A DNA stretch of 62,918 nt, counting the filler, from Lenisia limosa (lineage: Eukaryota > Protista > Breviatea), in the NCBI GenBank assembly GCA_001655205.1. It is 13 parts of 13 records of this genome, joined end to end, with 100 filler letters (N's around TTAATTAATTAA, not from the genome) between each part and the next. Parts side by side here need not be neighbours in the genome. Positions count along the whole stretch, not along the records: positions 42,985 to 48,562 come from LPNZ01009961.1; 12 more parts are not named here. One strand, written 5' to 3'. The position numbers and the translations under genes are program-made. Positions 1 to 62,918 of the stretch are shown here, one piece after another (within the stretch, counting starts at the first letter, position 1; every line of letters begins with the position of its first letter). Below the pieces are notes generated by a model. It searched no databases. It was not told the DNA's origin and saw only the letters and a list, made by a program, of their open reading frames with translations.

Positions 1-83
1 AGTAAACGACAGCAACTGGAAAAAAAGAAAACATATCTATATGATATTTATTAGTACATACTATATATACTATGTATGTATAG

Positions 84-578
84 TCAAAGCTCCGGACATC
101 ATTCAAAATTTACCAGACACATCAAAACTCCCGGACAGCTTGAGTTTTCCATAAAAAATCATCATAAACCCTATTTCCCTTTTGTTTTCGAAAGTAATTC
201 CAATCTTGATCAAAGGATAAAACGCCTACTTCATATATTGTCGGGTCAAAACCAAAGACAAAGCAAAGGGGAACCCGGAACCAATTTCTCCGATGGGTGC
301 AAATTTTTGTTTCTTAACACCAAAAGAGCGTAAGGGATTCAGAATAAAATCCTGTGAAAAGGCAAAAGGGGGACCCACGGGAGACCAAATGCACGGATTT
401 TTGACATTTGCTCAAAATTGAAAAATAAAGTTGGGGAACATTAGGAGGTCCATTTATCTATATATCTGTCGAAGCAGTTTTTCAAAAAACTCTAACATTG
501 GCCTATACAAGATGTCAACTTCAGCTGTCCGGAGTTTTGATGTGTCCGATGAATTTTGAATGATGTCCGGAGCTTTGA
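84..578. mobile_element. MITE-like element with ~60-bp terminal inverted repeats
   Basis: 84-145 TCAAAGCTCCGGACATCATTCAAAATTTACCAGACACATCAAAACTCCCGGACAGCT is the near-perfect reverse complement of ~517-578. No convincing internal ORF and no clear TSD. Confidence 0.65.
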
Positions 579-639
579 GGACCCATTATGTGCAACAAAA
601 ACGCGTTTTGAAAAGTCAAACCGAGGCACGGGTCACCCC

Positions 640-3270
640 CACATACACCTGACTTGAGACATGAGAAATCATTGAGCGTCACAGCTGACTTGGTAGTGGC
701 AACCGGGAACACAATCTGCAAATGGTGAATTGAAACTGAAAATGGTGAAGTTGGAGGTAATCATTTGTAAAATTATATAATACATATCATATATGATACT
801 TTATGATATATGAGATGCATGTGTGTTAATATAAAATGCATAAAATAATACAAACTCTAACCTCCCTCTCTGACTCCCCCTCCTACCTCGATCCATGTGC
901 CAAGTCTGAAGGAATTTTTATCATCAGCTGGCCCATTGGCTGTGGTTGATACTGAAAAATGTGAAATAAGAGTTCAAAAGGAGGGTTTTCTCAGGTTTTT
1001 GCTGAAAATCTGTTCTTGTTTTTTTTTTGTATTGTTATCTCCTTGGAATCACTACAAAATAACGGATANNNNNNNNNNNNNNNNNNNNNNNNNNNNNNNN
1101 NNNNNNNNNNNNNNNNNNNNNNNNNNNNNNNNNNNNNNNNNNNNNNNNNNNNNNNNNNNNNNNNNNNNNNNNNNNNNNNNNNATAGTAAACCGAATGATT
1201 GGGCATTCAACATTTATCTTATAACTACACTATGCTTACAGTTAGTCTCCGGATCCATCCACCAATACCCACACACACACACATACCTGATGAAAAGAAG
1301 CCAAACTCTGTCGCCTTGGACTCGACTGTATATTGGTAGTTCCAGAGGTAGACCTATGGAGAGAATAAGACTCAGGAATAGTTGGTCAGATGAGACTGAT
1401 CAAATCCAATGTCTCTTAAACTAGATACTTACCTTGACAATGTACTGAGTTAGCTCCATTATGTTGTCAATTCTGTTGCCGTTAGTATCAAATATGGAGA
1501 TGAACAAGTCAAACTAGCAATTAGGAAAGCAAATACCCCCCCCCCTCAACTTGAACTTGCCATTGGGTTCGTCAAAGGTCTTAACATCTTCCCATCCCCC
1601 AGAAACGCATTTATCTTCTTGGCGGCAAATTTTGTAGCCTGAAAAATGACATTCTTTCAAGGTGGTGACGATGTTTAGTGCAAAAACGTGATGTTATTGC
1701 ATATTTCACTGGATAAAGTCATGCCTCTAGATACATATAGGCTGTCATTATATGTACTAGGAATACTTCCATCTCCCAACCTTGGTACATGACAGTGTCC
1801 GCGGGGAAGTCGGTAAATTCAAAGGTCACAGAAACGCTCTAAAAGAGTGTGTTATCAATTGAAATAAGAGGAAACGCAGTAATCAGCATATATTAAGATG
1901 GAAGAAGAATCCCAAAAAAAATTCTTTAAAAGGCATTTTATTTCCGCACACCTCTTCCCAGGAGTTATATCTTGACACAAAGGGGGTGGTGACGTTTGGT
2001 GCCACTGGAGCTAAAGAGGCCTGTGTGGTGTAATGGAAATTTAGATTGAACTTAAAAAATTACTCATCATATCACCTGACAATTATCACCATAAACACTC
2101 ATAATTACTTCACCAACCTTGGTTTCTGAGTACTGAAGCACGACGCTTCCATTTGGGTAGGTAAAGGAGCCCCTGAAGTCAAAACGACCACCATGAACCC
2201 TTAAGGGATAAACAGGCTTATGTGAAGTGAATACACATTTACCCCATGAGATTACTGACCAACCTTGGAGACTTGACTTCCATCTCAACGAAGGTGATTG
2301 TGTTGTTGTAGTTGGCAACGAGAGGATCAACAGTCACATTCTCGGCGGCAATGTACGAGAAACTATGATGAAGAACCCACGTTGGCTCCCCTCCTATCCG
2401 TGTTACGATGAATTCACCCAATCGTTTGCCTTACAACTCTGTGCACACAGCTTTCTGCGTGCCTCCCCAGCATACGTAATGATACCATTAAAATCAAGAT
2501 CCGGTCGATATTAAAGTCCTGTACCCCTCCCCCACCCACCACTATGTTCCTGCACTTCGAATAGCAGAGTCTGTGGGGGATTGTCCAAAACTGTGGAAAC
2601 GTCAGCACTGCAAAACATGCCGTCTTCGGTTGCCGTAAACTGCCATGTTCCCGCAGCCACTAAGCCTGCAAACAAGTCAGCTTGCTGGAGGATTCCGTAA
2701 CTAAAACTGCCCAAAAAATCACCATATACTACTTTGATAATTATGTATCTATGCATCGTAGCATATGATTGTAGAAATTCAGGGAATTCGGCTCACTTCA
2801 ACGTACATATATATATACATACACTCCCGACTCAAAAAAGAGTCCCTCTTTTTATTGGGAAATATAACAGGGGTATCCGTTATACAAAATAAAAAGAAAC
2901 ACCATCAACTTGGTAATGATAAGGTTCCCTACCTCCAAACCCCAAGAGATTTCATCAATTGAAATAAAAAATGAAACCCAAAATACCAGCTCCCAGTCTA
3001 CCATAAAGGGCAAGTAGCAAGAAGAACACCCTAAAAGCCTTCATTTGCCGATTGTCAAGACCTTATGGATCTTGGTCCTGTGAAGAGTTAAAACTCGGCC
3101 AATTCTCTGGAAATTGAGTTCCCCATCCATAATTATTGTTCTACTTTTGTGTACTCAATATATGCGACAGGGAAGGAAGCAAGGCGAGCCAAAAACAGCA
3201 AAGAAAAGTCAAACAAAACAATTCTGGTCAAATTCATCCGCTCACAATCTGAGTTGAATAATATCTTGCT
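640..3270 (-). CDS. Multi-exon hypothetical protein, possibly secreted or extracellular; boundaries approximate
   Basis: Minus-strand GT..AG-bounded exons, e.g. YGILQQADLFAGLVAAGTWQFTATEDG (~2560-2700), GEPTWVLHHSFSYIAAENVTVDPLVANYNNTITFVEME (~2240-2395), FDLFISIFDTNGNRIDNIMELTQYIVK (~1435-1515) and IVFPVATTKSAVTLNDFSCLKS (~650-720). Several N-x-S/T sequons. No family recognised. Confidence 0.55.
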
Positions 3271-3769
3271 CAATCAGCACGGGCAAAAAGGGTAAAGGGC
3301 AAAAAATAATCAATTAAAAACATATAAAACTCGGGGTTTATACATTATTTAAGCTGTTTTTTTTTTTTTTTGTTCAAGCTCTTTTCCATTGCTAATTGAA
3401 CAATAATTTGTTGAGAAGAACTAAAATGATAGAATTAAGATCGCTAACGGACCACGCTAATAGTTCTCTCAACTTCCCTAGGTTGGCTAACCGCCTTCTC
3501 CCAGCTCTGATGTTGTTTACTGAATAACTAAGGAAAATGGAAGAGAGTGCCCAATTTTTCCTTTCTTGGGGATCATCAACAGACACTTCTCTTTGGAGAG
3601 ATTGCTTCTTCTTATGTGATACTGCTGATTTTTGAGTAACAGTTGTTCTTAATTTGGCTACATTCCTTCTTTTTCTTTTTATATTTTTATTGCTTTTCCT
3701 CATCCTTATATGGAATTGTTTTTTTTTTGTTTTTGTTTGTTGTTGTTGGTGATATTCCTCAAAAGCTAT

Positions 3770-6380
3770 CAAGCTAATTATCCTCCAATTGCTTTGTTCT
3801 TAGGCAGTAGGTTTGAGGGATACAAAGTGGACAAACACGTCGTGACAGGGGTGCTATCGATGAAAATCCCAGCAGTGGCCACCACACCGATCTCATCAAC
3901 TGCAATACCTTATGACAGGTAATTATTGCTGCTGGATTACAAGTATATAGAATATTATCATATGATAAACTCTATTAAATAAAAACAGTATGTAATAACC
4001 ACATGGATCATACATTCGATACACTTTGAATCAAATGCCTTTGGCCCTCATTCCCTAGATTAATGAAGCAAGCGACACAATCTGCCCTCTGTCGCCATCC
4101 CTATATGGATGGACATGCCTTCTACATCTCCAATGACTTCTATGTGGTCTATATTTCGGAAAAAAAGGTTAGTTTAACTGCAAGAATAGTCACTCGTCTA
4201 TTGAATTGAAAACTCTTTTTTTTTTAAGGAAAATTTAGCCTTGAATACAGGGAAAACGTGCCAAAGATCAGTAGCTTTTTATTGGGCTTTATTAAAGAGA
4301 AAATTATCACTCAATTGTATAAAATTCGAACAGAGTATGGTGGAAATTTTTGCATGATAGGCCAAGGCCCAAATAAGTACTTAATTGGTTTGCTGAATCA
4401 TATCTTCTCCAAATTATTTTGATAACATGTTGGCCTTTGCTCCTTATTGGATCATAGATTACTCGTCTTATGAAGCTCCCGGAACCTGTACAAGGCACAT
4501 GGGCCGAACCCTATACGTTGGGAGGGGTGGGTGAATAGAATGAAACTTTTTTAAGTTGGGAGCTTTTTTACTTTTTTTATCAAAAAAAATAAACAAACAA
4601 TACATAAAATATTCTTGGGATACAAATATAGAAACCAGAACAATAACAATGAATATAAATATGAACTTGATTTCTTCACAACTTGTCTTAGGTTGACTCC
4701 CCTTCGCATCCTGAATCGCCCTAATTTCGAAACACCTTGTGGTTAGCTGGGGGAGGGGGTCATTTCAGTTTGAAGAAGAGGTATTTATAAGCACCCAATT
4801 CCCCTCCACTCAATTCGGGAGAGGGGGATTGTTGTTTGTTTCAGAGTTGCATTTCACCCCCCCCCCCCNNNNNNNNNNNNNNNNNNNNNNNNNNNNNNNN
4901 NNNNNNNNNNNNNNNNNNNNNNNNNNNNNNNNNNNNNNNNNNNNNNNNNNNNNNNNNNTTATTACAAGAGGATTGGAGGTGCGTGTTGGGGTGGTTGCTA
5001 AAAGGAACTCTGATTGCCTTTTCTTCCACACAAGAAGAATAATCATCGTTAATTTTGCAGGGTGAAAAGGCATATTGGTCTGTTGTCCCTCTACATGATA
5101 TTTGGCCAGAGCTCTCATTTGGAGTTGAAGATTTCTGGACGGATGATGGAGGTTGGGAGTGGGGTATTAGATTAAAGGGTTCCTACATTTCATATCCCAG
5201 AATAATTATAACTTTTAATTGTATGGTAATTGTAATAGCTAGTATATGATTGATATTTATTTTCACATTCAGCTTCTACTGTCAGCGTGTTACTTTCTTC
5301 TGTGAAACTTGATGTTGGTAAAGGTAAGCAGTAACGGGATTATACATCCCCTCTTTTCACACACACCAACGTCTATTGTTCAAGAATGGGATGCAGTTCT
5401 ACAGATTACATTTTTCCGTCTTTGTGTATTCACCCCCCCCCCCCCNNNNNNNNNNNNNNNNNNNNNNNNNNNNNNNNNNNNNNNNNNNNNNNNNNNNNNN
5501 NNNNNNNNNNNNNNNNNNNNNNNNNNNNNNNNNNNNNNNNNNNNNNNNNNNNNNNNNNNNNNNNNNNNNNNNNNNNNNNNNNNNNNNNNNNNNNNNNNNN
5601 NNNNNNNNNNNNNNNNNGACATTCACACATTAAATCTGACCTCTTAAGGAGTCGCTTGAAGCAGGGTTTGGTATACCACAGACTCCCAGAGGTACTGCGA
5701 GGTATGTTGGAAGCATATCAGAATGCTTCAGCTTAAAAGATTAAATTCCTGAGGCCGTGAAAGATATTTAATCGGAAAGTACCAAAATTAAAATTTGCAT
5801 ATTCTCTCTTTGGTCTCCATTAGTACCGAATTTACTGGCCTTGTTTTTTTAAAAAAAAATCATAAATGTGGTAAGGCAAGGAAGTCATAGTATCTTGTAT
5901 TTTCTTACTTTTCTTCAGGTTTGTTGCTACCACCTCATGTATGTTTACTGTCGATGGAGGTAGGGATATCTTAAAATCACATATTATTACACCCAGCCAT
6001 CAACTATCGGAGCCTCGGTAACCAAGACGATGACGAACTGGATGGAGAAGACGCTCTCTCACCTGAGGAGATGGAGAAAATCCGCGAGTCTTTCAAAGTG
6101 AGGAAATATTTTGGCTTTTAATTTGATTTTTTTTTCATAATGTTTGAGATGCGCGGTTTTTGTTGGTGTTGGAAAAAAACTTCAGACTTTAACCACAGCC
6201 TCACTTCAGTAGAATCCCCCCCCACACACACACACACATACACCCAAGGATCAACTCCCTTCTTTAATTTGACAGGATAAAACATCGGAGAAGATTGAGG
6301 AACATGAGCCGACCACTCAGCTTAATAACGCCCTCTATGGTGACGGTGTTGACGCCCTGCCTGGTGGGTGGGTGATCTCT
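3770..6380 (+). CDS. Multi-exon hypothetical protein; boundaries approximate
   Basis: Plus-strand exons with splice signals: FEGYKVDKHVVTGVLSMKIP (~3815), GEKAYWSVVPLHDIWPELSFGVEDFW (~5061), NYRSLGNQDDDELDGEDALSPEEMEKIRESFK (~6003-6097) and DKTSEKIEEHEPTTQLNNALYGDGVDALPG (~6277). No family recognised. Confidence 0.5.
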
Positions 6381-6486
6381 TGGGGATTTTTTTTATATAA
6401 TATGTAGTATATTTTAGCTATATCATTTTATTATTATTATTATTATTATTTATGATATATCGATATAGTATATATATCACAACACC

Positions 6487-7770
6487 TTGAACTTCTTCCT
6501 GGGCTTCTTTTTCGGGGCAGTGGCCTTCTGCTGAGAGTCGAGCTTCTTGGCTTCTGCGATGCGACGTTTCATATTGGCAGTGAGCTGCTTGGTGCCATCA
6601 AGACTCTCAAAGATCTCCTAATACAGGTTATTTCAAGATAATGAAAATCATAATTCAAAGAAATATAAGAAAAAGCAGCCCTACTTTAGGACCACACATC
6701 AGGCCATGAGATGAGTTAATGCGCTGATTCTGAAGAACAGACTCCTTGATGTCAGACTCATCAGCGATAAGTTCTCCTGGCTTGAGGGCAACCACAGTTT
6801 CACCCTTAAGTAAATGAGAACAAAAATGACATCTGAATACAATAAAAAAAACAATGAAAATATAGGGCAAACCTTTTTCACAGCGATGACATTGTATGAA
6901 GGCAGTTCTTCAAGGATTGGTCCGACAGACACAGACTGAAGACACGCATGAGAGACCATAGTGCTCAGAATGCGACAATGTTGCCACCTTAAAACACCTC
7001 AAAACGTCAGTCGAAAGCTCAGGGTGTCTGTAAAGGAAGGTGGAAGATGCTGCTGCAGCTCCAAGAAGGAAAGCCTTTTCCGATTCACTGAGATTCATAT
7101 CTGGCATTGAGATGTTCACACACCCCTTTCATCACCTTCTTTATCTGCCTCTTTCGAAAACAAGTTGAAACCAAGAGTTCCACTAAGGAACTACATTTAA
7201 ACTTAATTGCATTTGTATTTTTCCAAAAAAAAATAGTTTTTTCCTTGAATTTCTCTATAGATACATATATTTTTTATTATTATTATTTTTTTATTATTTT
7301 TTTTTTTTTTTGGGGGGGGGGGGGATNNNNNNNNNNNNNNNNNNNNNNNNNNNNNNNNNNNNNNNNNNNNNNNNNNNNNNNNNNNNNNNNNNNNNNNNNN
7401 NNNNNNNNNNNNNNNNNNNNNNNNNNNNNNNNNNNNNNNNCGTAAGGAGGATACTCAATCACCATTCTAGTCTGTCTGTAACCTGATTTTCTCGTAGGAG
7501 AAGACTCTCCAGAGTATTCCATGTCCCTGGGCAACCACAGATGGGGCTTCGTGATACCGCCGGCGACAAAGGGAAATTCAGCCTTTGGTGGGATATTTTC
7601 TTCTTGTTGTGCACTTACTACTGTCGTACTGTTACTATTTTGCCAATTGACTGCTCAGTCACTAAGAACGACATTGACATGTTCGCATTCGATCTCGTGC
7701 CAAATACCACTGAAGTGGGAAGAGGGTTTTCCGAGAATTATGATTATTGAGACAGTATGGATACTTTTTT
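6487..7770 (-). CDS. Multi-exon hypothetical protein with a Lys-rich C-terminal region
   Basis: Minus exons: SESEKAFLLGAAAASSTFLYRHPELS, SVGPILEELPSYNVIAVKK, GETVVALKPGELIADESDIKESVLQNQRINSSHGLMCGPK and EIFESLDGTKQLTANMKRRIAEAKKLDSQQKATAPKKKPRKKFK. Confidence 0.5.
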
Positions 7771-8207
7771 TCTAGTTTACCATCTTAACACACTTTCAGC
7801 CTTTTATTCCTTGTCACACTAAGACGCTCCCTGCAATGAATTACATTTTCTCCACAAAGAAGGTTAAGGTACGATAGTTTGAGTGTATCAGTGCAAGTAT
7901 ATTTTACATTCACCTTCAACCTAATATGAACTCTCGTTCATATTTCAGTCGTTTTCGCCCTCGCCATCCGCAAAGTTTGTGGTTCTTGTCGATGGACCTC
8001 TGATTTGCATATACCGCACCCAGCCCGACAACGGAATGACAGCACCATACCGAGTGGGGTTAATATTATTTATATTGTCGTCCAGATTGTCAGATCAGTT
8101 AATTCTATCCTTGCTCCAATAATTCTGTAGATTATTGAGACTCATGACTGTGAGCAGTATTTTGGCATCCAAGTGTTTGACGACCACGCCTTAGTGGGGG
8201 GGGGGGG

Positions 8208-8307
8208 NNNNNNNNNNNNNNNNNNNNNNNNNNNNNNNNNNNNNNNNNNNNTTAATTAATTAANNNNNNNNNNNNNNNNNNNNNNNNNNNNNNNNNNNNN
8301 NNNNNNN
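8208..8307. other. Artificial assembly spacer (N-run + TTAATTAATTAA six-frame stop + N-run, 100 bp); 12 in the window
   Basis: Identical 12-mer centred in N runs at 8252, 10722, 12640, 14529, 39580, 42929, 48607, 50706, 53218, 55573, 58191 and 61060. It has stop codons in all six frames. Confidence 0.97.
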
Positions 8308-8329
8308 CCTAGTTCAACGCCTAGCAACA

Positions 8330-10280
8330 TACCCAAGTCTCAGCCGCTCGCTCACTTCCGACACTCCTAGCCCTGATGCTGACCTTCATGATGCCGCTTC
8401 CGACCTTTTCGGCGCTGTAAGCGGGGTCAAAAGAATCTACATTCTCTTGTTATAACTGTAATTTTTTGTGTGGATGATACATAAAACATGTTTTTTGCTG
8501 TTTTTATTTGATACTGCTTTGTTTCACTGTTAATATTGATTACATTTATTAAAACACCTTCAATAACATCGAGATTGGCCGGGCCTATTTGGACCAGTGG
8601 GAAGCCCCACTAACTCTTTTTTATCATTTACCTTGGGCTTCCACTCGATAAATCATCGATATCATATATACTACATATAATTCGATAGTTCACCGATATT
8701 TTTCTTACCGGAGTGAAACCTTACATTTACTCCCTCCTCCAGGCCTTAGCAGCCGAGTTTACCACCCCCCGTGTAAGAAGCGCACTACGCCGGTCCGGGT
8801 GGGGTGGGGAGTAAAACGAAGGAACGATGGAGAATATTGGCATAAAGGTACTAATCACGAACCGGGTGGGGGGTGAAAAGAAGGGCGTATGTTAACCCAT
8901 ATCCACCAGTGATATGATCATATGACCGACTTGCAAGTCGAAATGATGAACAAAGATAACATGAGGGTTCATCCCGAGTGTATCAGAGTATCATTGAAAC
9001 TTGTCGGTCAATTTATTATTCGAGTGGATATGAGTGTGAAAATGATCGAAAAAGGGATCTGATAAAAAGGTGGGGAGGGCTGAGGCCGCATTCGACTGCT
9101 TAGATATCTAAACTTTTTTTCAAATTTGAAAGTTAGATAATAAAGAATTTAGGTAGTGTATTCGACCACAAATTTAAGCTTATCCTTGTACCAGTATATC
9201 TGGCTAGAGTTTGCTGAATGCGTTTCAAGCTTTATTGCCTTGTAAATGGTAATTTCACAGAAAAGAAAGTATAACTGATCAGGTCCAGCAAAAGTATAGG
9301 CAAAGAAAGATGGCAAAAAGTATAGTCAAAGAAAAATGGCAAAAGTATAGTCAAAGAAAGATGGCAAAAGTATAATTCGTTCCTACAGCTTCCAATATAA
9401 GGTTATGACCCTAATAATAGGATAGAAAGATGGTTTCAAGAAAATAAATACAGATTTGCTCTATTTAGGAAAAGGGAACCAACAATAACGCTTTTGTTGA
9501 GAAAATTAGAAAGAAAACAAATTAGCTCCTTTGAGGCCGTTATAATTTTAAGGAGGGGTAATTGGTCACGAAGAGTCACGTGCACAGTTTAGATTTCTTA
9601 GCCAGCTAGAGAGTGAGATTTTTGGTCGAACACAAAATCTCAGTAAAATCTAAGAAAAAGCTAAGAATCCAAGGGTGATCGAACCCGGACTGATAAAGTG
9701 AGGGGGGAGGGTCACCTTCATCCCCAGGAAAACTTTACTAACCCCCCCCCCCAGATCAGTGAAACACCCACCCACGGCCCCCTTAGTCGTCAAGGCTTGG
9801 CGCACTGACAAGGATGCCAACATCCGAAGTGATCTTGCCGCGGCCGTGCTAAGTTCGAATTCGTCTGTGGACTTGTTGAAGGTTTGTGAGGCTTTGTCTT
9901 ATTATTATCGTTTATTGCAGCCTGTCTTGTGACAATCTTGTACATTTGTTTCAAATCATTCCTTTTAAAAACTAATTGTCTCTTGAGCTTTTACTTTATT
10001 TGAATTTAATTCCTGTTGATAGGCTTGCCATTTTGACCTCTTCAGACTAAGCGTCACGCGAAATCACTAAGGGCTTTTGTTGAGGTTGGTGTTGACATGA
10101 TTGGATTACATTGCTTTATGGGGCCTGTGTTTCTTTCAAATAGTGAAACTTGCCAACACGTCATGCTTTCTGGTTATCATAATTTCACTTATCTGCCTAC
10201 ATTCTAACTCAATAGGACGCAGAGGATGAGTTATTTTCGCTTCTGAGCTTCAAACCTTGCAATGGTTTGTTCATCTGGGT
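8330..10280 (+). CDS. Partial multi-exon hypothetical protein
   Basis: Exons LVQRLATYPSLSRSLTSDTPSPDADLHDAASDLFGA|gtaagc, cag|ALAAEFTTPRVRSALRRSG, VVKAWRTDKDANIRSDLAAAVLSSNSSVDLLK|gtttgt and DAEDELFSLLSFKPCNGLFIW. Confidence 0.5.
9289..9374. repeat. Minisatellite, ~25-26-bp unit, ~3.4 copies
   Basis: GCAAAAGTATAGTCAAAGAAAGATG repeated in tandem. Confidence 0.85.
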
Positions 10281-10392
10281 TATTTATGAGGATTAAAGTG
10301 ACTGATCTCTTTTGGGCGTCAAGTCAATATTAAATCATACATACAATATGATATCATCTTCACGATATCTATCCGCACCAGGATTTTGTACG

Positions 10393-10490
10393 ACTAATGA
10401 TTGTAACACTAATGATTGTAAAACTAATGATTGTAAGACTAATGATTGTTAGACAAATGATTGTTGGACTAATGATTGTAAAACTAATGT
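10393..10490. repeat. Minisatellite, 15-bp unit ACTAATGATTGTAA(C/A/G), ~6.5 copies
   Basis: Directly visible tandem array. Confidence 0.9.
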
Positions 10491-10809
10491 TTGGGTGAAT
10501 TAGTATTGTGAGGGCTTAAGATAAAGGCATTTCTATTTCTCATTTCTACATGTCCCAATCCTGTCACGTCTCTTCCCCCCTAACATTGAAGGAGTTATGC
10601 CTCTTTCAAATGCTGCGATGTGTGTCTCTGCCGGTCTGGTCAGACGATGGGACTCTCTTTGTGATGGTCGGTCGGGGNNNNNNNNNNNNNNNNNNNNNNN
10701 NNNNNNNNNNNNNNNNNNNNNTTAATTAATTAANNNNNNNNNNNNNNNNNNNNNNNNNNNNNNNNNNNNNNNNNNNNCGCGCTATATTTTATCCAACCCA
10801 TATCAGTAC

Positions 10810-10932
10810 GCTGAAGTGATGGGATGCGGTGTTTGGGCTTTGTTAGTTTTAGTGTTCTCAACCCTGTGTTGCCAACCAACAGAGTTATTTGGGCTTTTTG
10901 TTTCATCAATATCCCAATTTTACCCCCCCTCC
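10810..10932 (+). repeat. Dispersed intronic repeat family A, copy
   Basis: Core TCAACCC..GTG..CCAACAGAGTT..TTTTGTTTCAT..CCAATTTTAC is shared with ~12756, 24700, 45234, 45428, 51851, 56753, 57256 and 61150. Confidence 0.8.
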
Positions 10933-11002
10933 ACTTCTCTTCCACGTCTTTAAGAAAATCGGAGTTGACTTACAGTAATTTTCCAATTTTACGATTATTC
11001 GG

Positions 11003-11072
11003 TTCGTGATTAGTACCTTCCGCCAATAGTCATCGAAATTTCCTTCGTTTTACTCCCCCCCCCCCTCTGCAG
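11003..11072 (+). repeat. Dispersed intronic repeat family B
   Basis: TTCGTGATTAGTACCTT..GCCAATA..TCCTTCGTTTTACTCCC..CAG|. Reverse-complement copies at ~8805-8870, ~40799-40870 and, degenerate, ~52246-52295. Confidence 0.75.
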
Positions 11073-12755
11073 TTGTGCGGACGGATGGTTTCGCAGTTGT
11101 TGGGCGTTCTTCAAGCCCGTCTCCTTCACTGGCGTTGCCAATACAGAAAAACTGGTCTGGGGGGGGGGGNNNNNNNNNNNNNNNNNNNNNNNNNNNNNNN
11201 NNNNNNNNNNNNNNNNNNNNNNNNNNNNNNNNNNATGGTATTATACCCATTTTGACTGTATGGGGGTAAGATGATGCCTTTTCTTAAAAGAATAGTATGC
11301 TTGAGAGGCACATAGAAAGCTGTGTGCAAGCAAATGGTTGGATGAATTAAACTATTATACTACAATTCAATATCTCTGAATTGTGTGTGATGGTGTGGAC
11401 GGCTTAGGCCAAATACAAACTTGTTTTTTATTTCTCGTCTATTGGAATCTGAGATGATTCTGTTTTCTTTTTCTAATGTAATCTTAACGTTTTTCCAGCT
11501 GCATTTTGCGACCCGTTTCCTCACACCGTAGGCTCGACTTCAGCTGTACCGTTACGATCCGAAGGTATACAAAAGTCTCAGGGGCGAGAAGCCTTCCACC
11601 AGGACACCCCTAGTCTATCACATGTGAGTTTGTGTTAATTGAACGTAATTGTTCAAATGGTATGGTGTATGTAGGGCTTCCTTGCTTTCCGAAAAAGACC
11701 CGTAAATTATTGATATTATTGAGGATTTATCGAGAAATTCTGTCTTTTTTTGGAACCGAAGGCTAATATGTAATATGCGTATTGTTTAATCGTCGTTTGG
11801 ATAGTCACTCATAATTGGCCACTGTCTCATTCTAAACTGTGCTTTCTGTAATATGAGTATTGACCTCCTATTATCATATGGGTTTCCCCATCTCTACCTC
11901 TTCACTTGAGTTTCCCATCTCTACCTATTATCACATGTCAGAGTGTTGCGCTGATGTCTCTCAGCGTCACATGTAAATGTTGTATTATATTCTATTAGAT
12001 GTTATTCTTTGACCAAAACCCCTTCTATTACCTCGTTTTTAACAACCCCAGAAACTTTCTAACCGTCATAACACCCCAAATCCCTCTTTATTTACCTTCA
12101 AGGTTCAAACATGGTCGACGAATGAAGTACCCTTCCACCCTCTACGTCACAATGAAGGGCGTTCCGGCTCCCCCTGTCAGACACAGTCAGTGGCGAGAGC
12201 GTCACTTTGTCTACTGTTCTTCAACCTCTAGATCTTCATGATCCTACTTACAATGGAGACTTTTCTGCAAATATTTTTCATTTCTGAACATGAATGATGT
12301 GTCGATAAATTCTCGATAGCTATTGATATTTGATCAGTCCCCCCCCCCCCTTCCTCCCTTCCCTCTACTCTTAACTCTCTAGTAGTCAACGAGAGACCCG
12401 TTATCGCGTCAGAACAGGAAGTTGGTAAACACTCTTATGAGGTAGGATTCCGAGGTTTTTATCGATAGTTTTCGAGTATTTATAGATGAATTAAGTTTTT
12501 TGAAACGAAGTGAAGCTCTATTTGTGTTTCGTAAATTTTCCTTTTTATCCCCTCTACATATCCCGCACAGCATCCCCCTTCCAACACAAACCTCANNNNN
12601 NNNNNNNNNNNNNNNNNNNNNNNNNNNNNNNNNNNNNNNTTAATTAATTAANNNNNNNNNNNNNNNNNNNNNNNNNNNNNNNNNNNNNNNNNNNNCCTCG
12701 GTGTCGTCGTCGTCACTGGCAATAAAGTCCATAGTAGCCTGGTGGTATGCCGGGG

Positions 12756-12866
12756 CTGCGTGTAAAATTTATGAAACAAAAAAAGTCAAAAATCAACTCT
12801 GTTGGTTGACAACGCACGAGGGTTGATACAACAAAACAAAAAAAGTCCAGGCCAGTCGCTTCTACA
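12756..12866 (-). repeat. Family A copy ending at a 3' splice site
   Basis: Minus strand reads ...CAACAGAGTTGATTTTTGACTTTTTTGTTTCATAAATTTTACACGCAG| followed by an exon. Confidence 0.8.
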
Positions 12867-14660
12867 GCACGCATCATTATATTATTAACATACTGTATCA
12901 ATAATGTTGGTAAAATTAGATAACTTATGAGCCAAAAATCTACTCCGTTGGGCTTCCCACCTTTGCTTTTTCTTGCCTTTTTGAGCTCCTTTGCCGACTC
13001 CATCTTCATATCCTCTTCACCCCCCTAAGTTACGGTGAGTGGTTAAATGACAAGTGTGTCTGGTCTACTATATGTTAAAAAACTATATCAATTGTGTATA
13101 TTATAGGTGGGGGTACAAAACCTCGACAGGGATACCTCGACAGGGGGTGTAAGAATTTTCGAGATCAGCAATCTTTGATTTTCAATTTTTTTTTTTTTTT
13201 TGTTTTTTGTTTTTTTCCTCCCTCTTTTCAAGTNNNNNNNNNNNNNNNNNNNNNNNNNNNNNNNNNNNNNNNNAAATAATGTCGGTTATTCGTAGATTCG
13301 ACGCTTTACCAAATCAGGTGAGGTTTTTGTTTGGGGCAAATGCTAAAACCCATCTCTTTGTGGACCTCCCTTTTTTTCCTTTTCCAATAATACGAAACAA
13401 TCTTGTGTTTTTAATACTCTCAGGCAGCAATAAAGACTGATACGTCTTTCTTTTTCCTTACTCATCATTCGAATCACATCTTTCTGTTGACTTACTACCA
13501 CTCTATCCATTCAAAATCTTAATACTATTAGGTTCAAAGCGACTTAGAACCTCTGCGGCTTGCTGTCCGAGGATGTCAACAGTTCCAAGCCCTCACAATT
13601 GAAGAGAAAATTGTTGCCCTCTACTCTTTTGCGGCCGAGAAAGGTGTCTGACTACCTCACAGAGAGCTGTATCTTGGGAATGAGGAGCTTTTAGTTTGGT
13701 ATTATTATGAAATAAACCCTTCTATTTTGAGTTTATCTTCCAATTTTGGCAAGTTTCATTAATACATTCNNNNNNNNNNNNNNNNNNNNNNNNNNNNNNN
13801 NNNNNNNNNNNNNNNNNNNNNNNNNNNNNNNNNNNNNNNNNNNNNNNNNNNNNNNNNNNNNNNNNNNNNNNNNNNNNNNNNNNNNNNNNNNNNNNNNNNN
13901 NNNNNNNNNNNNNNNNNNNNNNNNNNNNNNNNNNNNNNNNNNNNNNNNNNNNNNNNNNNNNNNNNNNNNNNNNNNNNNNNNNNNNNNNNNNNNNNNNCCT
14001 ACAATTCTTCTCCAAGCAGTCCTATTCTTGCAATTGGGGACAACGCACGGATTCATGTGACCCCTGAGGTACGATTGTATACTATTTTGACTTTTTTTTT
14101 TTTAAGGCAATTTGCACCGCTTTCTTGCGTGATGGTATCGTATAAAACAGGAGCTATTAGAAGGAAGTCTGGTAAACCCGCCTACCTCCAGGACATTCAA
14201 CCTTTATTTCTTATATAGGTCACTTAACACAACCGCGAACACTCACATAACCGCGAACGCTTTTTGAAAANNNNNNNNNNAGAACCATTATCATCGGAGG
14301 AGATTACTGCCTCTCAAAGGCTGAAAATCGTGGGTCCGTAGTATTTAATCCCCCTGCTATTCCGCTATGCTTTGGATTAAATCCTCTGATGAAAGAAATA
14401 ATTAAGATGATCAATGAAACTGATCATTCTCCTCAGAATATGTATCTACCATCCCCTGAAACAATTGAAATTGCAAGGAATTATNNNNNNNNNNNNNNNN
14501 NNNNNNNNNNNNNNNNNNNNNNNNNNNNTTAATTAATTAANNNNNNNNNNNNNNNNNNNNNNNNNNNNNNNNNNNNNNNNNNNNGTTGTACGTCTCTATT
14601 GCGTAGGAGAGATAAATGAATACCTCTTCCAAGATATTTTTACTGACCATTCATAGAAGC

Positions 14661-17391
14661 GGACCTCAGGGTCTCCCCCTTGTTTGGCTTGGCAGTAATC
14701 ATGGTTACAACTTCGGTTCTTATCTTTACCGAGTTAAACCTCTCCGCTATTGGAATTCGACTGGTGGGTAGTGTGTTTCGCCAGTCTAAATAACCATTCT
14801 CGTGTGTGTTGATACTAACCAAATTATCTAATAATTGCATTTTACCCTCCCCCTCGTTTCTTCTCTTCTTTTGTATTGTTCACTCTCAAGGCCATTACCA
14901 CCGTTATTGGCATTGGTGGAATTCTTGTGGGGAGAAGAGTCGAAAAGAGGTATCGAGCGGAGTTTGCTGAACGTCTTGCTACCAATCTTGAGGTGAGACC
15001 CTTTGTTTTAAGAGCAAGAGAATAGTTGAAATAGAATTTTTTTAAAAAAAAACAATGGGAAATCGAAACATGAATAACATTCCACTACACACTCCTTTGA
15101 GTATTCTTTGCAGTGCACTTTTGTTTTTTTTTTATCATATGATACACTACAAGAATGATGGTGCTGACACATACTTAGATTGATGAAGTTGTCGCGGTTC
15201 TTCTCCACCGGTTCCACTTCTCGTTTGTCGACAACTATGTACTGTCCTTCAGTGGTGCCTGCGAGGAGGCATGTAAACTTGTCACAATTGCTGTGGTAGG
15301 AGGGCTTCGTTTGCCTCTCAAGAAGAGGGTGATACTGATATACATTGATATATTTTTATTATTTTATTATTATTTTTATTATTTTTATAATTTTTATTAT
15401 TTTTATAATTTTTTCGATATGAATATATTGACATAGCGCAATATTATTGTGAAGCTAACATAATAATTTTACCCCCCCCCCCTCTTTTGTGTGGCATATT
15501 AGTNNNNNNNNNNNNNNNNNNNNNNNNNNNNNNNNNNNNNNNNNNNNNNNNNNNNNNNNNNNNNNNNNNNNNNNNNNNNNNNNNGTAACATAATTTTTAA
15601 CATCGCAGGTGGATCTTGACATGCAAAGCCTTCTGCTCGGCCTCGATTCCTTAGACAGTGAAAGCGAGCTCTTCGTCTCAAAGTGGGTGTCGTTTTCTTC
15701 TTTTGTTTTTTTTTTTGGGCGCGGGGGGGGGGGGNNNNNNNNNNNNNNNNNNNNNNNNNNNNNNNNNNNNNNNNNNNNNNNNNNNNNNNNNNNNNNNNNN
15801 NNNNNNNNNNNNNNNNNNNNNNNNNNNNNNNTGTTCTAGCGAAGCGAAGACCCTTACTTTACTCCTTTAGGGTTGCGGCAATTACCAAGATCTTAACGCT
15901 CCAATTTTCACAGTACAACATCGCAAGAGTTTCACTCTCAGGTTTGTTTTTGTTGAATTAAAGCAACACATTCATATGAAACGAACAGTTATCTCAAACC
16001 TCAAACCTGTAGGTCTCCAGCTGATCTTTGTTGCGGGTACGAGCTATACGGCCAAAAACCACGAGAACGCCATTTGCCAGGCGGCTATCACTGCACTTGA
16101 CTCCATTCTAAGATGGAGCTCCACCAAGTGAGTGTGGCTTCTTGTTCTTTCATAGTGGTTGCAACGCTGCGATCCTGTGCATTATCCTCAAGATAATATT
16201 TCTTCAATGACTTCAAACAATAACCTGCTTCCTTCTCTGATAACTGGTTTATGTAGCCACGACTTGTTAACTATTTTGTTTACTATTGCCTTACAATGTA
16301 GTCTTCAGACCCTTGATGCACCCCCCATCCTGCGTATCGCTATTGACTCCGGGCCCTGCATCGCCTCTGTGGTAGGAGGGGAGGGTCTTGTTAAAATGTA
16401 TTATTATGAATCTGGCAAAATCCGTCTTTTTCCCGCTTGTTATCATATAGTTGACCTTGTTGTACGAATCAGCTTGGGGTCACCTTTATAGATTGGGCAC
16501 AATAGGCCGTCGCTGTCACTCTTGGGACCTTTAGTGGGCCAATGCAAAGAGCTTATCTCACGCGTTGAAGGATGTGAGCGGGGGGTTTTCAATTGTGTCT
16601 GGTTGAGACTGTTATTCTTCCAATTGCAAAGCCTTTATATATCGGCCAGTTTAAATTTCGGGAATCGTATTATTTATAGTTCTGTCCGAGGATGCCCTAC
16701 ATAATTAGTAAAAAAAACTATTAGACCGCAACAAATTCCACTTCTCACTTCTGTAGTTGGCATTGTAGTGTCGCCAACAACATACAAGCAGGTGACGTCA
16801 ACAAACTGTGTATTCACCCCGGCTGCGGGAGAGGGCGGACTAGTTTACTATGTATGCTGGGAAGACAAGAAAGCTATACACACAAAAGGAATTCAAACAT
16901 GTTTTACGATATTTATTGTAGGTATCTTCATGATATCTTTGAATATTCACACGTTTACTCTAAATTGACATGATCAGACCATCAGAACACTGTTTCAGTC
17001 TTTATGAGCCTTTTACTCATACTTTAGTTGTCACACAATGGGTCGCTTCCCAATTCCAACACGCACGTTCTTCGTATGGGGGGGGGGGGNNNNNNNNNNN
17101 NNNNNNNNNNNNNNNNNNNNNNNNNNNNNNNNNNNNNNNNNNNNNNNNNNNNNNNNNNNNNNNNNNNNNNNNNNNNNNNNNNNNNNNNNNNNNNNNNNNN
17201 NNNNNNNNNNNNNNNNNNNNNNNNTTGTGGGTAATATATTTTCGGCAATTGGGGAAATTGATTGGGTTCTTTAGGGCTTTATCACGGTTACTTCTTCACT
17301 GATTAACCCTATTCAGAACTCCCCCGTCGAATGTTCAACTTGGCACGACGTCAGTTTATGATTTTCACAGAAGACCAAGATGATTTCCAGT
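14661..17391 (+). CDS. Transmembrane class III (adenylyl/guanylyl) cyclase-like protein with a degenerate catalytic domain; probably continues to ~20700
   Basis: Hydrophobic exons (GLPLFGLAVIMVTTSVLIFTEL; AITTVIGIGGILVG) are followed by spliced QYNIARVSLSGLQLIFVAGT..NHENAICQAAITAL..LRIAIDSGPCIASVIGHNRPSLSLLGPLVGQCKELISRVEG..GIVVSPTTYKQ. This aligns with the cyclase consensus KIKTIGDAYMVVAG..HA..LRIGIHTGPVVAGVIG..YDLWGDTVNTASRMES..IQVSEATY. Further plus exons lie at ~19137, 19770, 20050 and 20310. Confidence 0.7.
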
Positions 17392-20300
17392 TGGGGAGGG
17401 GGGGGTGCCTTCCTCTATGCTTTACGGAGGGGCGGGGNNNNNNNNNNNNNNNNNNNNNNNNNNNNNNNNNNNNNNNNNNNNNNNNNNNNNNNNNNNNNNN
17501 NNNNNNNNNNNNNNNNNNNNNNNNNNNNNNNNNNNNNNNNNNNNNNNNNNNNNNNNNNNNNTTCAGAGTTAGATCAAATAAGGGGGGCTCAGTCGTTGTT
17601 TTGTTTTGCAAAATAATTTGGTATATTTTTAAAAACACACTTTGGGATAATTTCGTAGGGCAGGTTTTCCTATAAAATAGCTTCGGATAGAAAAAATTAA
17701 ATGTCTATTTTCCAGACTTTCAAGTTGTACCAATTTTGGACGTTTTTGGCTTCTATAATTTTATTTTATTGGGGTATAAACATGATATGAGGCATTATAC
17801 TATTCCCATCAACTACACGCACAACCAGAACTGCTCCTTTTTGTTGGACTCATATTACTCGGTTAGGTACATTCCAGGCTTTTTTTTAAAAACCATTTCT
17901 ACAATTCCATGTGAGAGCTGTTTTATATGAAAATCTACCCTGCGAAATTATCCCGAAAGGTCATTTTGAAAACTGCACGGACAGTTCCACTTTATTGCCC
18001 CTAAATAAAACAACGNNNNNNNNNNNNNNNNNNNNNNNNNNNNNNNNAGTAGAAAGAACATTTCCTCCCGACCGCCATCATCGAAGGTATTACCTGTTGC
18101 CAAGGCCTTCCCCCGTCCTGACTCAACGCTTGCGGAGCAGTCTGTTTTGAAGGTTGGAAGCGGAGAAATTGGCCAATAAAGTATTAATATTTTTCGTAAA
18201 AAAGGCATTAAGTATACGTTCCATAATCTCGTTCTAAAAAAAACAGGTTTGACCTTTTAGAATTCCACTGTTTCTCTAAAAAGCGGCTCATCAAGTGACA
18301 AAGAGAAAAATGCTGATTCGATTCACCATGTTCCCGAGTCAGGGTAAGCCGCTTCTCCATTTATCTTCTAGGACTTGTTTTTTTTTTATATGTGTGTGTG
18401 TGTTTTTTTTGTTTGTTTGTTTGCCCCCCCCCCCCCCNNNNNNNNNNNNNNNNNNNNNNNNNNNNNNNNNNNNNNNNNNNNNNNNNNNNNNNNNNNNNNN
18501 NNNNNNNNNNNNNNNNNNNNNNNNNNNNNNNNNNNNNNNNNNNNNNNNNNNNNNNNNNNNNNNNNNNNNNNNNNNNNNNNNNNNNNNNNNNNNNNNNNNN
18601 NNNNNNNTCTCTTGCTTTAACCACTTAGCCCTTTGAATCAAGGCTGGCAGGAAGCCGGCTGGAGTAGCTGCACAATGTACACTACGGTAATTGTATTTTT
18701 ATGGGTTTAGCTCCTTTTTTTTTCTTTTTTTTTTCTTTCTNNNNNNNNNNNNNNNNNNNNNNNNNNNNNNNNNNNNNNNNNNNNNNNNNNNNNNNNNNNN
18801 NNNNNNNNNNNNNNNNNNNNNNNNNNNNNNNNNNNNNNNNNNNNNTTCAGTTTTTTCTCTAATGTACAACATTGTATCACCAAACTTGTTCACTCCACTT
18901 CCTTGTTCATGAACACTGTGTTCAAATTTAAATCCCCCACCCTCGTCGGACTTCTTTAAATTGTATATCAAACTTTAGTTTGGGAGTTGTTGAGTTGAAG
19001 GAGGAAATGGTAAACGTGGGGGGCTCACGGCCCTTCGATCCTAATTGGTCAAAACACATAATGTTGAACACAATATTACTGCACATATCCAACATATATC
19101 CCTATTCACTACTTACCCACTTACTTCTCTGTCATAGACTGGTGACGGGCTTGGGCTCCCGCTATATAGTGAATTATGTAGGACCATGTAAGCCAGTGCT
19201 CTAGAAACTCGTCTACTTCCAAGTTGGGTTTGGGTGTAAAATGATTGAAATAACCTAAACCACACAACCCATTTTTTTTTATATTAGAAATCAAATACAA
19301 TCAGCCAACATAAATCCTCTCGAAGTTTCCGGGTGTGGTGAATTGACATCATCTTGGATACACCTGAGACCATTAAAACAAGGCTTGGAAGGCGAGTCAA
19401 GTCTTATTTCTTAGCTTCTATACCTTTCTCTTTCTATTGTACGCCAGTACTGAGGAGAGACATGTCGCGTGTCGAAACGCTGCCTATCCTGGCAAGGTTT
19501 CATCATTGATTATTGTAAACGGGAGATGAGTGATTAGCAGGGTAAAAAAGAACGAAGTATTGTATGAAGCTATCAAGTCAAAAACGAGTATCACCGAATT
19601 CAATATTTCCTCAAAGTTTCCAACTTGGAAGACAGAACGAGGCTGGAGTTTTTGTTTGAGAATATCTCGTCTGGAGGGCTTATGCGGCGTTCCTATGTAG
19701 TGAAAGCCAGTTAAAGTTGCCTATTTCCGAATCAAATTTTCAGGCAAACGTTTACCCCTTTACCAGCTGGGAGAATTTCCCATTCATCAAAATCTATCGG
19801 GTCTGCACGAACTCGCCGGAATGGCTCTTCATATGATACCTCTCTTTCATACACGCGCTTGAACCGTGAGATGCAAATTGTGACTTACTTGTCCATTTGA
19901 ATGGGTTGTAAATCGTGACCTAAAATGGTGAGTTTGTTTCTGAAAAGGTAGCAATGCAATAACACCCCCCCCCCGTCTACCTTGGATTGAAGAAATCGTT
20001 TTCGGGACTTGCCATCTCTCTCTCACCCTGGTAAGTTACTTGGAACTATTGGAGTTAATCCTCATTCTCACCACTCTTGGATCTTCACTGGTGTTAATAG
20101 ATGTCCATAATTGAGGGGATTCTCTAATGAGTAAAAACTGGCCCAATTAATCAACACATACCGTTCTGGTTGGCTGAGCTCTGTCTTGTTTTGAATCACC
20201 ATTCTTTTCTGATATTTAGGTTAGTAAATCGGAAACTGCTGCTACTGGTTATACCCACCCACCTGTAAGTTTCGAAATCGTTCATTCATTGACTTGAACT

Positions 20301-21178
20301 TATTTTCCCTGAGATTTGCCTGCAATGTTATTGCTTGGCCAACCCACCTTGAGACTTGGGGCTGGTGCAGCCTTTGCGATCACCATGTCATCTACATTGA
20401 ATTGTAACTGGCCATCAACAGAAATTGTGAAAAAATAATATAATTATATAATATGTATACTATATCATATGTAGAGCTGGTAATCTCATCATCTTCGCTA
20501 TTAGTATGTCCTCCCATTACCAATAGACTCTGGTTCTTCCCAATCATTTTCGTCAGTATGGTGATGTTGCCCTGCGTCAAGGTCTATCAAGGCTGAAGCG
20601 CTTGGAAGATGAGAGTGTTCCCTTATGTCAAATGTCACACTCTCATGTTAGGAATGAATGATATCCATTGCTTCAACTTGGTAAGTTGGTTCATTTGTTG
20701 ATTTGTTGTTTTTTTTTAATTAGAAGATGGAATGAAAGAAAAAAAGTTGGGAAAAGGTCTTTGGCAAGTATAAGTATGGAAACGATGGGAAGAAGGCACA
20801 CATTACATGTGTCAAGCCAACCAAAGAGAGTTTTCAAATTTTGATCCCAATAAATTATAATAAAAGCTATATTTTAATTTATTTTATGAATAGAGGCTGG
20901 GGAAGGGGGATATTCTGTTGACAGAAACCCAGCAAACCGAGATCCTTTCCAGAAAGAGTGTTCTGCGGCATTTGTACGCTTACCAAACATAATTTTACTT
21001 TATCTCACGCTAAATAACTCCAAAAAACTTCACTACAGCATTGGCTATACGGTTATTCGGGGTACAGGATTCACTAAATAAATTATGTCCAATTTTCCAA
21101 CCCCTTTCTACATACTATCTCATTTTATACGTATATATTGAATATAGCAGATTAGTTTATCAAAGGTGGCTGTGGAAG

Positions 21179-24100
21179 ATGAGCTCTGCTCAGTATTTGA
21201 TGCAATCGCACCTCCCTACGGGTGATGTGCGTCTCCAACCAAAAGAGTCAACCACTGCAGAGGCTTACAAGAACTATAGAATGTTAGCTTTTTGGGGGGG
21301 CTTCGAAAATCACCATTCTAGCTCTTCTCTTCCGCCAAGCAGTAAAGTTGATGCTTATAAGTCAACACTGCGTATTGGAGACAAGGGTGGCCTTAATCCT
21401 GAAACGACGGTTTGCTCGGGCATGATCTTGGGTGTAAGAAGTATGGATCTTTCTGTGTTTCTTTCCTGTGTCCCATAAATAAAGAGTCCCAATTAGAACA
21501 TGAGATATCAATAAATTTTTCAGGTGCTTCTTGTACACTCTCCCCCTTTGATACAGTTCCTATAAGTGATTTGTTATATTTTTCTAGAACATTGATATCT
21601 GTGCACAAACAATCTTGTGAACCTGTACCCTTCCAGGATTCCCTCCCTGGTACCTCCATAATCCGTTCTTTCATCTTTTAACCCCTTTTCCCATTAGAGC
21701 CGAAGAGATTTCCCTGCTCACCCCGTGGGTGTTAATACGATGAAAAAGACCAACCCAAACCGGTCGCATGTTCCTTTTGGTGATACGTAAGCTCCGGATT
21801 CCTCATTATCGACACAGATGCCTGGAAAATCACAAGAGCCTCCCCCCCTTTTTTTTTGATTTCGCTTTTAATAAATGTTGATACCGTGTACATTTTTGTT
21901 TTCTTTCTGAATCCAATACTCGATTGTCTGACGGCGTCCCAGAGAGGGACACATTCCTTTTGAGTCAACGACATCACGAGTTGCCTTTCCCGTTCGTACA
22001 GTGACCGAGGACCAATGCCGAGCCTCTATTACTACTCAGGTATGCGCTTGTTTCTATTTTGCCTCACCTAGATTTATTTATCTTCAAAACTGGAAGAGAT
22101 ACGCCTAGCACACTCTCTTTTTGTCCCATTAGTTTCCTGTTGTCTGGTAATCAATATGTTTCGCCTATGTATTGGGAGAGATACATACATATTATTACAT
22201 GTGTATATTGTTGCAAATAAAGAATTAATCCCTTTTTCTAGGATCCAGGAAAGTCGTCCCTTCTTCTTGCAGAAGGCAGGCACGGCAGAATGGAGCCCAT
22301 GTTCGCAAGGGGGGGGGGGCTGCATTTTGGGTGACTTTTTAAAAAACAAATAATCATCACATTTTAAGACAATAGCAAACTTAAATTATGACATCCCCAG
22401 GTCAAAAACATACGGGGTGGGTATTCGCAATGCCTCCCGTGCCGGACCAAGCAAGCCGATGGGAACTCACACCAAGTCCTATGTTCCACTAGGTTCTGGG
22501 GGAGGGGGTCGGTCAGTAATGGTTTCTTTTATTCGCTGTAATATCCTCATGTGATTTCTCAACACTTTATTCCAAGTTACAGACTGATATGAACCTTACC
22601 AACGCCATAAGGTTTATTGATGATATTGTCCTGCTTGACCCTAATCACGGTTTCCATTAACATATTTTACCAACATCTGATGATACTGACCCTATCCACC
22701 CTATATACAATTATCACAAACATTCGCTTCCATAACTGAGTAGGTTATTGGTAGACAGTTTAGCATCATAGGAATCATTATACCCTTCACTAACGCGACA
22801 GGGGAAAACAATGTATCAGAATTCCGAACAGAAAGTTCAATTCAGTACCCCCAGGTCAAATCGACATTCACCAAGCCAGCAGAAAAACGTTTGCCGGCAG
22901 TGGTTTGTGTCATTTTTTAATGGCTCAAATAACTTTCATTATTCCTCTTCAATCACATTCGCCTAAGTCTAAGATTAGAATATCAGTTATTACAGAAGCA
23001 TGTACAAGTATCATTCGTCATGCTAACATGGTTATCTCACCCCCCACCCCTCTCTCTCCCATATTGGCTCTTTACTCTCCCCTCAGCTGTGAGTAAACTG
23101 AAATTTGGTGACGACTACTCCCGGATGACCACAACGTCGTCCGATGCTTTCCCCCAATACCAGGTCAGAAGCTTTGGGGGATCAGGGCATATATTAGTAT
23201 ATGATGGGGAGGCACGCAGAAACTGTGCGCATCAAATTCTAAGGCAAATGGTTGGGTGAATTGATATTATACTATAATCCAATTTCTCTGATAAGCGTNN
23301 NNNNNNNNNNNNNNNNNNNNNNNNNNNNNNNNNNNNNTGAAAAAGTTTTGGATTTTAACATCTTAAGTGGAAAAGGAACGTCATATCATATCATATTTGT
23401 GTTTCACAAAATGTTCTATTCTTATGGTTTAGACCCGTCCTGTTGAAAGGGCTTCAAAAGATACATATGGCCACACCGCAATTCATACCGGTAAGTTGGC
23501 AGTCTAAATCAGCTTAAATTATTTTTCATTCTGACATTTCAAAAGAACAATTCATCCATTCACCCATCTAGATGCTGGTGGAGACTTCAGCACGACAACA
23601 TCTTCTTCTTTCCCTGGACATGCCAAAGGAGAACGCGAAGACGTCCCTTCAGCAGCATTCTTACGGGCTACCCATTTTGCCCTTGCTGCCAATACACACG
23701 ACCCAAACCCTACAACCACAAGTGCTTCTGCTTTTAGGTATTTTGAGGGAATTGAATTATGGAATCAAGGTAACAACCTCCATTTTTTATCAATATTTTA
23801 AAGTGTACTGAAGAATGATTTCATTGTGAGACCGAAATAATATCGACATTGTCTGAGGGTCGACTCGAAGCCCCTTTAATAATTGATTTGCCTGACTTTC
23901 TCAGATCCACTGCTGGAAGTCAACGCCCCGCGCCTGTTATCAAACACAAGGATAACATCAGTCTAGGTATCAGGGATGAGAGCTGTGTGGAGCGTTAAAT
24001 GCAAATGACGGGGTGAATTCATTTAATACTACAATCCAATATCGCGTATAAGCGTGATGGTGTGGATGGCTTCAGTTAGATACTCCTATTTTTATTTCTT

Positions 24101-25200
24101 CTCTACATTTATTAAAGAATGTCGTGGAATTTTGAATGGACATGGTATTTTTTTGTGTATGTATGCACATAGTTATAATGTGTTATGAGCTTCAAATATA
24201 TTCCCCAAACACTTTGATGAATTCATTATCTTTCGTTAAACATTGTACCCACAGGTGACGACCGTTTACCCCCTCAAATGCAGTCAACTGTACAATCTGC
24301 TTTCCACCACCACTATCAACAAACTGCCGTGGGAGGGATGAGAAATTCAATGTGTCTAATTAAATATCGATATTCGAAGATTCATCTTTTCAGGATACTG
24401 CTATTCCAAGTAACAAGCATTTAAAGAGTTCGTTTTCCCTTGCGTGTGACCAGAGAGGTTGGTTTGGTATTTGTTTCACGCCTATACCTTTTTTTTTTTT
24501 TTTTTTTTNNNNNNNNNNNNNNNNNNNNNNNNNNNNNNNNNNNNNNNNNNNNNNNNNNNNNNNNNNNNNNCCAAACAACATCAAGACAGAACTTCCCAGG
24601 CCACCCTGCATCAATGAAGCCCCAGAAGCAGCATATTGTATGGATGTGGAAACCTACCACCTTTCTTTCGTTTTTACCCCTTTGAAGTGATCGGTAGCAG
24701 AAGTGATTAGCCTTGGCTTTGTTTTTTTTTTTGTTGTTATCAACCTCGGGTGATGTCAGCCAACAGAGTTGATTGCTTTTTTGTTTCATAAATTCCGTAT
24801 GCTGGGGAGGCACGCAGAAAGCTGTGTGCACAGAGTTGTAAGGCAAATGATTGGGTGCATTAATATTATACTGTAATCCAATATCTCTTATAAGCGTGAT
24901 GATGTGGTATCTTTATTCTCATTGCTATATATTTTACCCCCCCCCCCAGGCAAATGGAAAGGCTGCTTTTGATTTTGGAGATAGTATTCACAATACAATG
25001 CCAAAAACCACCACTGCTGACGCCTTCCAGTCAAAACGGTATGGCAGTTTGTAAATGTCGAAGGCACTACAAATACTTTAATGCTTTTGAAAACATAATG
25101 GTCAACGGAACACAAATGGAGACCTCAGGATTTTGGTGACCATTCTCCTATTGACTCTTTTAGAATAGTTGCGCACGTCACTGATGAAAAGGCTCTTAAT
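21179..25200 (+). CDS. Repeat protein resembling the SAXO5/TEX45 (C19orf45) microtubule-inner-protein family
   Basis: Starts MSSAQYLMQSHLPTGD.. About 7 repeats of S[HN]xx[LF]GD-x5-9-[ST]T..F: SHLPTGDVRLQPKESTTAEAY, STLRIGDKGGLNPETTV, SHVPFGDT..FESTTSRVAF, KLKFGDDYSRMTTTSSDAF, ATHFAL, DNISLGDDRLPPQMQSTVQSAF and FDFGDSIHNTMPKTTTADAF. The family assignment comes from my recollection of the motif. Confidence 0.5.
24700..24795 (+). repeat. Family A copy fused to a family C copy
   Basis: TTGTTATCAACCTCGGGTGATGTCAGCCAACAGAGTTGATTGCTTTTTTGTTTCATAAATT runs directly into CCGTATGCTGGGGAGGCACGCAG. Confidence 0.8.
24797..24915. repeat. Dispersed repeat family C (~150-200 bp, SINE/MITE-like), representative copy
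   Basis: GGGGAGGCACGCAGAAAGCTGTGTGCAC..GGCAAATGATTGGGTG..TAAGCGTGATGGTGTGGA.. Other copies at ~2412-2475, 11305-11440, 23207-23298, 24008-24102, 44557-44700, 57453-57575, 59077-59131, 59540-59612 and 61397-61510, in both orientations. Confidence 0.8.
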
Positions 25201-25789
25201 AGGTTTTGTGGGTTCTGTTGTGTTGATGTTTTGGTTAAACTTGACCATTCAAGAAATCTCCAAGTGACGCATTTCGCCTTCTCAGGAGATGAAAGGAGAT
25301 TCGAGGTGTGTTTCTAACAGAACATTGACCCCCCCCCCTTCCACGTAGTCCAGTGCCACACCCCTCCTCACCTATCACATTGTACCCCTCCCACTCACTT
25401 TCACAGACAACAAGTGGTAGCGACTTTTCAAAGCAGCCCATTCGTCGATAGGTTTAGAGTATGTATTTCTGGTTTCAGCGTTCGGTATTATTTATTTGTT
25501 CCTTCACATTCTTCAAAGTGACACCACTTGGATCAAACCATTGAAATGTATTGATTACAGAATTAGACAAAAGAAAAACAAAATAACATTTATAATACAA
25601 TAAAATAAATCATTCAAAACAACCCCATGTCTCCAACTGGAAACTCATTTAAGAACTCCCCAAGTTGAGGGTCGTCTAAAGAAATAAAAAAAATAATATA
25701 ATAAAAAACTGGCAACTCGGTTCTCTGCATTTATAATAATATACTACATCTCATATCTACATTAACACTAAGTACCAAGCAAAGCCCCC

Positions 25790-27242
25790 CCCCCCTTACA
25801 TCCATGCGGCTGAACACCATCAGATACAAAGGCATCATTGAGAGCAGCAATCTGTCGCTCCAAATCAGATGTTTCACTGTTTATTTGATCCAACTAAATA
25901 GATTTAGGTTTCATTTTCAGTGCATATAGTATTGCAAAAAGCAAAAGCACACATAAATAAAATATGAGATACAATTCCAAAGAACTAAACTTGTGAGCAC
26001 CTAGCGTTTCTCTATTGATATCGAGGATCTATCGAGAAATTCAGTCTTTATTTTGGGACCCAAGGGAAGCCCTACTTATACCAACATCTATTCATACCTT
26101 GTGTTGGTAAGAAAGCAAATTAGACTCTTTTCGCCGTGTCTCCTCAGCAACCTAAATGCTTATAAGAGATATGCAACTATTTTGAGGAAAAGAAACTATA
26201 AAATATTATCTGTAGCTATATCATATCATATAGCTACATATCATATATTCAAGATAACACGTATTAAGACAAGAATGGCTGAATGGCTACTTTATCCAAT
26301 AAAATAGTAGTACAGAAGAGTAAATACACTGCGATATCAAGGGAGACATTGGACAAAGATAAACCATTCGATCTCATTCAAACCCCCGTGAGCCAAGCTC
26401 TAGAGAATTCCCACCTTTTGTTCGGCTTCTTCGGCCTGGGTAAAGAGGGTATGAAGATCGTTTTGTAGATCCTCAATCTCAATAAGGAGCTAGAGAATGA
26501 GAACAAAAGACCCCAGTTTTGAAGAAGAACAAAATCCCATCAAGATAAATAATCGGCATTTCCCAACAAACCAGCTCATCAGGATCCTGCATAGTTGTCA
26601 GGTCCACAAGCTCCTTTGAAAGAGCTAGGGTATGTCCGGTTACAGAGTCAACTTCTTGTCGAAGGCGCGTGAATAGAGCCATTTGGTCTCCTAACAAGAG
26701 TAAGTTATGCCCCTACCACCAAATAGACGGAATTCCCCACAAATTCCAGATTGACAACAATAATAACAGTCACAGTTGGCTAAATAGTACGAGAGTAGAA
26801 AATAATCAAAAATATTCCTCAACAAACCAGGAATATCTGAGAGCTGGATCGGGGGAGGCTAAATGGTCAGACAGGGATAAGTGTAACTTGATCAAAACAT
26901 TTCCTCAGCCATCCAGTCTCATAAACAGAGCTACTTTTTATTACTATACCCAACAAAAGCCCTTACGGAAGGGGATTGAGTAGGTGGGGGCTTGGGAATG
27001 GCAGAGAAGGAGGGATTTAAATACTAAATTCCGTCAGGGAAATATATAACTGCAAAAATGATACACAAAAAAGACGGGATTTCGTTTCCTGAAAGAAGGC
27101 TTCCCCATTGACCCCCCCCCCCCTTTATTACGGGGTGACTAACAACGCTCACATTTTGGACAGGTGGAGATGGGGACGGGGATGGGTTGATGAATGAGGC
27201 GTGGGCGACGTTGGCAAGAGCCCCGAAGGAGTGCGAGTCCAT
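25790..27242 (-). CDS. Coiled-coil-rich exons, either a separate gene or the 3' part of the GATA gene
   Basis: Exons MDSHSFGALANVAHASFINPSPSPSPPVQN|gtgagc, QMALFTRLRQEVDSVTGHTLALSKELVDL, EIEDLQNDLHTLFTQAEEAEQK and LDQINSETSDLERQIAALNDAF. Confidence 0.5.
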
Positions 27243-27350
27243 GGGGTATGCAAGTGAGGGATTGAAGAATGGTGGCGATGGAAGCTGATCAAGCTGTCAA
27301 GTAAGAGTTGTCGGAACAAACATATAAAAATTCCTTTCATGTCATCTGCA

Positions 27351-27428
27351 TACAGTGACCGGGATAAGTCTTGACCTTTTTTCCATGGGAAATCAGCAAA
27401 TCGATCAAGACTTATCCTGGTCACTGTA
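27351..27428. mobile_element. ~74-bp hairpin micro-MITE family E (CAGTGACC TIR, TA-flanked)
   Basis: TA-CAGTGACCGGGATAAGTCTTGA...TCAAGACTTATCCTGGTCACTG-TA. Other copies at ~50894-50961, 58298-58364, 58520-58566, 60435-60497 and 62688-62753. Confidence 0.75.
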
Positions 27429-27885
27429 TTAACATATTTGATATTGTGAAGTGTACGATAACAATAATGTCAAAGTCTCGTTGCAAAATTTCCAAAACGA
27501 AAACCATTCTGTTCCCTTTTACCGTTGGTGAACAATGTCGGATGTTTTCAACATTGTTGATAGAAGGGATGATAACAGGGTTTGGCCGGACAAAGGGTTG
27601 GTGGGGAGCTTGTGGTACCTTTCAGTGTTATTGGGGATTATGGATTGACATGAGAATAAGACAAGAGGTACACGCGGATAAAAATGTGGTGGAAGGGTGG
27701 GGGCTGAATGACATTCTGATATTACGAGAGTACCTCCAATATCTAAGTATTTATTGGGTAAAGAGGGACAGGGAAAATCAAACAAAAAAAAAAGAAACTT
27801 AGTAACAAAAGGAGGATAAAAATTCAAGAATAATAATGATAATAATAAAAGTAACCAAGCAGACTTGAGGAGAGGGCGATGGCGG

Positions 27886-29270
27886 AATAGCGGAGGGAAC
27901 CGCCCTCGCATTGACAGGCGCTGAGAGATCGGGGTGAGAGTTTGGTACGTCAGCCTGTTGGGCAATGGAAAACGCCTTTCCTTTACCAAGCCCATTGAGG
28001 GTGTGAATGCTGTCAGAAATGAGAGTGTCGTGATCATCGGGTGATGGCGGTGCCTCTACTGCTACTACTCCTCGTGCGAGGGTTGGGTTAATCTTTTTCA
28101 ACCGATCTAGAGCCTTGGCTGGGATTGTTGCTTTCTAGTGTTATAAGTGGCACGGTAGTGTAAGGTGAAATAATAAGAAATGATATAACGGGGCACCATC
28201 AACATCTTCATATTTATAAAAGGTACATAGTTCTGTGCCTCAAATGGCTTACAATCGGATTGGCGCTCAATCCTCACAATATTCCCCACAGCCCCAAGCT
28301 CACTCTTCCTCTTGCTTTGGGGATGATATCTTGTGTAGATGCCGTTTCGACAAGCTCGCTCTGCTCTTTGTAGAATGGTGAATCCTGTGGCACCTCAAAC
28401 TCTGAAGGGCGGTCCACCTTAAAGGGTAGAACATGTATAGTTTGAAAAGAAAAGTGAAGAAAACGCTCATTATGATTATGAAATCTCATCTAAGATAAGT
28501 TGATAAGATTTCAATACCTTGGGGGCTCTGGACTTCTTTTCCACCTGACGGAGCCATCTGACTCCTGGAGTGTGAGGTGCAAACACAAAACATCGTACAA
28601 TTTAATGATATTAAGTTACTTGAACAAGATATGGAAATACAAGTTTCAAGTGTTTATATGCTGGGATTAGATAAAAGACTGACATTGAGTTGATAGTGCT
28701 ACTATACACTACCCTGCTATCGGCAAATACCATCACAACTTGGCAGAATATGAAAATAAAATCTTGGAATTGGTTTGTTGTTAAAATGGTGAATTTACCC
28801 AGGACAGAGTCAATTGAAGGACCAAATAACCAGAACGGCCAGAGCGACCAGAAACCCTCGTACCACAGGCGTTACAAAGACAACCTAAAACAGTTACTCG
28901 AGACACAAGCGGTCACCAAACGTCTACTTCAAGATTATTTTATGCCCCTTGCAGACCTTTTCCATTTGGGCCTCTTCTCCAGACCGGAGTATCTGACGTC
29001 CCACTTAAAGGTAAAATGTGGAAATCCAAACAACATCACAGAATGAGTTGCAATGTTTTGAGGATGAATGGAAATCGTACTAACATACTCAACAAGTGAA
29101 GCCAACAAATATCCATCTAACGTCAATAATCGTACTCAAATGACCAATCGCCCCCATACCAATGGAGGCATTTACCGTCCCACCCAGGAGGGTGGGCAGA
29201 TGCCCCTGCGCCACGTCGTCCCGTCTTGACTAGCTTAAGGACGACTTTACAGAATACTTCTGAAATCCGA
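27886..29270 (-). CDS. GATA-type zinc finger transcription factor
   Basis: Splicing three exons (~29159-29270, 28957-29003, ~28800-28884) gives ..[37 protein letters not shown], a C-X2-C-X18-C-X2-C finger. Pro/Ser-rich exons follow downstream. Confidence 0.85.
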
Positions 29271-29522
29271 GAAACTCTTCATTGTGAGGAAACAGCACCA
29301 AGTTTAACCGAAAATATATTTGTCAATTTTCCGCTGTTTGTATTAATTTATCCAATAATATAATAACATTAATGGTCAGCTGATGGTCAGTTAATGGTGC
29401 TAAAGAGAGTAGGTAAAGCAGGGTAAAGAAAGAAAGAAAAAACACCAGAAAAGTGTACCCCCCAGAGTTTTCTATATAAATATAAAAAAAATCTTTTTCA
29501 ATCTACACTTTTCAGAGAGAAT

Positions 29523-31068
29523 ATGAAGTTCTTAGCTCTTTTCGTTGCTATTCTGATCGCTTCAGCGGTTTCCACCCCTGTTGTTACCTTTGGCACTCCT
29601 GAGCCTGTTAACCGTGACTGGTGCCCCACTTGCTTCCAATTCTTTGTAAGATGAGGAAACAAATAGGAAATTCCGAAATATTTGTAACTTCTCCGACACA
29701 TTTCTGACATTTTTTTAGCGAAACACCATGCAACAGCTCATCAACATTGTAAGCTGGGACTTATAGCAATATTTGGAGCAATATCGGTTTCGGAGTTACT
29801 TTATTCTTTATTCTTTGCTAATCACACTTAGATCATCAACTCTGATGTTCTTGGAACCTGCAGTGATCTTTGCAGCCAGCTTCCCAACCAGGTTTGGAGT
29901 TGTTATGAGGAATGTCCCATTTGTTCTTTTCCTTCTTTTTTAAACCCAAAAATTTACTCTATACAAATGATTTTACAACTTTTACGGCATAGACTGAAGC
30001 CACTGTTTGCCAGCTCGCCTGTGATGCAATCGGAATTGAAGCCGTCATCTATGCCCTCAAGGTCTGCAATGTTCTGAGCTTTATTTTGTGTTACTGCCCC
30101 TGGTGAAGAAAATCACTTCCGCCTTTCAAATTCCGGCTGATCCGTTGTAGAAGGTTGACCCCTCTCCTGTCTACCTTTGCCAGCTGGCCAAATTCTGCCC
30201 CGTCGTTGAGGGTGGTAATGTGATCATGCAGAAGGTTGACATCACTCCTGCTGTTGCCCACCTCGGTTAGTGACATTTTGGTTAATAGATCTTCATGCTA
30301 TCCTAGAATCATTACATTCTCACCCGCTTCACTTTCATATTTGTACAATCTTTAATTTATTTTTTGACGACAATTTTACACCAGTGATCCTGTGATTAAC
30401 TTGTTTGTTCTTACTCCGAAGGTGACGTTGTCACAATGACCTCCTATTACCAAGTCACTAACGCTACCGGACCCGGAGAAGTTGGCATTAAGCTTACTCC
30501 CCCTCAAGGTTGGAAGTTTTTTTTTTTATTAGTATTATTTTCTTTTTTTTTCAAATCTCAAAGTAAAATGAAATTGGGAAATGAGGTATTCATTTAATCA
30601 TTTTGTATTAATGCCCCCCCCCCCNNNNNNNNNNNNNNNNNNNNNNNNNNNNNNNNNNNNNNNNNNNNNNNNNNNNNNNNNNNNNNNNNNNNNNNNNTTG
30701 TTTCAGGTGATGCCATCGAGAACAACCCCTTCATTGAAGGCCTCGCCCCAGGACTCTACAAGACCCCCGTCAACATTGAGATGAAGGACGGTGATGGTGA
30801 CGAACTCCCCGCCGGTATGCTGGATAAATTGCGACTGGAATCTTGACTAACACATCAGGTGTCTGGAACTTTGAATTCAAGGTCTGCGAAGGTGACTGCC
30901 TCCAAGTCCACCCTCACAGCCGTATGTAGGGGCTGTTCACTAATTGTTGATCCACCCTTTTTTTTTCTTGCGTTTTTTTTTGTGTTCCATATTAATATCA
31001 TTTCCTCATGGTTAACTCCTTTAGGCGAGTGGGGACCCCTCAAGGGCTCTTTCACTTTCAAGCGCTAA
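29523..31068 (+). CDS. Countin-like secreted saposin-B domain protein (~9 exons)
   Basis: Signal peptide MKFLALFVAILIASAVS, then DWCPTCFQFF..LINIIINSDVLGTCSDLCSQLPNQTEATVCQLACDAIGIEAVIYALKKVDPSPVYLCQLAKFCP and C-terminal YQVTNATGPG..FKVCEGDCLQVHPHS..FTFKR*. It is colinear with Dictyostelium countin. Confidence 0.85.
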
Positions 31069-31310
31069 TTAATTGTCTTTGAAATGTGTAATATATTTTC
31101 TGGGAATTCCAAGTATGTGTTACTTTTACACTCAGAGGGGCTGTGGCCAAGGAAGGCACGGTTAATTATATCACGACATTGTAATGGAACATTTGTGCAA
31201 TTGGAAATGGGTAGTAAGTAGATTGGTCAGCCAATTGGATATCAGATGTGAATAGGAAGTGAACTGATTTTTTAAACCAAAAAAAATACTCAAAATTAAA
31301 AAATAAAGAG

Positions 31311-33337
31311 ATGTCAACGTTTGAGCATCCAGATCCTGCTGTGGTTGCGGAGAACCTTCTCACTTTACAAAACCAAGTTAAATCGCTTGCAGAAGAGGCA
31401 GGAAGGTCGAATGTGGTGAGCTTGGGGTGTGTTATCTCATCAAGTTGTGCCCCTTTAGCCACCCTCGCTTTAGAATGGTGATCATTGCGTCACTAAAATG
31501 ATTTAATTCGAGGATTTTGCGTTCGTATCTTAAAGGATAGAGACCATCTTACCACCATAGAGGCTTGTCCCTGTTAGCAAAACCAAACCTGTTTCCCTGA
31601 TCCAAGCCTGTTATGATGCTGGACAAAAGCGTTTTGCTGAAAATTACGTGAGGGTTGTTGATTGTGTGCACCTCACAAGAGTTTGGTTGATGGAGGCCAT
31701 TTCGTCATTGTGTTACATTCTTGTGGCATTGACTCATATAATAGGTTCATGAGATCGTGGAAAAGCATTCAGCACTCCCAGACGACGTTGAATGGGTGTT
31801 TTGCGGACACTTGCAGTCCAATAAAGTCAAGGATGTCGTACGTGTGTGGGCTATTAATGAAAAAAGCATCATTGGTGTTCTCAAGACCGTAGTATTTTAG
31901 TCCCTTAGATGGTCTTTTTGGAAGGTATATGATGATTATTATTTGCTGAATTTTCCATTGTTGTGTTATAGGCTCCAGGCGTTCCCAATCTGTGTTTGAT
32001 TGAAACCGTATCTTCTCTCAAGCTTGCCAAAGAAATATCTAAACAGGTTACAAAGGCCAGAAAGGTGGGCGTTTGTTCTTCATTGACGCTTCAATTTCAA
32101 TCCAGATAGTAGTAAATATGATATGTAGTAAAACAGAATGGCAATACAGTTATTTTAGCCGCAAGTTCTATAATTACATTAGTTAATACAAAAATAGGAC
32201 AGTTTGGACGTCTTTGTGCAAGTGAACACTTCAGGAGAAGAATGTAAGCTCGTCTTAGTAAAAGAGTAAGGGAAACAACCATCCTTTTAAAAAAGAGTGT
32301 TATCGATCATGTCACACCATTTGGCTTTATAATATACTCTTCCGATTAACCTTTTCTCAAAACAAAAATATTGTTATTTTTTTTTTTATTCTTTTTTGAT
32401 GTTTTTAGCCAAACATGGAGCGACCCCCGAAACCACTCTTGAACTCTGTAAAGAAGTCCATGCAATTGAAAATTTAAACCTAAAGGGACTTATGACAATT
32501 GGCAGGTAGGTCTTCTTTTCGATTACAGTTTGCTTTACACCCCCATATAGTACATTGTATTTCATATATGTATATCGATATGTACATATATAATGCATAT
32601 CGGTCAAGCCTTGGCCACAGTATGATATGCAGTGAAAATTCTGAACTTTTTTTGTAGGGTAAGACAATTTCTTTACCAGTTCTTTAAGATAAACTATCAT
32701 TTAGGAGGTTTATGAATAAGTTGTTCTCACTCTTCTAGACCAAATGCGGGGCCGGACCAACCTGATTTTGTGGTGGGTGTAACAATATAATGTTAGAATA
32801 CGATCTCTGTTCTTTTGTGAAAATAATTGTTTGTTATTTAGCACACCTTCTTTTTGATGGTATTGTGTAATTGAGTTGTCAGCCGGATATACTTTCATAT
32901 TGCTCACACTCTAGACAATGGTTGAGTTGAAGACATCTGTTTGCGAGGAACTGAATCTTGACAAGGTAGTTTAGATCTATTTCCTACGTATTTTTTCACT
33001 GCTTTGCGTTTAACTTTGACTAGGATACATTTGAGCTGTCAATGGGAATGACTAACGACTTCGCTGATGCCATTAAATTCGGGTCAACTAATGTTAGGTG
33101 AGTAATTTGCACAAGTCACCCCCCCCCCCCNNNNNNNNNNNNNNNNNNNNNNNNNNNNNNNNNNNNNNNNNNNNNNNNNNNNNNNNNNNNNNNNNNNNNN
33201 NNNNNNNNNTTACTAGGTCTAACCACCCCCGTTCTTTTTACCACAATAAGTGCAGTTCTCATCACAACAGAGTTGGCTCTGCTATATTCGGAGCTCGCTA
33301 CTACGCACCAGGAAAGGGTCCCAACGCTGCCAAATGA
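31311..33337 (+). CDS. PLPBP: Pyridoxal phosphate homeostasis protein (PLPBP/PROSC/YggS)
   Basis: Exons RLVPVSKTKP..GQKRFAENY, PNLCLIETVSSLKLA, LDVFVQVNTSGEESKHG, LKGLMTIG and [33 protein letters not shown]..K*. Confidence 0.95.
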
Positions 33338-33528
33338 CTACCCCAGATACCCTTGAAAAGAATTAAGTAATGGATTGAGTAATACTTACCACCTCATGTC
33401 TTCCTGTGTTTTAGTCGAACATTTATATCACTGTCATCCCTTCATAAATGAGCAAACATACATACATCAAATTAAATACTAAGAAAAAAGGTGAGGATAT
33501 TATTCATTTGTGAAACAACGATGCGGCA

Positions 33529-35860
33529 TTAGTGTACAAATTCCTGGGTTGCGAGTTTGGGTGGTTCTACTCTAAGCTTCTCTCTCGAGAATACGGGTGA
33601 TCTAATAATGTGAGTATACTGGGATATGAAGTAGAGTGATTGAATTATCCACTCCTCAATTCTGTGATTGCACCCACCTCTGTTGGTGAGGGCCGGTCCT
33701 GGATCTTTCTTCCAAGGTTTCTCATCAGAACTTTCTTGTTCAAGTTGGCAGTAGGTGATTCGGTCAAGAACTATAAACATATTTAATTGTTCTTTGTAGT
33801 CTTATAATAGAGAGGAGAGAATGTTGGGTACCTCTGATAATACAAGTGGTACTACGGTAAAGCACTCTATCCAACCTTTCTGGCTGCATCACTGCTGGTC
33901 TCCATCTTGAAAAGTCAGTCATACCACACGCTTCTTGTCAGTGATAAGTATCATATGAGTATATTATATTTATCGGGTTTACCCGTCCAGTATCATATCA
34001 TAATATATCGATATGTATACATGATACTGTAAACAGCAGCAACATTGGCTTCCTACCAGAATGTTTTTGTTTCTGAGGGTGGATTCGGTAGGTCTATCAG
34101 CAATCTTTGACCTAAGCGAATCTCCAATCTAAAGTGTTCAGAAGTAAACTGGAACTGTGAAACCCACCTTTTGCCTGACAAGGCAAGAGCGCGAAGCCAA
34201 AAGGCGGGGGGCAGTTGCGGCCCCCCAGCCGTCTTCAACTTCAAGGATGTTCCATTGTGCAAGATCGGACTTTGAGGGGCGATTGGCTGATTTGTTACAA
34301 GTTAAGTAATTTTGTTGCACAATAACAACAGGAGCTATTTCACAAAGCACGCATCAATCATCCACTAAACATACCATTTTTATATAACCCGGGTTAAGAG
34401 GGATAGAATACAAGTTATCAAGAACACAGATTATACAGGAGAAAAAAATCCTACCAAGTGAGGCAAAAAGTGCATCTTCAAGCACATCTCTTGGGCTGTT
34501 GGCTTCGGGAATAAACGGTAATCCCTTTTTGGAGAGGCGGCGATCGCGATGACTGAGGTCGGTCAAGTTCTAAACCGGTCAACATATGTTGAGAAATTGA
34601 TTATTCTTTCTCGCCGGCCCCACCTCTTTCCATGCATTTGCTGACATGACTGTTGCCGCAGCCAGTGTAAGTCGTTGTTTTGGGGTGCATATTCTACAAT
34701 TTCAATATCAGTGCGATAAGACTCACCTGAATTTGTGACAAAATGTACAGCAGTCGTAAGAGAGGGGATTCTGAGGCTCCGCATTTGGAGTGACTGTTGT
34801 TGATCCAGTAGAGGGTGCTGCTTCTATACGGGCCATTGCGATACGTATTGTCATCTAACATATTTAACACAATTCAAAAATCTGACCCCAGAAATAGCAA
34901 TTTTTGTTGATAATTACCCCAAAAGCTTACGTCGATTGCCCAATCAAGGAGGAAGACGGTATTTCCCCAAATTTGACAGAGTTGTACTTCGCCAGTTTCT
35001 AATCGACACCAAAACTGCAATTTCTTTTCCTGATTTTCAAATTTGAGTAAGGTAGTCGAAACTTTGTTTACCTTCATTGATTCTGTGTCGATAACTTCTA
35101 AGGTATCATCTTGGATCTGCCAATGTCAGAAGCTGTCTCATGTTGTTTGATACAATCACCCATCACAATTCAAGTTTCCAACCTGAATAACAAATGGTTC
35201 TTCAGTGTGAAACTTAAAGAATCTGTTTTTGAATGATACTCCTGCCGGAGGTGTTTGTGTCTAACAGTGATGAATAGACAGGGTTGGAGCGGAATTAGAG
35301 TACGAATTTATTGTAAATTATATCACGATAAATATTGAATTACAACTGCTCAACTTTAATAAATAGAGTACTTGGTATTACCCAATCCATACCTTTGTAA
35401 ATTTCGAAGTGAAGAACCCCTCAACTTCTTCAACATGATCGAAGATAAACTCCTGGATTATCAGTAAAAGGCAATAAACAAGAAGACTAATATATTTTGT
35501 CTTATTTCGATAATTTTATAACTATATCAAAGCTAGAGGGGAAAAGAAGAGCATTACGTTTTTTTGTGAAGCCCGAAACCTACTTTAGGTGAATCCAGAA
35601 TTTTGTAACTGCAGAGTTTTGCTGCACCAGGGGCCCCATGTGTTCCAAACCACATTCGTTTCCACTTGCCATCACTTCCTCCTTTCAGAATATAGCGAGT
35701 TGGTTCATAACCTAGCCATCCAGCCTCATTTTTAACCTGCAATTATGTTACATAACATGATAAAAATATTTATTTAGGATAAGACTCATTGATATTACCT
35801 TTTTAGCTGGGCTGAAGTTACGAATTTCGTCAGATTCCTCAATTGGAACCAATATCATAA
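33529..35860 (-). CDS. Multi-exon hypothetical protein
   Basis: Minus exons: MILVPIEESDEIRNFSPAKK|gt, GWLGYEPTRYILKGGSDGKWKRMWFGTHG, ETGEVQLCQIWGNTVFLLDWAIDVSFWG, GLPFIPEANSPRDVLEDALFASL and PQLPPAFWLRALALSG. Confidence 0.55.
34316..34405 (-). repeat. Inverted near-identical copy of RPL37A promoter + ATG + intron-1 start (36023-36111)
   Basis: Reverse complement TATCCCTCTTAACCCGGGTTATATAAAAATGGTATGTTTAGTGGATGATTGATGCGTGCTTTGTGAAATAGCTCCTGTTGTTATTGTGCA differs from the original by 1 substitution and 1 indel. Confidence 0.9.
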
Positions 35861-36049
35861 TTAAAATGCAATTATATCTTTGTTATAGGGGTATGTTTGA
35901 GAAAATATGGCTTGTGAGGTAAGAAAGAAACATATTAATAATATACGAAATTAAAATTCTCCTTTGTAATTGAACTGAACTGAGGTCACTCGGTTTCTTT
36001 TTACTCGGGATTTCAAATATTTTATCCCTCTTAACCCGGGTTATATAAA

Positions 36050-36591
36050 ATGGTATGTTTAGTGGATGATTGATGCGTGCTTTTTGAAATAGCTCCTGTT
36101 GTTATTGTGCATTGACTATTTCTTCAATAGTTTTCAGTTCACATTTCAATGCTGGTATTTTTAATGGTGATTATTATCATTGAATGCTAAACCTGTCTGT
36201 CATCTTAATGATTCTCTTTTTTTTCAAGATTATTTTCATCCTCTAGGCCAAGCGCACAAAGAAGGTCGGAATCGTTGGTAAGTACGGTACTCGTTACGGT
36301 GCTTCTCTCCGTAAGATCGTCAAGAAGATCGAAATTGCCCAGCACTCCAAGTACATGTGCCCCTTCTGCGGCAAGGTTAACGTGAAGCGCTCTGCTACCG
36401 GCATCTGGGCTTGCCGCGCCTGCAAGAAGACCATGACCGGTGGTGCTTACCTCATGGCGTATGTTGGGTCTTTTTTGATGCTTTATAAATGAGAAAACTG
36501 TTGGTTCAAGGTCTAATTTTTTTTCAGTACCCCCGCTGCTGTCGCCGTCCGCTCTACCATCCGTCGTCTTCGCGAGACTGCCGAGATCTAA
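36050..36591 (+). CDS. RPL37A: 60S ribosomal protein eL43 (L37a), 92 aa; exons 36050-36052, 36247-36458, 36528-36591
   Basis: [92 protein letters not shown]. The spliced length is 279 nt, in frame. Confidence 0.98.
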
Positions 36592-36973
36592 GCAGGCACT
36601 GTGCCTGACTGCTTGATCAATACAACCCGTTGAAACCATAAGCAAATGTGGTGCATTGGTCTCTTCTTCATACCTTACTTTCATTATTTTGTGATTGTCC
36701 CCTTCCCCTCCTGAGCACGTATTTTATCATTAGTTTCCTTTACGAGTCCCTTCCCTCAAATCATTATTTGGTATTATCACTATTTCAATACGTGGTTATG
36801 TTGTAGAATATAGTATTTGGTTGTGAAATCTGACTAGAAACTAGATAAATAAGTAGATGAGAGAGTCTACCAAACAAGAACAAGATAGAACTTAGAAAAA
36901 CATATAATTCAACTCAACTCAAGCTCCTTCAAGATCATTGAAACGCGATTATCTGAATTGGCAGCCTTTCCTC

Positions 36974-39500
36974 CTACGCCGTCAAATCGAGCTCAGAAAC
37001 AAACAAATGGTAACCTATTGTGATACCATTCTTAGATAAATTCCAGACTGGGTACTCAGCATTTGGGCACCACTTTTGTAGTTCAGTAACAACACACTTA
37101 CCTCTTGGAGGAGCCACTGAAGTTGCAGAGATTTCCTGGGTTTGGTCCTTACTCGGACGTCGTTTTAGGATTTTCGGTTTGGGAATATCTGTCGGTTTGA
37201 TACCGGGGACCACCTTGAGGTGTCAGGGGGGTGGGGGATATGGCAATAGTAAAGCAGGGGAGGGGAGTAGAAAGAGAGACGGTCCTACCTCATCTCCAAA
37301 AGGCTTGTTAGGCGTGGCTTTGGGTCCGACAACAGGAAACCGTCGTGTGATTCGGTTTGCGGGGGCCTTATCTCCAAGATTCTCTTCAGCTTGGCGGAGA
37401 CTCAGATATGCGGCTCGGAGTGGGGGTGGAAATGAAGCCACCTTTGAAGTGATAACGTGGTTATGATCAATGAGTATGTTTATCTGAGTACGATATTGGA
37501 AGAGGAGGAATATCAAAAAATTCCCTGACAGTGGTACTATTTCCATCCAAAGAAAAGTTATTTGAATATGTTGTTTGAACTTGGTAAATGAAATAAATTC
37601 TTAGCCTACCTCGGAAACAGTGAGCTTGGGAAGTACAGGAAGGATGGCCAGTATTTGTTTGACATTGAAAAGGCCTCGTGGGGCAACTGCCAGCCACTCT
37701 AGGGGCATATCTGTCACAGTACACGCGTCTTCTCCAGCTTCGGCCTATATTGTGAAATGGGGANNNNNNNNNNNNNNNNNNNNNNNNNNNNNNNNNNNNN
37801 NNNNNNNNNNNNNNNNGGGGGGGGGGGCAATAATACTCATCCAACGTGTGGTTGAGATTGTTTTGGGATTTATGACAACCCCACCCCTCACCTCAGAAGC
37901 TGAATCGTCGTCGCTGTCTGGAAAAGTTAGAATCATCCCATCAAGGCAATGTGGCGGAAAAGACTCTACTCTGTCACTTTTCTCACCATCTTGATCGGCA
38001 ATAACTGGGCTGGCAACAACAGGAGAGCCATTATAGTCACTTTCGGGTGAGCCTTGGACCGCTTTCTCCTTTTCAGCTTCCTTTTCAGCCTGTTCTGCTT
38101 GGAGCGCTCTATGTGCCTGCAGGTGTAAATTCTCTCTAGAAATGAATGGAAGCCCCCAAAAAGAGAGAATATAGAGCCCTACTTAGGGGGCCAAAAAGAC
38201 TGAATAGCTCACATTAAGCAGCTGGCTTGCCACGGGGAGGCTTGACGATTTTGCCGCGGCCTGTTCAGGAGTAGGCTTCTGAAGTCGTGTCATTGGAACG
38301 CGAAGGGGTTGTCGGATTCGTTTGATCAGTTTTTGAAGCTGAAAGACCCATCTGAAAGAAGCGATGAGATGAGCATTGAGATGAAACATAAGGTAGTGAG
38401 GGTATTGATCGGATATATCCGATAGATAAAATATCACACCATATGATATGTACTCTGTACTATGTACATATATTATACATAGCTAGCTATATGAAATATC
38501 GAAGAGCTGTGTACGTTGCTACATATGATGGGAAAGTAGTTGTAAATCTGATTCGCATACTGATCCCGATCGCCTTGGTTGACTGCAATAAAAGAAGTAG
38601 TTTTTTCAGTTTCCTTAATGGTAAGACTTAAACTTCACCCAGGAAAACAAAAAGAAGTTCTGAACCGGGTTACTTACCTTGTTAAAGATGTTAAAACCGT
38701 AAGCATCATCTTCTTCAGTTCCCTTCAACTTCTTACCGGCCTCTTCGAAACCTTCAACCTGTATTTCGGTAAATTTGGGTTTATTTTACGATTAACACTG
38801 ACAACGTTTTAATAATGACACTATCACAGATAACCGTCAAAAAGTAACCCCCCCCCTCCCCCAGTAAAGAAAAAAAAAAGGGAAAGCAAAACAGAGCTCG
38901 TCCACTTAACTCACTTCGTTTGCTTTACAGAGAGGCACTCGACCTCGCGCATGTGGAGACTAAACCGTAATATTCATACTCACACACATATATTTGATAG
39001 AGTGATTGAAGGATAAGCTGCTATGCGAAACAAATACTCATAATAATAGACTGCACTCAACTGATAACAAATCCACCAACATTTTGAACCTTGTACATGA
39101 GAATACTGGTGTCTTCGATATTGCACCACCATCGGCTCTTGTTGGCACCACCTGGGCCGTTAGAATTTATAGACGTGGTGTTTCAAAGAGAATTAAAAAT
39201 AGNNNNNNNNNNNNNNNNNNNNNNNNNNNNNNNNNNNNNNNNNNNNNNNNNNNNNNNNNNNNNNNNNNNNNNNNNNNNNNNNNNNNNNNNNNNNNNNNNN
39301 NNNNNNNNNNNNNNNNNNNNNNNNNNNNNNNNNNNNNNNNNNNNNNTGTACCCAGCTTTGTATATATAATATTATTAATAATAATAATAATAATAAAAAC
39401 CCAAAACATACCAAAAAGGAAGCTCTCCATTTGGATTGGACCTAACCCGCGAGGATCCGTACCTGGAAGCATAAGGGAGGTGGGGACCAGGAGATAAAAA
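36974..39500 (-). CDS. Partial multi-exon protein, possibly with a PH domain
   Basis: Spliced MESFLFGGANKSRWWCNIEDTSILMYK resembles PH strands beta1-beta3. Downstream exons are KLIKRIRQPLRVPMTRLQKP, an acidic/low-complexity exon and a terminal ..FVSELDLTA*. Confidence 0.5.
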
Positions 39501-39679
39501 GAGAGGAAATGCACAAGTACACATTCACACTGAGGNNNNNNNNNNNNNNNNNNNNNNNNNNNNNNNNNNNNNNNNNNNNTTAATTAATTAANNNNNNNNN
39601 NNNNNNNNNNNNNNNNNNNNNNNNNNNNNNNNNNNGAAAGTAATCCGAAAATTCCTCGACAAATTGGTTAATATCATTT

Positions 39680-41350
39680 CATACCTGAGTAAGGCAGTCA
39701 GTTGACTTCGGGGGGAGCACATTGGATTCACAAGGCCTCAGCTGTAGCTGAATGTACTTTGGCACCGCAACCAAAATAGAGAAGTTGTCTGCGTGGTGAA
39801 TGATAAAATAGAGTTGTGGTTGAGGAGCAAAAAGGAGTCCAAAATCGTCGTAGTGAACGGAATATGATATCGTATCCAAAGTTGCTAAAAATAAAGATTA
39901 ATGGGAAAGCTATTGCAAAAGGAAAATGTCAACATCGAATGAGGATATATCGAAGTGACATAGTAAATACCATAGTATATGATATCCAGAGAACTGCACC
40001 CCTCCAACTGATTTGTTGGAGATCGTTATTGGAGACCAAGAGGCGGACTGCATGAACATGGGGTTGTTGTGGGTTTGGTACTGGGGAATTGAGAGGGGGA
40101 GAAAGATGGCTATTTTGAAAATATACCCCTTTCCCGTTTAGACATTTCCTGTGGACAGGATTTACCCACCTTTAGCCAGCATTTTGATGTCAATGCCATT
40201 GGATTCGTAGACAACCACGGATGCTAAAAAGGATGAACCCTATTAATAGGGAGTAGTAATTGGAGAATAAGTTGAGACGCTCAACCTGTGAAAATTCAAG
40301 AACAACAAAACAAAAAAAAGGCGCTCTAAAAGGGGGCATTTAGAAAGGGTCGTGCAGCAGGGTGAAAAAAATACAAAAACAAAGAATCAACAAAACGGCA
40401 GAATAAAGGGGGGGTGTGGTGTATTTATACATGGGAAAGAAACCGCAAAGTATGAAAAAAGTTATGGTTAAGACAGGAAGAATACCAACCTTGTGGCGAG
40501 GTTGCAGAAGGGGATGCTGTGATTGGGGTGGGTTCTCCTAAGGAATAATAAAAAAGGGGGGGATGAAATATGTACTAGCTATATGAAAACACAAAAAGGT
40601 TTGATGAGCAAAGCCAAGACAGGTTTTTCTCTTTTGCATCACCCAACACAATCCAAGGCCAAAGTATCTACTCCCTGTTTACAAAAGGTTTGCACCATGT
40701 ACTGATAAACAAAGACAGACAAACACCCCTCCCCCAACCGCCAAGAAGATCCAGAAGGTCGGTAGGCGTGGTAGCGGGGGGTGAGGCTACAGCCGGTTCT
40801 GGGGTAGGGAGAGTAAAATGAAGGAAATGTCGATGAAAATATTGGCGTAAAGGTACTAATCACGAACCGCATAATCTGAAACTCCAAAAAAACAAAACAA
40901 AAAACAAGTAACAAACAGGAGCAACCAACGGGGGNNNNNNNNNNNNNNNNNNNNNNNNNNNNNNNNNNNNNNNNNNNNNNNNNNNNNNNNNNNNNNNNNN
41001 NNNNNNNNNNNNNNNNNNNNNNNNNNNNNNNNNNNNNNNNNNNNCGATTGATTGAGGAAGGAATGGAACATATTCTATTTGTTTCAAGCCCCCCCTCCCC
41101 CAACCGATAGCGGCGGAGTCCATGAGGTTCAAGAGGTCTTGGGCCGCAGCATCAGCCTTGGCAGCGACCTCGTCTTCCTCGTTCTAATTGTGAAAAACGT
41201 GAGAATAAATGACAATGATAAAAAAAAATATAGTATATTATAATAATATATGTATACTATATATAGAGAGAGAACAAGAGCCTCCCATCATACAGAAGTT
41301 GGAGAAGGCGAAGCGGCAATTTCAGCCGTTGTCGTGATTTCCTTGGTTGT
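39680..41350 (-). CDS. C-terminal hinge + gamma-adaptin ear (GAE) domain, AP-1 gamma or GGA-like; partial
   Basis: Hinge with clathrin-box-like QDLLNLM and TDLLDLLGG. Ear exons SVVVYESNGIDIKMLAK, PHVHAVRLLVSNN and DNFSILVAVPKYIQLQLRPCESNVLPPKSTDCLTQ (compare gamma-adaptin [22 protein letters not shown]..ITQ). Confidence 0.75.
40799..40870 (-). repeat. Family B copy ending at a 3' splice site
   Basis: Minus strand reads TTCGTGATTAGTACCTTTACGCCAATATTTTCATCGACATTTCCTTCATTTTACTCTCCCTACCCCAG| followed by an exon. Confidence 0.75.
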
Positions 41351-41489
41351 GAGTACACAAAATAGTTGTACAATAATCAATAGTGTTGGTTTTTGATTAT
41401 AATAGTATAATATAGTATCTTATCTAATATAGTATATAATAATGTAGTAATATCGATATACAGTATCATTTACGATATATACATGTGTC

Positions 41490-42760
41490 TTACGGGGAAC
41501 CGCCGATGGATCCCCGGAACCCAAAGGGCTCGCCCCGGAAACATGGGTGACTTGCATTTTGAACTGAACTTGGTCACCCAGTATATTTATAAAGAATTGT
41601 TTTTATCCACAAAATTTGGACGCAAGGCTTTCAGGTGAACCGAATTTATTTTGGTTGGCGGGTGGGACTGCCTTTTTACCGGGATCCTCCGGCGGATCCC
41701 GGTCGATTGATATTCATTTGCTGCTGTGACTGTTTTAACTTTTCAGGTTGCTGGAACTGGCGGGTCGCAGACGACTTGCACGTTCTTTTTGCTAAGACTA
41801 TCATTTACTGCCTAAACTCTTTTGACTTTTCAGGTTGCTGCGATCTTGCGGTGGAGAGAAAACTTGCACGGGTGAAGTTCCTAAGGTCTGCCGGCTGGGA
41901 CTGCCTTGAGGCCCGTGCTTTGACTGGAATCCTCCGGCAGATCCTGGTCGATTGATTTTCATTTGCTGCTGCAACTCTTTTAACTTTCCAGGTTGCTGGA
42001 CAAGAAAGATGGGTCAATGCGACCGGATTTTAAAAATCCGGGGATTCAAAAACTTCAGTAGCAAAAAAAAAAAAAAAAATCACAGGGCTTACCTTTGAAT
42101 ATGAACCTGCGACAGTAATACTGAAAAACTGGAAATTTTCACATATAAACAGAAATGGATGACCCATTTCAGTTCACTTCGGTCCAGTTCAGTTCCTTAT
42201 CAAGGGTCACCCATTTATAAAGGGTGGCTCCGGGGTCTGTGGGGCGGATCCGGTGACGGACAGGGGCCCGCCCCGAAGACCGGATTTTTACGTAAAATCT
42301 GGTGTTCGAAAGGAGCTGCCGCCCTACAGACCCCCGGAACCACCCTGTTTTTGGGTGACTGCCTAAAAATGAACTGAACTAAACTGAACTGGATGGTCAC
42401 CCATTTTATGAAAAAGTTTTTTTTTTTTTTTTTTAACCCCTTNNNNNNNNNNNNNNNNNNNNNNNNNNNNNNNNNNNNNNNNNNNNNNNNNNNNNNNNNN
42501 NNNNNNNGGTTTTCAAGGTGAGGGGAAATTTTATTTGGTTTCGGGTAGGACTGCCGGTTGACCGGATTTTTAAAAATCCGGAGGAGTGACTTTTCATTTG
42601 CAGCCTCAAACTCTTTTGACTTTTAAGGTTGCTGCGATCTGAGCAGACGACTTGCACGTTCTTATTGCTAAGGTCTGCCGGGTGGGACTGCCTCTAGGCT
42701 GGTGGTTTTTCTGGGAATCGCCGGCGGATCCCAGTCGATTGATTTTGTTTTTTGGCTAGT
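41490..42760. repeat. GC-rich complex repeat block with imperfect direct repeats and nested inverted repeats
   Basis: GGGACTGCC..CCTCCGGCGGATCCCGGTCGATTGA..TTTCAGGTTGCTG..CAGACGACTTGCACG recurs at ~41660, ~41890 and ~42550-42740. Inverted pairs at ~42158-42200/42350-42410 and ~42232-42247/42317-42334. Confidence 0.8.
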
Positions 42761-43099
42761 CCTAACCTCAACAGACATCGGCGACTCCCCTCCCTCACCC
42801 TTTACCCCGGACGTCGCCTTTCATCATAATAGCGTGGTTGTCAGGATTTCTTTTGGGCGGTCGGTTTTTTTTTTTTTTTTTTGANNNNNNNNNNNNNNNN
42901 NNNNNNNNNNNNNNNNNNNNNNNNNNNNTTAATTAATTAANNNNNNNNNNNNNNNNNNNNNNNNNNNNNNNNNNNNNNNNNNNNAGGGAGGGGAGGGGGT
43001 ATCCATACCTTGGTGTGTGCCTCTTGTGCTCTTGTGGGATTTTTAAGTCTGCAGAACTGAGAGGAGTGAGGGAAGGTGAGGGAGAAATGGTGAAATGGT

Positions 43100-46000
43100 G
43101 AAATGGTAGAGGAGTTGTGTCAGAGAGATTCCACAATAAAAGGGGAGGAAAGTTGACTGCTTACATATTGACAGGAGCGCAACGCTTTTGACGGGACTCA
43201 TCATGCGTGGTCCTAAAGATGTCACAGGAGAAAAGCCAGTTGCCACTGACGAGAATAGATGAGCTTCGGGAGTCTAACGAAATAAATGGTCTTCGTCTTT
43301 CGACTCAGAGATACGAACCAATTCATCATTAGCAAGGGAGGGGGGGGGGGGNNNNNNNNNNNNNNNNNNNNNNNNNNNNNNNNNNNNNNNNNNNNNNNNN
43401 NNNNNNNNNNNNNNNNNNNNNNNNNNNNNNNNNNNNNNNNNNNNNNNNNNNNNNNNNNNNNNNNNNNNNNNGACCAGTATTCAAACATCCCCTCTTACTT
43501 CTTCTTTTCTTTGATGCCCAGGGGTGTTGAGCGTGCTGAGGGGAGTGGAGGGGCAACTGGGTGTTGCGAGGGAGCCGAACGTGAGGGCTAAAAACGGTCA
43601 GATTAATGGTTATATTTGTATCATTTTGTGTAGAAATAAGAAATAAAACAAGGAATTATTAGTCCAAACCTTCCGCTCCATCCAGCTGAAGTAGGGAGAT
43701 GTATAATCTAACAGAGAAAACTATTAGCAGAATACCCAAACCCCCTCCCCTATCTGATATTATCATTTTATAAAAAAGTGTGCACAATACCCAATCTTCT
43801 GGTATCCAGATTTATTCAACGTACATCTTGCTCTCAAAAAAGCTACCTATCATCTGCAGGCCTACCCCAAAAAGTTCTTCGGCATCGTGATGAATTTCTT
43901 TCACGTCGTCACAGATTTTCTCAACATGTTTCCGATATGCTATTACCTTTTCATTCACGGACTCCATCTTTTCTTCAAAGGACTCACGGTTCTCTTTCCG
44001 GGACCCCACATTTTCTCTAAACGACACATGGTTCTCTTTTGAATATTCTTGTTGTACTACTTTTTTCTCTTCTTTGGGCTCCTCTGGCTCCTCAGAAGCT
44101 GCAGGAACCCGGGGCTCCTCGGGGATCTGGGAAACTTCGGGGATCTGGGGTAATTGTGGAGGTGCAAGCGGGATATTCAAATTCAACACTGGTGAAGGCT
44201 CAATACCCTCATCACCGCTGATTTCATCACCACAGGATGCGCTGATTTCAATTTCAGGCGGCTCCCAGTAGCTGCCAAGGCGTGTGTCACTGTCACTCGC
44301 GCTGCCAAGGAAGCCACGGGGGTCTTCATTTGCATTTCTTGCTTTACGTGCATGTCTTGCATTGTTTAACCGGTTGGACTTGTCTGCAGGATTTGGATTG
44401 GCTTTGCACCTCGGCCCTACGGTAAGGGGTTTGTCCTCATAGGCATTGACAGGGGCTTGTTCCTGGGGTGGTAAATGAGAGAAAGAAAGGGGGAGAGGGG
44501 GTGCTGAAATCGCCACCTCACTTGATGGAAGTTATGACCCAGCATGTGATATAGAAATGAGAAAAAAACAAGGTTGTATCTGACCGAAGCCGTCCACACC
44601 AACACGCTAATAAGAAATATTATATTACAGTACACCCAATCATTTGCCTTTCAACTCTATGCACACAGCATTCTGCGTGCACAGAGTTACAAGGCGTTTG
44701 GTAGATATCATATCATATGTAGGAATAACTGTGTATTCAAAATAATGAAGTCACAAACGTGCGGATTCGAGCTTTCAGCTTTTTATTATCATAAGATATC
44801 ATTAACTTAGAAATGATAAAGCGAAGATTGCCCATATATGGTATTAACGAAGTGCAACAATTACACGACAAGCATAAAGATAGATCAAGGATACATGCCC
44901 GAGGTGCCATTATAATGCCAAATGAGAAAAAAAAGAGATCCACAGAGTCTTTCCGGATTTTATGATAGAGACAACGCATTATTCAAAAAAACAGAAGATT
45001 CGTTGCACTGATTTTCTCTTCTTCTCCATNNNNNNNNNNNNNNNNNNNNNNNNNNNNNNNNNNNNNNNNNNNNNNNNNNNNNNNNNNNNNNNNNNNNNNN
45101 NNNNNNNNNNNNNNNNNNNNNNNNNNNNNNNNNNNNNNNNNNNNNNNNNNNACTGCTGCTGCAATTCAAGGGCCATTTTCCGGTCCTTCTCCTCCTGCTC
45201 CAAACGGGCATTGTTGACTTCTGTACTTTCACTCTGGGGGGGTGTGAAGAGGAAAATTTATGAAACAAAAAAAGGAAGACCAAAATCAACTCTATTGCAG
45301 CAACACAGACCAATTTGTCAAAAAAAAAATTATTCGTGTATGATACCCACATGATATGTGATTTGAAAAACACATAAAACCGAGAAAAAATAACACCCAG
45401 GACAAATCTAGAGCAGTGCATGAGGGGGAGGGTGGAGTAAAATTGGACAATATATGAAACAAAAGCTCGTAATCTGCTAACTGACGATAAAACACGAGGG
45501 TTGATAACAACAAAGCAAACAAAGCCCAGTCTAGTCGCCCCGCATCCAAGTAAAGGAAGCTGTGATCAAACGCACAGTTAAAAAGGAAAACTCTATAAAA
45601 CCACACAAACATAACATAATGGGCACCACTCCCCGTCTTGCAGTTTCCAAACCGTGAATCCATTTCCACACGTTTTAATTCATCACCCCCCCCCCCCTGC
45701 TCNNNNNNNNNNNNNNNNNNNNNNNNNNNNNNNNNNNNNNNNNNNNNNNNNNNNNNNNNNNNNNNNNNNNNNNNNNNNNNNNNNNNNNNNNNNNNNNNNN
45801 TAGTACCATAATATTTTAATTATTATAGTATTATAATGCCTAACGCTAACATTTTTTTTCAAAACATCAATATTTTCATCAAAACATAGGTTTCATTACA
45901 TACCTCAATATGAATGAACACACTACACTTTACCCCCGCAACTTACATAAAAAAAGATAAACTTGCCGGTCTTAAAAACACACTTTCTTAACCCCCCTCC

Positions 46001-48450
46001 CGCACCTGCTGCATGCTCAACACAAGCTGCCTTGTCTCATCATCCATGGAGGCCCAAACATCGGGGTCGATGCCGTCCATGCTGGCCAAGCCGTCTGAAA
46101 ACGTTCTTTTGAGAGAATTCGCTTCTAGAAAAACATCCTTCTCTGAAGAACTCAATTGGCGTCCAGAGGATATGACTACCAGCAGAGTGTGACCTACAGC
46201 AGAGCCTCGTATAGGGGGTGGCAGCGAGCCACAGCGCTTGTTAACAGGTTTTTTACGTACTAAAGGGTGGGATTCGGAGAGAGAGGTCAAAGGAGGGTCA
46301 AAGGAAGATAGCTTTCTTCTGTCTTCTTCTTAAGGTCTGACAAGGTCTTGTTCTACTCAGACTCTCTCTTACTTACTTAACAGCTTACAGATATAGGGAG
46401 TGTTTGGTGGTTTATTTGGGTCACATTTGCCGCTTTTTCCGAGCCTTCATAAATTTGCGCGCCAAAATACAATCACATCGATTCGTTAATAATTGTTTTG
46501 TTTTAGGAAAGTAAAATAAAGCTTTATGTCAATTTCTCCAGTCCCTCGGAGGGAAATGAGACCTTTACCAAGCTTTCAAAGACACCACAAACACAACAAA
46601 CCCTTCACCACATTGATTGAAATCATTCACAATCCCCTCCCAAAATAAAAACATCATGACTGGAATAAGAATACACAATAAGCAATCATAGTTATGTCGT
46701 CCCTAGTGTCATGAGGCGGCATCGATGATGACCTTGCTCCATGCATCTAAAGCGTAAGAGGAGCAACAGTGGCTGACGCAAGATTGAAGTATGAGAGGCT
46801 ACGACTGACGTGCAAATATCAAGAATCTTCACATTGGAATAAGACCACCAAAAGGCGGCAAACGAGTTGTCATCATCGCCAAAAGAAAAAGGAGGGGGGG
46901 GGCATACCAAAAGAAAAAGGAGGGGCACATACCATTTTTCATCGTCATTGGTTGTTTTGATTGCTATGCAGCTCAATGGTGACGGAGCTGAACGTATTAG
47001 TGTGGTATAATATGAGGGCAGGAGATAACAGAGACAATACTCAGACGCAGACTAAAATATCCACAATGAATTCAGTGCCATGCATGTGATCATCANNNNN
47101 NNNNNGTATGGCAGTGATGCTTTCCACAAACCTTCAATAAATTTGAGGAAATCATGATGAATTGGATGCCAGATGTCGGACTCTGAAAAGGTCAATAGAA
47201 GCCGTGCCAAGGAGGTGGGAACAAAGGGCAAATAATACTCAGACGCAGACTAAAATATCCACAATGAATTCAGTGCCATGCATGTGATCATCAACGTACA
47301 AAATGGGGGGGAGGGGGGGTGAGACTCGAAACTAACCTTGATGAGCGAAGGGTCCTCTCATTTCCGTGCGACTTTCATTTGATGAAGATCTAGAACAATG
47401 AAACTTGTTGAGTGGGGAAGAGAAAGAAGGGACAAGGATAAGCTTCGGCAGTCTAACGAAATAAATGGTCATCGTCTTTCGACTCAGAAACACGAANNNN
47501 NNNNNNGGCGAGGGTGAAACTAACCTCATTCCATCATTCGCTGGACTCCTTAAAGGTGACGACAAGATAAATGGTTCGTCTGAAAGAGTAAGAAGAATAG
47601 CATGGAAAGGGTGGAAAGATGGAGAAAGCAGGGCTGAGGAGCGCATAAAAGGATAATCATAGGTCCGTCACACCAAAACGGTATCGACTTCACTAAGACT
47701 CGTCATCTGTTGTCTTCATTGCCCATGGAGGGAGGGGGGGGATAAAGCTTACCATGGATGAGTGGGGACTGATTGTGTCTTGACCTTGTGAGATGTTCTT
47801 GCCTTGGGCGGCGATGGGTCTAAGAAGTCAGAGAAGGTAAGGAAGAAGAGAAAGAGGGGAGAAGGAAAAGCTTCGGCAGTCTAACGAAATAAATGGTCAT
47901 CGTCTTTCGACTCAGAAACACGAACCAATAAAGGTATTCATCACTAGCAGGGGGGAAGAAAAGGCTGATTAGCAGGCATACCATTGGGAATTGGGGAGGA
48001 CGGCTGGTATCGCAGAAGCAGGCTTAATCTGATCTGGTGAAAACGTGCTAAGAAAAGAGAAGAGACGCGAGAACGGAAAATACTCAGACGCAGACTAAAA
48101 TATCCACATTGAATTCAGTGCCATGCATGTGATCATCAACGTAAAGTGCGCACAGTTGTAATGAGTACTATAACAAACCTGAAGGGGAAAGTTGTACCGC
48201 ATCTCGTGGAGAAGAGTGCTATTGTCCAAATAACTAAAGCGTCAAAATTGCCAAATAAGTGAAGGCTTTAAAATCAAAAAGCAGGGCTGAGGAGCGCATA
48301 AAAGGATAATCATAGGTCCGTCACACCAAAACGGTATCGACTTTACTAAGACTCGTCATCTGTTGTCTTCATAGCCCAAAACAGAGGAAATGAAATGCCC
48401 ACTCACTTTGCTTTCCAAACAAACGGCAACGCGGTGAACCAATGAAGATA
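43100..48450 (-). CDS. Multi-exon protein-coding snoRNA host gene (partial; low-complexity regions, putative UBM-like ubiquitin-binding motif)
   Basis: Minus exons with GT..AG ends between the snoRNAs: LSSLVHRVAVCLESK, YLDNSTLLHEMRYNFPLQ, QIKPASAIPAVLPNSQ and EPFILSSPLRSPANDGMR. Larger exons are GIDPDVWASMDDETRQLVLSMQQ (~46000) and the Pro/Glu-rich exon within ORF 43812-44516. Confidence 0.6.
43262..43332 (-). ncRNA. C/D snoRNA, U18 + snR58/SNORD104-like double guide, divergent copy
   Basis: ATGATGA-attggttcgtatct-CTGA-gtcgaaagac-GAAGA-ccatttatttcgttagactc-CCGA, with terminal stem gct/agc. Confidence 0.75.
45428..45545 (-). repeat. Family A copy; a second partial copy lies at ~45234-45300
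   Basis: Reverse complement matches the family A core. Confidence 0.75.
47038..47095 (-). ncRNA. C/D snoRNA type X, copy 1 (5' end abuts gap)
   Basis: TGATGA-tcacatgcatggca-CTGA-attcattgtggatattttagtctgcgt-CTGA-gta. The D' guide is complementary to conserved 18S GCCAUGCAUGU. Confidence 0.8.
47236..47297 (-). ncRNA. C/D snoRNA type X, copy 2
   Basis: Identical to copy 1, with terminal stem tac/gta. Confidence 0.85.
47441..47496 (-). ncRNA. U18 + snR58-like C/D snoRNA (5' end lost in gap)
   Basis: ttcgtgttt-CTGA-gtcgaaagac-GATGA-ccatttatttcgttagactg-CCGA. Confidence 0.8.
47631..47724 (-). ncRNA. C/D snoRNA, U15/snR75-like, copy 1
   Basis: Terminal stem gggc/gccc. ATGAAGA-caac-agatgacgagt-CTTA matches the U15 5' arm (ATGAAGA..GATGACGAGTCTGA) and is complementary to LSU CUCGUCAUCU. 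The terminal box reads CTCA, which is non-canonical. Confidence 0.7.
47869..47948 (-). ncRNA. U18: U18 + snR58/SNORD104-like double-guide C/D snoRNA, complete copy
   Basis: GTGATGA-atacctttattggttcgtgttt-CTGA (compare U18 ATTGGTCCGTGTTTCTGA), GTC-GAAA-GAC hairpin, GATGA, ..cgttagactg-CCGA (compare SNORD104 GTTAGACTGCTGA), stem gct/agc. Confidence 0.9.
48081..48142 (-). ncRNA. C/D snoRNA type X, copy 3
   Basis: One substitution relative to copies 1 and 2; boxes intact. Confidence 0.85.
48284..48377 (-). ncRNA. U15/snR75-like C/D snoRNA, copy 2
   Basis: Near-identical to 47631-47724 (2 substitutions). Confidence 0.7.
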
Positions 48451-48503
48451 AACTAAGAGGGTGAGGAAAAGAAGAAAAGCAGAAAAAGAAAGAGCGAAGG
48501 AAA

Positions 48504-48562
48504 AGCTTCGGCAGTCTAACGAAATAAATGGTCATCGTCTTTCGACTCAGAAACACGAACCA
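48504..48562 (-). ncRNA. U18 + snR58-like C/D snoRNA (5' end cut by spacer)
   Basis: Identical to 47869-47927. Confidence 0.8.
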
Positions 48563-48662
48563 NNNNNNNNNNNNNNNNNNNNNNNNNNNNNNNNNNNNNN
48601 NNNNNNTTAATTAATTAANNNNNNNNNNNNNNNNNNNNNNNNNNNNNNNNNNNNNNNNNNNN

Positions 48663-50650
48663 ATTCTGTTCCCCACCAGATCCTGCACCAACTCCTTCAC
48701 AACAACATGGAGTCTTCCTATAACTTCTTGGTTCGGGCACTTGACCAGCAGTAGGTCACAAAGTTGGGCCTCACTGGAGACGACTCGATCAATAGACTGT
48801 AGGAACTGCAAGGGAGTAAGATTAGACAAAAGATGAAGCAATAAATATAAAATTGAAGAAAAAAGGGACTACGCAAAGCAAAACGAAGTCCACTTTGGAA
48901 CTGACTTCTTTGGATGCGTTGGTAAAGATCATGGACGAAGAAACGTCTGAGACTACCCTTGGGATAATAGTTCCTGGGCAATAAAACAATAATTAATGTC
49001 TAATCAAATAATGTGGTACAAAGTTCTCTATAATATTGATAAACGCCAAAATTCCTATATATTGTCAAAACACAACTAACGAAGAAGTTGGGCAAGAGAG
49101 TCATGTTCGCCGGCCTTGAAGAAGGGGATTCTCGGAAGAACATTAGGACGAAGACTTCTATAAAGATATTAAGATCTCGAATAGAGCAGTTCAGAGGATA
49201 ATGATGGCAATAACGTCTCCACAAGGAACACAATTATAAATAATTCATTCAAATACCCTTGTTCTTAAATTCTCAAGGTGGACTCCTGAATTTGCAATTG
49301 GAGCTCTTTTGTAGTCGTATTGAAATATTGTTATTGATAGCTTTATCATTCAAATGAAGCACAATGAATCCTACTTTTCCATCTGGCGGGTACTAAGAAG
49401 CTGGCTGTTAACGGCAGCATTTAAAACTGCGGGTATCGCGAGGTGACCGGAAGCGTCGATACTTAGGGGCGGCTTGCAATTTGGTAGAGACAGGGCTGAG
49501 CAGTCGGCGTTAATCCGCTTGAGGATCATGTGTAGATGCTAAAAACGAATGAAAGTTGACGTGAAGTAAGTGAGGGTGTTTAACGTATCTTATTAGTAAT
49601 TTTTCAAGATAAAAGGCTTTCGACCCAACCTTTATTGTTCCAAGACTGCGGTCATGTAACTGACATTGCAGGGTCATTGACCTGCTGTCGGCGAGGTACG
49701 AGTTGACGGTCAGAAGAGCATATCGAGACGAAATACTGGACTCTTTCCTAAAGTTGAGATTGAGCAGCCTGCACAGGGAGGCAAGATCGTCAAGGTCTGC
49801 TTCAGTGTGGTTCGCCTGCTCCCTAAGGCATCAGCGATGTTTTACGTATGAAGAATGCCACCAAAATAGTATATTATTGTAATATTTAATACTCCATAAC
49901 AATGTGTGTGCAATACCTGAGATTGTCGTCCAAAAGAACTGCATCTTTGACGACAGAATCTTTGATGAGCTGAACATATCAAAGCAGACAACCAGTTATT
50001 GAATAACCGAACCTTCAGTTCATACTAACAAAGCTATCGAATAGCATACTGTGAGGGGGTATAAAGCTCTCCAGATGTTTTGAGGGCACATTGGGCAATT
50101 GCCTGCCAGAGTTCCGTCAGTCTTGAACCTGCCTCCAAGGTCAAACTTGGCCTGTCGGGACAGAGTCCTCATCTAGGCATCAAAACTTTGAGAATATGAG
50201 AAAAGGAAATATTTATTAAAACAAACCCCCCCACCCCCACCCCCAGATCAACTCGAGTAAATTTTGTGGATAACAATATCGAGGAACAACTCCTGAAATG
50301 AAAACAAACAATTGATATTGAACTGAGGAGGAAAAAGAGGTGGTTATAATTATGACTCCGTGGTAACCAAAGTTGACAGGTAGGATCCCCAGGTATGTAT
50401 ATCATTGCTACTTCTCTTGGGGAAAAAAGGTGATTAAAAGTTAGTTCATGTGGAGAAAATAATTATATACTACATCATGTTGTATCACATGATATGATAA
50501 AAGGATATCATACTAATAATACTACTATTATTAATTAACACCACCAAAAAAAAACACATAGTCACGACAATGATATAGTGATATCTCCAAATATCTACCT
50601 AAACAGCCAACAGCTTACCATAACCTGAATGACGCCGCCTTTGGCCCAGA
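48663..50650 (-). CDS. Partial multi-exon hypothetical protein, possibly the upstream part of the snoRNA host gene
   Basis: Exons LTLEAGSRLTELWQAIAQCALKT, LREQANHTEADLDDLASLCRLLNLNF, LHMILKRINADCSALSLP, IRDLNIFIEVFVLMFFRESP and LQSIDRVVSSEAQLCDLLLVKCP. Confidence 0.55.
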
Positions 50651-50761
50651 GTACCTTTGTTNNNNNNNNNNNNNNNNNNNNNNNNNNNNNNNNNNNNNNN
50701 NNNNNTTAATTAATTAANNNNNNNNNNNNNNNNNNNNNNNNNNNNNNNNNNNNNNNNNNNN

Positions 50762-52870
50762 TTGGAGGGCTGTCGACAGGAGGGTGGCTGGGTGGTAAGA
50801 TGGGTTCCATTTTGGTCAGACAATGCAATAAAATGATGTGTTTTCAAGGACTTTCGCGAGGGTCGATGTCGAAGCTTAGGAAAACATGACAAACAGTGAT
50901 TGGGATAAGTCTTGACCGATTTGCTATGTGATTTCCCAAGGAAAATCGGTCAAGACTTATCNNNNNNNNNNNNNNNNNNNNNNNNNNNNNNNNNNNNNNN
51001 NNNNNNNNNNNNNNNNNNNNNNNNNNNNNNNNNNNNNNNNNNNNNNNNNNNNNNNNNNNNNNNNNNNNNNNNNNNNNNNNNNNNNNNNNNNNNNNNNNNN
51101 NNNNNNNNNNNNNNNNNNNNNNNNNNNNNNNNNNNNNNNNNNNNNNNNNNNNNNNNNNNNNNNNNNNNNNNNNNNNNNNNNNNNNNNNNNNNNNNNNNNN
51201 NNNNNAAGGGCTTACCTACGTTCGAAAAATACCGTTTTCATATTGATATGTATCGAGGATTAATTGGGAGATTCGGTCTTTTTTTGGGACTGTAGGGAAC
51301 CCCTAATGGTGTGTCTCTAATATTGAAGGTGGTTTCTGGCTCGTAATCATTCAAAAAAAAAGTCACTTTTAACCGCTGCCGAGAGTACCCCACCAAGAGG
51401 CAAGCATAGAGCAGTCCTCAGCAGGAACGTAACGTTGTCTTCTAAGGCGGTCATTGACTTCAGAACGGCCACGCCATCTCGTAGCGCACTGCAAGGTTAA
51501 GTTGAGGGAAAGTACTGGGATTATTTGAAGATGTATTCATATGAGTTTGTCGATATAATTTCTATCAATATCGACATTAAACTCTCTTCACTGAATGTGT
51601 AATATTGCCGTTATTTACATTGTCTATTTTTTCACTATAGATGAGGATTGGAGGATAATTGAATCATCTTCATTTCCTTATGCCCCCCCCCCCCACTCAT
51701 GAAATTGCGGCGTGCGCGGAAGNNNNNNNNNNNNNNNNNNNNNNNNNNNNNNNNNNNNNNNNNNNNNNNNNNNNNNNNNNNNNNNNNNNNNNNNNNNNNN
51801 NNNNNNNNNNNNNNNNNNNNNNNNNNNNNNNNNNNNNNNNNNNNNNNNNNTTGGCTAACAACACACGAGGGTTGATAACAACTGAAGAAAGAAGTGAGGA
51901 GGGAGTAATAGAAACGTATTGTTTCAAATTATAACCTCACCAAGATCAAGAAAGAGGAATACAAACACAAAGCAATAGAAAAAGAGAGAGAAGTAGCGAG
52001 GGAAACTGAGAAGGAGAGAAGAGAGAAGAGAGAAGAGAGAAGAGATAAGAAAGAAGAGAGCAAGAAAAAGAGAAAACTTGCAAAAACAACAAAAAAAAAC
52101 CGAAAGCGAAAAAGCTCCCCACCCACTTTGGGTTCGCAATATCGTCGAAGGGCAGCCAGAGCGCGGACAAGAGCCGAATGGTCGCGGTGCGAGACGTGGT
52201 AGCGGACAGTTTGCACAAGTTGCAGCAGGCGCGAGGAGGGCTTGGCTGGGGGTGGTGGTAAAATGAAGTTAATTTCGATGAAGAATAATATTAAATATAC
52301 CATGAAGCAAATCGGAAAGTAGAAACAAAATGGAGGGGTAAGGTATGAGGGAAGATACCTTGGTGATTCTACTTACGCTACTTTTGCTACTTTTGACAAT
52401 GACTCAGTCTGTATAAGGTATTACCCCACCAACATTCATATAAGGTTAGTATTGCCCCACCAACATTCCGTATAAGGTAAGGCAAAATCCTTTCCTCTTG
52501 CAGTCATTCTTTGTCTCACCCGTTTTGCTCGTCGATACCTGAAAACAGATCAATATTCGATTCAGATTCAGACACAAAGGGAATTTGTGTTATCAAGGCG
52601 CGCTATTAACACAAAAGCAATATATGATATACAGTAGCACGAGATAACAAAAAGACCGTTTGTATATCTGGCTAAACTACGCTTTTGCACTGCATCAAAA
52701 TAATAATAATAAGAATTAAATTATTCAATATTCACGGTCAGAAGACGTGCTATCAGCTTGTAATAGGAAAAAGACAGTACCTTCGCATTGCTCGGGCCTT
52801 TTTGTCAGCAATGGCTTCGGCAGATTGATGACCTAAATATTTACTGCATGAAGAAGAGGACTGGGTTTGT
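50762..52870 (-). CDS. Partial multi-exon hypothetical protein
   Basis: Exons cag|PSSRLLQLVQTVRYHVSHRDHSALVRALAALRRYCEPK|gt and SALRDGVAVLKSMTALEDNVTFLLRTALCLPLGGVLSAAVK|gt. Confidence 0.5.
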
Positions 52871-53273
52871 CAAAAATGGAAGGCCAATGAAAAATGCGAG
52901 TATTTCTAGGGCTCCGTGCAAATACATAAAAAAAATTATTGCGAATTTTGAAGCGCAACACACTCAATTTGAGACACTTAAATTTCAATTGTATCAATTC
53001 ATATCTTCAAAAAAATAATTGCACGAATCCCAAGTCTTATGTGTGTTTGTGTTAGTCCACAATATTTCAGAAAACTTCGTGTATTACATGTACCACCTCC
53101 AGCATACTGACTGAAAACTCCACGGCCTGTGACACAATGCAAGCAGATTCGTCTTTGGCCAGTATTTGAGCCTNNNNNNNNNNNNNNNNNNNNNNNNNNN
53201 NNNNNNNNNNNNNNNNNTTAATTAATTAANNNNNNNNNNNNNNNNNNNNNNNNNNNNNNNNNNNNNNNNNNNN

Positions 53274-54890
53274 CCAGTCGCTTCTGCAGTACCGCATCCC
53301 ACGTGAAACAATGGAAGAAACACACACGGGAGACAATGTAAGAGAGACCTTTCGGGTTCGTAAAACGGGTACAGTTATCAATACCTTTCCTCTTTTCCCT
53401 TGCAATGAACCACGACAGTTCTCCCAACAGCCCGGACCGGGCCGATTTCGCCCGCTCCGCCACCGGACATTGTCACCTGGAGACGTCATGCAATTGCCAA
53501 TGGGAAGAGTATCACCGTACGGTAGATGATAGTTATTAAGCTGAGAGAGTCATTATTCCCTCTGTCCCTTTTAACTTTCAATGGCAATGATCCCAATAAC
53601 AGAAAATGTATCCAGGGAAATTCAGGATACAGGTGGTTCTGTTTAGGCTTGGCAAGATGAAAACCAAAAGGGAAGCCCCAGTTAAAGAACAAAGAGGGCT
53701 TCATTTTCGGTTGTTTTAAAGAACAAAGAGGGCTTCATCAAGATTTATTGGGACATGTACTCATAAATACGATCATTATTGGCAGAAATATTACTCTTGT
53801 TTTTGGTGTAATACTGTGAAAATTGTTTAGAAAAAACAAACATGGAATTTAAGAATTTTTTAAAATATCAATTTTGAATCACTAATGTGTATTTGCGTGA
53901 AGTGAAGAGCCCCCATGGGCTCGACCAGTAATTTCAGATTGGAAGTCTAGAGTTCACGGGAATACGTAAGGGCAATGACCACCTTACACACCTGGGTGCC
54001 TCCAAATCGTGAAGATGCTGTCATGAACTGGGACCTCTCGCTAAAGAGATCAGACACTACCTTTTTATTTCTTTCCACATCGTATACTATGTACCTTGTT
54101 TTATTTCTCTTCTCTTTATCATAGCTATGTATGATAGATAAACCAAATGTAATAAAGTAAAACCAAACATTTGCAAATAGGGAACCGAAAGACGACGACA
54201 CAAAACCAAAAGAAGGATTATTAAAATTTGTCCGGTACCAAGTAATTCAAGAGCCTCGGACCTTTGGGGATCCTGGAGCAAAGGAGACTCATGGATGAAG
54301 GCGAAAGAGGAGGCTTTTTTCTGGCGAAGCGACTCCCTTTGAAGGTGCTGTGGACATTGAGAACATTTAAGAGAAACAAGTTATAATTCGTGTCAACTCA
54401 TCAATATTAACCATTTGAATCATTGCTATTACTTGTTACTTGTTACACCATTATAGAAAGCATGAAAACAAAACGATTTGTTGCAAGCAAATGGGCAACT
54501 ACTATGTTGCTGTGGTTGTAAGGTAAGAAAATTAAATCTCTTGTCGTCTTTAAAGGCCCAAATAGTCAATGCATGATTACACATGTTCCCTTAATGCTGT
54601 GACTAAATATCTGAAAGAAACTCGGAGAGTGGAACAACATAACTGTGGGACAAAACTGGCAGTATCGGATGTGTAAGCACGCGCTTAAACTACTCACATA
54701 TTCAATTTTGTTAATTATTAAATATTTAACCACAAAGATAACTGAGAGAGAGGGCTTACAGGAAGTGGAAAAGCTAATACATCTCACCTGAAGCACTGCG
54801 TGGACTCTTCTCGCCTCTTCCTCCTCCTCTATTGTCATTGGAGGAAGTTGTGGCTCCAACACTGGGGGCTCTTCAATCAAGACCATCTTT
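53274..54890 (-). CDS. Partial multi-exon hypothetical protein
   Basis: Exons MVLIEEPPVLEPQLPPMTIEEEEEARRVHAVLQ|gt, SSFAFIHESPLLQDPQRSEALELL|gt and DLFSERSQFMTASSRFGGTQ|gt. Confidence 0.45.
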
Positions 54891-55628
54891 CTAGGCTATC
54901 TTCACATGGATCTATTCGTTTGGTCTTTTGCAAACGGTATTCTAATGTCAATATCTTTAGTCTCTTTGGGTGCAATTTGAGTGTTTAAATTGGTTTAAAA
55001 AACGTTTGAAGCCAATTTGAAGCTGAAACGGTGGTACGGGGGACAGGCACGGCGGGTGGGCAATTTTGGCATTTTTTTTAAAAGGTGATCGATTATTGCG
55101 GATAAATGGTAACTGTTATTTTAGTGAACCGTTTCCCTCAAAAACTCAAAAAAAAAAAGAAAAAAAAGGAGCATATTCCTTTCGAAAGTGTGATTTCTTA
55201 TTTATCAGAATTTTTAGAGGTACAGCCAGCAAGGCAAGAAGCCAGGTGAACTAATAGACATTATTAAAAATACATTACTACTTTACCAAAAACTACTCGG
55301 AATCATCATCACTGAGGTCTCGAGAGGACTTAAACGTCATTTCTTCCATAGCATTAACCTGCCAGAGTAAAACAAAAAAACGGTGAAAGGAAAGGATGAG
55401 AACACTGTTTATGATGATGAGAAAACTAGAATACACCTTGAGCGTGTATAAAAAAGAAATGAAAGAGGGTAATAGCTGATTGCTAGCGGGAATAATCGTA
55501 ATATTCATAAAAATTAATAATAATAATANNNNNNNNNNNNNNNNNNNNNNNNNNNNNNNNNNNNNNNNNNNNTTAATTAATTAANNNNNNNNNNNNNNNN
55601 NNNNNNNNNNNNNNNNNNNNNNNNNNNN

Positions 55629-58146
55629 GGCATCCACGGCATTCAGGTCGGCTCCCGCCACTACCAGAGCCGCGGCCGCGTCATTGTGCCGACGGTCGAT
55701 TGCGAGATGCAGCGGCGTGGCGCCCTGGTGGGAGGGTGAGGAATAAGAAAAGAATAAAATATTAAAAATATAATATCATAATAATAAAATGTAAAAAGAA
55801 TAAAATATCATAATAATAACAGCAAGGTTGGAGGCCCACCTCGGAATCTTTGCAGTTGATATAGCCCGGCCCGGCCTCGGCCAGAAGAGTGTCAATAACG
55901 TCCGTGTGCCCCCCAAATGCCGCGTAATGAAGTGCTGTGGCTCCCTGGGGGGGGGGGGNNNNNNNNNNNNNNNNNNNNNNNNNNNNNNNNNNNNNNNNNN
56001 NNNNNNNNNNNNNNNNNNNNNNNNNNNNNNNNNNNNNNNNNNNNNNNNNNNNNNNNNNNNNNNNNNNNNNNNNNNNNNNNNNCATCATTTAATCAAATAT
56101 TAATCACCACAATTCAATGAAGATATGAGAACAATTAGACAAAAGAAATGTCCAAAGAACATGAATGGTGTAACAAAGGGAATACAAAATGAAGCACAAA
56201 TAAATTCTGCTGCCTGGTTATTTGAAGTAACATACCACTCACCACAATAAATATTCAATATATACCCTCCTATATCCGCGCACCATTTGGTCAAGATCAG
56301 AGGGCTTGGCTCCCCGATGCAAAAGGGCCAAAATAACCGCTAGAGTACCGGTGGAGGCAACTGAATGCAGAATATGCTAAGAAGGGTGAGGAATGTACTA
56401 TCCGTTAAAACCCCATGGTATTATTTTGAGTGAAAAAAACGAAAGACAAACCTTCAATTGAAGCAAGAATTTTATTTCAGAAAAAATCAAAACACAGTAT
56501 AATTTATGCACTTCAATATTGTAAAAGGACATTGTATATCACAAAAAGATACAAGATACAAGGACCAAAAACAGCACAAAAAAAAACACTGAATAAGGCA
56601 AAAAGACACAATATTAGGAGAAAAAAACAGTATTGGCAATAAACACGCACCTCCTTGATTGCAGCGTCCACTTGTTCTTGAGTTGCCGCAGTAACACATT
56701 CGGCTGCCTCATTGGTCAACCCCTCTTTAATGAGGTTCGTTACTTGGACAGCCTGGTGGGAGGGAGTAAAATTGGAAAAAAAATTATGAAGCAAAAAAAG
56801 AGCCCAAAATCAACTCCATCAGCTGATAACAACAAAACAAACAAAGCCNNNNNNNNNNNNNNNNNNNNNNNNNNNNNNNNNNNNNNNNNNNNNNNNNNNN
56901 NNNNNNNNNNNNCATAAAATATAAAACAAAAACCAACCAGAGACACCTGAGGTTCTTCTGAAGGCTCTTCTTCAACTGAAAAGTGAGGTTTAAACAGAAG
57001 ATGATAAATGAAAATTTGGGTTTAGTGAACAGAAGATGATACATATATGAAAATGGATTTGAACCGAAACTATTATCACTAACATCACGAATATTACAAT
57101 CCATGCCCCCAACCAATGTCCAGGTCCATGTCGCTGAAAAGACTGCGTTTAGTTTCGCTGAGCGGTTCCTCGTGGAAGTCGACCTTCTGGGCTACTCGAC
57201 TGGGAGTGGGGCGGACTGAAGGAGGGGGAGGCTTATCCCATGAGGACGCGGGCGGCTGCGGGAAAGTGGGGTGAAATTGAATAAAACAAAAAGAGCCCAA
57301 AATCAACGTGAAACGAAGGAAATNNNNNNNNNNNNNNNNNNNNNNNNNNNNNNNNNNNCTAATGAACATTCCCTCAACCATATTACTTATCGACTATGTA
57401 GTACATATAAATCATAGTATACTACATATACTATATCATACAGAGCAATGGGAAATAAAAAATAAGGTTGTATCTGGCCGTAGCCGTCCACACCATCACG
57501 CTTATGGGAGATATTGAAGAATAGTAGAGTATTAATTCACCCAATCATATGCCTTATAACTCTGCACAGCTTACTGCTTGCCTCTAGTATAGCAATGAGA
57601 AGCCATATCATATAGTAATTTGAATTACCGCCCCTTTCCCGTCACTAAAGGGCTTACGGTGAAGACAGCCGAGTGGGTGGAATCGGTGGTCTTGGGTGTA
57701 GAAGGCTGCAGGATGAGTGGGTAAAAGAAGGAATTTTTTACAGAACCTTCAGGCATTATCCTTACTACCACACAACACTATCCTTACTACCACACAACAC
57801 TATCCTTATTACCACACACAAACATTCACATGAACCCCTTTTCCACCTTGCGCAACCTTCGGGACCGTTAGGGTACACAGATTTTAAGCAAATTTGCGAA
57901 AAAATTTAAGTTAGCATTTGGAAAAAAAATTATGTTAATTTACGTAGACATATTAAAGTTCTGTCGTTTTTTTCGAACGGAACTGAGTTATCACCTCCTC
58001 CCCACATTGACATTAACACCGGGGGTCTCAAGCCCAGTCTTCCGCGCTATCAAATTGGCCTCGGGTTTGGGAGGAACGGCGAAGAGTTCTCCAGAGGACT
58101 CTTTTTCGTCGCTTGGCGGTGTGGGATCCTTGTCCATTGATGACCT
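55629..58146 (-). CDS. Ankyrin-repeat protein (partial)
   Basis: Exons GATALHYAAFGGHTDVIDTLLAEAGPGYINCKD, GATPLHLAIDRRHNDAAAALVVAGADLNAVD and LHSVASTGTLAVILALLHRGAKPSDLD. Upstream exons are Pro/Ser-rich. Confidence 0.88.
56753..56848 (-). repeat. Family A copy ending at a 3' splice site of the ankyrin gene
   Basis: Minus strand reads ...CCAATTTTACTCCCTCCCACCAG| followed by exon QAVQVTNLIK. Confidence 0.75.
57453..57575. repeat. Family C copy
   Basis: AAGGTTGTATCTGGCCGTAGCCGTCCACACCATCACGCTTA..TTCACCCAATCATATGCCTT matches ~44557 and ~59540. Confidence 0.8.
57762..57815. repeat. Minisatellite, 22-bp unit, ~2.5 copies
   Basis: TCCTTACTACCACACAACACTA tandem. Confidence 0.75.
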
Positions 58147-59623
58147 NNNNNNNNNNNNNNNNNNNNNNNNNNNNNNNNNNNNNNNNNNNNTTAATTAATT
58201 AANNNNNNNNNNNNNNNNNNNNNNNNNNNNNNNNNNNNNNNNNNNNCAACATATCAACTCATTGATAAAGCATGAAAATGCGATCTGAAAACAGATGCAT
58301 GACCGGGATAAGTCATTTGCTATGTGATTTCCCAAGGAAAATCTGTCAAGTCCTATCCCGGTACTATAGCCCCTCGCACTTTAACGACAGCAAAGCTCCA
58401 ATGTACTGCGAGCGCCTGAAGCACCATTGAAGGAGGGAGCGGTAGGAAGCTACGCTGGTCCAGACCTAGAACGTTAAGTAGGGCTTCCGAGGCCAAACCA
58501 TCACACTTATGTATATAGACAGTGACCAGGATAAGTCATATAGCAAATCGGGCAAAACTTATCCGAATAAAAAAAGAAGCATAGAAGCCCCGTACGGACC
58601 TTTTCTGGACAAAGAGCCTCAACTGACATTTTGGTACTACTTCTTTTCTGCCGCAGACTCTGTGGGGTGAGAGGTATGAAAGTGTTAACTCAAATTCAAC
58701 TCTTGTGGTGCAAGGAGTTTACTCAATAAATTAATATGATGGGTATATGATATCATATGTATGTTGTATATTATATTATATTATGATATAATATGATTGT
58801 TTCAGAAGTATTGAACACAGAGTACCTTTAATTGTATTTCGTACCCCCCCCCCCNNNNNNNNNNNNNNNNNNNNNNNNNNNNNNNNNNNNNNNNNNNNNN
58901 NNNNNNNNNNNNNNNNNNNNNNNNNNNNNNNNNNNNNTTACTCAAAGCCGCCTGGTAGTCCTGACAACGTTAACAAAGACAATTGCCCAGTAAATGTCCA
59001 TTCACCATTGACGCAATTAGCCAGTAAATATACTTAACATTATCAAGTAACATTATCAGGTATATCTAGATAGCAATGAGAAATAAAAAATAAGGATGTA
59101 TCTAGCCGAAGTTGTCCACACCATCACGCTTNNNNNNNNNNNNNNNNNNNNNNNNNNNNNNNNNNNNNNNNNNNNNNGGCTACGTGCAATAACGTTTTTT
59201 TGAGGAAATTAATTGACAAAATAAGAAATTGAAGTGTCTGGAGTGGGTTCTCGTGACAATGTGTCTTTTATAACAAATATTTCAATAAATTGCACGGAGC
59301 CCTAGTAAATACTCAGACAGTTTTAAATATTTAACATTATCAAGTATAGTAAACGGTTAACATTAACTCTCAAAACATCCAGAAAGTTGTCAATCAATAC
59401 GCAAGAGATATCCAATCTTCTTCACCCCCCCCCCNNNNNNNNNNNNNNNNNNNNNNNNNNNNNNNNNNNNNNNNNNNNNNNNNNNNGAGGTCGGCGTGGT
59501 CCTTAATCTCCTTGAAAAACTCCTAATCCTTCAGAAATGCGAAAAAAAAAACAAGGTTGTATCTGGCCGAAGCCATCCACACCATCAAGTTTATAAGAGA
59601 TATTGGAGAATAGTTAGTATAGT

Positions 59624-59722
59624 TAGGGCTTCCCTATGGTCCAAAAAAGACCGTCAAAATGATGACAATTTTGGAGGATTTCACAAAAATGCAGTCTTTT
59701 TTGGTACCGTTGGGAAGTCCTA
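59624..59722. mobile_element. ~100-bp MITE-like family D (TIR TAGGGCTTCCC..AAAAAAGAC)
   Basis: TAGGGCTTCCCTATGGTCCAAAAAAGAC...GTCTTTTTTGGTACCGTTGGGAAGTCCTA. Related copies sharing GAGGATTTATCGAGAAATTC(A/T)GTCTT at ~11672-11765, 12441-12522, 26014-26074, 51238-51305, 59912-60000 and 62840-62912. Confidence 0.7.
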
Positions 59723-60071
59723 ATGAGAATCTGCTGTTTTCTGTCATTATAAACATATCAAACCGGGCGAAGTTTTTCCTTCTTTGGGGGGGCCTGAACA
59801 TGCCGAATGGCTAAACAGAGGTAAAACGAAGGGAAAACGAAGGGAAAACGAAAGGAAGTTTATTACTGCTACCTACCCAACTATTAGCACTCTGCTTCCT
59901 GTGTGCATATTAGTACGGTCCGAAAAGACCGTGAAAATATATAGATATTTATCGAGGAATTATCGAGAAATTCTGTCTTTTTTGAGACCGTCGGGAAGAG
60001 TACAATATGATACAGCTATGTCCCTCAACCAGCCCCCCATAGAAATAGTCTCCCCCCCCCTCTCCATTAGA

Positions 60072-60130
60072 GAACTTGCCTTTTATAGAACTTGCCTTTT
60101 ATAGAACTTACCTTTTATAGAAATTGCCTG
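60072..60130. repeat. Minisatellite, 16-bp unit TAGAACTTGCCTTTTA, ~3.5 copies
   Basis: Direct tandem repeat. Confidence 0.8.
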
Positions 60131-60434
60131 ATAACTTCCCTCCCCTCCATTATTAAACTTGTCTTACACCACCATTCTGTAGCCCCCCACTGATTGGAGG
60201 GGCTTGAGCGGCCGAAAGAATGGGGCAAACCACGGGGACGGTAGCATCAAACGGCGGAAGGACCGAGTTAACAAGGGAGCTGGGGGAGGACGTTAAATTG
60301 GTTTATTGAAAAATCAGAATAACACAGGTGCAATACTATACAAAATCAGAATAAGAAAGGTGCAATGCTATTAATTACAAAAAACGAAGGCGACAGCATC
60401 AATACTTTTATAACAACAATGTATATCAGATACA

Positions 60435-60497
60435 CAGTGACCGGATAAGTCTTGGCCGATTTGCTATGAGATCGGTCAAGAATAATTCCGGTCACTG
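60435..60497. mobile_element. Family E micro-MITE copy
   Basis: CAGTGACCGGATAAGTCTTGGCCGAT..ATCGGTCAAGAATAATTCCGGTCACTG-TA. Confidence 0.7.
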
Positions 60498-60955
60498 TAT
60501 CTGAAATGAATACATGAAAAATATCATGTATTTGTTGCCATGGACCTTCTGTTCCTTCTTAACAATCCACATTAGTCAGAAAAAAAAAAAAAAGAACAAT
60601 CAGAGCAACCCAGAATTATATTATTTTTTGAGCATCAAACATCAGGAAACATAAGAATAAAGACGATGTTTGCAAGCTACCCCCCCCCCNNNNNNNNNNN
60701 NNNNNNNNNNNNNNNNNNNNNNNNNNNNNNNNNNNNNNNNNNNNNNNNNNNNNNNNNGACAACCTTGGCTGTTTGGAGGAAGGGCGCGGAAGCAGCCTGG
60801 TTTGAGTGGGTTAAGCAGCTTTGGGTTTATCCGAGCCAGTTTCTGGATTGGAACCCTCATTGAAACGGCTTTGGGTTTATCGAGATTTCTCGAGATTGAT
60901 AGAGGGGAATAGATTGATGGAGAATATTGCGATACTTATTGAGGGGATAATTTGG

Positions 60956-61015
60956 AATCTATCGACAAATGCCATAATCTATCGACAAATGCCATAATCT
61001 ATCGACAAATGCCAT
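60956..61015. repeat. Minisatellite, 20-bp unit AATCTATCGACAAATGCCAT, 3 copies, running into a gap
   Basis: Direct tandem repeat. Confidence 0.85.
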
Positions 61016-61149
61016 NNNNNNNNNNNNNNNNNNNNNNNNNNNNNNNNNNNNNNNNNNNNTTAATTAATTAANNNNNNNNNNNNNNNNNNNNNNNNNNNNN
61101 NNNNNNNNNNNNNNNTTTTAAGCAGATTAATATACTTTTTGCTCCAGAA

Positions 61150-61274
61150 GAGACTGGCCTGGGCGTTGTTTGTTTTGTTGTTCTCAACTCTTGTGTGTTG
61201 TCAGCCAACAGAGTTGATTTAGGCTTTTTTTTGTTTCATAAATTTTCCAATTTTACTCCTTTCTAATTATCCAG
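61150..61274 (+). repeat. Family A copy ending at a 3' splice site
   Basis: GACTGGCCTGGGCGTTGTTTG..TCAACTCTTGTGTGTTGTCAGCCAACAGAGTTGA..TTTCATAAATTTTCCAATTTTACTCCTTTCTAATTATCCAG| followed by an exon. Confidence 0.8.
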
Positions 61275-62235
61275 GCATATGGCTAATGAACTACCAATTC
61301 CTGGTGGCATCAGCGAAACGTTTGCGGGGTGATAATGAACAGAAATAGTATCAAATCTGATTTTCTTTCTTTACGCGCAAGAAATTACATTAAACATATG
61401 TGTGCACAGGCAAAAGATTGGTTGAATTAATATTTACTTAACCGAAATCTCTTATATGCATGGTGTGGACGTCTTCGGCCCAGATACATCCTGATCTTTT
61501 ATTTCTCACTGCTATAATTATATATATTCACTATATACAAGAGACAACATTAGATCTAAATAAAACCCAGGGTTACAAGAAAATACACGATCCTGTGTTT
61601 CTGTGATACAAGACAGCCTTCAAAATATTTGATGATCTAATTTTTGTTCTGAGGGAGTAACAGATCATATCTTTTTGTGAACATTTTGTTTTGTATTTTA
61701 TTTTTGAAAATTTTTTACTGTTTGTTTTGTGAATCGTATGATCATGGTACTATATTTTCTATAATATAAAACATAAATTATTTTATTTAATTTTATGTAG
61801 GGGTGCGCAAGATCAAGGCTGACAAGCCTGAAGAAGACCGCTCATTGCTCCCTCTGTTTACTGTGGGGGGTAGTGTGTGACTCTAATAATTGTGTTACTG
61901 ATTTACCTTGACTCAATCAATTGCCTTACTGTTTTACCATGCCTCTTTCAATTGCCTTACTGTTTGTAGGAACCAGATCTCGCCATTTTTGATGAGGGAC
62001 ATCGGCTCAAAAATAACACTGTGGGAAGGGGGGCAGTTAATTTCGTATGATGCAAGAACCAGCTTTCGTTAACCCCCCCCCCCCNNNNNNNNNNNNNNNN
62101 NNNNNNNNNNNNNNNNNNNNNNNNNNNNNNNNNNNNNNNNNNNNNNNNNNNNNNNNNNNNNNNNNNNNNNNNNNNNNNNNNNNNNNGGAGAGTTATACTG
62201 AGTGGCAAGCCCCTGCAGAACAATATCATGGAATA
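61275..62235 (+). CDS. SNF2-family (RAD54/ATRX-like) ATPase, partial
   Basis: Exon EPDLAIFDEGHRLKNN (motif II, ~61968-62020) is followed by exon RVILSGKPLQNNIMEYFTM (motif III, ~62189-62235). Confidence 0.85.
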
Positions 62236-62918
62236 TTTTACTATGGTAGTGGGGATGTTGTACAATGATGTTGGGACCGTATACTCTGATCGCTACAAAT
62301 AATCATCTCATCTCCTCTCTTCTTTTGCAATTGATATCTCCTTTTTGATTGCTTTATTATGCTCTCAATGTCTCCTTGTGTATATTTCCTTGTGATGTAA
62401 GAACAACTAAAAATATATTAAGCTCTTAATAAACATGATAGTATGGACAGCTTAAGTCATATTCCCCCTTCACCCCGCGTCATTATCACCATTCCCCCTT
62501 ACACTTGACCCCCTAATACGCTGGAGTGACGGGATGCGGNNNNNNNNNNNNNNNNNNNNNNNNNNNNNNNNNNNNNNNNNNNNNNNNNNNNNNNNNNNNN
62601 NNNNNNNNNNNNNNNNNNNNNNNNNNNNNNNNNNNNNNNNNNNNNNNNNNNNNNNNNNNNNNNNCCCACCTCCTCTACCTACAGAAACGGATAAGTATTG
62701 ATCGATTTGATATGATGTCCCATAGAAAATCGGTCAAGACTTGTCCCAGTCACCATAAATTATCGCCCTTCACTGAATTGATTCATTTAATGTTCATGTT
62801 CCAAAAGAATCTTTACCTAAGGCTTCACTTCGGTTCAGAAAATATCGATAGTTTTCGAGGATTTATCGAGAAATTCAGTCTTTTTTTCGAATAGAAGTGA
62901 AGTCCTACCCTTAACCCC

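Follow-up and report, generated by a model that had tools for sequence, protein, structure and literature searches.

Spliced, polyadenylated RNAs whose exons are short and whose introns contain a single box C/D snoRNA apiece are familiar from the vertebrate non-coding host genes GAS5 and UHG/SNHG1 and from the chicken gas5-like expansion hotspot. Cis-duplication within such hosts places paralogous snoRNAs in adjacent introns (PMC2653536). A similar organization is seen in dUhg and in UHG-like clusters of Neurospora crassa: hosts of low coding capacity contain one snoRNA per short intron at a constrained distance from the 3′ splice site and undergo alternative splicing or exon skipping (PMC2780460).

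The window analyzed here is a stretch of 62,918 nucleotides from the protist Lenisia limosa (assembly GCA_001655205.1), made up of 13 parts of 13 records joined with filler; the locus of interest lies in the part that comes from LPNZ01009961.1 (positions 42,985 to 48,562). Repeat search and MAFFT alignment define three repeat families on the minus strand of this piece, designated A, B and C, which occur in four, two and three copies and in the order that the initial annotation had given. All nine copies are real, but a tenth snoRNA, the single-copy type D in the last intron of the gene (46880–46797), had been overlooked; the total of ten includes a diverged A copy at 43.3 kb. The minus strand between 48562 and 46416 is a multi-exon gene with nine introns, bounded by GT and AG throughout and containing one box C/D snoRNA apiece in the 5′ to 3′ order A-B-C-A-B-A-C-C, followed by D. 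The snoRNAs are 79 nt (type A), 94 nt (type B), 63 nt (type C) and 84 nt (type D) long; each begins ∼30 nt from the 5′ end of an intron of ∼130–190 nt, and the host exons measure 46–67 nt.

In the direction of transcription the array opens with A1 (48505–48562), which has lost its 5′ part, C box included, at the edge of the piece and is identical to A2 over what remains. The predicted exon E1 (48407–48452, 46 nt), with AG/GT boundaries, separates it from B1 (48284–48377, 94 nt); E2 (48179–48233, 55 nt), C1 (48081–48143, 63 nt) and E3 (47982–48047, 66 nt) follow. A2 (47870–47948, 79 nt) is complete. Beyond it lie E4 (47753–47819, 67 nt), B2 (47631–47724, 94 nt) and E5 (47525–47579, 55 nt); E2 to E5 are, like E1, predicted from their splice boundaries. 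The 5′ part of A3 (47442–47496), again with the C box, falls inside a gap of 10 Ns (47497–47506). After E6 (47337–47389, 53 nt) come C2 (47236–47298, 63 nt), recognized like C1 by repeat search and alignment, and the predicted exon E7 (47132–47182, 51 nt), which has good splice signals. C3 (47038–47095) is short of its first ∼5 nt, these lying inside a second 10-N gap (47096–47105). E8 (46933–46987, 55 nt), the type D snoRNA (46797–46880, 84 nt) and the last host exon (46416–46746) complete the gene; the sole AATAAA is at 46416. Three copies are thus incomplete: A1, A3 and C3.

The initial annotation had proposed RNA data as a check on the host exons. A 178-nt contig from polyA RNA-seq (X2, record 12) reproduces two junctions to the base (46746|46933 and 46987|47337), confirming the 3′ boundary of E6, both boundaries of E8 and the 5′ boundary of the last exon. 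E7, however, is absent: positions 47337–47376 are joined to 46987, that is, E6 is spliced directly to E8. In that isoform C2 and C3 reside together in a single intron and the rule of one snoRNA per intron, which the genomic sequence bears out in all nine introns, is therefore not strict. The RNA evidence comes from one polyA-selected run and is very shallow (contig depth 2.8).

Also of interest is the placement of the snoRNAs relative to the splice sites. In nine of the ten copies the 3′ end of the snoRNA lies 50–53 nt from the 3′ splice site, the exception being C1 at 33 nt. A branch-like A in a YTNAY motif stands 9–10 nt from the 3′ splice site, and 40–43 nt past the snoRNA end, in eight of the ten introns; no such motif was found for C1, nor was one returned by the script for A4. 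A fixed distance of this kind is in keeping with the finding that C/D snoRNP assembly within introns depends on position (PMC8162545). In the proposed mechanism, snoRNP proteins would assemble on the snoRNA during splicing of the intron, and exonucleolytic trimming of the debranched lariat would stop at the snoRNP; fibrillarin, guided by the mature RNAs, would then 2′-O-methylate rRNA opposite the fifth nucleotide upstream of box D or D′. The host exons, for their part, would serve mainly as spacers.

Vertebrate U18 and U15 are hosted by RPL4 and RPS3. The Lenisia host is neither: as the initial annotation had stated, it is non-ribosomal, and the sequence from 48562 to 46416 encodes no ribosomal protein. 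Whether it encodes any protein is a separate matter. The longest ATG-initiated ORF in the spliced RNA comprises 94 codons, spans E3 to E8 and ends with a stop at the last exon junction; E7, at 51 nt, can be skipped without loss of frame, and the length of the ORF has a p of about 0.03–0.06 against shuffled sequence. The snoRNA introns could accordingly split the reading frame of a small protein (∼94 amino acids), or could occupy the 5′ UTR of the protein gene downstream. We regard a protein-coding host as unlikely. The significance of the ORF is marginal and its sequence is of low complexity, while the 5′ end of the gene, where the true first AUG may lie, falls outside the piece (edge at 48562). 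A 5′ UTR is further at odds with the AATAAA at 46416, which precedes the ATG of the next gene, and with the polyA RNA contigs, which cover the host exons and leave the downstream gene uncovered. The stretch from 48562 to 46416 is very probably the 3′ part of a GAS5/UHG-type snoRNA host gene, spliced and polyadenylated, that carries predicted C/D guides.

The box elements of these RNAs are unusual. Each copy had been credited with C/D boxes and a terminal stem: stems are present, although short (3–5 bp; GCU/AGC in A, GGGC/GCCC in B, UAC/GUA in C and GGC/GCC in D), but fully consensus boxes are confined to type C (C UGAUGA, D′ CUGA, D CUGA). Type A, as represented by A2, has C GUGAUGA, D′ CUGA, C′ CGAUGA and D CCGA; the C box among A copies is GUGAUGA or AUGAUGA, those of A1 and A3 being lost to the piece edge and the gap. 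Type B has C AUGAAGA (one mismatch to RUGAUGA), D′ CUUA and D CUCA, and type D has C AUGAUGA and D CGUA. Three of the four families consequently depart from CUGA at box D: CCGA keeps the GA, while CUCA and CGUA have lost the G needed for the sheared G-A pair. Folded individually, the snoRNAs gave z-scores from −1.5 to +0.4 and were no more stable than shuffled sequences, the normal situation for RNAs of this class.

Comparison with Rfam yields best matches that align the guide blocks and score below the gathering thresholds. Type A (A2) matches SNORD18 (RF00093) at 31.3 bits (E = 0.0062; gathering 41) in an alignment that includes the guide block GGUYCGUGUUUCUGA. B1 and B2 match snR75 (RF01185, of the SNORD15 clan CL00045) at 25.5 and 24.8 bits (gathering 40), the alignment including the guide AGAUGACGAGUCU, and type D matches snoZ122 (RF00343) at 23.9 bits (gathering 38), including the guide AUAUUUGCACGUCAGU. 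The labels U18-type and U15-type used in the initial annotation, which had named SNORD18 and snR75 among the families to search, are therefore right for guide and target, though not by Rfam gathering scores. A type C copy searched alone at permissive thresholds returned generic C/D matches only (sR4, 12.4 bits; SNORD26, 11.6 bits), and the type is for this reason given no family name. A scan for exact patterns across metagenome contigs returned no relatives of type A.

Further evidence of identity comes from the guides, which were compared with 120 eukaryotic rDNA contigs from metagenomic loci, standing in for Lenisia rRNA itself (viral contigs contained no rDNA). All four families pair with conserved rRNA in the +5 register: the type A D′ guide forms 10 Watson-Crick pairs and one G-U pair on AAACA*CGGACCA, the type B D′ guide 10 pairs, all Watson-Crick, on CUCG*UCAUCU, the type C D′ guide (C1) pairs 11/11 on GCCA*UGCAUGU, and the D guide of type D pairs 11/11 on CUGA*CGUGCAAA. 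For a random 10-mer, the chance of matching a conserved rDNA 10-mer is about 0.002. The predicted targets of A, B and D coincide with listed conserved sites of U18, snR75 and U51/snR39/59, namely the LSU A at the U18 site, the LSU G at the snR75 site and the LSU A at the snR39/59-U51 site. Because the +5 rule lands on known sites, the box registers are fixed in spite of the odd D boxes. Type A probably has a second target, a C at the snR58/U104 site, 14 nt downstream from the U18-site A; it is predicted from pairing of the 20-nt D guide with generic rRNAs over only 8–9 bp. The same spacing of 14 nt between the U18 and snR58/U104 sites is found in Arabidopsis, human and yeast (PMC3511168). The predicted target of type C, an SSU A near position 51, is new with respect to model organisms: literature tables for plants, human and yeast contain no 18S sites between Cm38 and Um123, and a search for "Am51" matched Am512 only. 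The D guides of types B and C and the D′ guide of type D had no convincing target in the rRNA comparison.

It might be argued that such repeats are snoRNA pseudogenes in decay, or intronic repeats derived from snoRNAs, and have ceased to give rise to functional snoRNPs. The non-consensus D boxes of three of the four families, the non-consensus C box of family B, the uniformly sub-threshold Rfam scores and the loss of D′ guide pairing in A4 all point in that direction. Decay, however, should not leave blocks 98–100% identical amid randomized intron sequence, retain guide duplexes of 10–11 bp (with at most one G-U) in the correct register on conserved modification sites, or hold the distance to the 3′ splice site at 50–53 nt, and we consider the pseudogene explanation very improbable.

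The history of the copies is less readily read. As the initial annotation had observed, the exons are mutually unrelated (exon–exon similarity does not exceed chance), whereas snoRNAs of the same type are 98–100% identical; B1 and B2, for example, differ at two positions (98% identity). Alignment of the copies shows that their flanks are randomized, and the snoRNA blocks must therefore be constrained or homogenized. For types B and C homology ends ∼0–7 nt from the snoRNA termini; for type A partial similarity extends ∼30 nt downstream. The unrelated exons and the proximity of these limits to the snoRNA termini disfavor recent duplication of whole exon–intron units, as the initial annotation had concluded. 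Its further claim, that amplification by copying within the gene was itself recent, does not follow: an old duplication would look the same if gene conversion or concerted evolution had since acted on the snoRNA alone. Most likely cis-duplication within the gene gave rise to the copies, and gene conversion, selection or both have kept them nearly identical. Given that cis-duplication into neighbouring host-gene introns has been described (PMC2653536), copying is a reasonable proposal but not a new one.

The sharp homology limits of types B and C, together with exons and upstream intron parts that lack similarity, might instead suggest precise insertion of snoRNA-sized segments into existing introns, by an RNA-mediated or template-switch route, in place of DNA duplication and gene conversion. 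The flanks of the aligned copies, however, contain neither A-rich tails nor target-site duplications, the marks of a snoRNA retroposon (snoRT). Moreover, the intron sequence downstream of the type A copies is partly similar from one to another over ∼30 nt, the order A-B-C / A-B / A-C / C resembles a decayed unit duplication, and each insertion would have had to re-create the constant 50-nt distance to the 3′ splice site. We judge insertion distinctly unlikely and favor cis-duplication. A broader proposal joins two departures from known biology: that this lineage tolerates a box D without the canonical G-A pair (CUCA, CGUA) through relaxed Snu13/kink-turn recognition, and that exact snoRNA-sized copying between introns proceeds by neither retroposition nor segmental duplication. 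This combination seems to us quite improbable.

Repetition of this kind also raises the question of assembly. Single A, B and C snoRNAs could have been multiplied by mis-scaffolding of contigs that end in repeats, or by the joining of haplotypes. Both 10-N gaps coincide exactly with the 5′ ends of A3 and C3, and neither they nor the gap at 45030–45151 are bridged by any contig among those listed; depth in data set X1 is near zero across 46891–47076, and the segment between C2 and C3 is absent from the RNA contig. Two other gaps, 43352–43471 and 45703–45800, are bridged by X1 contigs, which give real sizes of 48 nt and 43 nt; X1 is probably the assembly's own data set, and hence not independent support. 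Exons on either side of the gap at 47096–47105 are, for their part, linked by the RNA contig. Against an artefact, every copy runs without a break into unique sequence of its own on one side or both, the intervening exons are not related to one another, contrary to what joined haplotypes would show, and Logan contigs covering 47661–47890 and 47914–48139 connect B2-E4-A2 and A2-E3-C1. The copies are in addition told apart by single-position differences (B1 from B2; C1 from C2 and C3). That the copy number is an artefact is an exceedingly remote prospect.

The initial annotation had placed all copies in one host gene, which is probably not so. A4 (minus strand, 43263–43333, 71 nt), recognized by alignment with the other A copies, lies downstream of a protein-coding gene on the same strand (46080–43812), itself outside the array, which has at least three exons, two assembly gaps and a last exon encoding 216 amino acids. 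The protein gave nothing significant in Pfam, nothing above 0.52 in Atlas and no homologues at E ≤ 0.001. A4 most likely sits in a second host gene, on a separate transcript. Relative to the other copies it has an 8-nt deletion, two changes in the D′ guide and an altered C′ box; the D guide is retained. Two predicted minus-strand exons of the second gene follow (43212–43165 and 43056–43009), with an intron between them that contains no snoRNA; the next intron begins at 43008. An X1 contig joins 46887 to 42985, pointing to another D-type copy immediately past the edge of the piece, probably in this second host gene downstream of the neighbouring protein gene. A weak snoU18 match at 45260–45324 was discarded, as a C box is missing and the match falls within a very high-copy dispersed repeat.

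How, then, does the array compare with known systems? Relative to GAS5 and UHG, the Lenisia gene carries up to three near-identical copies of one snoRNA in minimal introns. Its snoRNAs lie ∼50 nt from the 3′ splice site, compared with 70–80 nt for mammalian intronic snoRNAs. With dUhg and the Neurospora clusters it has in common a snoRNA per short intron, a constrained distance and exon skipping; snoRNA content differs in that the Neurospora clusters hold mostly distinct snoRNAs rather than repeated identical copies, while Drosophila dUhg genes do hold snoRNA isoforms. At the level of the individual RNAs, guide elements and predicted target nucleotides are common to Lenisia and the SNORD18, SNORD15/snR75, snoZ122/U51/snR39-59 and snR58/U104 families; Lenisia type A differs in joining U18-like and snR58-like guides in one RNA, and the D boxes are non-consensus.

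The imprinted SNORD116 and SNORD115 arrays likewise contain many near-identical C/D copies, distributed singly among the introns of a long non-coding host; they are, however, built of tandem whole exon–intron units with related exons and orphan snoRNAs that lack a target in rRNA, whereas in Lenisia the exons bear no relation to each other and the guides are complementary to rRNA. Polycistronic clusters of plants, trypanosomatids and yeast also bring several snoRNAs, paralogues included, into one transcript, but release them by endonucleolytic cleavage of the polycistron or place several in one intron. In Lenisia every snoRNA occupies an intron to itself and keeps a fixed distance to the branch site, an arrangement that implies release through splicing.

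Taken together, the array is a clear further example, in a eukaryote, of a host with one snoRNA per intron and repeated paralogues. The predicted snoRNAs with non-consensus D boxes, the U18 plus snR58/U104 double guide and the new site in the SSU 5′-domain are details of interest, and the unusually tight branch-site spacing should be useful in annotating snoRNAs and non-coding hosts in the Lenisia genome. Current understanding of snoRNA biology is unchanged by it: the host gene belongs to a known kind, that of GAS5, dUhg and the Neurospora clusters, familiar from animals and fungi.

The locus holds a true host gene for several snoRNAs, of a kind already known. Examination of 42985–48562 on the minus strand by direct-repeat search recovered three long families at the places given by the initial annotation. 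The type A (U18-like) repeat is ∼80 nt long and has four members: A1–A3 are identical across the snoRNA part and share 88–96% identity over an 80-nt window that includes flanking intron, while the fourth (43238–43317) shows 74% identity. Type C (65 nt) has three members and type B (snR75/U15-like; 101 nt) has two, which are 98% identical. The order along the minus strand (A, B, C, A, B, A, C, C and a far-downstream A) is exactly that first described. A permissive Rfam scan returned the anticipated best matches, SNORD18 for type A (31.3 bits against a gathering threshold of 41) and snR75 for the two type B copies (25.5 and 24.8 bits against 40), but all scores fell below gathering; for type C the scan gave no specific relative. 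To the three types originally proposed, all of which are present, must be added a fourth that was overlooked: type D, a snoZ122-like match in the last intron (46884–46793, minus strand; 23.9 bits against 38).

The segments between snoRNAs are 46–67 nt long and flanked by AG and GT. In a polyA RNA-seq run of the same organism, one contig of 178 nt aligns at 46664–46746, 46933–46987 and 47337–47376 and matches two predicted exon junctions to the base, so the host transcript is spliced and polyadenylated. The sole AATAAA of the last exon lies at 46416. In this contig E6 is spliced straight to E8, omitting E7, a predicted exon of 51 nt: the proposed arrangement of one snoRNA per intron holds for the predicted structure, but C2 and C3 share an intron in the E7-skipping isoform. 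Every frame of the spliced RNA contains stops, yet there is one possibly coding ATG ORF of 94 codons; ORFs of at least 94 codons occur in 3–6% of shuffles. The spliced RNA encodes no ribosomal protein, as expected of the non-ribosomal host first suggested. The D-bearing intron opens with its 5′ splice-site region duplicated in tandem (46881–46932), the unit (GTATG, a C-run and CTCCTTTTTCTTTTG) occurring twice; of the two copies, the RNA contig is spliced at the upstream one.

Several copies adjoin breaks in the assembly. A1 is truncated by the edge of its piece, the 10-N gap at 47497–47506 takes away the 5′ part of A3, including the C box, and that at 47096–47105 removes the first few nucleotides of C3. 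Contigs of one sequencing run (X1; depth ∼31, probably the assembly's own data) span the gaps at 43352–43471 and 45703–45800 with 48 and 43 nt, respectively; among the contigs listed none spans 45030–45151, 47096–47105 or 47497–47506. The polyA RNA contig connects the exons either side of the 47096 gap, and X1 contigs join B2–E4–A2 (47661–47890) and A2–E3–C1 (47914–48139). Because every copy is contiguous with unique flank, the copy number is regarded as real and not an artefact. Homopolymer runs adjoin assembly gaps (C13 at 43339–43351, G11 at 45692–45702). Runs of 5–13 C also lie just 5′ of many intronic snoRNAs (A2, B2, C2, D1, A4 and the piece-end intron; 47951–47956, 47725–47741, 47305–47320, 46893–46901, 43339–43351 and 42985–43000), and may reflect the general intron composition of the genome or a processing signal.

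The boxes of type C are fully canonical. Box D is CCGA in type A and CGUA in type D, and type B has AUGAAGA as C box, CUUA as D′ and CUCA as D; CUCA and CGUA are without the G of the sheared G–A pair. In our view these are not misreadings, because the +5 rule and the Rfam alignments fix the registers. The snoRNA blocks are 98–100% identical amid randomised intron sequence, which argues that they are maintained.

Sequence upstream of each D and D′ box was scanned as a putative guide against 120 eukaryotic metagenome rDNA contigs. The D′ guide of type A pairs with AAACA*CGGACCA (the asterisk marks the predicted target nucleotide) through 10 Watson–Crick pairs and one G–U, the D′ guide of type B with CUCG*UCAUCU through 10 Watson–Crick pairs from guide position 2, the D guide of type D with CUGA*CGUGCAAA (11/11, in more than 80 loci) and the D′ guide of type C with SSU GCCA*UGCAUGU at position 50–51 (11/11, in all SSU-bearing loci). 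Each of these marked nucleotides lies opposite guide position five, counted from the box; the chance of a random 10-mer matching a conserved rDNA 10-mer is ∼0.002. The predicted A, B and D sites coincide with conserved sites tabulated for U18 (Am647/1313/660), snR75 (Gm2286) and U51/snR39/59 (Am805/1511/814) (PMC3511168); at SSU A51 published tables list no methylation site in plants, human or yeast. The D guide of type A pairs with GAGUC*UAAC(G) over 8–9 bp only, on generic rRNAs. Its predicted target C sits 14 nt after the U18 site, the exact spacing at which snR58/U104/snoR58Y methylate (661–647, 1327–1313, 674–660; PMC3511168), which makes type A a probable double guide, U18-type and snR58-type. 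The B D, C D and type D D′ guides found no convincing target among the 120 contigs.

How the copies arose was addressed by whole-intron alignments of same-type copies. In types B and C identity begins 0–2 nt from the terminal stem and stops 2–7 nt past it; in type A partial similarity extends ∼30 nt downstream. No two exons are related, as claimed at the outset, not even pairs expected to match under unit duplication. Precise insertion could also have made the copies; the alignments reveal neither A-tails nor target-site duplications at their flanks. A4 (43333–43263, minus strand) carries a deletion of 8 nt, differs at two positions of the U18-type guide and has an altered C′ box, although its snR58-type guide is kept; it exemplifies a non-homogenised paralogue. 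Together, the limits of identity, unrelated exons, missing marks of retroposition and divergence of A4 fit cis-duplication, with gene conversion or selection keeping nearby copies alike; snoRNA cis-duplication has been described in vertebrate and nematode host genes (PMC2653536). Copying or gene conversion, as initially proposed, is compatible with the intron alignments, but they do not show the amplification to be recent.

A protein-coding gene (ATG 46080, stop 43812) follows downstream on this strand, and one of its exons extends into the gap at 45030–45151. The acidic, low-complexity product belongs to no Pfam family and has no homologue among 5.8 billion proteins. PolyA RNA contigs cover the host exons and not this gene, which is weak evidence that the two are separate transcripts. 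Summed X1 contig depth reaches 56,000–79,000 at 44473–44658 and 45217–45588, against a baseline of ∼31, with more than 2,700 contigs aligned in all; such depth indicates one or more dispersed repeats of very high copy number, perhaps MITE-like, within introns of the gene. Variant joints are numerous around 45270–45510. Another intronic segment (45640–45690), by the gap at 45703–45800, has GUGAUGA right after the G11 run; lacking a D box, terminal stem or Rfam match, it is probably a chance occurrence. Past the protein gene come A4, two further short exons and a snoRNA-free intron. An X1 contig of depth 60 joins 46887 to 42985 and mismatches the window at 46856 and 46850, implying a putative second, slightly different D-type snoRNA just past 42985, in the next intron. 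This joint and the A4 unit point to a likely second host gene carrying A, a snoRNA-free intron and then D.

Placement within introns is nearly constant: for nine of the ten snoRNAs, 50–53 nt separate the 3′ end from the 3′ splice site (50 nt for A4, once the exon start had been corrected by 1 nt), and for C1 the distance is 33 nt. Eight of the ten introns have a YTNAY motif whose candidate branch A is 9–10 nt from the 3′ splice site and 40–43 nt past the snoRNA end. Scripted search found no such motif in the C1 and A4 introns; by eye, GUGAC in the latter gives a comparable branch position. Constant spacing upstream of the branch point is known to characterise intronic box C/D snoRNPs whose assembly is coupled to splicing, a process aided by Aquarius/IBP160 (PMC8162545), and assembly of this kind may act in these introns. 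Comparable snoRNA distances have been reported in Neurospora and Drosophila (PMC2780460).
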